This document shows, piece after piece, positions 1 through 32,000 of a stretch of DNA of 32,000 bases. The notes under the pieces are model-generated. The model was given only the letters and a program-made list of their open reading frames with translations, did no database searches and was not told the DNA's origin. Position numbers and translations under genes: made by a program. The number at the start of each line of letters is the position of its first letter. Positions within the stretch are counted from its first letter, which is position 1. The DNA comes from Candidatus Saccharimonadota bacterium (GTDB lineage Bacteria > Bacteroidota > Bacteroidia > Cytophagales > Amoebophilaceae), in the NCBI RefSeq assembly GCF_936981045.1, contig NZ_OW441264.1, forward strand, positions 570,001 to 602,000, read 5' to 3'.

Positions 1-362
1 AAATTAACCAGGCGATTCATGATTTGCTCATTGCCTATGGTCTATCTCACCTAAGATATAGAAAATCACATCTGCTTAGTGGAGGTGAAAAGCAACTTTT
101 AGCCATTTTGTCTGTTCTGGTTATGGAGCCTACCTATATTGTATTTGATGAACCAACCACGTTTTTGGATCTGAAAAATAAGAGAAAAATACTTCAAGTA
201 ATAGACGAACTCCAGCAAACCATTATAATGGTTACGCATGACCTAGATCTGTTGGCTCATTTCGACCGTGTACTGGTTTTTGACCAAGGAGGCTTAGTTG
301 TAGATGATATCCCTTCTGTCTCTATAAAAGGCTATCAAAATCTAATATATGATCAATTGTAA
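1..362 (+). CDS. ecfA: ECF/ABC transporter ATP-binding protein, C-terminal part (5' end lies outside the window)
   Basis: The frame is open from the window edge. It has the ABC signature LSGGEKQ, Walker B IVFDEPT and H-loop VTHD, and overlaps the downstream EcfT-like gene by 14 nt. Confidence 0.8.
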
Positions 363-939
363 AATATACATTAAGAAATTTTGTAGGATAGACCCTAAAT
401 GGAAGCTCATGCTGCTTATACTAGTAGCGAGTTTATCTTTTATAGTATATGATTGGCGTTTTTACCTAGTAAATCTGCTTATAACCTTTTCTTTAAGTTG
501 CTTAACGCATAGTACTTATAAGCAATTGCTTAAGCCAATAAGGTCTTATTTTTACCTATTGATTATAATTTTCGTGCTGCATTCCATTTGGGGGGATTGG
601 GTAGATGGCATAAAGGTGATACTCAGATTATGTAACATTGTAATGTTTGCTTCATGGATCCTATTGACCACATCTAGTTCAGATATGATTGAGGGATTAA
701 CGGCTTTACTAAAGCCATTATCATATATTGGGGTAAAGCCTACTGAGGTTGGCCTTTCTTTTGCGCTAGCCGTACGTTTTACTCCACTGATCATCGATAC
801 CTTTAAGGAAGTAAAAATAGCTCAAAAAGCAAAAGGAATAGATAAAAATTTTATAGCCATACTTATTCCTTCAATTATAAAAACCATAAAAATGGCAGAT
901 GATATAGCGGAAGCCATAGAGGCTCGATCCTGCGAATAA
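349..939 (+). CDS. ecfT: ECF transporter transmembrane (T) component, CbiQ/EcfT family, probably 3'-truncated
   Basis: Polytopic hydrophobic protein with the family-typical [18 protein letters not shown] and AIEAR motifs. The stop codon lies 5 nt before an IS6 terminal repeat (945), and the usual C-terminal segment after the AxEAR motif is missing. Confidence 0.7.
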
Positions 940-944
940 GGTCT

Positions 945-1122
945 GGTTCTGTCGCTTCTATATTTTCGTTAGTAACGTCTTTTCTTTTAAGTGAAGTTTT
1001 GGATATATATTGGTTATTATTCGGCCACTAGCATAACAAAATTCTCAAAAGTAGAAAGATGATTTTTAGCTCCGATTACTTGTCCTTTTTGAATCATAGG
1101 AATGTTTTCTATCCCTGCAATG
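945..1122 (-). mobile_element. IS6-family right-end fragment (IRR plus last transposase codons)
   Basis: Reverse complement of 10721-10898 of the full copy. It starts with GGTTCTGTCGC and encodes ..TIAGIENIPMIQKGQ.. on the minus strand. Confidence 0.85.
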
Positions 1123-1446
1123 GTCTAGAGTAAAGAAATGGTTGGACCACTTAAAATTAAGCATATCTATTGCTTCTGATTGCTCGCAATACAGTAGCTG
1201 ACTAACTTGATTCTTCATTGTTTACCCATTCCCTTCTCATCCCAAGGTACGTTCAGTTTTCCCGAATACGGCGGTCCGACAGTCTTCTTCATAAACCTTG
1301 CACAACTCTCTCAGGATAGTTAATCATTCCACTACCAATGTACAACATCCCCATTGTATAGAGTTTGCTATTGGGATAGCTTTGCCACCCACACCCACGG
1401 CCTTTTCTTCTATGGGTTAAGTATCTGCGAAATCGGTTATTAATAA
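1123..1446 (-). mobile_element. Group II intron 3' fragment (end of RT/maturase ORF, domain V, 3' tail), decayed
   Basis: Reverse complement of about 10400-10720, still joined to the same IS6 exon. The 3' strand of domain V carries substitutions (GTACCTTGG instead of GTACGGTGG). Confidence 0.85.
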
Positions 1447-2435
1447 CCTGAGTTCGGGATTAGCTTGTTAAAAAATAGCTTTAAAAAGCTCCTTTATGTT
1501 TTAAATTTGGAGATAAAAAAATACTAACCAGATTACCCAAAGGAGCTAGTTATAAATGTAGAAAAGTTAGTTGAAATATATTATGCTGTTAATGAATTTC
1601 TCATAAAGTTTATGCCGTATATGGAAAAACAACTGTTAACCAACTCTAAAAGAAAACCCACTAGAACTTGTTCATTAACTTTGAGTGAAATAATGACTGT
1701 TCTTATTGCCTTTCATGTGATTGGTTTTAGAAATTTTAAGTCTTATTATATTCATTTACAGCAATTTCATTCTAGTAAATTTGGAAAGTTAGTAAGCTAG
1801 AATAGATTTATAGAACTGATCCAAAGAACGTTAGTTCCCTTGTACTGTTTTACACAAAGTCTTTCTAAAACAAAAACAGGTTGTTATTTTATGGATGCAA
1901 CAGCCATCAAGGTTTGCCATATCAAAAGAGCCTATACGCACAGGGTTTTTAAATCGATTGCTACTAAAGGTAAAACCAGCATCGGTTGGTTTTTTGGATT
2001 AAAGTTGCACTTGATAGTCAATGATTTAGGAGAAATCATGAATTTTCGACTGACCACAGGTAAAACTAATGATAGGCTTCCTGTAGAAAATTTATGTAAA
2101 CACTTCATGGGTAAAATGTTTGCCGATAAAGGTTACATAAGCAAAGATTTATTTAAAAAACTGATCGAGAAAGGCGTGGAACTCATTACCCAGATCAGAA
2201 AAAATATGAAAAATGCTTTTATGCCACTCTGGGATAAACTGATGCTTAGAAAACGATCTATAATTGAAACTATTATAGATCATCTCAAAAATATTAGCCA
2301 GATAGAACATTCCAGGCATAGAAGCATACCTAATTTTCTAGTCAATTTGATAACTGGAATTACAGCTTATGCACTAAAAGAGAAAAAACCTTCTATAACT
2401 AATATATATATGACTGGTTCACAATACGTCTAATC
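1447..2435 (+). mobile_element. IS982-family element, copy 1, right end cut off by an IS256 insertion
   Basis: Left TIR (AA)CCTGAGTTCGGGATTAG. Collinear with the intact copy at 13511-14512 up to ..CGTCTAATC, where an IS256 terminus begins. Confidence 0.9.
1552..2435 (+). pseudogene. IS982-family transposase, inactivated
   Basis: Start codon is ATA where copy 2 has ATG (1552-1554). In-frame TAG at 1798-1800 where copy 2 reads TAC. The ORF track shows it split into 1612-1800 and 1840-2433. Confidence 0.85.
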
Positions 2436-3778
2436 GGAAGTGTTCTATAAACTGTGTCAAGGCGATAAAAAGTTATAAATTAATTAAATAAACATTAAAG
2501 GTTTTAGACATGGAAGAAAATAAGGACAATTCCTATGTTGGTTTAGTAGATTACAAATTTCTGGAGGAAAATATTTTGTGCTCTATCCGTTTAGGTAAGC
2601 CTTTAACAGGAAAAGGTGGTGCTTTAACGCCTCTGATAAAAAAGCTTCTAGAGGCAAGTCTAGAAGGTGAAATGGCACACCATTTATCTAGTGATTCAAC
2701 AGAAAATAATAGAAGAAATGGAAAAAGCTCTAAAACTTTACGTACAAGTTCTGGTTCCTTTGATCTGCTAACTCCTAGGGATAGGACAGGTAGTTTCGAT
2801 CCACAAATAGTTAAAAAGCGTCAAACAAGCCTACATCCTGAGCTGGAAAGCAAGATCTTAAGCATGTTTTCTAGTGGTATGAGCTATAAATCTATAGCCG
2901 TTTATGTTGAAGAGATCTATGATCATAAAGTATCAGCTGCTGAAATATCATCTATTACAGATAGCTTGTTACCGATAATAAATGAATGGCGTAACCGCCC
3001 TCTTCAATCAGTTTATCCGATAGTTTTCATGGATGGGATATTTTTTAAGGTAAAAGAAGATGGCAGATGTGTAAGCAAATGCATGTATACCTTATTAGGC
3101 ATAGATCAAGAGGGTAAAAAAGAAGTATTGGGATTTTATTTGTCTGAAAGTGAGGGGGCTAACTTCTGGTTGGGTGTACTTAACGAGCTTAAGGAAAGAG
3201 GTGTAGAAGATATCCTTATTGCCTGTGTTGATGGCCTAAAAAGCTTTCCTTCAGCCATAAATAGCGTTTTCCCTAATGCACAAGTGCAGGTCTGTGTAGT
3301 ACATCAGATACGAAACTCACTCAAGTATGTAGCTATCAAAGACGTAAAACGTTTTTTAACTGATTTAAAGCAAATATATCAAGCTTCAAGTAAGGAAGTT
3401 GCTGAGCATTATCTATTGGAATTAGAAGAAAAATGGGGGGGGAAGTATCCAATGGTTACCAAATCTTGGCAAAATAATTGGGAACATTTGTCTGGTTATT
3501 TTAAGTATTCAGATCCTGTCAGAAGGCTAATTTATACCACCAATCCTATAGAAAGCTTGCATAGGCAGATTAGGAAGTTTACCAAGACAAAACGTTTACC
3601 AGTATAAATGCTTTGTATAAATTAGTATATTGTGCCATAAAGAAGATCGAGGATAAATGGACTATTCCGCTGCGAAACTGGGCGCTGACTATATCTCAGA
3701 TAGACATCTTTTTTCCCGGTAGATTAAAAGAGACGTTGAGATGAACAGGAGATGTGAAACAGTTTATAAAACACTTCC
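2436..3778 (+). mobile_element. IS256-family element, type 1
   Basis: Imperfect TIRs GGAAGTGTTCTATAAACTGTGTCA and (reverse complement) GGAAGTGTTTTATAAACTGTTTCA. A second copy lies at 22405-23751 on the minus strand. Confidence 0.85.
2510..3744 (+). pseudogene. IS256-family (mutator-type) transposase with a 3' frameshift
   Basis: The 365-aa ORF has typical IS256 motifs (IACVDGLKSF, VQVCVVHQIRN, YTTNPIESLHRQIRK). A 4-nt deletion relative to the other copy (ACAAAACGTTT versus ACAAAAGGAGCGTTT) near 3592 truncates the C-terminus. Confidence 0.8.
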
Positions 3779-3818
3779 GAAAAGCCTTTACTAACGGAAA
3801 TGTAGACGCGACAGAACC
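3779..3818 (+). mobile_element. IS6-family right-end remnant (~40 bp)
   Basis: AAAGCCTTTACTAACGGAAATGTAGACGCGACAGAACC matches the last 40 bp of the IS6 copies ending at 10898 and at 945/7926 (reverse complement). Confidence 0.75.
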
Positions 3819-3912
3819 ACTCTTCCTAGTCCTCGGAACCTCTTGTATATAGAATATTTAGATTTTTAAACATTATGCTATAAACATAAGTAATAGATGA
3901 ACGCTCTAGAAC

Positions 3913-4677
3913 TTATAACGTAGACTTTCTTGAGTATTCTTGAAAGCAAGGAAACGCACTACCATAGGTTTTTTCTAGTAAGCCAGCTGTAAAAACCTCT
4001 TTTGTATCACCAGAAGCTATAAGTGTATGGTTGAGCAACACCAGCCAATCAAAATAGCTATGTACGGATCCCAAGTCATGGTGTACGACCACAATCGTTT
4101 TCCCTGCTGCCACCATGTTTTTTAAAAGTGTAATAACCATTTTTTCTGTAGTAACATCTATACCTGTAAACGGTTCGTCCATAAAATACAATTCTGCATC
4201 TTGTGCCAATGCTCTCGCTAAAAATACGCGCTGCTGTTGTCCTCCAGATAGAGCTCCAATTTGTCGCTTGGCAAGATGGGCCATGCCCAACTTTTCTAAG
4301 CAATGCATAGCTACTGCTTTATCTCTTTTGTTAGGCCATTGAAAAAATCCCAATCTATTATACCTACCCAAAAGCGCAATGTCAAACACAGAAGCAGGAA
4401 AGTCCCAATCTACTGACTCTTTTTGGGGGACATAACTAATACGTCTTCTTACCTTGTGGATAGGTTCCCCAAATAATTTTATTTCACCCGTTTGACAAGG
4501 AATAAGCCCCATAGCAGCTTTCAGTAGGGTAGATTTACCTGCTCCATTGGGACCTATTATTCCAATAATTTTATGTGGTGGCAAACCAAAACTAACTTTT
4601 TCCAGCACAATTTTGCCCTTTGTATAGCCAACGGTTAAGTCTTTTATGCTTACGCTATACGCTTCTACCTGCATCAT
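3913..4677 (-). CDS. Metal (Zn/Mn/Fe) ABC transporter ATP-binding protein, ZnuC/TroB/MntB type
   Basis: Walker A GPNGAGKST, signature LSGGQQQR, Walker B LYFMDEPFTGID. Starts 2 nt after the stop of the upstream binding-protein gene. Confidence 0.9.
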   Translation of the reverse strand: MMQVEAYSVSIKDLTVGYTKGKIVLEKVSFGLPPHKIIGIIGPNGAGKSTLLKAAMGLIPCQTGEIKLFGEPIHKVRRRISYVPQKESVDWDFPASVFDIALLGRYNRLGFFQWPNKRDKAVAMHCLEKLGMAHLAKRQIGALSGGQQQRVFLARALAQDAELYFMDEPFTGIDVTTEKMVITLLKNMVAAGKTIVVVHHDLGSVHSYFDWLVLLNHTLIASGDTKEVFTAGLLEKTYGSAFPCFQEYSRKSTL

Positions 4678-4679
4678 GC

Positions 4680-5600
4680 TTATTTCAGTGCATTAACAAT
4701 CGTTGTGGCATTGGAACGGACCATGCCACAATAGGTTCCTTCTATAGTATCAGATGCACCTAGTGCATCAGAATAGAGGCAGCCTCCTACCACTACCTTA
4801 TGCCCATAATGGGCACAACCCTCTACTACAGCCTGCATGGATTTATCTGAAACAGAAGTTTCAAAAAAAACTGCTTTAATATTTCGTTCTATAACAAGCT
4901 CTACAATATTTTTAATGTTTTTTAACCCAGATTCAGGTATAGTAGAAACGCCTTGTAAACCAACTACTTCTATATTATACGCCTTGCTAAGGCAACCAAA
5001 AGCATCATGTGCTATGATCAGTACCCGCTGTTTTGCTCGAATAGATTGAATTTGGGTAGTAACTGATTGATGTAATTGCTTTAGTGCTTCTATATAAGCC
5101 AACGTATTATTTTGATAGTAAGCCGCTGATACGGGTCTTGCTTCTTGTAGCTTTTGACCGATAAAACTGACTACCTGTTTCCATAGTCTTACATCAAACC
5201 AGATATGGGGGTCTACCCCAATGGGACCGTATAGCAGCTCTGTTTTATTGAGGGCCTCACTAACCGCATAAGCTTTCCTTTCTTTAGACATTCTTTGCAA
5301 TAGATCTGTCATTTTATCCTCTAAATCAAGACCATTGTAAAATATTATATGCGCGCGCCTAAGCTGTTGCACATCTTTTTGGGTAGTTTGATATATATGA
5401 GGATCTATACCAGGTCCCATCAAATTCACTACTTGGGCATCCTCCTTCACAATGTTTTTAATAGCATCTCTCAAGATGTCTGTCGTGGTTAAAATACAAG
5501 AGGATAGGATCAAACAAGAAAATAGACAAAAAGCTTTATACGAATTTAATAATATGCATCTAGTAAAATTTTCTATCATACAGAATATTATGTTTAACAC
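4680..5600 (-). CDS. Metal ABC transporter substrate-binding lipoprotein (cluster A-I, TroA/ZnuA-like), paralog 2
   Basis: Motifs GPGIDPHIY, VDPHIWFD, IIAHDAFG, LYSDALG. Lipobox-like LFSC/LSSC. The likely true start is the ATG at 5579. Confidence 0.85.
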   Translation of the reverse strand: MLNIIFCMIENFTRCILLNSYKAFCLFSCLILSSCILTTTDILRDAIKNIVKEDAQVVNLMGPGIDPHIYQTTQKDVQQLRRAHIIFYNGLDLEDKMTDLLQRMSKERKAYAVSEALNKTELLYGPIGVDPHIWFDVRLWKQVVSFIGQKLQEARPVSAAYYQNNTLAYIEALKQLHQSVTTQIQSIRAKQRVLIIAHDAFGCLSKAYNIEVVGLQGVSTIPESGLKNIKNIVELVIERNIKAVFFETSVSDKSMQAVVEGCAHYGHKVVVGGCLYSDALGASDTIEGTYCGMVRSNATTIVNALK

Positions 5601-5794
5601 TACATACCCATTGATAGCCTATTGCTATAGGCTACTCGATCTTTTCTATCGCTTAGATAAGTCGACCCAATAATGCGATTGCACTTCTTTGTAATTTTAT
5701 AAGTGGGCAATGCAAAGCTAACTTTTTCCTTATAAATTTTTGCTATTTGTAAAGATGAATTATTATATCTTTATGCTTCTCTTAGATATCATAT

Positions 5795-6724
5795 TTATGA
5801 TAGTGCATTGACAATCGTTTTAGCATTGGCACTGACCATGCCACAATAGGTTACTTCTAGCGTATTAGGTGCACCCAGTGCATCAGAATAGAGGTAGCCC
5901 CCTACCCTTACTTTATGGCTGTAACGGGCACAACCTTCTACTACAGCCCGCATGGACTTATCTGAAACAGAAGTTTCAAAAAAAACTGCTTTAATATTTC
6001 GTTCTATAATAAGCTTTACAATGCGCCTAATATCTTTTAACCCGCACTCAGATGCAGTAGAAATACCCTGTAAACCAACTACTTCTATATCATAAGCCTT
6101 TCCAAAGTAACCAAAAGCATCATGTGCAGTAATCAATACCCGTTGTTTCTTTGGAATGGATTGGATTTGGGCAACAACCGATTGATGTAATTGCTCTAGT
6201 ACTTCCATATAAGTCAACGTATTATTTTGATAATAAGCCGCTGATTCAGGCTTTGCTGCTTGAAGTTTTTGACTGATAAAACCAATCACCTGTTTCCATA
6301 GCTTTACATCAAACCAGATATGGGGGTCTACTCCGATAGAACCGTCGCATAGTAGCTGTGTTTTATTGAGGGCATCACTAGCCGCATACACCTTCCTTGC
6401 TTTGGCCATTTCTTTCAATAGATTATTCATTTTGCCTTCCAAATCAAGGCCATTATAAAAGATTATATGCGCATGCATAAGCTGCTGTACATCTTTTTGA
6501 GTAGTTTGATAGGTATGAGGGTCTATACCAGGTCCCATTAGGCTGACTACACGCGCATCCTCTTTTACAATGTTTTCAACAGCGTCTCTGAGCATACCCG
6601 TGGTGGTTAAAATGGTAAATGGTTCGTCTGGAGTATGATCAACACACGAAAATAGGCTTAACCCAAAAAACAAATAAACCATCTTATACCTATTGGACGA
6701 TAGGTACCTAATAAAAGCTATCAT
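5795..6724 (-). CDS. Metal ABC transporter substrate-binding lipoprotein (TroA/ZnuA-like), paralog 1
   Basis: Same motif set as 4680-5600 and collinear with it along most of its length. Signal/lipobox GLSLFSC. Confidence 0.9.
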   Translation of the reverse strand: MIAFIRYLSSNRYKMVYLFFGLSLFSCVDHTPDEPFTILTTTGMLRDAVENIVKEDARVVSLMGPGIDPHTYQTTQKDVQQLMHAHIIFYNGLDLEGKMNNLLKEMAKARKVYAASDALNKTQLLCDGSIGVDPHIWFDVKLWKQVIGFISQKLQAAKPESAAYYQNNTLTYMEVLEQLHQSVVAQIQSIPKKQRVLITAHDAFGYFGKAYDIEVVGLQGISTASECGLKDIRRIVKLIIERNIKAVFFETSVSDKSMRAVVEGCARYSHKVRVGGYLYSDALGAPNTLEVTYCGMVSANAKTIVNALS

Positions 6725-6730
6725 ACAATA

Positions 6731-7390
6731 CTATAAAGTTATTAAAATATGATCTGTTATCTTACGAGATATATTAATTTTATGCTGGTTATCAATAGTT
6801 ACATCCATAGATTCATCAAATTGAATTTTTTCAACAACGGTTATTTTAGATCCCAAATAGATATTTCTTTTACCCAGATATTGTAAAAAGGGGGCTGAAT
6901 CATCTTTAATGGCACTTACTATACCACTTGCTCCCTCAGATAGATCTGTCATTAATAATCTGGGCTTAACTATAATGTTTCCATCAGCATTTGGAATCAC
7001 TATACCATGAGGGTTGCAATAGGGGTTGCCTAGAAAATTGTCCAGCCGATTTATCAGTATATTGGAGTCAATATGCTCTAGTTGTTCTGCGATCTCGTCT
7101 ATTTCACTCCATCCAAACTTTAGTTTATCTACTAAGAAAACCTCCCACAGCAAATGTTTTCTTAGAATCTTTATAGCAGATTGTTTCCCTGTTTCTGTCA
7201 AAGTTACACCTTGGTATTTTCGGTAGACAACCAGCCCTTTGCTATGTAGTTTCTGCATCATATCGGTAATGGATGCAGCACTGGTCTGTAAAAACTCCGC
7301 CATGGCCGTAGTGGAAACCAATGTTTCTTTCCTTTCCGAAAGCATATAAATGGCTTTTAAATAATTCTCTTCTGCATGTGTACGTTTCAT
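6731..7390 (-). CDS. DtxR/MntR/TroR-family metal-dependent transcriptional regulator with C-terminal FeoA/SH3-like domain
   Basis: N-terminal winged-helix region (ENYLKAIY..ASITDMMQKL..GLV). Dimerisation/metal region (LRKHLLWEVFL..EQLEH..CPHG-like NPHG). It is the first gene of the metal uptake operon. Confidence 0.85.
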   Translation of the reverse strand: MKRTHAEENYLKAIYMLSERKETLVSTTAMAEFLQTSAASITDMMQKLHSKGLVVYRKYQGVTLTETGKQSAIKILRKHLLWEVFLVDKLKFGWSEIDEIAEQLEHIDSNILINRLDNFLGNPYCNPHGIVIPNADGNIIVKPRLLMTDLSEGASGIVSAIKDDSAPFLQYLGKRNIYLGSKITVVEKIQFDESMDVTIDNQHKINISRKITDHILITL

Positions 7391-7406
7391 AACTATTGGG
7401 TTTAGT

Positions 7407-7414
7407 CAAATTTA
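7407..7414 (-). promoter_or_regulatory. Candidate Bacteroidota -7 promoter box (TAAATTTG on the minus strand)
   Basis: Matches the TAnnTTTG consensus about 17 nt upstream of the regulator start codon. This is a single motif hit only. Confidence 0.3.
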
Positions 7415-7419
7415 AATAA

Positions 7420-7441
7420 ATATTTAGACCTATCTAAATAT
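7420..7441. promoter_or_regulatory. Palindromic box 1, candidate DtxR-family operator
   Basis: ATATTTAG-N6-CTAAATAT has perfect 8-bp inverted arms. It lies 30-51 nt upstream of the regulator gene, next to the -7-like box. Confidence 0.4.
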
Positions 7442-7499
7442 CAATGCCCCCTCTCGATTTTAGATTGTATAGCTTACAGATTGAGACTTGTATAAAAAA

Positions 7500-7521
7500 A
7501 TATTTAGACTAGACTAAATAT
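7500..7521. promoter_or_regulatory. Palindromic box 2, candidate DtxR-family operator
   Basis: Same ATATTTAG-N6-CTAAATAT architecture, with shared flank AAATATTTAGAC..CTAAATAT, 80 bp from box 1. Confidence 0.35.
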
Positions 7522-7588
7522 TTTTAAATTTAATAATCAAACCAAAATATAATCTCTGTGCGCCAAGCGAAATGCTTATAAACTAATA

Positions 7589-7828
7589 ACGTGAGTTCGG
7601 GATTTATTTGAGTGATTTACAACAATTTAATATCAATTATTTAGTTAATATTTGCACCTATTTAACAAGTTTTTATACCTAATTTTATAAATATAATATA
7701 TATAATAAACTGATTACCAGAATTATTTGTTATTTAACTATTTATTTAACTGTCTATAAAACAAATTTTATAAATTTTCATTGATATTGATTATCAAATG
7801 AAAAAATAATCTAATCCCGAACTCAGGT
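7589..7828 (+). mobile_element. MITE (type 1, IS982-like termini), copy 1
   Basis: Termini ACGTGAGTTCGGGATT...AATCCCGAACTCAGGT. AT-rich non-coding interior. Flanked by TAATA on both sides. Confidence 0.85.
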
Positions 7829-7925
7829 TAATAGTTGAAAGAGCTATACAAGAAGTATGACCTACTACACTTGTTATCGAGTCTTGGGCTATAATTGGTA
7901 ACAACTATAGTTAAGCGTAGACAGA

Positions 7926-8090
7926 GGTTTTGTCGCTTCTATATTTTCGTTAGTAAAGGCTTTTCTTTTAAGTGAAGTTTTGGATATATATTGGGTATTA
8001 TTCGGCCATTAGCATAACAAAATTCTCAAAAATAGAAAGATGATTTTTAGCTCCGATTACTTGTCCTTTTTGAATCATAGGAATGTTTTC
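7926..8090 (-). mobile_element. IS6-family right-end fragment, cut by insertion of another IS6 copy
   Basis: Reverse complement of 10734-10898. It ends exactly where the left TIR of the next IS6 copy starts (8091). Confidence 0.85.
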
Positions 8091-9242
8091 GGTTTTGTCG
8101 CGTTTATTCTAAAAAATCATTATTTTAGTATCTGCAGTTAAAAAAGTAGTTATTATGTTTAATATTTCGCCCAAATTATTACCTTATTTTAAGGGCTATT
8201 GTTCTTCAGCAGAAGTCATCCTGTTATTTGTCTAGATGAAGTATTGTTTTTCCTTGAGCTATAGAGATTTGGAAGATATGATGCGTATGAGAGGCGCAAG
8301 AGTTGATCATTCTACGCTACAAAGATGGGTTATTAAGTTTGTTCCTCTTATAGATGAAGCAGTAAGCAAAAGAAAACGACCAGTTGGTGGTAGTTGGAGA
8401 ATGGATGAAACCTATGTTAAACTAAACGGGAAGTGGATCTATTTATATAGAGCAGTAGATCGTTATGGTGATACAGTTAACTTTTTTTTATCTGAGCATA
8501 GAGACAAGTCTGCAGCTTTTTCTTTTTTTCGTAAGGCGATCACAGAAAATAATATTCCTAAGAAAGTAGTAATTGACAAAAGCGGTAGTAATAAAGCTGC
8601 CCTTGATACGATCAATACAGAACTTGATCAAGATTATACCATTCAAATATTTCAAAACAAATACTTGAATAATAGAGTTGAACAAGATCATAGGTTTATC
8701 AAAAAACGGCTAAAACCTATGCTTAGTTTTAAGTGTTTTAAGTCTGCAGCCATTGCACGCCGGCACAGGTGTGCAACAAATGGGGTGTAAGTCCCCTGAC
8801 TCTAATTTGTCTATTTCGGGAGTCTAGCAGGAGGTTGGATTTGTGGGGTGATTCACAGGTTTAAGTTACCTTTAAATGCATCTGCAAAATAGCGGGCTGC
8901 AACAAAAGTGAACCTAAATTAGCCTCGTTAAGCCGTTTAAGCGCATTTGCCGACTATCTAGTGGCTACAGGAAGGCTGATAGTAGGATGGAAAAAATAGA
9001 CCATGACCATCATACAAGTGCCGGGGTGTTAGGGGTTGCACGCTATGAATGTTTCACATCGTAGTCCGGGAGATCTGATATGAATCCAGTAGGCCACTGG
9101 AAACTTTATTGTATAAGTAAAGCGAAATCAATAAGGGTGATATCAGAAGTCCGCGGGGTCTATAATACCGTTCGTATTGATTGGGAAACCACTCAAGAGG
9201 AAAGGGACCCTACTTCAGTTAACGAGTTTAAAAGAGTTGAGA

Positions 9243-10554
9243 ATGTCTGATTGCCCTAAAGCTATGAACGGAACATTAAAAGTTCAGCAACTCCAAAGAA
9301 CTCTATATCTCAAATCCAAGCAATGTAAGGAAGTCAGATTTTATAGTATATATGATAAAATTTATCTAAAAGATGTACTTTGGGAAGCTTGGCGTCAAGT
9401 CAAAGCAAATCAAGGTTCAGCAGGGATTGATGGTAAAAGCATAAGTGATATAATAGATCAAGGTGAGGCAAAGATTATCAATAAATTGCAGCAGCAACTA
9501 CGCGCAAAGCTATACAAATTTACCTCAAGCAGGTTGGTAGAAATACCCAAAGCTAAAGGTGGAACAAGGCCACTAGAGGTAATGACCGTAGAAGATCTCA
9601 TAGTGCTCACAGCAATGAAAATAGTCATTGAACCGATCTTCGAAGCTGATTTTCATGAATGTTCATACGGCTATAGACCGAAACGAGGAGCCAAACAAGC
9701 GAGTTTAGTGATCCGAGAAGATCTATACCAGCAGGCATGGGGCGTAGTTGAGATTGATTTTCAATCATACTTTACTAGCATCTCACACGAAAAGTTATTA
9801 AAACTTATTAGTAAAAGGATAGCAGATGGCAGTATGTTGAAGCTAATTAAACAAACCCTAACAACGTCAATAGTAAAACAAGGTAAAATTACATGCAAGA
9901 AAGTTGGAGTACCGCAAGGATCACCAATATCACCGTTGTATAGTAATCTACCTAAATGTTATAGACCAAGTGTGGCACTCAAGGGGGTATCCAGAAAAGC
10001 TAAGCGCAACCTTGCATAGGTATTGTGATGATGCAATTTTGGTATGTCGTAAGAGTGCTAGCTTAGCGCTGGAGAAATTCACAGAATTAGTAAAGAGGTT
10101 ATCGCTCATTATTAACCACCAAAAGACACGAATAACGAAACTGAAAGAAGGCTTTAACTTCATAGGTTTTTACTTTGTAAAAAGAAAGAGTTCAACAAGT
10201 GGCAGAAATAGCATTTATGTATTTCCAACGAAACAATCCCAACAAAGCATCTGTAACAGACTAAAATACCTGACTTGTAGAAGAGCACTAATCAAACCTC
10301 AAACATTCATCGAGCAAATAAAACCAGTAGTGTTAGGATGGGTTAACTATTTTAAACATACGAATGCGAGTGAAGCTTTTGTTAGATTGCAGGACTTTAT
10401 TAATAACCGATTTCGCAGATACTTAACCCATAGAAGAAAAGGCCGTGGGTGTGGGTGGCAAAGCTATCCCAATAGCAAACTCTATACAATGGGGATGTTG
10501 TACATTGGTAGTGGAATGATTAAGTATCCTGAGAGAGTTGTGCAAAGTTTATGA
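9243..10554 (+). pseudogene. Group II intron reverse transcriptase/maturase, frameshifted, no endonuclease domain evident
   Basis: RT blocks: QGSAGIDG, YRPKRGAKQA, VEIDFQSYFTSISH, GVPQGSPISPLYSNL. After a frame change near 9947-9952: YLNVIDQ..LHRYCDDAILVC. X/maturase region: GWVNYFKH. There are no HNH motifs before the stop. Confidence 0.8.
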
Positions 10555-10568
10555 AGAAGACTGTCGGA

Positions 10569-10601
10569 CCGCCGTATTCGGGAAAACTGAACGTACGGTG
10601 G
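10569..10601 (+). ncRNA. Group II intron domain V
   Basis: CCGCCGTAT-TCGG-GAAAA-CTGA-AC-GTACGGTGG folds as a two-part helix with an AC bulge and a CGC triad position, the canonical D5 architecture. Confidence 0.8.
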
Positions 10602-11245
10602 GATGAGAAGGGAATGGGTAAACAATGAAGAATCAAGTTAGTCAGCTACTGTATTGCGAGCAATCAGAAGCAATAGATATGCTTAATTTTAAGTGGTCCA
10701 ACCATTTCTTTACTCTAGACCATTGTAGAGATAGAAAACATTCCTATGATTCAAAAAGGACAAGTAATCGGAGCTAAAAATCATCTTTCTACTTTTGAGA
10801 ATTTTGTTATGCTAATGGCCGAATAATAACCAATATATATCCAAAACTTCACTTAAAAGAAAAGACGTTACTAACGAAAATATAGACGCGACAGAACCCG
10901 GATACAAACTAGAAAACAATACGTCTAAATATTATTTATAATTAATATTATATTATCTCATAATCAGAATAAAAAATAAAAATATTAAATCTTTACTTTA
11001 ATATTTACAGCTATATATACCCCATTTTTAATCCCTTTAATCGAGTATGAAGCTGAATAAAATATTGTAAAAAAAATATATAAACTCATTATCATATATA
11101 TATGTGTAATTGTAAATCTCTTACTTTAACATGTAGGGTTTAAAAAAGGTGGTCGAAACTACTATTGTATAGTATCATCTTTTTTCTTAAAATTGAGGTT
11201 AAATACCTAAAGATTAGGTTGCTTTACATTTAGAAGGTTGAAACT

Positions 11246-11824
11246 ATGAACAGGGAACAGCCACTTATTAACCGACTTGTACTTTACTTTTTTAGAGGAT
11301 TGCTATTGATTATTCCATTAGGTGGAACGCTTTATTTAATTTCAGTGATATTGCTGAAAATAGATGGATTTGTTAGCCTTAGCATTCCAGGTCTGGGCAT
11401 GTTCATTATAGTGGCCTCTATAACGTTATTAGGATATATAGGTACTACCTTATTAGTTAAGTCAGTATTTGGATTTACAGAAGGACTAATCAAAAAAGTT
11501 CCCTTTATTCGTGCGCTCTATTCTTATTTAAAAGATTTTACTTCAGCTTTTGTAAACAGCAAAGGAAAGTTTGATAAGCCTGTTATCATTCTAACGAATA
11601 AAACCACTCAGATCTATAGGATAGGGTTTATTACAAAAGAATCGTTAGAAGTACTTTCTATGCCTAATCATGTAGCGGTTTATCTCCCTAATGCTTATGA
11701 TTTGGCTGGCATCCTTATTATTGTTCCTGCAGAATTGGTTACACCTTTGGATTTGCCTGGTTCTGAAGTGATGAAGTTTAACTTTTCTGGAGGGATCACA
11801 CCACTAAAAAATACCGATGGTTAA
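11246..11824 (+). CDS. DUF502-like membrane protein
   Basis: 192 aa. Two N-terminal TM helices are followed by a soluble region with the pattern P..GL.........P.P..G typical of COG2928/DUF502. The assignment is from memory of the family. Confidence 0.6.
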   Translation: MNREQPLINRLVLYFFRGLLLIIPLGGTLYLISVILLKIDGFVSLSIPGLGMFIIVASITLLGYIGTTLLVKSVFGFTEGLIKKVPFIRALYSYLKDFTSAFVNSKGKFDKPVIILTNKTTQIYRIGFITKESLEVLSMPNHVAVYLPNAYDLAGILIIVPAELVTPLDLPGSEVMKFNFSGGITPLKNTDG

Positions 11825-11977
11825 GAAGATATTCCAGATTTGGATAAAGTAGTATAGCAGCAGGCTATATGAAACTAAAGTGGTTATTTTAAAGCACTTT
11901 TTTGCACGGTCCATTTTTTTTGCAATATTGCGATGCGGCTACAGTCCGTAACGCATGGGAAGTATGTTTTATTTCTA

Positions 11978-12067
11978 GGAGGGTTGGCAGAGTGGTTTAA
12001 TGCAACGGTCTTGAAAACCGTGGTGCTTTTAACGGTACCGAGGGTTCGAATCCCTCACCCTCCTCCA
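11978..12067 (+). tRNA. tRNA-Ser (anticodon UGA), CCA encoded
   Basis: Cloverleaf: acceptor GGAGGGT/ACCCTCC, anticodon stem ACGGT/ACCGT with loop CTTGAAA, long variable arm, T-arm GAGGGTTCGAATCCCTC. Confidence 0.9.
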
Positions 12068-12080
12068 TAGAAGTTTATTA

Positions 12081-12320
12081 ACGTGAGTTCGGAATTTATT
12101 TGAGTGATTTACAACAATTTAATATCAATTATTTAGTTAATATTTGCACCTATTTAACAAGTTTTTATATCTAATTTTATAAATATAATATATATAATAA
12201 ACTGATTATAAGAATTATTTGTTATTCAACTACCTATTTAACTGTCTATAAAACAAATTTTATAAATTTTCATTGATATTGATTTTCAAATGAAAAAATA
12301 ATCTAATCCCGAACTCACGT
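12081..12320 (+). mobile_element. MITE (type 1), copy 2
   Basis: Same termini and interior as 7589-7828. Flanked by TATTA on both sides. Lies 13 nt downstream of tRNA-Ser. Confidence 0.85.
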
Positions 12321-12856
12321 TATTAAGTAAATATATGCCAAAGATACGTAGCTTGCATTAATTTTAGCGAAAGGTTATTATTACCTAAACTAATACAACC
12401 AGAACTTTTTGTAAAACATTCTAGAAATGCCCAACTCAAGAAGGGTGGGATGGGATTATTAAACCTTACTTACGAAGTAAAGTAGCGTTTTAATGTGGTT
12501 GCTAAAGTGAGATACAAGTCTAAGGGGTTTGTTATAGGTTGGCCTGTTAAGAAGTGTTTTTTAATAAGTTTAGCAGGAAAATGGATGGTCCATTTGCTAT
12601 AATTTCTACTCGTCCCCATTGACTAGTTATAGAGCAATCATTGTATTATGTTTTTGTAATTTTTTTATTAGAAGTGCTAATATATCAGGGGAATGAGCAT
12701 AAAAATTACTTTTTTTGCTTGATCAAAAAGTAGCCCAAAAATCAAGCACAACCACCTTTTTGATCTTATCCAACGGAGTTATTCCCTATAGAGGTTTACC
12801 AACAGGAGACAGACAAATGGATTAATCCACATCAGGAGGGATATGAAAAACCAATC

Positions 12857-13537
12857 TTGGACAAAAAGATGCAACAATCTTATGTCAAAAATTTACATAA
12901 AGGTCTTTTTGCCACTGCATCTCCTTGGGATCAAGCCTACGTTAAACAGGTTCTGCAAACAGACATCTGGGCTAGCGAAAAAAAACAGTTTACAATATTT
13001 TCTAATCAGGATGATCTATCGCAAGCCAAATGGTATGGCCTTAAATTTATACTTTATCCACACAAAAAGATACAAAATATAGCCGATACCATCCCCTTAG
13101 ACAAACTGAAAAGATTATCCTTTCATAAAGAAAACAGGGCAATAACCACTAAGAATTTAGCCGCAAGAAGCCTACCTACAACAGATATTTATGTGCGCAG
13201 CATTATGCCGGGCTATGGCTATCCGCTTGACAAGCTACAAGCTTCTGCGCTCTTTATTGGTACCCCTATTTATATTATAAACCAAACGAAAGATAAACGC
13301 TGGTCGCTTGTTATAACACCAGACTTTATTGTATGGGTTGAAAGCAAGGGAGTAGCCTATACCAATGATCGCTTTATTGAAAAGTGGAAATCTATTGCAA
13401 AAGAAAAGCTTGCTGCGATTATACAAACAGATACAGCTTTAGTCAATCAACAAGGAAGCTATTTAGCAACAGCTTATATTGGCACATTGTTTCCAGCACT
13501 TAGTGCTATCAACCTAAGTTCGGGATTAGCTTGTTAA
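12857..13537 (+). pseudogene. NlpC/P60-type cell-wall endopeptidase, N-terminal and SH3b-like part only, truncated by IS982
   Basis: The region ..RSLPTTD..YGYPLDKLQASALFIGTPIYII..DKRWSLVITPDFIVWV resembles the SH3b domains preceding C40 catalytic domains. There is no catalytic domain, and the last ~9 codons are IS982 TIR sequence. The frame is open from 12764 with no convincing start or signal peptide. Confidence 0.45.
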
Positions 13538-14512
13538 AAAATAGCTTTAAAAAGCTCCTTTGTGTTTTAAATTTGGAGATAAAAAAATACTAACCAGATT
13601 ATCTAAAGGAGCCAGTTATGAATGTAGAAAAATTAGTTGAAATATATTATGCTGTTAATGAATTTCTCATAAAGTTTATGCCATATATGGAAAAACAACT
13701 GTTAACCAACTCTAAAAGAAAACCCACTAGAACTTGTTCATTAACTTTGAGTGAAATAATGACTGTTCTTATTGCCTTTCATGTGATTGGTTTTAGAAAT
13801 TTTAAGTCTTATTATATTCATTTACAGAAATTTCATTCTAGTGAATTTGGAAAGTTAGTAAGATACAATAGATTTATAGAACTGATCCAAAGAACGTTAG
13901 TTCCCTTGTACTGTTTTACACAAAGTCTTTCTAAAACAAAAACAGGTTGTTATTTTATGGATGCAACAGCCATCAAGGTTTGCCATATCAAAAGAGCCTA
14001 TACGCACAGGGTTTTTAAATCGATTGCTACTAAAGGTAAAACCAGCATCGGTTGGTTTTTTGGATTAAAGTTGCACTTGATAGTCAATGATTTAGGAGAA
14101 ATTATGAATTTTCAACTGACCACAGGTAAAACTAATGATAGGCTTCCTGTAGAAAATTTATGTAAACACTTGATGGGTAAAATGTTTGCCGATAAAGGTT
14201 ACATAAGCAAAGATTTATTTAAAAAACTGATCGAGAAAGGCGTGGAACTCATTACCCAGATCAGAAAAAATATGAAAAATGCTTTTATGCCACTCTGGGA
14301 TAAACTGATGCTTAGAAAACGATCTATAATTGAAACTATTATAGATCAGCTCAAAAATATTAGCCAGATAGAACATTCCAGGCATAGAAGCATACCTAAT
14401 TTTCTAGTCAATTTGATAACTGGAATTACAGCTTATGCACTAAAAGAGAAAAAACCTTCTATAACTAATATATATGACTGGTTCACAATACGTCTAATCC
14501 CGAACTGAGGTT
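13511..14512 (+). mobile_element. IS982-family element, copy 2, apparently intact
   Basis: TIRs AACCTAAGTTCGGGATTAG and CTAATCCCGAACTGAGGTT. Contains a single uninterrupted transposase ORF. Confidence 0.9.
13618..14508 (+). CDS. IS982-family DDE transposase (intact)
   Basis: 296 aa with family-typical blocks LSEIMTVLIAFH, GCYFMDATAIKVCH, GWFFGLKLHLIVN, FADKGYIS, RKRSIIETIIDQLKNISQIEHSRHRS. Confidence 0.9.
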   Translation: MNVEKLVEIYYAVNEFLIKFMPYMEKQLLTNSKRKPTRTCSLTLSEIMTVLIAFHVIGFRNFKSYYIHLQKFHSSEFGKLVRYNRFIELIQRTLVPLYCFTQSLSKTKTGCYFMDATAIKVCHIKRAYTHRVFKSIATKGKTSIGWFFGLKLHLIVNDLGEIMNFQLTTGKTNDRLPVENLCKHLMGKMFADKGYISKDLFKKLIEKGVELITQIRKNMKNAFMPLWDKLMLRKRSIIETIIDQLKNISQIEHSRHRSIPNFLVNLITGITAYALKEKKPSITNIYDWFTIRLIPN

Positions 14513-14536
14513 AATAGAGACCTAAATAAAACTTAT

Positions 14537-15880
14537 ATGGCATATGTCTGTACAAATTGTGGGCTTGAATATCCTAAATGGCAAGGGAAGTGTGACGCTT
14601 GCAAGGAATGGAATAGGCTCACCGTATTTACTAAAAAAGGTAGCACCAAGCATGGTATAATTGAAAATCAGTCATCTACCAACCGTCCTAAAAGATTAGA
14701 CGAAATCCAAACGACGACTAGCAAACGCCTGCTATCTGCAGATGCAGAGTTCAATAGAGTACTAGGTGGCGGAATCGTTCCAGGGTCCTTGGTGCTACTA
14801 GGCGGTGAGCCTGGTATTGGTAAATCAACCCTTTTGCTCCAGATAGCGCTACAGTTAAAAGAGGGTAAAGTATTATATGTATCTGGAGAAGAAACAGAAA
14901 ATCAAATCAAAATACGTGCTTCCCGTCTAGGATTGTCCGCTCCAAATTGCTTTTTACTCCAAGCGTGCGCGCTGGTGCAGATCCTTAAACATGCCAATGA
15001 TTTGGACCCAACCTTATTGGTTATAGATTCTATTCAAACCTTATCTTCTGAAGAAGAGGAAGGTATGGTAGGCAGCATCAATCAGATTAGAGCTTGTACA
15101 ACACGATTGTTGCATTACGCCAAAAGTTCAGGCGTGGCTATATTTTTAATAGGGCATATCAATAAGGATGGGGCTTTAGCAGGTCCTAAACTATTGGAAC
15201 ATATGGTAGATACGGTATTGCAGTTCGAAGGAGATAAACCATGCTTATATCGAATGGTACGAACGATAAAGAATAGATTTGGTCCTACCTTAGAACTAGG
15301 TATATATGAAATGAAAGTGAGTGGACTGCATGGTGTTACAAATCCTTCTTCCATACTGCTTTCCCAGCAAGACTATGCTTTAAGTGGCATAGCGATTGGC
15401 TCCTGCTTAGAAGGCACTAGACCCCTAATGCTTGAAATTCAATCCTTGGTAACAGCAACCAGATATGGAAACCCTCAGAGAAATGCTACAGGCTATGACT
15501 CCAGACGGTTGAATATGTTACTAGCTGTATTAGAAAAGCGAACGGGTGTGCGCCTACATGACCGTGATGTATTTTTAAATATTACAGGGGGACTTAGGGT
15601 AGATGATACCGCATTAGATTTGGCCATCTGTATGGCAGTGATAAGTTCTCTACAGGATAAAGTTATCCCGAATTTTAAATGTTTTATAGCAGAAGTAGGG
15701 TTAGGAGGTGAACTTAGGAGCGTACAAAGAATGGAATATAGAATAGCAGAAGCAGAAAAACTGGGATTTAAAGAGGTATTTATAGCGGCTCAGCATCAAC
15801 AACTTTCTAAATCTTTTGGTATAAAAATTAACTTTATAAGTAATCTAAAAGATTGCATCCGCTCAGATAAATGGTTATAA
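14537..15880 (+). CDS. radA: DNA repair protein RadA/Sms
   Basis: N-terminal zinc finger CTNCG..CDAC, Walker A GGEPGIGKST, KNRFG motif, C-terminal Lon-protease-like domain. Confidence 0.95.
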   Translation: MAYVCTNCGLEYPKWQGKCDACKEWNRLTVFTKKGSTKHGIIENQSSTNRPKRLDEIQTTTSKRLLSADAEFNRVLGGGIVPGSLVLLGGEPGIGKSTLLLQIALQLKEGKVLYVSGEETENQIKIRASRLGLSAPNCFLLQACALVQILKHANDLDPTLLVIDSIQTLSSEEEEGMVGSINQIRACTTRLLHYAKSSGVAIFLIGHINKDGALAGPKLLEHMVDTVLQFEGDKPCLYRMVRTIKNRFGPTLELGIYEMKVSGLHGVTNPSSILLSQQDYALSGIAIGSCLEGTRPLMLEIQSLVTATRYGNPQRNATGYDSRRLNMLLAVLEKRTGVRLHDRDVFLNITGGLRVDDTALDLAICMAVISSLQDKVIPNFKCFIAEVGLGGELRSVQRMEYRIAEAEKLGFKEVFIAAQHQQLSKSFGIKINFISNLKDCIRSDKWL

Positions 15881-16026
15881 AGAATGTATATTATGATGCT
15901 TTTTGCTGGATCACAAGTAATGTATACCCTACGTTTTGCTTGATAAAGGTATCATATCTATTCAGCAGCATGGCAATGCCACGAAAAAAATACCCCCCTC
16001 CTCCCCTTGCAAAAAGTTGAGATCAG

Positions 16027-16102
16027 AAATCAGGCCCTGCAGCTGATCAGAAAAACAGCATGCTTAAAGCCCGAAAAGCGAGCAAGCTGCAGGGCCTGAT
16101 TT
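16027..16102. repeat. Long perfect hairpin/palindromic element (18-bp GC-rich arms, 40-nt spacer)
   Basis: AAATCAGGCCCTGCAGCT (16027-16044) is the exact reverse complement of AGCTGCAGGGCCTGATTT (16085-16102). Confidence 0.7.
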
Positions 16103-16147
16103 TAGCAATTTTTTCTAAGGCGTAGTTTTTTATAAAGATAGCTTAAG

Positions 16148-16563
16148 TAGTCGTCCCTGAAGTATTATTTATCTACTTGTTAATCAACATAAAAAATATT
16201 AAAAATCTGTTAAATTTATATTAAAAAATAACCACTTTTTGAGTTGTTTTATATAAAAATCTTGCAAAACAAGGATCAAATTTAAGCAGATATATAATAT
16301 TTGTAGTAACCTGAGTTATAGATTTATTTGCCTGATTTACAAATGTTTAGTATTACTTAATTCGTTAATATCTATATCTACTAAATAAGTATTTTATCTA
16401 TAGATCATATATAATATACTGATAATCAAAATAACTTGTTGTTCAATTATTTTATTTAATTATATACAAGATGAGTTATGTAAAATAAATTTTTATTTAT
16501 ACTGATTATCAATATAAAAAATAATATAATTCAGAACTTATAATAATACTTCAGGGACGACTA
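16148..16563. mobile_element. MITE-like element, type 2 (perfect 22-bp TIRs)
   Basis: TAGTCGTCCCTGAAGTATTATT at 16148-16169 is the exact reverse complement of 16542-16563. Possible 4-bp duplication AAGT. Non-coding AT-rich interior. Confidence 0.65.
16309..16542 (+). repeat. Divergent type-1 MITE-like sequence inside the type-2 element
   Basis: ACCTGAGTTATAGATTTATTTGCCTGATTTACAA... and ...AAAAAATAATATAATTCAGAACTTA parallel the ends and layout of the type-1 MITE, but with many substitutions. Confidence 0.45.
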
Positions 16564-16576
16564 AGTAGATCTGGAC

Positions 16577-16648
16577 GTAGCCCGTAGGGGAATCGAACCC
16601 CTGTTTCCAGGATGAAAACCTGACGTCCTAACCCCTAGACGAACGGGC
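16577..16648 (-). tRNA. tRNA-Glu (anticodon UUC), CCA not encoded
   Basis: The minus strand reads GGCCCGTTCGTCTAGGGGTTAGGACGTCAGGTTTTCATCCTGGAAACAGGGGTTCGATTCCCCTACGGGCTA. The layout closely parallels canonical bacterial tRNA-Glu. Confidence 0.9.
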
Positions 16649-16651
16649 CAT

Positions 16652-16688
16652 ATAAAAAAATAGCTAGCTGATTTACAGCAGCTAGCTA
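16652..16688 (-). terminator. Rho-independent terminator downstream of the OMP gene
   Basis: Perfect 11-bp stem ATAGCTAGCTG/CAGCTAGCTAT with an 8-nt loop, followed on the minus strand by a T-run (7 T, then A, then T). Confidence 0.6.
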
Positions 16689-16743
16689 TCACTAAAGCCA
16701 GGTAAAACAAGGCACTTAAACGTTAGCCCTCCTTACTTCCAGA

Positions 16744-17463
16744 TTACTCGCACAACAAAGAAGCAAAGTTATAACCTATACCGATCGTTGCATGTTGCAC
16801 ATGCGCCTCTTTTAGGTGGTTCACAGTTTTTAATATAGCTTGGTCTTGATTTTTTTCTGTTTTAAATCTATTCATTAACCCGTGGCTATATTTAGCTTCA
16901 AGAGAGAGCCCAAAAGGGAACTCATATGCAACAGCACCAGCCAGAGCTATATCATAGCTTGGCTTTGGATCATTCTTAATGTCTTCCTCTTGACTACCTT
17001 CTTTACGAGTTGATTTCAATGGAAAGTAAGGATAGGCGCCTAGCATAATTTTTAAAATACCTTGTTCCTCTTCGCGACCAAGTGGATAGGCGCATAGATA
17101 AGGTCCAATAGCAATACTATGACTGGTCATACTAGCAGTATTGTTTTTCTCATCTTTGTTCTCTTTCTCTTTTGTCTTTCCTGTGAAAGTAATCTTTTGC
17201 ATCATATAACCACCCTCTAACCCAACACCGAAAATGTTTGTAAATGCATATTCACCATAGACGTGACCACCAAAAGTGCCATTACTAAAGAAATCACTCT
17301 CCGCTTGTTTATTATCAATCTTAGCCTTCTCACTATATCTTACAGCGGAAGAGACGCCTCCGTAACCCTTAACACCAAAACCCCACGGACTCACTTCTGC
17401 GTGTGCATTAAATGTAGCGCAAGCTAAAACGCCTGCCATCAAAGTTTTTTTAATTCCTTTCAT
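16744..17463 (-). CDS. Outer-membrane beta-barrel protein (OmpA-like/porin-type small barrel)
   Basis: Signal peptide MKGIKKTLMAGVLACATFNAHA, alternating beta-strand pattern, near-terminal IGIGYNF motif. Confidence 0.7.
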   Translation of the reverse strand: MKGIKKTLMAGVLACATFNAHAEVSPWGFGVKGYGGVSSAVRYSEKAKIDNKQAESDFFSNGTFGGHVYGEYAFTNIFGVGLEGGYMMQKITFTGKTKEKENKDEKNNTASMTSHSIAIGPYLCAYPLGREEEQGILKIMLGAYPYFPLKSTRKEGSQEEDIKNDPKPSYDIALAGAVAYEFPFGLSLEAKYSHGLMNRFKTEKNQDQAILKTVNHLKEAHVQHATIGIGYNFASLLCE

Positions 17464-17650
17464 AATATTATATTAAAAATTGTGTGTGTTATGAACTCCT
17501 TGATTATTACTTATTTATAACTTCTATTTATCATGCGCAAATAACCTGACCCCATTACAGGCCAATCCACCCCACTAAATGACTTAATAGCAGCAATATT
17601 AAAGCTAATCTTTTAAAAAAGCAAATAAATATTTCATATTCTTTATTTTT

Positions 17651-18319
17651 TTATTTTTCTTGAAACTGGCTTAAATAATAAGGTGTATAGCTGGCAATAT
17701 TTTCCCAAAGCTGTTGTTGAAACTTCGCAAAAGCTAAATAGCCTATTTGTATAGCAGAAGGGACTACCTGCTCTATGAAATGGATATTCTGGTGTTCCAT
17801 AAGGAGTGTTTTACATTTTAGCACACCATCTCCAAAAAAGAGTAAAGGCCCGCCCGGAAGTGCATCTCTATATACCTTACTATCCAATAGCGCCACATGG
17901 GTGGAGCGTTTGATCTGGCCTGATTGGTCAGCTATAAGGGTATAAATAGCATTTCGCCTCGCGTCAATGGCCGGACATAATAAGGTATCCCCATTAACAA
18001 ATGGGCGCATGCCATATGCCATGGCTTCTAGCGTGCCAACCGAAATCAGTGGAATGTCTAATCCATAACACAACCCTTTTCCCACTGCGGTGCCAATCCG
18101 TAACCCAGTGAAAGAACCAGGACCGCTAGAGATGGCTATAGCGGCCAACGATTTGCGATCATAATGGCTATTTTTTAATAAATCTTCTATAATGGGCATC
18201 AGGTATTCCGAATGGGAACGATCTATTAAAAGTTCGGTATGCGTTATAAGTTTACCGGCGTGATGTAATGCAACGGAACAAGCAGCTGTGGCCGTTTCAA
18301 TGCTTAAAATAAGGGACAT
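17651..18319 (-). CDS. tsaB: tRNA t6A37 threonylcarbamoyl transferase complex protein TsaB (YeaZ)
   Basis: ILSIETATAACSVAL, AISSGPGSFTGLRIG, and a length of 222 aa are typical of TsaB. Confidence 0.85.
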   Translation of the reverse strand: MSLILSIETATAACSVALHHAGKLITHTELLIDRSHSEYLMPIIEDLLKNSHYDRKSLAAIAISSGPGSFTGLRIGTAVGKGLCYGLDIPLISVGTLEAMAYGMRPFVNGDTLLCPAIDARRNAIYTLIADQSGQIKRSTHVALLDSKVYRDALPGGPLLFFGDGVLKCKTLLMEHQNIHFIEQVVPSAIQIGYLAFAKFQQQLWENIASYTPYYLSQFQEK

Positions 18320-18383
18320 ACAGGCACATTTGGCTAAGGATAATAAATCTTACACAATGTATAACCATACAACTGCTCTTGAC

Positions 18384-19292
18384 TTATTTCCATGCTTTGC
18401 TATGGGTATGACAAAGAAAACTACTGATCAGATCAAAATACAACATAGGCAAGGTGCCACTCTTTTTAAAAACATATGCATTTGCGTTTAAGAAGTTGAT
18501 CTTAGTTTTTAATGTAGTCCTTGGAATATATGCTTTTAACTGACGATAAGCCAATGATCTTTTTTCAATTAATCCACCGACTAGTAATGCACAAGAGGTG
18601 CGTTCTAAGTGCATAACCTGGATTACAGCCGATAGATAGCTTAAAAAATCATCGGATGTATTATATGTAAAAAGATTACAATAAAGTAATTTTCTTTTGT
18701 TATGGACAATTATATAGAAATAGTCCTCTGCCAACCAGACAAATAATTTTGGTTTAGGTAAGCACTCTATCTGGTATCCTTCTATAATTGCATTAGCCTG
18801 ATGGATAATATGAAAATTACTACCTGTATAACGTTTTCTAAACCAGTCCAATACAGCAGCATTTTCTGAAAAGACAACGGACACTTTTGCTAATGCATGG
18901 GTAAAAGAGATGACTTCATCATTTGGATCTACGCCACAAGCCACATGCATATAGGCAAATAAATCCTTTGTACTGAGCAACAAATGCGGCAAAAGCGTAA
19001 ACTTTTGATTTGAAATAGATAAAGTAACAGAACTCCAATTCTTTTTAATTAGAAAAAAATCTTGATTATAAAATTGCTCCAAACTCCTGATATAGCTTGG
19101 GTGGTTTTTATCGAGAGGAAGTGCATATACACCCAGTAATAAGCATTCTTGAGTCGTCCGTTCTATACAACATACTTTAATCAAACCATGGCCTATATGA
19201 ATGGACAAGTGGTAATTGATACTTTTATCGAAGTTGAATTTGCTTGGATGAATAACAGAAAGAATTTTTTTTGGGAAGACTTCCATAATCAA
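18384..19292 (-). CDS. Conserved hypothetical protein (possibly DUF3822-like, Bacteroidota)
   Basis: Long uninterrupted 302-aa ORF in a coding-dense housekeeping block. The LSIHIG..GLIKVCCIE segment is reminiscent of DUF3822. The family assignment is tentative. Confidence 0.55.
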   Translation of the reverse strand: MIMEVFPKKILSVIHPSKFNFDKSINYHLSIHIGHGLIKVCCIERTTQECLLLGVYALPLDKNHPSYIRSLEQFYNQDFFLIKKNWSSVTLSISNQKFTLLPHLLLSTKDLFAYMHVACGVDPNDEVISFTHALAKVSVVFSENAAVLDWFRKRYTGSNFHIIHQANAIIEGYQIECLPKPKLFVWLAEDYFYIIVHNKRKLLYCNLFTYNTSDDFLSYLSAVIQVMHLERTSCALLVGGLIEKRSLAYRQLKAYIPRTTLKTKINFLNANAYVFKKSGTLPMLYFDLISSFLCHTHSKAWK

Positions 19293-19599
19293 TCTTTATA
19301 TGAGCTATCGTTACTTACATAAAAATATGTAATGAGGCTCCTGCAAAACCCGTTTACTGCTTTGGTATGGCCTAGTGGTTGAATTTTTGATGTAACTTGT
19401 GGTGATATTAACGATCTGGTTGTTGGACACTTACCCTGTTTTACAATGGTTTCCTATCAGTATTGCTATTTTGCTTGCTATAATGGTGCATCCAAAATGT
19501 CTACCTATGTAGCTAAATTTTTTACTTCACGTTTACCTAATATAGGGGTTTTTACTTAACTTTAAATAAAATCAAATTACTTAGTTTCTTGTTTGTAGT

Positions 19600-19953
19600 A
19601 TGAAAAAAATAGCTACTATTCTTTTAGCATCATCGCTATTATATAAGGTAAGCACATCGGTATTTACAACTGACTCTGCCAATCACCCACCCACTACTAT
19701 AATCCAAGAAGAAATTTTCATCAATGTGATAAGAGATCTAGAACTACTCAATAGTTGGTTGCTAAATAGCTATTATCGTCAAGAAACTATAGATAGATTA
19801 CGTTATCAAAACCATCAAAAGATATTGGCATCATATAAGGTGGATCCGCAAGCGTTTAAAGAAAGTGTACAATATTATTTAGAAGATTCTTTGGAAAGGG
19901 GACTTAAAGTATATGAACAAGTTTGTTTAGCTTTAGAAGCGCTCTCTATTTAG
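19600..19953 (+). CDS. Small secreted/lipoprotein-like hypothetical protein (DUF4296-like)
   Basis: N-terminal signal sequence MKKIATILLASSLL. The C-terminal ..QAFKESVQYYLED...VYEQV.. pattern recalls DUF4296. Tentative. Confidence 0.5.
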   Translation: MKKIATILLASSLLYKVSTSVFTTDSANHPPTTIIQEEIFINVIRDLELLNSWLLNSYYRQETIDRLRYQNHQKILASYKVDPQAFKESVQYYLEDSLERGLKVYEQVCLALEALSI

Positions 19954-19985
19954 TTTTTAATTTTTTGATATATGCTCATTTCGAT

Positions 19986-20156
19986 TTATTGAGCGGTTTT
20001 CGGCTCGATTTTGACTTGTTTAATAAAAGCGCGTTTATGTTGTATAAGCTTGTGTGCCAGCTCTAAAAGCTTCTTCATACAAGCCATAATTGCCACTTTT
20101 TTAGGTTTATACTTACCTACTAGTCTATCATAGACTGTTTTTAAGTATCGAAATCG
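19986..20156 (-). pseudogene. IS110-family transposase, C-terminal fragment only
   Basis: The minus-strand translation ..RFRYLKTVYDRLVGKYKPKKVAIMACMKKLLELAHKLIQHKRAF.. matches the conserved IS110 C-terminus. It is cut by the left end of an IS256 type-2 element. Confidence 0.65.
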
Positions 20157-20195
20157 GGTCTTTTGTTTTAAGTGTATAAATATTTTTTAGGATTT

Positions 20196-21472
20196 GAGGC
20201 CGTTGTGATAGATTTCTATTATAATATTTTTAGGGTTGTTTAGACTGATTTTTGGTATTAAAGTGGTATTAATTTTATTATTTATTGATTTTCATGTACT
20301 TTTATTGCATTTTAGACAGACCATTCCCCTAAAGACCTCTTAATATGATATTTGGCGACCTGTATAAGTTATAGGCTATTGCTTCGATAACGTGTTGCGT
20401 ATGAGTTTTAGCAAGTCCTATGTAGCGAGCTCCTGAGCTTCGGAACCAACTTTTAATACTTCCAAATACACGTTCTACTTTATACCTGGTTTTAGCTACC
20501 AATGTATTAAACCGTTTAGCAGTAGGTGATAAAGGATTATTTCTAGTAGCTTTCTTCTGAATAGCTGATTTTAAGGCTTTATTCTTTAATAAGGTTTCAT
20601 TAGGTGATCCGCTATAGCCCTTATCTGCATATAGCCTACTACCTACTTTTAGCTCTACTTTATCCAATAAGACTTGTAAATGAGCACTATCATGACTAGA
20701 TGCTTTTGTGGTACTGACTGCTAGGACTAAGCCTTCTTTACTTTCCACAAGGATGTGACGCTTATACCCATAGTAGAGATTATCTCCTTTTTTTGTCCAA
20801 CTCGCTTCTGGATCTACACCTTTTTGATAACTTTCGGCTACAGTTATAGTGCCATCTTCATGGAGATCATAGCTTTTTTTACCTTTAGGGCGCCTAGGGG
20901 TAGGCGTAATAGAGGCATCAACAACTGCACCATGTTGAACTAATACACCATGACTAGATAGTTGATCGTTAATTATTTTCAATAACCTTTCTAGGACCTG
21001 CTTCTCCGTAAGCGCAGTCCTAAACCTGCTTAATACGCTATGATCTGGAACAGAACTATCCATGGAAATACGACAAAATCTGCTGAAAGTGATACGATCA
21101 TTTACTTCTTCTTCTACTTGATAGTCACTCAGAGCATACCATGTTTGAAGCAACAGCATTTTAAATAAAAGAAGCGGGCTATAAGCTGCCTTTCCTGATA
21201 AACACAAACCTTTAGGATAATACAAGAAAAGTTCTTTTTCTATTACTTGCCAAGTAATCAACTTATTAAGCTGATCGAAAAAAGTATGCTTACACTTACG
21301 TCGACTGGCTGAAATATCTGCAAAACTTAATTGATTATTTGTTTTGATGGCCATAACAATACTATTAAAAAGCTTAAGTTTAAACGATTAAAGAATCAAC
21401 CTAATTTAACCATTGTATAACACTAAAAGTCACTTTTTATAACAAAGCTTAAAACTCTATTGCAACAACCTC
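20196..21472 (-). mobile_element. IS5-family element, apparently intact
   Basis: Ends GAGGCCGTTGTGATAGAT and (reverse complement) GAGGTTGTTGCAATAGAG. Flanked by GATTT on both sides, while the uninterrupted target in copy B has GATTT once. Confidence 0.8.
20329..21354 (-). CDS. IS5-family DDE transposase (intact)
   Basis: 341 aa. InsH-like N-terminal domain (YSPLLLFKMLLLQTWYALSDYQVEEEVNDRITFSRFC), then the DDE region (VVDASI..YGYKRHILV..ADKGYSG). Confidence 0.9.
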   Translation of the reverse strand: MAIKTNNQLSFADISASRRKCKHTFFDQLNKLITWQVIEKELFLYYPKGLCLSGKAAYSPLLLFKMLLLQTWYALSDYQVEEEVNDRITFSRFCRISMDSSVPDHSVLSRFRTALTEKQVLERLLKIINDQLSSHGVLVQHGAVVDASITPTPRRPKGKKSYDLHEDGTITVAESYQKGVDPEASWTKKGDNLYYGYKRHILVESKEGLVLAVSTTKASSHDSAHLQVLLDKVELKVGSRLYADKGYSGSPNETLLKNKALKSAIQKKATRNNPLSPTAKRFNTLVAKTRYKVERVFGSIKSWFRSSGARYIGLAKTHTQHVIEAIAYNLYRSPNIILRGL

Positions 21473-21507
21473 GATTTATGTTTACCTAAATCATAACACT
21501 TAAAACA

Positions 21508-22404
21508 ATGAAAAGAAAAGAGACAGTTAAAGATGGGATAAGCAAGGCCATAGATGTACTGATAGAATCAGGTGTAGACCTTTCCAGACTTTTTGATCAA
21601 GACGGCTTACTCAAACAATTAAGTAAGCGTCTTGTAGAAAAAGCATTACAGTCAGAAATGGATGACCATTTAGGTTATAATAAGTATGCACGTAGTGATT
21701 CAGAGAATGTACGTAATGGATTATGCAGTAAGCAAGTTATTACTGATAATGGCGTTATATCGGTTGAAGTACCCAGAGGTAGAGCATCGACTTTTGAACC
21801 TATTTTATTGCCTAAGCGTCAAACAAGAATTTCTGTAAGATCTTATCTTTATATGCTAAAGGTATGAGTCTGTCAGATATTCAGATTCAAATACAGGAAT
21901 TATATGGCGCAGAAGTAAGTGAAAGCCTGATAAGTAACATCATAGACTCTGTTATTGAAGATGTTAAGATATGGCAAAATCGTCCCTTAGAATCAGTCTA
22001 TTCTATTGTTTTTTTTGATTGCTTTGTAGTTAAAGTTAGACAAGATAAGCGCATCATCAACAAGGCAGTCTATGTCGCTTTAGGTATAGATAGATCTGGC
22101 ATAAAGGATGTTTTAGGGCTTTGGATGAGTGAAAATGAAGGGGCTAAATTTTGGTTAGGCAATTTAACAGAACTCAAAAATCGGGGTATGAACGATATGC
22201 TCATTGCATGTACAGATAATTTGTCAGGCATGTCTGAGGCCATTTCTGCTGTATACCCAAAAACGGAACATCAGCTCTGTATTGTTCATGCAATTAGGGG
22301 TAGTTTGCAGTATGTTTCTTATAAACATAGAAAGGTATTAGTTGCTGATTTAAAACCAATTTATACAGCAGTTACCGAGCAAGAAGCATTGATGGCCTTA
22401 GAAA
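21508..22404 (+). pseudogene. IS256-family type-2 transposase, frameshifted and 3'-truncated
   Basis: Split ORFs 21508-21867 and 21864-22487. About 10 nt are missing near 21835 relative to copy B (..RQTRIPSLDDKILSLYAKG..). Confidence 0.8.
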
Positions 22405-23751
22405 GGAAGTGTTCTATAAACTGTGTCACATCTCCTGTTCATCTCAACGTCTCTTTTAATCTACCGGGAAAAAAGACGTCTATCTGAGATATGGTCAACG
22501 CCCAGTTTCGCAGTGGCATAGTCCATTTATCCTCGATCTTCTTTATGGCACAATATACTAATTTATACAAAGCATTTATACTGGTAAACGCTCCTTTTGT
22601 CTTGGTAAACTTCCTAATCTGCCTATGCAAGCTTTCTATAGGATTGGTGGTATAAATTAGCCTTCTGACAGGATCTGAATACTTAAAATAACCAGACAAA
22701 TGTTCCCAATTATTTTGCCAAGATTTGGTAACCATTGGATACTTCCCCCCCTATTTTTCTTCTAATTCCAATAGATAATGCTCAGCAACTTCCTTACTTG
22801 AAGCTTGATATATTTGCTTTAAATCAGTTAAAAAACGTTTTACGTCTTTGCTAGCTACATACTTGAGTGAGTTTCGTATCTGATGTACTACACAGACCTG
22901 CACTTGTGCATTAGGGAAAACGCTATTTATGGCTGAAGGAAAGCTTTTTAGGCCATCAACACAGGCAATAAGGATATCTTCTACACCTCTTTCCTTAAGC
23001 TCGTTAAGTACACCCAACCAGAAGTTAGCCCACTCACTTTCAGACAAATAAAATCCCAATACTTCTTTTTTACCCTCTTGATCTATGCCTAATAAGGTAT
23101 ACATGCATTTGCTTACACATCTGCCATCTTCTTTTACCTTAAAAAATATCCCATCCATGAAAACTATCGGATAAACTGATTGAAGAGGGCGGTTACGCCA
23201 TTCATTTATTATCGGTAACAAGCTATCTGTAATAGATGATATTTCAGCAGCTGATACTTTATGATCATAGATCTCTTCAACATGAACGGCTATAGATTTA
23301 TAGCTCATACCACTAGAAAACATGCTTAAGATCTTGCTTTCCAGCTCAGGATGTAGGCTTGTTTGACGCTTTTTAACTATTTGTGGATCGAAACTACCTG
23401 TCCTATCCCTAGGAGTTAGCAGATCAAAGGAACCAGAACTTGTACGTAAAGTTTTAGAGCTTTTGCCATTTCTTCTATTATTTTCTGTTGAATCACTAGA
23501 TAAATGGTGTGCCATTTCACCTTCTAGACTTGCCTCTAGAAGCTTTTTTATCAGAGGCGTTAAAGCACCACCTTTTCCTGTTAAAGGCTTACCTAAACGG
23601 ATAGAGCACAAAATATTTTCCTACAGAAATTTGTAATCTACTAAACCAACATAGGAATTGTTCTTATTTTCTTCCATGTCTAAAACCTTTAATGTTTATT
23701 TAATTAATTTATAACTTTTTATCGCCTTGACACAGTTTATAGAACACTTCC
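22405..23751 (-). mobile_element. IS256-family element, type 1, second copy
   Basis: Both TIRs are present (GGAAGTGTTCTATAAACTGTGTCA at each end in inverted orientation). Collinear with 2436-3778. Confidence 0.85.
22439..23677 (-). pseudogene. IS256-family type-1 transposase, nonsense mutation plus frameshift
   Basis: TAG replaces GAG at 23621-23623 (minus strand). The homopolymer is 7 nt (22745-22751) versus 8 nt in the other copy, splitting the ORF into 22751-23611 and 22439-22735. Confidence 0.85.
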
Positions 23752-23928
23752 TATACGGCATAAACTTTATGAGAAATTCATCAACAGCATAATATATTTC
23801 AACTAATTTTTCTACATTCATAACTGGCTCCTTTGGATAATCTGGTTAGTATTTTTTTATCTCCAAATTTAAAACACAAAGAAGCTTTTTAAAGCTATTT
23901 TTTAACAAGCTAATCCCGAACTCAGGTT
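23752..23928 (-). mobile_element. IS982-family left-end fragment
   Basis: Reverse complement of the first ~177 bp of IS982 (TIR to codon ~Y in MPYME). Cut by IS256 type 1. Confidence 0.85.
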
Positions 23929-23932
23929 TATA

Positions 23933-24173
23933 ACGTGAGTTCGGGATTTATTTGACTGATTTACAACAATTTAATATCAATTATTTAGTTAATATTTGCA
24001 CCTATTTAACAAGTTTTTATATCTAATTTTATAAATATAATATATATAATAAACTGATTACCAGAATTATTTGTTATTCAACTACCTATTTAACTGTCTA
24101 ATAAAACAAATTTTATAAATTTTCATTGATATTGATTATCAAATGAAAAAATAATCTAATCCCGAACTCACGT
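23933..24173 (+). mobile_element. MITE (type 1), copy 3, without matching flanking duplication
   Basis: Same termini and interior as the other copies. The flanks differ: TTATA on the left, TATTA on the right. Confidence 0.85.
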
Positions 24174-24554
24174 TATTAGATTAAATTGTGTACCAATCTG
24201 GAATGCGATTTGGGAAAAAAGTTTGGTTGGACTATATTCCGCAATGGCGTCTAGACAACGCCCTAAAGCGTCGTCATTAAACATTTCTGCTGTAATATCA
24301 GGCCTAAATAACTTATCTACAAGTTTATTAGATAAGAATTCTGGAAACATATAAAGTCGATCATCCATAAATTCTAGCCCATTGAGTATCATGGCAGTGA
24401 CCCGCTCTCCCATCTTTACTTTAGCTCCTTTTTCTTGTGAGACTGGAAGGCATTCATCTATTTTTTGGATCAATCCAATTTTATCTATTACACTGGAAAT
24501 TAATCCTAAATAATCTAGGACTAAGCTGCCTATAATTTGTTCTTCTTTTAACAT
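24168..24554 (-). pseudogene. IS1634-family (IS4-superfamily) transposase, N-terminal DUF4277-like fragment
   Basis: LDYLGLISSVIDKIGLIQKIDECL..ERVTAMILNGL..RLYMFPEF..FNDDALGRCLDAI matches the N-terminal domain pattern of IS1634-type transposases. The reading frame runs into the MITE terminus. Confidence 0.6.
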
Positions 24555-24561
24555 TCGAATA

Positions 24562-24801
24562 ACGTGAGTTCGGGATTTATTTGACTGATTTACAACAATT
24601 TAATATCAATTATTTAGTTAATATTTGCACCTATTTAACAAGTTTTTATATCTAATTTTATAAATATAATATATATAATAAAATGATTATCAGAATTATT
24701 TGTTATTCAACTACCTATTTAACTGTCTATAAAACAAATTTTATAAATTTTTATTAATATTGATTATCAAATGAAAAAATAATCTAATCCCGAACTCACG
24801 T
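24562..24801 (+). mobile_element. MITE (type 1), copy 4
   Basis: Flanked by GAATA on both sides. Inserted 7 nt upstream of the IS1634-like start codon. Confidence 0.85.
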
Positions 24802-24948
24802 GAATACATTAGTAAGCTAATGACAGAAAAATTCAATCCAATTAATTTACAAAAGATTAAATTAAAATTTATCTATGATCCTGGTGCGGAATATGAGCAC
24901 AGGGTGAAGTTTTTCTGTTTTTTCATAACATTGTCATAAAATCAATTG

Positions 24949-27900
24949 TTAAGGAGCTCCTATAGTAGCCAGTAGCTCCTTTGCCGCAAGGACACTATGG
25001 ATTTTTCCAGTAATGGTAAGTATTAAGTTTTGCCCCATTCTTTTTAGTTGACAACAAGCGGGGTGTTGTTGCATATAGCGCATGATGTTATTCCACATGT
25101 CCAAATTTCTTTTTTGAAAATCAGCGCTTAGGTAGCAGTGTAAACGTTGGCTTTTAAATGAAATTTTTTGAAACCCAATCCGTTCTGATTCCCATCGGAG
25201 TTGTACTGTTTCCAATAGGGTTTCTGTAGCAGTAGGTAATGAACCAAACCTGTCTATTAACTCTTCTTTAAAACGTGTGAGTTGGTTGATATTTTTAAGC
25301 GCATTGAGCCTGGTGTAAAGCGTCATCCGCTGCGCTGTACTTTGTACATATTCAGATGGTAAAAGCGCTTCACAATCTGTTTCAATAGAACACGCATTGC
25401 AGAGCGTTCTAGCTTCAAACAATGTTTTAAAATCGGTATGTTTTACCTCGTCTACAGCCTCCTCTAATATTTTACAATAGGTCTCAAAGCCAATATCCGA
25501 TATAAATCCACTTTGCGATGCCCCCAGTAGATCACCCACACCACGTATGTCTAAATCTCGCATAGCAAGTTTAAAGCCATCTCCTAATGCTGAACACTCT
25601 TCTAATGCAGCCAGTCTTAGCTTGGCTTCTGGCGTAAGGGTTATATTTTCTGGAATCAATAGGTAGCAAAAAGCTTGCACATTGGAGCGTCCCACTCTTC
25701 CACGCATTTGATGCAAATCAGAAAGCCCCAAAAGATGGCTATCATTGACAATAATGGTATTCACATTGGGCATATCCATTCCAGATTCTATGATGCTAGT
25801 TGCGACCAGTATATCGTAGCGACCTACTATAAACTGCAATATTTTTTCCTCTAGCATAGATCCGGCCATTTGACCATGCGCTACACAGATTCGTGCTGTG
25901 GGCAGTAAGTCTGATAGATTTTGTGCGATGGCATTGATATTGCTTACCTTATTGTGCACAAAAAAGACTTGTCCCTCACGAGCGATTTCATCTTCTATGG
26001 CTTCTTTAATGAGCTTATCATCAAAGCGATGCAACTTTGTTTGGATAGGCAGTCTATTGGTAGGGGGAGTAGTCAGAATACTTAAATCCCTTGCACCCAT
26101 CAGGGAAAAATGGAGGGTTCGTGGAATAGGCGTAGCGGTTAAGGTGAGTGTATCTACATTCAAACGCATCTTTTTCAATCTTTCTTTGGCACTTACACCA
26201 AATTTCTGTTCTTCATCGATAATCAGCAGACCTAAATCTTTAAACTTAACACCATTGGACAGTAGTTTATGTGTACCAATTAGAATATCCACCTTTCCAG
26301 AAGCCGTATCGGCAAGCGTTTGCTCGATTTCTTGTTTGGTTTTAAATCGATTGATATAACTAACATGAATCGGTAAGTTAGCGAGCCTATTGATAAAAGA
26401 GTTGTAGTGTTGTAGTGCTAAAATAGTAGTAGGCACTAGTACAGCTGCTTGTTTGCCATGTGCTGCTGCTTTAAAAGCTGCACGAATGGCTATTTCTGTT
26501 TTGCCAAATCCCACATCTCCACAAACCAGTCGATCCATGGGGGTAGGGCGTTGCATATCTGCTTTAATAGAGGCAATAGCCATAGCTTGGTCTGGGGTTT
26601 CCTCATAACAGAAAGAAGCGGCTAACTTTGCATCTAGTAGCGTATCTTCCCCAAAAGCAAACCCTTTCGTTTTTTTACGTTCTGCATAGAGGGTAATCAG
26701 TTCTTTAGCAATGTCTTTGATCTGTTTTTTAATGCTATCTTTTTTACGTTTCCAGGCAGATGTGCCTAAGGTATGCATGCTAGGCGTTGTGCCATCTTTG
26801 CTCGTATATTTGCTGATTTTGTATAATTCGTGTACGTTTACGTACACCATGTCGTTGTTTTTATAGATCAGTCGAATGGCTTCTTGCTTTTCGCCATTGA
26901 TATGTAAGGAATGTAATCCAGAAAATCGGCCAACGCCATGGTCACTATGCACCACATAATCGCCAATTTCTAGTTTTTGACATGCATCGGCAAGTAAGGT
27001 TTCCGTCGTGGAATGTCGTTTGGGCAGTTGGTATCTATAGTATCTATTAAAAATTTGATGATCACTATAGCAGACTATTTTAGCTGTATGATCTATGTAA
27101 CCTTCCCGTAAACTCACCAGCAATGGCGTAAAAGTTGTTTTGCGCACTTGGGCTTCTAAAATGGTAGTCAATCGTGCAAATTGCCCTGTAGCAGTAGCCG
27201 TAATATATATATCATAGTTCTGCTGATTTCTTTTGTAGAGATCATCCGCTAGAAAGGTAAAGTTTTGTTGAAAACAAGGCTGTTTTTCAGCATTATATGA
27301 TATTACGAGGTCGCTATCTGAAACCATAGATGGCTCTGGCCCAAATAGAATTTGATGAAAGGGCACAATGGATGCCATAAAGCTTTGCATAGTCTCTAGA
27401 GGACGGGTAGCGGTTGATGCAGTATTTTTCAATTCCTCTAAAATCTTTTTTTTATTTTTTAGCCAAATACAACTGCCTGTTGGTAGGCAAGCTGCAAAGG
27501 AGGTATAGACCAACTGTTTTTCAGCTGCTGTTTCGTGATTGGCTAAAATAATTGCCACATTTGTCTTTTTAAAAGACTTTTGGTCTTTAGGGTCGAAAAT
27601 ACGGATGGTGGAAACTTGATCACCCCATAGTTCTATTCGGTAGGGAGAAGGTTGGTTCATCGTATAAACATCAATAATGCCGCCCCGTATGGCAAACTGA
27701 CCTGCGCTATAGACAAAATCTACTTTTGTAAAGCCTTTTTGCCCAAGCATGTTTTCCAATGTTTGGATCGATAGCGTTTGGCCTACATCTATCCTGTAAT
27801 GCATAGTGGCAACCAGGGATGGATCCAAGATCTTTTCTAAAAGTGCCGTTATATGGGTGACTACCAATGGAGCAGATTGGTTTTCGCTTATGGCGTGTAT

Positions 27901-28212
27901 GATGGCGGATCGTTTGTATTGAATGGTTTTATACTTATCGTCTTTTTGTGCGAAACTAGGAAAGAGCAGCACAGAATGGGCGGGCAATAGCTGGGTTAAA
28001 TCTCCATAAATGGCCAATGCTTCTTCTTTGTTTTCCACCACAACAAGCTGTACCTGGTTGCAATTTTGTTGCAGTGCTGCAATCAGTAACGCATCTAAGC
28101 TGCCTTGAATGCCTTGTAGGTGAATATTTTTCGGATCCTGTTTTAGGTAGTCTGTAAGCTTGGCTACAACTTCTTTTTTTTGATACAGTGCTATAAAATC
28201 GTTGATCTGCAA
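24949..28212 (-). CDS. mfd: Transcription-repair coupling factor Mfd
   Basis: 1087 aa. UvrB-homology N-terminus and CarD/RID region (IGDYVVHSDHGVGRF). Superfamily-2 helicase motifs GDVGFGKTE, DEEQKFG, TATPIPRT and QMRGRVGRS, followed by a TRCF C-terminal domain. The start is a TTG and is uncertain. Confidence 0.95.
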   Translation of the reverse strand: MQINDFIALYQKKEVVAKLTDYLKQDPKNIHLQGIQGSLDALLIAALQQNCNQVQLVVVENKEEALAIYGDLTQLLPAHSVLLFPSFAQKDDKYKTIQYKRSAIIHAISENQSAPLVVTHITALLEKILDPSLVATMHYRIDVGQTLSIQTLENMLGQKGFTKVDFVYSAGQFAIRGGIIDVYTMNQPSPYRIELWGDQVSTIRIFDPKDQKSFKKTNVAIILANHETAAEKQLVYTSFAACLPTGSCIWLKNKKKILEELKNTASTATRPLETMQSFMASIVPFHQILFGPEPSMVSDSDLVISYNAEKQPCFQQNFTFLADDLYKRNQQNYDIYITATATGQFARLTTILEAQVRKTTFTPLLVSLREGYIDHTAKIVCYSDHQIFNRYYRYQLPKRHSTTETLLADACQKLEIGDYVVHSDHGVGRFSGLHSLHINGEKQEAIRLIYKNNDMVYVNVHELYKISKYTSKDGTTPSMHTLGTSAWKRKKDSIKKQIKDIAKELITLYAERKKTKGFAFGEDTLLDAKLAASFCYEETPDQAMAIASIKADMQRPTPMDRLVCGDVGFGKTEIAIRAAFKAAAHGKQAAVLVPTTILALQHYNSFINRLANLPIHVSYINRFKTKQEIEQTLADTASGKVDILIGTHKLLSNGVKFKDLGLLIIDEEQKFGVSAKERLKKMRLNVDTLTLTATPIPRTLHFSLMGARDLSILTTPPTNRLPIQTKLHRFDDKLIKEAIEDEIAREGQVFFVHNKVSNINAIAQNLSDLLPTARICVAHGQMAGSMLEEKILQFIVGRYDILVATSIIESGMDMPNVNTIIVNDSHLLGLSDLHQMRGRVGRSNVQAFCYLLIPENITLTPEAKLRLAALEECSALGDGFKLAMRDLDIRGVGDLLGASQSGFISDIGFETYCKILEEAVDEVKHTDFKTLFEARTLCNACSIETDCEALLPSEYVQSTAQRMTLYTRLNALKNINQLTRFKEELIDRFGSLPTATETLLETVQLRWESERIGFQKISFKSQRLHCYLSADFQKRNLDMWNNIMRYMQQHPACCQLKRMGQNLILTITGKIHSVLAAKELLATIGAP

Positions 28213-28487
28213 GATTGGAATAAAGATTAATGAAAATAAAACTGTTGCCGTACATCCTTAAAAAAGGATATAAAATGACCTATAACAGCTATGGTTGAAT
28301 GATAAAATGGAATCAATTCAACTACGAAGATTACGTCCAACGCAAAGCTACAAATACTTTTTTAAAAAGATAGTGGTAAGCGAATCGCTTTGCTAGGATT
28401 TGAGACGCTTTTTACCTACGGCCATACGACTCTTATTTGCTACAGCGTATAGAAAAGTGGTGGTGATGGGTTAGATAAATAATATAT

Positions 28488-28752
28488 TGGACTGAAAAAA
28501 TCGGACAAAAATATTTTAATTTATTTTCCGTATCGTTTAGGTTTAGAGTCATACAATAAATTAATCAGATGGGTAGAAACAAGATTAGGCATTTTAGTTC
28601 GGAAGAAAAAACTAAGATAGTATTCGCTTTACTAAAAGAAGATTTAACGTTATTGGAAGCGTCAATTTTTAGAGAATGCCTCCATAGCCTTTGATCCATC
28701 CAAGGTTGTTAGCGTGTATAAAGAGGGAATTAGCACACTTAAGCATCAAAAC
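28488..28752 (+). mobile_element. IS3-family left-end fragment with decayed orfA
   Basis: Begins TGGACTGAAAAAATCGG (TG terminus). Encodes MGRNKIRHFSSEEKTKIVFALLKEDLTLLEAS.. (HTH-type OrfA start) from 28569. It is then frame-broken and cut by IS5. Confidence 0.6.
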
Positions 28753-29704
28753 GAGGCGGTTGCAATAGAGTTTTAAGCTTTGGTATAAAAAGTGACTTTT
28801 AGTGTTATACAATGGTTAAATTATGTTACTTCCTTAATCATTTATACTTAAGCTTTTTAATAGTATTGTTATGGTAATTCAAACAAGTGGTCAGTTAAGT
28901 TTGGCAGATATTTCAGCGAACAGGCGTAAATGCAAACATACCTTTTTTGATCAAATTAATAAGCTAGTTAATTGGTCATCAGTAGAAAAATTACTCCGCT
29001 CATATTACCCTAAAGGCTTACATTTATCAGGAAAGCCAGCGTATAGTCCGCTGATTTTGTTTAAAATGCTCTTGCTTCAGACCTGGTGTGCACTCAGTGA
29101 CTATCAAGTAGAAGAAGAAGTAAATGATCGTATTACTTTTAGCAGATTTTGTGATATTTCCATGGATAGTTCTGTTCCAGATCATAGTGTATTAAGCAGA
29201 TTTAGGACTTCCCTTACCGAACAAAAGGCCCTAGAAAAGTTATTGAAAATCATTAATGATCAGCTAGCTGCACATGGAGTACTGGTTCAACATGGTGCAG
29301 TTGTTGATGCCTCTATTACCCCCACGCCTAGACGGCCTAAAGGTAAAAAAAGCTATGATCTCCATGAAGATGGCACTATAACTGTAGCCGAAAGTTATCA
29401 AAAAGGTGTAGATCCAGAAGCGAGTTGGACAAAAAAAGGAAATAATCTCTACTATGGGTATAAGCGACACGTTCTTGTGGAAAGTAAAGAAGGCTTAGTC
29501 CTAGCAGTCAGTACCACAAAAGCATCTAGTCATGATAGTGCTCATTTACACGTCTTATTGGATAAAGTAGAGCTAAAAGCAGGTAGTAGGCTATATGCAG
29601 ATAAGGGCTACAGCGGCTCACCTAATGAAACCTTATTAAAGGATAAAGCCTTAAAATCAGCTATTCAGAAGAAAGCCACTAGAAATAATCCCTTATCACC
29701 TGCG
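28753..29704 (+). mobile_element. IS5-family element, second copy, 3'-truncated by IS256 type 2
   Basis: Left end GAGGCGGTTGCAATAGAG. Collinear with the reverse complement of 20196-21472 until ..NNPLSP. Confidence 0.85.
28871..29704 (+). pseudogene. IS5-family transposase, C-terminally truncated
   Basis: The 282-aa ORF aligns with residues 1-~277 of the 341-aa copy, then reads into foreign sequence. Confidence 0.85.
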
Positions 29705-29839
29705 GCTCTGTCCACTTAAGTGTGTAAATTATTTTTTTGGTTTTATTCAATTCTGTTTTCAAATTTAATTAAAAAATGTGCCATAGCCTCGCTCCAGTTA
29801 TGAATAGAGGTGGTCCATTTTCTAGTCATGTAGTTAATA
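29705..29839 (-). mobile_element. IS256 type-2 right-end fragment
   Basis: Reverse complement of about 31731-31865 (..HNWSEAMAHFLIKFENRIE-stop plus the terminal repeat). Confidence 0.8.
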
Positions 29840-30070
29840 ACGTGAGTTCGGGATTATATTATTTTTTCATTTGATAATCAATATCAATGAAAATTTATAA
29901 AATTTGCTTTATAGACAGTTAAATAGGTAGTTGAATAACAAATAATTCTGGTAATCAGTTTATTATATTTATAAAATTAGATATAAAAACTTGTTAAATA
30001 GGTGTAAATATTAACTAAATAATTGATATTAAATTGTTGTAAATCAGTCAAATAAATCCCGAACTGACGT
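29840..30070 (-). mobile_element. MITE (type 1), copy 5, inverted orientation, without matching flanks
   Basis: Termini are present, the interior is slightly shorter. The flanks differ: TAATA on the left, ATATT on the right. Confidence 0.8.
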
Positions 30071-30290
30071 ATATTAATAACCGATTTCGCAGATACTTAA
30101 CCCATAGAAGAAAAGGCCTTGGTTGTGGGTGGAAAAGCTATCCCAATAGCAAACTCTATACAATGGGGATGTTGTACATTGGTAGTGGAATGATTAAGTA
30201 TCCTGAGAAAGTTGTGCAAGGTTTATGAAGAAGACTGTCGGACCGCCGTATTCGGGAAAACTGAACGTACGGTGGGATGAGAAGGGAATG
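30071..30290 (+). mobile_element. Group II intron 3' fragment (RT C-terminus plus domain V)
   Basis: Collinear with about 10401-10616 of the full intron. Contains the domain V sequence. Cut ~15 nt after domain V by IS256 type 2. Confidence 0.85.
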
Positions 30291-30358
30291 GTCTTTTGTT
30301 TTAAGTGTGTAAATATTTTTTAGGATTTATCTTTACCTAAATCATAACACTTAAAACA

Positions 30359-31827
30359 ATGAAAAGAAAAGAGACAGTTAAAGATGGGATAAGCAAGGCC
30401 ATAGATGTACTGATAGAATCAGGTGTAGACCTTTCCAGACTTTTTGATCAAGACGGCTTACTCAAACAATTAAGTAAGCGTCTTGTAGAAAAAGCATTAC
30501 AGTCAGAAATGGATGACCATTTAGGTTATAACGTGAGTTCGGGATTAGATTATTTTTTCATTTGATAATCAATATCAATGAAAATTTATAAAATTTGTTT
30601 TATTAGACAATTAAATAGGTAGTTGAATAACAAATAATTCTGGTAATCAGTTTATTATGTATGTTATATTTATAAAATTAGATATAAAAACTTGTTAAAT
30701 AAGTGCAAATATTAACTAAATAATTGATATTAAATTGTTGTAAATCAGTCAAATAAATCCCGAACTCACGTTTATAATAAGTATGCACGTAGTGATTCAG
30801 AGAATGTACGTAATGGATTATTCAGTAAGCACGTTATTACTGATAATGGCGTTATATCGGTTGAAGTACCCAGAGATAGAGCATCGACTTTTGAACCTAT
30901 TTTATTGCCTAATCGTCAAACAAGAATTCCTAGTTTGGATGATAAGATCTTATCTTTATATGCTAAAGGTATGAGTCTGTCAGATATTCAGATTCAAATA
31001 CAGGAATTATATGGCGCAGAAGTAAGTGAAAGCCTGATAAGTAACATCACAGACTCTGTTATTAAAGATGTTAAGATATGGAAAAATCGTCCCTTAGAAT
31101 CAGTCTATCCTATTGTTTTTTTTGATTGCTTTGTAGTTAAAGTTAGACAAGATAAGCGCATCATCAACAAGGCAGTCTATGTCGCTTTAGGTATAGATAG
31201 ATCTGGCATAAAGGATGTTTTAGGGCTTTGGATGAGTGAAAATGAAGGGGCTAAATTTTGGTTAGGCAATTTAACAGAACTCAAAAATCGGGGTATGAAC
31301 GATATGCTCATTGCATGTACAGATAATTTGTCAGACATGTCTGAGGCCATTGCTGCTGTATACCCAAAAACGGAACATCAGCTCTGTATTGTTCATGCAA
31401 TTAGGGGTAGTTTGCAGTATGTTTCTTATAAACATAGAAAGGTATTAGTTGCTAATTTAAAACCAATTTATACAACAGTTACCGAGCAAGAAGCATTGAT
31501 GGCCTTAGAAGCTTTTGCTACTAAGTGGAATCAACAATACCCACAAATAGCCCAATCTTGGTATGCTAACTGGGATAATCTGATGGTATTTTTACAGTAC
31601 CCTAATGCCATACGTAAGGTCATTTACACAACAAATGTTTGGAATCTGTAAATAGCCAATTTCGTAGAGTTATCAAAAATAAAAGAGTGTTCCCTAACGA
31701 TCTAGCTGTTTTTAAAACATTATATCTAATTATTAACTACATGACTAGAAAATGGACCACCTCTATTCATAACTGGAGCGAGGCTATGGCACATTTTTTA
31801 ATTAAATTTGAAAACAGAATTGAATAA
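30359..31827 (+). pseudogene. IS256-family type-2 transposase, disrupted by a MITE and a frameshift
   Basis: The reading frame is interrupted at 30531-30771 by the MITE. A frameshift near 31636 (YTTN..ESVNSQFRRV) splits 30905-31651 from 31639-31827. Confidence 0.85.
30531..30771 (-). mobile_element. MITE (type 1), copy 6, inserted in a transposase codon
   Basis: Flanked by TTATA on both sides. The paralogous uninterrupted site GGTTATAATAAG is at 21673-21684. Confidence 0.9.
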
Positions 31828-31865
31828 AACCAAAAAAATAATTTACACACTTAAGTGGACAGAGC

Positions 31866-31950
31866 CCATCTGATCAATTTATTGTATGACTTTAAAACTA
31901 AACGATACGGAAAATAAATTAAAAGATTTTTGTCCGAATTTTTCAGTCCA
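31866..31950 (-). mobile_element. IS3-family left-end fragment (inverted relative to 28488)
   Basis: Reverse complement of about 28488-28572, ending at ..TCAGTCCA. Cut at the orfA start codon by IS256 type 2. Confidence 0.7.
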
Positions 31951-32000
31951 TTATACTTTGAAAATATGAAAAGCCTTAAAACCAATTTAGATTTAAACCC

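Follow-up and report, generated by a model that had tools for sequence, protein, structure and literature searches.

Classical bacterial MITEs that are mobilised in trans include RUP of Streptococcus pneumoniae (IS630-Spn1) and the Correia elements of Neisseria, which are short, non-coding and multicopy, carry terminal repeats, are flanked by target-site duplications (TSDs) and have ends in common with a resident insertion sequence (IS). They share these features with the element analysed here, but have TA duplications and involve other IS families; to our knowledge, none of them is IS982-derived. The closest described system is MITECca01, an element of ~240 bp with 169 copies, amounting to 3.5% of the chromosome and representing the mobile element of greatest abundance, in Cardinium cOegib (ENA OW441264), whose host is the spider Oedothorax gibbosus (Halter, Hendrickx, Horn and Manzano-Marin 2022, Microbiol Spectr, PMC9769881). 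Its inverted repeats are ISCca4-like and ISCca4 was proposed as its parent; a role in disrupting other mobile elements was published for cOegib, and the element was stated to be absent from other Cardinium strains (PMC9769881). For ISCca4 itself, the ISfinder entry gives a length of 999 bp, a 291-aa transposase, inverted repeats of 18/19 and direct repeats of 6 bp, and AC-starting ends are a feature of the IS982 family (PMC7335449). Two further elements of the same genome, MITECca02 and a 250-bp "ISCca4 MITE-like" remnant (PMC9769881, Fig. S1), have IS982-type ends like MITECca01 but, unlike it, keep 93–105 nt of the ISCca4 left end; neither is present in the 32,000-bp stretch of DNA analysed here (the window), where all terminal-repeat matches belong to MITECca01 or ISCca4 copies.

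Judged by sequence comparison, the seven ~240-bp repeats of the window, i.e., six well-preserved copies plus a fossil, are copies of the published MITECca01 and as such already known. The MITECca01 sequence of Fig. S1 (PMC9769881), machine-read with noise and recovered at 234 of 240 nt, gave 91–94% identity to the six window copies in end-to-end global alignments and 72% to the fossil copy. The genome, the length of ~240 bp, the 16-bp inverted repeats and the proposed parent are the same, and nothing of substance differs; six proteins encoded in the window are exact matches to proteins of the Cardinium that lives as an endosymbiont in Oedothorax gibbosus. The suggestion in the initial annotation that the element may not be catalogued was thus wrong, as it had been described in this very genome in 2022 (PMC9769881), and the interpretation offered there is the published one (MITECca01 with ISCca4 as parent), apart from the published IRL-to-IRR orientation being the reverse of the one initially chosen. 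Our re-analysis is therefore of value as an independent check and has little weight as a discovery. What it adds beyond the text of PMC9769881, which makes no mention of TSDs or a target preference of MITECca01, are the 5-bp TSD, the TAATA-type target common with ISCca4 and evidence of rearrangements mediated by copies; in a literature search, no mention of the name MITECca01 was found in later papers.

All seven repeats that had been listed were found in place (Table 1), six of them good copies with 92–98% mutual identity (mean pairwise identity 95.5%, lengths of 231–241 bp, GC content ~20%) and the seventh at ~71%. With copy 23933–24173 as BLAST query, identities were 98.3% for 30531–30771, 97.9% for 24562–24801, 97.5% for 12081–12320, 97.1% for 7589–7828 and 94.2% for 29840–30070, the last with a 9-bp internal deletion, while the diverged copy was retrieved at 16309–16538 (70.7%, E 2e-28). 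Upon alignment of the seven stretches together with 10-bp flanks, mean column identity was 90% and the similarity ended exactly at ACGT...ACGT. Insertions of MITECca01 in the window are found in other mobile elements and in intergenic DNA. Copy 7589–7828 lies ~200 bp upstream of a metal-regulator gene (6731–7390), with a group II intron fragment 10 bp away, copy 12081–12320 begins 13 bp past tRNA-Ser (11978–12067) and has one mismatch in one of its terminal inverted repeats (TIRs; GGAATT), and copy 24562–24801 is located downstream of mfd and 7 bp upstream of the start of a DUF4277 ORF.

Table 1. Coordinates of MITECca01 copies, ISCca4 copies and element E in the window; strands of MITECca01 copies refer to the IRL-to-IRR orientation as published.
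Feature	Position	Strand	Remarks
Degenerate second ISCca4 copy	1446–2433	+	197-aa C-terminal ORF only; IRR end abuts IS256-type element
MITECca01 copy, 240 bp	7589–7828	-	TSD TAATA on both sides
MITECca01 copy, 240 bp	12081–12320	-	TSD TATTA
Full-length ISCca4 (IS982 family), 1000 bp	13512–14511	+	AC..GT ends
ISCca4 transposase ORF, 296 aa	13618–14508	+	Candidate trans-mobiliser; Pfam DDE_Tnp_1_3
Element E, MITE-like, 412 bp	16150–16561		TIRs of 18–20 nt, GTCGTCCCTGAAGTATTA(TT); 6-bp TSD TAAGTA
Fossil MITECca01-type copy, ~71% identity	16309–16543	-	Degenerate TIRs; TAGTA / TAATA flanks; nested in element E
ISCca4 IRL-end fragment, 176 bp	23752–23927	-	Cut by IS256-type element
MITECca01 copy, 241 bp	23933–24173	-	No matching TSD (TTATA / TATTA)
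MITECca01 copy, 240 bp	24562–24801	-	TSD GAATA
MITECca01 copy, 231 bp	29840–30070	+	9-bp internal deletion; one TIR mutation; chimeric flanks; no TSD
MITECca01 copy, 241 bp	30531–30771	+	Within IS256-family transposase gene; TSD TTATA

MITECca01 begins with AC and finishes with GT, and its TIRs of 16 bp (ACGTGAGTTCGGGATT), perfect in most copies, differ from the ISCca4 ends by a single base. Extended beyond the TIR, the MITE end ACGTGAGTTCGGGATTAGATTATT agrees with the ISCca4 IRL ACCTGAGTTCGGGATTAGCTTGTT in 21 of 24 bases. Across the window, 16 occurrences of the motif ACNTNAGTTCGGGATT were counted versus 0.16 expected from shuffles, and they are accounted for by 12 MITE ends and four ends of IS982-type copies (1446, 13512, 14496 and 23912). 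The claim that the termini match those of the resident IS982 element thus held up, with 15 of 16 bases shared and the end motif far above shuffle expectation. The interior proved to be devoid of coding capacity and of visible IS982 similarity, as had been proposed: just one 24-codon chance ORF was found within the copies (a 128-aa ORF beside copy 23933–24173 overlaps the copy end by six bases), and the interior scored 18 against the ISCca4 interior in Smith-Waterman alignment, compared with 16.3 ± 1.8 for shuffles, 68 of 300 of which scored at least as high. As the score is no better than that of shuffles, an origin by simple internal deletion of ISCca4 is not demonstrable.

Predicted folds of MITECca01 are more stable than those of shuffled sequences (z = -4.7 as DNA and -4.8 as RNA), and a conserved hairpin, TTCATTGATATTGATTATCAAATGAA, is located just inside one end. 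Both features could be taken to speak for a host-functional repeat, namely a REP/ERIC-type structured RNA, a terminator or a promoter cassette kept under selection. The predicted stability reflects mainly the pairing of the TIRs, to which the one small hairpin adds, and in a search at Rfam gathering thresholds no family was assigned to any copy. Likewise, the copies contain no terminator-like sites, promoter-like matches are at or below shuffle expectation, the Bacteroidetes -7 motif TAnnTTTG is absent from all of them, and copies reside in both orientations and within dead transposase genes, so that we regard a host function as very improbable. MITECca01 is best read as a selfish non-autonomous transposon, whose functional parts are only the TIRs, probably together with a few adjoining bases on the inner side of each.

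The initial annotation had noted four copies bracketed by identical pentamers (TAATA, TATTA, GAATA and TTATA). These are indeed perfect 5-bp TSDs, present in four of the six good copies; by chance, at least four perfect 5-mers in six would arise with a probability of 4e-10, rising to 9e-8 when the calculation is restricted to A/T-rich flanks. The insertion at 30531–30771 was particularly informative in this respect, as it can be compared with an empty paralogue in another IS256-family element (21655–21725). The filled site reads ..TTAGGTTATA up to the left junction, then ACGTGAG..CTCACGT, followed by TTATAATAAG (fuller right flank after CTCACGT: TTATAATAAGTATG), versus ..TTAGGTTATAATAAG at the empty site (site 21675, also given as ...TTAGGTTATAATAAGTATG), which defines the exact AC..GT ends and the 5-bp TSD TTATA. 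The two flanks of this copy are 100% (over 208 bp) and 97% identical to the paralogue, the former suggesting a fairly recent insertion. A TSD of 6 bp (TTATAA at 30531) was considered for the MITE and rejected, since a sixth base finds no support in the other copies and the ends would become asymmetric. The 5-bp TSD differs in length from the 6-bp direct repeats listed for ISCca4 (PMC7335449).

The two copies lacking a TSD, 29840–30070 and 23933–24173, are both situated at rearranged or nested junctions. The former is flanked on one side by a repeat (29704–29840) whose uninterrupted paralogue is found as the reverse complement of 31730–31866, and on the other side by an intron-derived repeat (30072–30291); with different repeats on its two sides, this copy is explained as a recombinant of two MITE insertions. 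Copy 23933–24173 has one end 5 bp from the IRL of the ISCca4 fragment 23752–23927, while a DUF4277 ORF, coding for the N-terminus of an IS1634-type transposase, is truncated by its other end. As a side observation, the fragment's IRL and the MITE end thus stand face to face at 23912–23948, separated by TTATA, which equals the TSD in length; this single case may stem from an insertion that happens to lie adjacent, or be the trace of an end-to-end junction. Copies 23933–24173 and 24562–24801, which have the same orientation, also bracket a 388-bp fragment that codes only for the DUF4277 N-terminus of the IS1634-type transposase (24168–24554). One might ask if the copies spread by segmental duplication or recombination instead of transposition, given that two of six are without TSD, that 29840–30070 is flanked by two different repeats and that the fossil copy has travelled within another element (see below). 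The flanks, however, diverge immediately beyond the AC..GT ends, and the four perfect 5-bp TSDs together with the precise filled/empty pair contradict such a scenario, which we consider extremely improbable.

The partner element in the window, ISCca4 at 13512–14511, has the hallmarks of the IS982 family, i.e., a length of ~1 kb, a single DDE transposase and AC-starting ends, with ACCTAAGTTCGGGATTAGC as IRL and the reverse complement of ACCTCAGTTCGGGATTAG as IRR; the first 150 nt of ISCca4 in Fig. S1 (PMC9769881) are near-identical to the window from 13512 onward. Its ORF is an exact match to CAH2559926.1, annotated as "IS982 family transposase" from the Oedothorax gibbosus endosymbiont Cardinium, and covers the DDE_Tnp_1_3 profile completely (E 4.5e-70, profile positions 4–155 of 155). 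The description of this 296-aa protein as intact is correct insofar as neither its length nor its DDE domain is truncated, but it represents a C-terminal frameshift variant relative to the 293-aa genomic copies: it ends in ...DWFTIRLIPN instead of the ...MTGSQYV of its paralogues, the last ~10 aa being different, and as a result of the late frameshift (14480–14508) its TGA stop lies within the right inverted repeat. This ISCca4 copy has no TSD of its own, one flank having been lost to rearrangement, and the junction that is left agrees with TAATA as target: beyond position 14511, the sequence continues with TAATAGAGACC, in which TAATA lies next to the junction. In relatives, where the uninterrupted right-junction sequence reads ...ATAATAGAGACC (Nabis strain) or ...CAATAGAGACC (close relative), TAATA is single-copy, suggesting that ISCca4 likewise used a TAATA target. 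The element also marks a break in synteny, as relatives have lipB upstream of radA, a place that is taken in the window by a truncated SH3-domain ORF (12857–13537) running into ISCca4.

Seven of ~10 IS and MITE ends have TAATA or its complement TATTA beside them. Moreover, a repeat that stems from a group II intron's maturase region has received one ISCca4 copy (at 1446) and one MITECca01 copy (at 30070), each in a different copy of the repeat but at the same spot to within ±1 nt, directly after ..CGGTTATTAATA; a third copy of this repeat (10397) is uninterrupted. Such same-spot insertions suggest that the site is a strong hot spot. In 22 other genomes, ..TA precedes most IS982-type ends. Taken together, MITECca01 is small (<~300 bp) and non-coding, carries TIRs, inserts precisely with a TSD and has ends in common with a resident IS, which agrees with the definition of a MITE. 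The initial reading of a non-autonomous MITE with IS982-type ends is thus well founded on the TIRs, the 5-bp TSDs, the empty site, the lack of coding capacity and the target shared with the IS. Compared with ISCca4, the terminal 16–18 bp (matching at 15 of 16 positions), the AC ends, the A/T-rich TAATA-type target and the genome are shared, whereas MITECca01 lacks a transposase gene, has an unrelated interior and carries G instead of C at position 3 of the TIR.

Because ends, TAATA-type target and one insertion site are common to MITECca01 and ISCca4, we infer that the MITE may be mobilised in trans by the ISCca4 transposase. The cOegib genome contains 68 copies of ISCca4. According to this model, those among them that are intact, along with the one encoding the ORF at 13618–14508, would make an IS982-family DDE transposase that would bind the TIRs of MITECca01, and the bound element would be inserted by way of a cut staggered by 5 bp, with a preference for A/T-rich sites resembling TAATA. 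That the window repeats are MITECca01, with AC-starting 16-bp TIRs and insertion by an ISCca4-type DDE transposase with a 5-bp stagger, appears to us very probable on the basis of these sequence features. The differences of 2–8% between copies would mean that the MITECca01 burst is not very recent.

Some caution comes from position 3 of the ends, which is C in all four ISCca4 ends of the window (ACCT..) and G in nearly all MITE ends (ACGT..). In Cardinium cBcalN2, an IS982-type element likewise has the G form, as do 15 of 22 IS982 ends of Bacteroidota, such that another member of the IS982 family could have supplied the original or best-matched transposase. Taken further, MITECca01 might be the now-immobile relic of a lost, ACGTGAG-ended (ISCca1-like) IS982 parent, with ISCca4 as merely a cousin. 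Apart from the base at position 3, such an interpretation could draw on the finding that the MITE copies are 92–98% alike and not identical, on fossil relatives in other Cardinium strains and on the count of zero ISCca1 copies in cOegib (PMC9769881, Table 1). Yet one MITE end (7813–7828 of copy 7589–7828) already has the ISCca4-type ACCTGAG, indicating that the two end forms interconvert, and 15 of 16 terminal bases are common with ISCca4. The MITE inserted in an IS256-type copy, with flanks 100% identical over 208 bp, suggests a fairly recent insertion, and ISCca4 and the MITE use the same type of target and even one and the same insertion site. We therefore consider the relic scenario unlikely and favor mobilisation by the ISCca4 transposase.

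The seventh repeat deserves separate consideration. It had been described as a decayed relative starting at 16309; homology was confirmed, yet the repeat spans 16309–16543 and, rather than representing an independent seventh insertion, is a passenger in a larger unit, which we term element E. This unit has the ends GTCGKCCCTGAAGTATTA and is flanked by its TSD at 16144–16149 and 16562–16567; it lies beside tRNA-Glu, and in four other Cardinium genomes the orthologous tRNA-Glu site lacks it. An empty site, ...gatagtaCAAGTAgatct..., was found in the closest related strain (Logan contig, RadA 93% identical). A copy of element E with 79% identity is carried by plasmid p_B (CP101108.1, 20805–21223), which belongs to a Cardinium strain of the dust mite Dermatophagoides farinae; it has the TSD TATTTA, and an uninterrupted paralogous region, ...aaaaTATTTAatgtg..., exists on the same plasmid. 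The window unit and the p_B unit are both bounded by perfect inverted repeats GTCG[T/G]CCCTGAAGTATTA. The flanking 6-bp duplications and the empty sites identify element E as a second MITE-like element, one that is worth annotating in Cardinium genomes and of which we found no description in PMC9769881. No IS with its ends, and hence no autonomous partner, was detected in the window or on p_B. Plasmid p_B additionally carries a solo element-E end after TAAGTA (84391–84408) and a partial composite consisting of the right half of the fossil plus an element-E end (~98523–98675).

Within element E, the fossil occupies the inner edge of the right-hand TIR, and its TAGTA and TAATA flanks would fit an old insertion at a favoured TAATA target. 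Across the three composites (window, p_B 20805–21223 and p_B ~98523–98675), the fossil end reads YTATRAGYTCNGGATTATATTAT, recognisable as an IS982-type end whose tip has mutated from ACGT to YTAT in what would be an immobilised copy. Distant BLAST searches against plasmids retrieved the MITE interior on p_B (72% over 215 nt, E 1e-22), the p_B sequence aligning best with the fossil copy of the window plus its flanks, and on pcBtQ1 of a Bemisia strain (72% over 104 nt, E 3e-5). The pcBtQ1 match (3001–3097) is a decayed MITE-like piece of 104 nt whose flanks differ. Window fossil, p_B fossil and MITECca01 consensus are roughly equidistant from each other (70–74% identity), which implies that the ancestor of the family dates back at least to the spread of the composite, or else that the composite moved between strains; by the same token, the presence of element E on the plasmid of another strain indicates that the family predates the cOegib burst or has moved between strains. 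Fossils of ~70% identity on two plasmids qualify the published statement of MITE absence from other Cardinium (PMC9769881): on the sequences compared here, the burst of MITECca01 is specific to cOegib, the sequence family is not. We lean, if only slightly, toward a scenario in which the MITECca01 lineage does not belong to cOegib alone, the composite having transposed in cOegib as well as on p_B, and in which these non-autonomous elements are older or were exchanged, possibly via plasmids. If true, non-autonomous elements of Cardinium would be older than thought or would pass from strain to strain, possibly on plasmids; the nested fossil in the plasmid-shared element E alters the origin story slightly.

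Searches of species-representative genomes with the MITE end ACSTGAGTTCGGGATTWNWTT yielded 22 single matches, all confined to the terminal repeat and corresponding to IS982-type ends of Bacteroidota, of Cardinium cBcalN2 and of Cardinium TP; full-length MITECca01 was not found in these genomes, among which the genome of the window is evidently not represented, and two scans of metagenomes with patterns of the MITE interior gave no match. A solo end (3524–3551) on contig_67 of Cardinium cBcalN2 shares all of its 28 nt with the IRL side of MITECca01 (ACGTGAGTTCGGGATTAGATTATTTTTT), with no partner end or transposase nearby.

The window as a whole (~35% GC) is densely packed with genes for transposases of the IS982, IS256, IS5 and IS6 types and with pieces of group II introns, and also contains a Bacteroidota-specific DUF3822 gene. 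One group II intron region (7838–10898) shows Rfam D1–D4 matches and a frameshifted RT/maturase gene (9177–10554); it is interrupted by an IS6-type transposase gene (8236–8790) and bounded by inverted repeats of 165 bp (7926–8090 and 10734–10898). A gene for a ZnuA-type metal-binding lipoprotein (4680–5600, Pfam) is followed by a tandem paralogue (5795–6724) with 80–85% nucleotide identity, the pair adjoining the metal-dependent regulator gene at 6731–7390. Finally, a GC-rich palindrome with a perfect 18-bp stem (AAATCAGGCCCTGCAGCT) and a 40-nt loop is located downstream of radA (16003–16110), and two inverted relatives of it (73–78%) flank an ORF on contig_67 of Cardinium cBcalN2 (1872–1951 and 3307–3390).

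Follow-up and report, generated by a model that had tools for sequence, protein, structure and literature searches.

Group II introns are known to nest in insertion sequences, and the arrangement analyzed here parallels that of RmInt1 in ISRm2011-2 of Sinorhizobium meliloti. RmInt1 lacks an endonuclease and homes naturally to a site within the insertion sequence; many copies of the IS are occupied, with intron-less alleles alongside (PMC3035460, PMC4238363, PMC1802570). Complete splicing in vivo amounts to about 0.07% (PMC3035460), and the intron is thought to limit its IS, not to spare it (PMC3035460, PMC4238363, PMC1802570). RmInt1 belongs to IIB3/class D and has canonical termini, the consensus for group II introns being 5'-GUGYG...AY-3' (PMC4424553). 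Class C (IIC) introns, such as those of O. iheyensis, B.h.I1, GsI-IIC and the E.r. intron, instead have no EBS2-IBS2 pairing, recognize the 3' exon through EBS3-IBS3, and are inserted downstream of a terminator or attC stem-loop with an IBS1 of 3-4 nt; their boundary consensus is GUNYGCC.../...UACYC.A. (PMC4028801). Nesting of introns within other introns is described for Methanosarcina acetivorans and for bacterial twintrons (PMC4424553).

We have analyzed a window of 32,000 nt (positions 570,001 to 602,000 of contig NZ_OW441264.1) from the genome of a spider's Cardinium symbiont, in which the transposase gene of an IS6 element is split by a group II intron. An initial annotation of the window had proposed such an insertion; the proposal is supported, at corrected splice sites only. 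The host is an ISCca2-like element of a divergent subfamily ('subfamily B') on the forward strand at 8091-10898. Without the intron it measures 844 bp, in agreement with the IS6 size of ~0.8 kb, and it is bounded by terminal inverted repeats starting with GG (IRL at 8091-8102, GGTTTTGTCGCG; IRR at 10887-10898, reverse complement GGTTCTGTCGCG). Its nucleotide identity to ISCca2 of Cardinium cBtQ1 is 80% over 782 nt. An 8-bp target-site duplication is absent, the flanks ATGTTTTC and CGGATACA being unlike; the left flank is a piece of another IS6 copy, an inverted 3' fragment on the reverse strand (7926-8090) that adjoins the IRL.

Exon 1 of the transposase gene (8155-8754, codons 1-200) matches the NF033587 profile with 205 bits (cut-off 125, profile positions 20-188), and exon 2 (10719-10826, TIVEIENIPMIQKGQ...MAE*) has an in-frame TAG directly upstream. 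When the two are conceptually spliced, the product is a DDE transposase of IS6 type of 235 residues, which covers the entire profile (224 bits, positions 1-202 of 202), is 78% identical to the ISCca2 protein, and can be aligned without gaps across the ...SAAI|TI... junction to intact homologues, also of 235 residues. This copy no longer encodes a working transposase: a premature in-frame TAG occupies codon 27 (8233-8235), where homologues have Tyr.

The intron itself, 1,964 nt long (8755-10718, forward strand, 5'-GCACG...CUCUAG-3'), is inserted in the sense strand of the transposase gene, precisely at the boundary of codons 200 (ATT) and 201 (ACC). These limits replace those initially given, 8767-10720, and are set both by the gapless alignment with the 235-residue homologues and by comparison with 11 other copies. 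These occupy mostly different insertion sites in several organisms (several Cardinium strains, Glomeribacter, Mycoavidus, Hamiltonella and metagenomes), and the homology among them begins precisely with GCACGCCG... and stops precisely with ...ACUCUAG. If the intron is removed at 8754|8755 and 10718|10719, the result is GCC ATT|ACC ATT (predicted ligated-exon junction GCAGCCATT|ACCATTG), which agrees with the GCC ATT|ACT ATA found at the insertion site in the intron-less ISCca2 of Cardinium cBtQ1; an intron-less allele of the same subfamily in the same genome (P0026), seen at the protein level only, reads ...AAAI|TIAG.... Intron-less alleles thus fit excision at these positions, while the GUGUG...AC excision first suggested fails to produce the junction.

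The terminal consensus GUGYG...AY is not found in this intron, and its conserved replacement is the most unusual feature of what appears to be a IIC-like lineage. All 10 copies with a readable 5' end begin with GCACG, and all 12 copies finish with ...UAG, so that GCACG...UAG stands in for GUGYG...AY in every readable copy. With respect to class C, the change amounts to U2->C plus last U->G: position 2 is C, the last base is G, and GCACGCC has U2->C as its sole difference from the extended 5' consensus GUNYGCC (PMC4028801).

RNA domains expected of a group II intron can be recognized between these ends. Domain I (8760-9068), delimited with RNAalifold and Rfam model RF02003, has basal helices that pair 8761-8763 with 9066-9068 and 8768-8778 with 9050-9060. 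The RNAalifold consensus of five copies contains 145 pairs in domains I-III, 43 of them with compensatory changes. The proposal that covariance models should recognize the flanks of the open reading frame held for RF02003, which matches 8779-8907 with 50.5 bits (gathering score 49, E = 1.7e-8), and not for RF00029, which reaches 34.1 bits in the window (gathering score 40, E = 4e-4); homologues with a shorter domain VI score 42.5 (L003) and 40.2 (L002) with the latter model. Domain V lies at 10569-10601, exactly where it had been placed by inspection, as confirmed by RF00029 and by pairing in 11 copies: it has the CGC triad, a 2-nt bulge and a 5-nt loop, and its 13 pairs are all invariant and 100% paired in those copies. 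Domain VI (10605-10715) consists of a 13-bp basal helix, in which all positions are paired in each of 11 copies and 3 pairs show compensatory changes, and a lineage-specific distal extension; its branch-point A10712 is bulged and lies 7 nt from the 3' end at 10718, as expected of a group II intron. RF00029 misplaces this domain because of a ~75-nt distal insertion, and its placement at 10605-10646 was rejected in favor of the long hairpin ending at 10715. The GUGYG...AY boundary rules and the Rfam D5-D6 model therefore both misplace the ends of introns of this lineage.

The last 7 nt of exon 1 (IBS1, AGCCAUU, 8748-8754) form 7 of 7 possible pairs with EBS1 (AGUGGCU, 8960-8966), a pairing that ends at the 5' splice site as in other group II introns. 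In an unbiased scan for exon-intron complementarity this EBS1 ranks first, with 93% of cells paired against a background of ~70-76%. Covariation was measured over 9-11 copies: EBS1-IBS1 is 81% paired compared to 60.6 +/- 4.3 in shuffles (0 of 500 shuffles as high), compensatory changes occur in 6 of the 7 pairs, and positions -1 to -4 are paired in 11 of 11 copies. The same scan detected no second exon-complementary site above background that could represent EBS2-IBS2. For the 3' exon, U9029 is a candidate EBS3 that pairs with A10719, the first base of exon 2, and is paired in 11 of 11 copies (U-A in 8, A-U in 2, C-G in 1); a second candidate, 9053, was rejected because it is unpaired in one copy (L090).

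The intron encodes an RT/maturase without endonuclease domain (9243-10554, forward strand, motif YCDD). Such a coding capacity had been noted from the start, and a TIGR04416 match bears it out, although the match is split over two reading frames (profile positions 1-193 and 193-352): the frame is shifted by a 2-nt deletion after 9945. Once the deletion is repaired, domain IV contains, as is usual for group II introns, an open reading frame of 437 codons that scores 345.8 bits with TIGR04416 (cut-off 300), and whose product has RVT_1 and GIIM and no HNH. The repaired protein matches two others from the same genome (P0132 and the 437-residue P0262), in which there are 26 fragments of intron-encoded proteins (IEPs) and one intact 437-residue IEP. 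Among solved RT structures the closest are those of IIC introns (174, 151 and 146 bits, with IIB at 99 and IIA at 82), a ranking to be read with the fact that classes D, E and F are without a solved structure. With its RT frameshifted and its host carrying a premature stop, this copy of the intron and its IS6 are fossils; the suggestion that splicing would keep the IS functional does not apply here, because of the TAG in the transposase and the frameshift in the maturase.

These traits can be interpreted in the light of the systems described above. Like class C introns, the element has an IEP nearest to the solved IIC RTs, no En domain, the CGC triad in domain V, no detectable EBS2, a candidate EBS3 for the 3' exon, and boundary motifs resembling the class C consensus. 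It differs from them, in addition to its termini, in an EBS1-IBS1 pairing that reaches 7 bp and in targets that are sequence-specific coding sites: the insertion sites are not preceded by a terminator or attC stem-loop, and folding of the 5' exons of 11 copies yields just -0.9 to -4.2 kcal/mol, without any recurrent hairpin. The 5-nt loop of domain V is a trait reported for IIE and IIF (PMC3753933). With respect to RmInt1, the host is an IS6 element (ISCca2) instead of ISRm2011-2, the RNA is IIC-like, the ends are GCACG...AG, and no EBS2 was found. Some members of the wider clade (L002, L080, L092) are inserted in RT genes carried by other group II introns, which is homing into other retroelements and recalls the nested introns of M. 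acetivorans and the twintrons; here, in contrast, the host is the gene of a DNA transposon, the common target of the clade being YADD-coding sequence.

The window contains a second IS6::intron copy on the reverse strand (945-1446), already pointed out in the initial annotation. It is 98% identical to 10397-10898, 3' junction included. It comprises the IS6 right end with exon 2 (945-1124) and the 3' 322 nt of the intron (1125-1446), and is cut at 1447 by an ISCca4-type element; the 8 mismatches to the first copy are distributed as 4 in 322 in the intron part and 4 in 180 in the IS6 part. The same site is therefore occupied in two IS6 copies of the window and free in the intron-less allele P0026, a situation like that of RmInt1. 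We are inclined to explain it by homing rather than hitch-hiking. An endonuclease-less, IIC-like mobile intron very probably entered the sense strand of an ISCca2-type transposase gene by reverse splicing, with the target chosen by the 7-bp EBS1-IBS1 pairing and the 1-bp EBS3-IBS3 pairing (U9029/A10719). The two occupied copies would mainly reflect repeated retrohoming, for which the intact 437-residue maturase encoded elsewhere in the genome could be supplied in trans; duplication of the whole IS6::intron chimera may also have played a part. Retrohoming as the mechanism and the past splicing competence of the intron are what we infer; the anatomy, the boundaries, the covarying pairings and the lesions in both genes are shown directly by the sequences.

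To an explanation in which the intron entered one IS6 only once, and the 2.8-kb chimera was then copied (through IS6 transposition with a transposase provided in trans, or through segmental duplication or recombination) to give the second identical junction, we assign somewhat less than even chances. It would account for the similar divergence of the intron and IS6 parts of the two copies (4/322 and 4/180), which in the IS6 3' part differ from each other at 2 of 165 positions and from a third fragment at 6 of 165; for the fact that the copies with an intron fall in a divergent IS6 subfamily, 86-88% identical to 25 intact copies; and it has an analogy in the 169 MITEs of this genome, non-autonomous elements mobilized in trans (PMC9769881). 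On the other hand, the first copy has no target duplication and a dead transposase, and its EBS1, which matches this site at 7 of 7 positions and is re-tuned with respect to the sister intron, carries the signature of a cognate homing site. Identical junctions are also expected from retrohoming, and site-specific retrohoming explains the second junction no less well than hitch-hiking does; the initial conclusion that the intron traveled as a passenger of the IS is unsupported for this reason, since the shared junction does not imply it.

EBS1 is matched to this IS6 subfamily, and we therefore read the IS6 site as the cognate homing site of this intron variant. In the sister intron of the Nabis Cardinium, EBS1 is AGUCAGA and the element occupies two UCUGAUU sites, again with a match of 7/7 to its own site. 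Since EBS1 is re-tuned between the two Cardinium lineages, the case shows a shift of homing site in a group II intron.

As for the 5' splice site, it is improbable that the intron gained a 14-nt 5' extension and now splices upstream of an ancestral GUGYG, preserved as GUGUG at 8769. There are precedents for splicing 8 nt (C.te.I1) or 1-33 nt (some fungal rRNA introns) upstream of GUGYG (PMC4424553), and GUGUG does occur at 8769 in the Cardinium copies. C.te.I1 and the fungal introns, whose 5' splice site is likewise not directly at GUGYG, keep this motif downstream and have lost other motifs; here it is the terminal pentamer itself that is changed, with branch-site A and EBS1 intact. In the wider clade, moreover, the sequence at 8769 is GCGUG, GCGUA or GCGUU, and this stretch forms one side of a helix that shows compensatory changes: GUGUG 8769-8773, once taken as the start of the intron, pairs with 9055-9059 in the second basal helix of domain I. 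GCACG, for its part, is invariant in the 10 readable copies and fits the class C extended consensus except for U2->C. The anatomy originally proposed (intron from 8767 or 8769 to 10720, GUGUG...AC ends, EBS1 at 9018-9024 with exon bases 8760-8766) is refuted, because the CCGGCAC/GUGCCGG complementarity, although present in the sequence, involves two segments that are both inside the conserved element common to unrelated insertion sites, the true pairing being 8960-8966 with 8748-8754, and because such an excision would leave 14 extra nt, breaking the frame; moreover, 10716-10718 is an in-frame TAG. The 14 nt at 8755-8768 were also considered as a small independent element or as exon sequence carried over, which was rejected as they are unique in the window and are conserved intron sequence.

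The lineage is large and widespread, with hundreds of IEPs of ~438 residues at 64-72% identity in endosymbionts and metagenomes. Its targets comprise YADD in the RTs of other group II introns, CVD|G in an IS256 transposase, and the IS6 transposase here; a habit of targeting the catalytic-motif codons of other mobile elements is a tentative generalization that may hold for the introns with GCACG...UAG ends. Our search of the literature, which did not extend to classification databases, found nothing on GCACG group II termini or on nesting in IS6. If the lineage is undescribed, it would be a specialized 'parasite of parasites', and the fact that position 2 and the last base have changed together may point to the two intron ends touching each other directly. 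The locus is a clean natural case of one selfish element serving as landing pad for another, in a genome that is 30% mobile DNA and whose published annotation lists 109 copies of ISCca2 along with curated group II introns (PMC9769881). Such introns have been suggested to restrain their host IS, not to spare it (PMC3035460, PMC4238363, PMC1802570), and restraint of this kind could be relevant to the continued activity of some, but not all, ISCca2 subfamilies in the symbiont. A third fragment of the intron is found in the window on the forward strand at 30072-30291; it corresponds to 10398-10617 and is flanked by other repeats, with no IS6 exon.

The group II intron that the initial annotation had proposed within an IS6 transposase gene is real, with corrected coordinates, and the Rfam model RF02003, domains V and VI, the intron-encoded reverse transcriptase/maturase (IEP) and the IS6 protein model all support it. 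The host is an ISCca2-like IS6 element (8091-10898) whose limits are a pair of inverted repeats (8091-8102, GGTTTTGTCGCG; 10887-10898, CGCGACAGAACC); without the insert it measures 844 bp, and it shares 80% identity across 782 nt with the ISCca2 of the Cardinium strain cBtQ1. Inspection of the flanks revealed no 8-bp target duplication around this copy, and immediately to its left lies a 3' fragment from another IS6 copy, in inverted orientation (7926-8090). The transposase ORF starts at 8155 and is interrupted at 8233-8235 by an in-frame TAG; all the homologues aligned have Tyr at this codon. Exon 1 alone scores 205 bits against the NCBIfam IS6 model (cut-off 125 bits), covering positions 20-188 of 202; the conceptually joined transposase spans the whole model, positions 1-202 of 202, with 224 bits.

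The joined exons align with 7 full-length homologues, each of 235 aa, with zero gaps (...F.SA.I/TI.GIEN..., the slash marking the junction), so that the insert begins right after ATT (8752-8754), ends right before ACC (10719-10721) and occupies 8755-10718 (1,964 nt). Intron-less alleles provide the same site: GCT GCC ATT/ACT ATA in the ISCca2 of cBtQ1, and ...KAAAI/TIAGIEN... in P0026, a protein of the intron-bearing subfamily from the same genome. Judged by the homologues, cBtQ1 and P0026, the uninterrupted junction is obtained by excising GCACG...UAG, and not GUGUG...AC as first suggested. A protein-guided search through one genome for each species, together with contig look-ups, yielded related introns in further strains of Cardinium, in Candidatus Glomeribacter, Mycoavidus and Hamiltonella defensa, and in several bins from metagenomes. 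Eleven other copies, most of which occupy different sites, resemble the window sequence exactly up to the left terminus GCACGCCG... and the right terminus ...UACUCUAG; the right end of one copy reads ...UACCCUAG.

Besides homology, covariation in the exon-intron pairings sets both splice sites. EBS1 (8960-8966, AGUGGCU) is complementary at 7/7 positions to AGCCAUU, the seven bases that close exon 1. When all intron columns were scanned against all exon offsets, EBS1-IBS1 ranked first, with 93% of cells paired over a background of about 70-76%. Over nine copies the paired fraction of cells is 81%, compared with 60.6 ± 4.3 after shuffling (a level of 81% is reached in 0 of 500 shuffles); both sides have changed in 6 of the 7 pairs, and slid controls drop to 17-54%. 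Exon positions -1 to -4 are paired with EBS1 in 11/11 copies, as is U9029 with the exon base that follows the 3' splice site (three pair types: U-A, A-U, C-G), making U9029 a good candidate for EBS3. The EBS1-IBS1 pair proposed earlier (9018-9024 with 8760-8766) consists of two intronic segments, and GUGUG at 8769-8773, formerly taken as the intron start, pairs with 9055-9059 in a helix formed by 8768-8778 and 9050-9060. The wider clade has GCGUG, GCGUA or GCGUU at this point, with the partner strand changing to match.

RF02003 matches 8779-8907 with 50.5 bits (gathering score 49, E = 1.7e-8), and when the 5'-most 500 nt of five copies were folded to a consensus, 43 of the 145 pairs obtained showed compensatory changes. 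RNAalifold also pairs intron positions 4-6 (CGC, 8758-8760) with an invariant GCG (9153-9155) between domains II and III; being devoid of sequence variation, this pairing may be spurious. Domain V lies at 10569-10601, as initially annotated, and none of its 13 pairs varies among 11 copies. The covariance models gave a divided answer, since the Rfam D5-D6 model scores 34.1 bits in the window, below its gathering score of 40, and misplaces domain VI. Domain VI (10605-10715) is a long hairpin whose distal part differs in length between lineages; every cell of its 13-bp basal helix is paired, three of the pairs being compensatory, and the bulged A (10712) stands seven nucleotides before the 3' end. 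Relatives with a short domain VI exceed the Rfam threshold (42.5 bits in L003, 40.2 bits in L002), and there the match stops at the end of the element. The IEP ORF (9243-10554) has RVT_1 and maturase domains, and a domain search of it found no endonuclease domain. It is broken by a 2-nt deletion after 9945; once repaired, the IEP has 437 aa and scores 345.8 bits with TIGR04416 (cut-off 300).

Compared with reverse transcriptases of solved structure, the IEP scores highest against those of IIC introns (174, 151 and 146 bits, as against 99 for a IIB enzyme and 82 for LtrA), and domain V of the intron has a CGC triad. The intron termini, GCACGCCGGYACAGG / UUUACUCUAG, resemble the extended class C consensus, GUNYGCCNRGCAUGG / CCUACYCGAU (PMC4028801), from which they differ by U2 to C and by a last base changed from U to G; the general group II consensus, GUGYG...AY (PMC4424553), does not fit them. 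Because three features are at odds with class C, namely the absence of an upstream hairpin at the insertion sites, an EBS1-IBS1 of up to 7 bp and a domain V loop of 5 nt, described as a trait of IIE and IIF (PMC3753933), we call the intron no more than IIC-like. The scan of intron columns against exon offsets found no EBS2. A more distant relative on a Mesobacillus harenae contig (L017, 1-40; a strong RF02003 match of 105 bits), represented by a single copy, apparently starts UUUU/GCGUGCC; C at intron position 2 may thus extend beyond the Cardinium-type clade.

In retrohoming an intron would be placed precisely in the sense strand, without target duplication, at a site specified by EBS-IBS pairing, and from this established mechanism we infer that the insertion pattern is the expected product. 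The initial annotation had deduced that the intron travelled as a passenger of the IS. A second IS6::intron copy (945-1446, reverse strand) does have the same 3' junction, with 4/322 mismatches to the first in the intron and 4/180 in IS6, but this is no proof of hitch-hiking because homing produces an identical junction. Passenger spread is favoured by the comparison of window 8155-10826 with transposases P0001-P0026, which reveals two IS6 subfamilies in the genome: 25 intact transposases are 93-99.6% identical to each other, with SASITISG at the insertion site, and the intron-bearing copies belong to a divergent subfamily (SAAITI in the copy at 8155-10826), 86-88% identical to them, of which P0026 is an intron-less member. 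In their IS6 3' part the two IS6::intron copies also resemble one another more than either resembles a third fragment. Against it, the window's intron (AGUGGCU, at the IS6 site) and a sister intron of the Nabis Cardinium, 87% identical and with EBS1 AGUCAGA, each pair 7/7 with their own target, the sister occupying two different loci that have UCUGAUU in common. We count these matches, the mark of a cognate site, for homing, and lean towards homing as the route of spread, with hitch-hiking keeping a substantial probability. The copy at 8091-10898 can give no support to the idea that the IS stays functional, because both its transposase and its maturase are broken. The genome has 26 IEP fragments and one intact 437-aa IEP, so that splicing or mobility assisted in trans is conceivable.

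The two other intron copies, the second (945-1446) and a fragment at 30072-30291, are cut (1440-1450; 30060-30075) within a few nt of a common intron position, 10393-10398 (TTTATTAATAAC), and the truncating elements end in ...AATCCCGAACT(C/G)A(G/C)G, the ISCca4/MITECca01 inverted repeat; this shared truncation point suggests an insertion hot spot within the maturase region.

Of the parallels, RmInt1 in ISRm2011-2 has been studied best; its complete in vivo splicing is about 0.07%, and its authors interpret it as limiting the spread of the host IS (PMC3035460, PMC4238363). The arrangement itself is known, and the present case adds an example to it, from a genome already published, with manually curated mobile elements (PMC9769881). 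Two traits of the lineage appear worth pursuing: its non-canonical termini, which are conserved, and its tendency to enter the catalytic-motif codons of other mobile elements. Introns of the wider clade (L080 2014-3975; L092 128-2038; L090 1019-2904; L081 2013-3975) occupy such codons in genes of other mobile elements, and their common EBS1 is CGUCGCA; the targets are tat gcn gac g/a (YADD) in other group II reverse transcriptases, tgt gta gat g/g (CVDG) in an IS256-family transposase and RFAD/D in an island gene. A gammaproteobacterial MAG contig (L002, JBDTIZ010000046.1, 1593-6027) has a triple nesting: an IS6-family transposase gene (aa 12-89, aa 87-234) is split by an outer group II intron (RF01999 ... 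RF00029), whose reverse transcriptase is itself split within the YADD codons by a GCACG-type intron (3015-4919).

Mobile DNA makes up 29.6% of the source genome, with 109 ISCca2 (IS6) copies, 43 of them intact, and 169 of MITECca01; that publication mentions group II introns without discussion (PMC9769881). The window matches this description, being a patchwork of IS256-, IS5-, IS982- and IS6-type fragments and MITE-like repeats. Another group II intron is represented in it by a 5' fragment (7838-7925, forward strand; RF02005, 49.8 bits, model positions 1-91), preceded by a MITECca01-like repeat (7585-7846) and cut on its right side at 7926 by the inverted IS6 fragment. Two tandem paralogues of a periplasmic metal-binding ZnuA/MntC-like protein (4680-5600 and 5795-6724, reverse strand; DNA identity 80-85%) adjoin an ABC ATPase and an MntR-like regulator.
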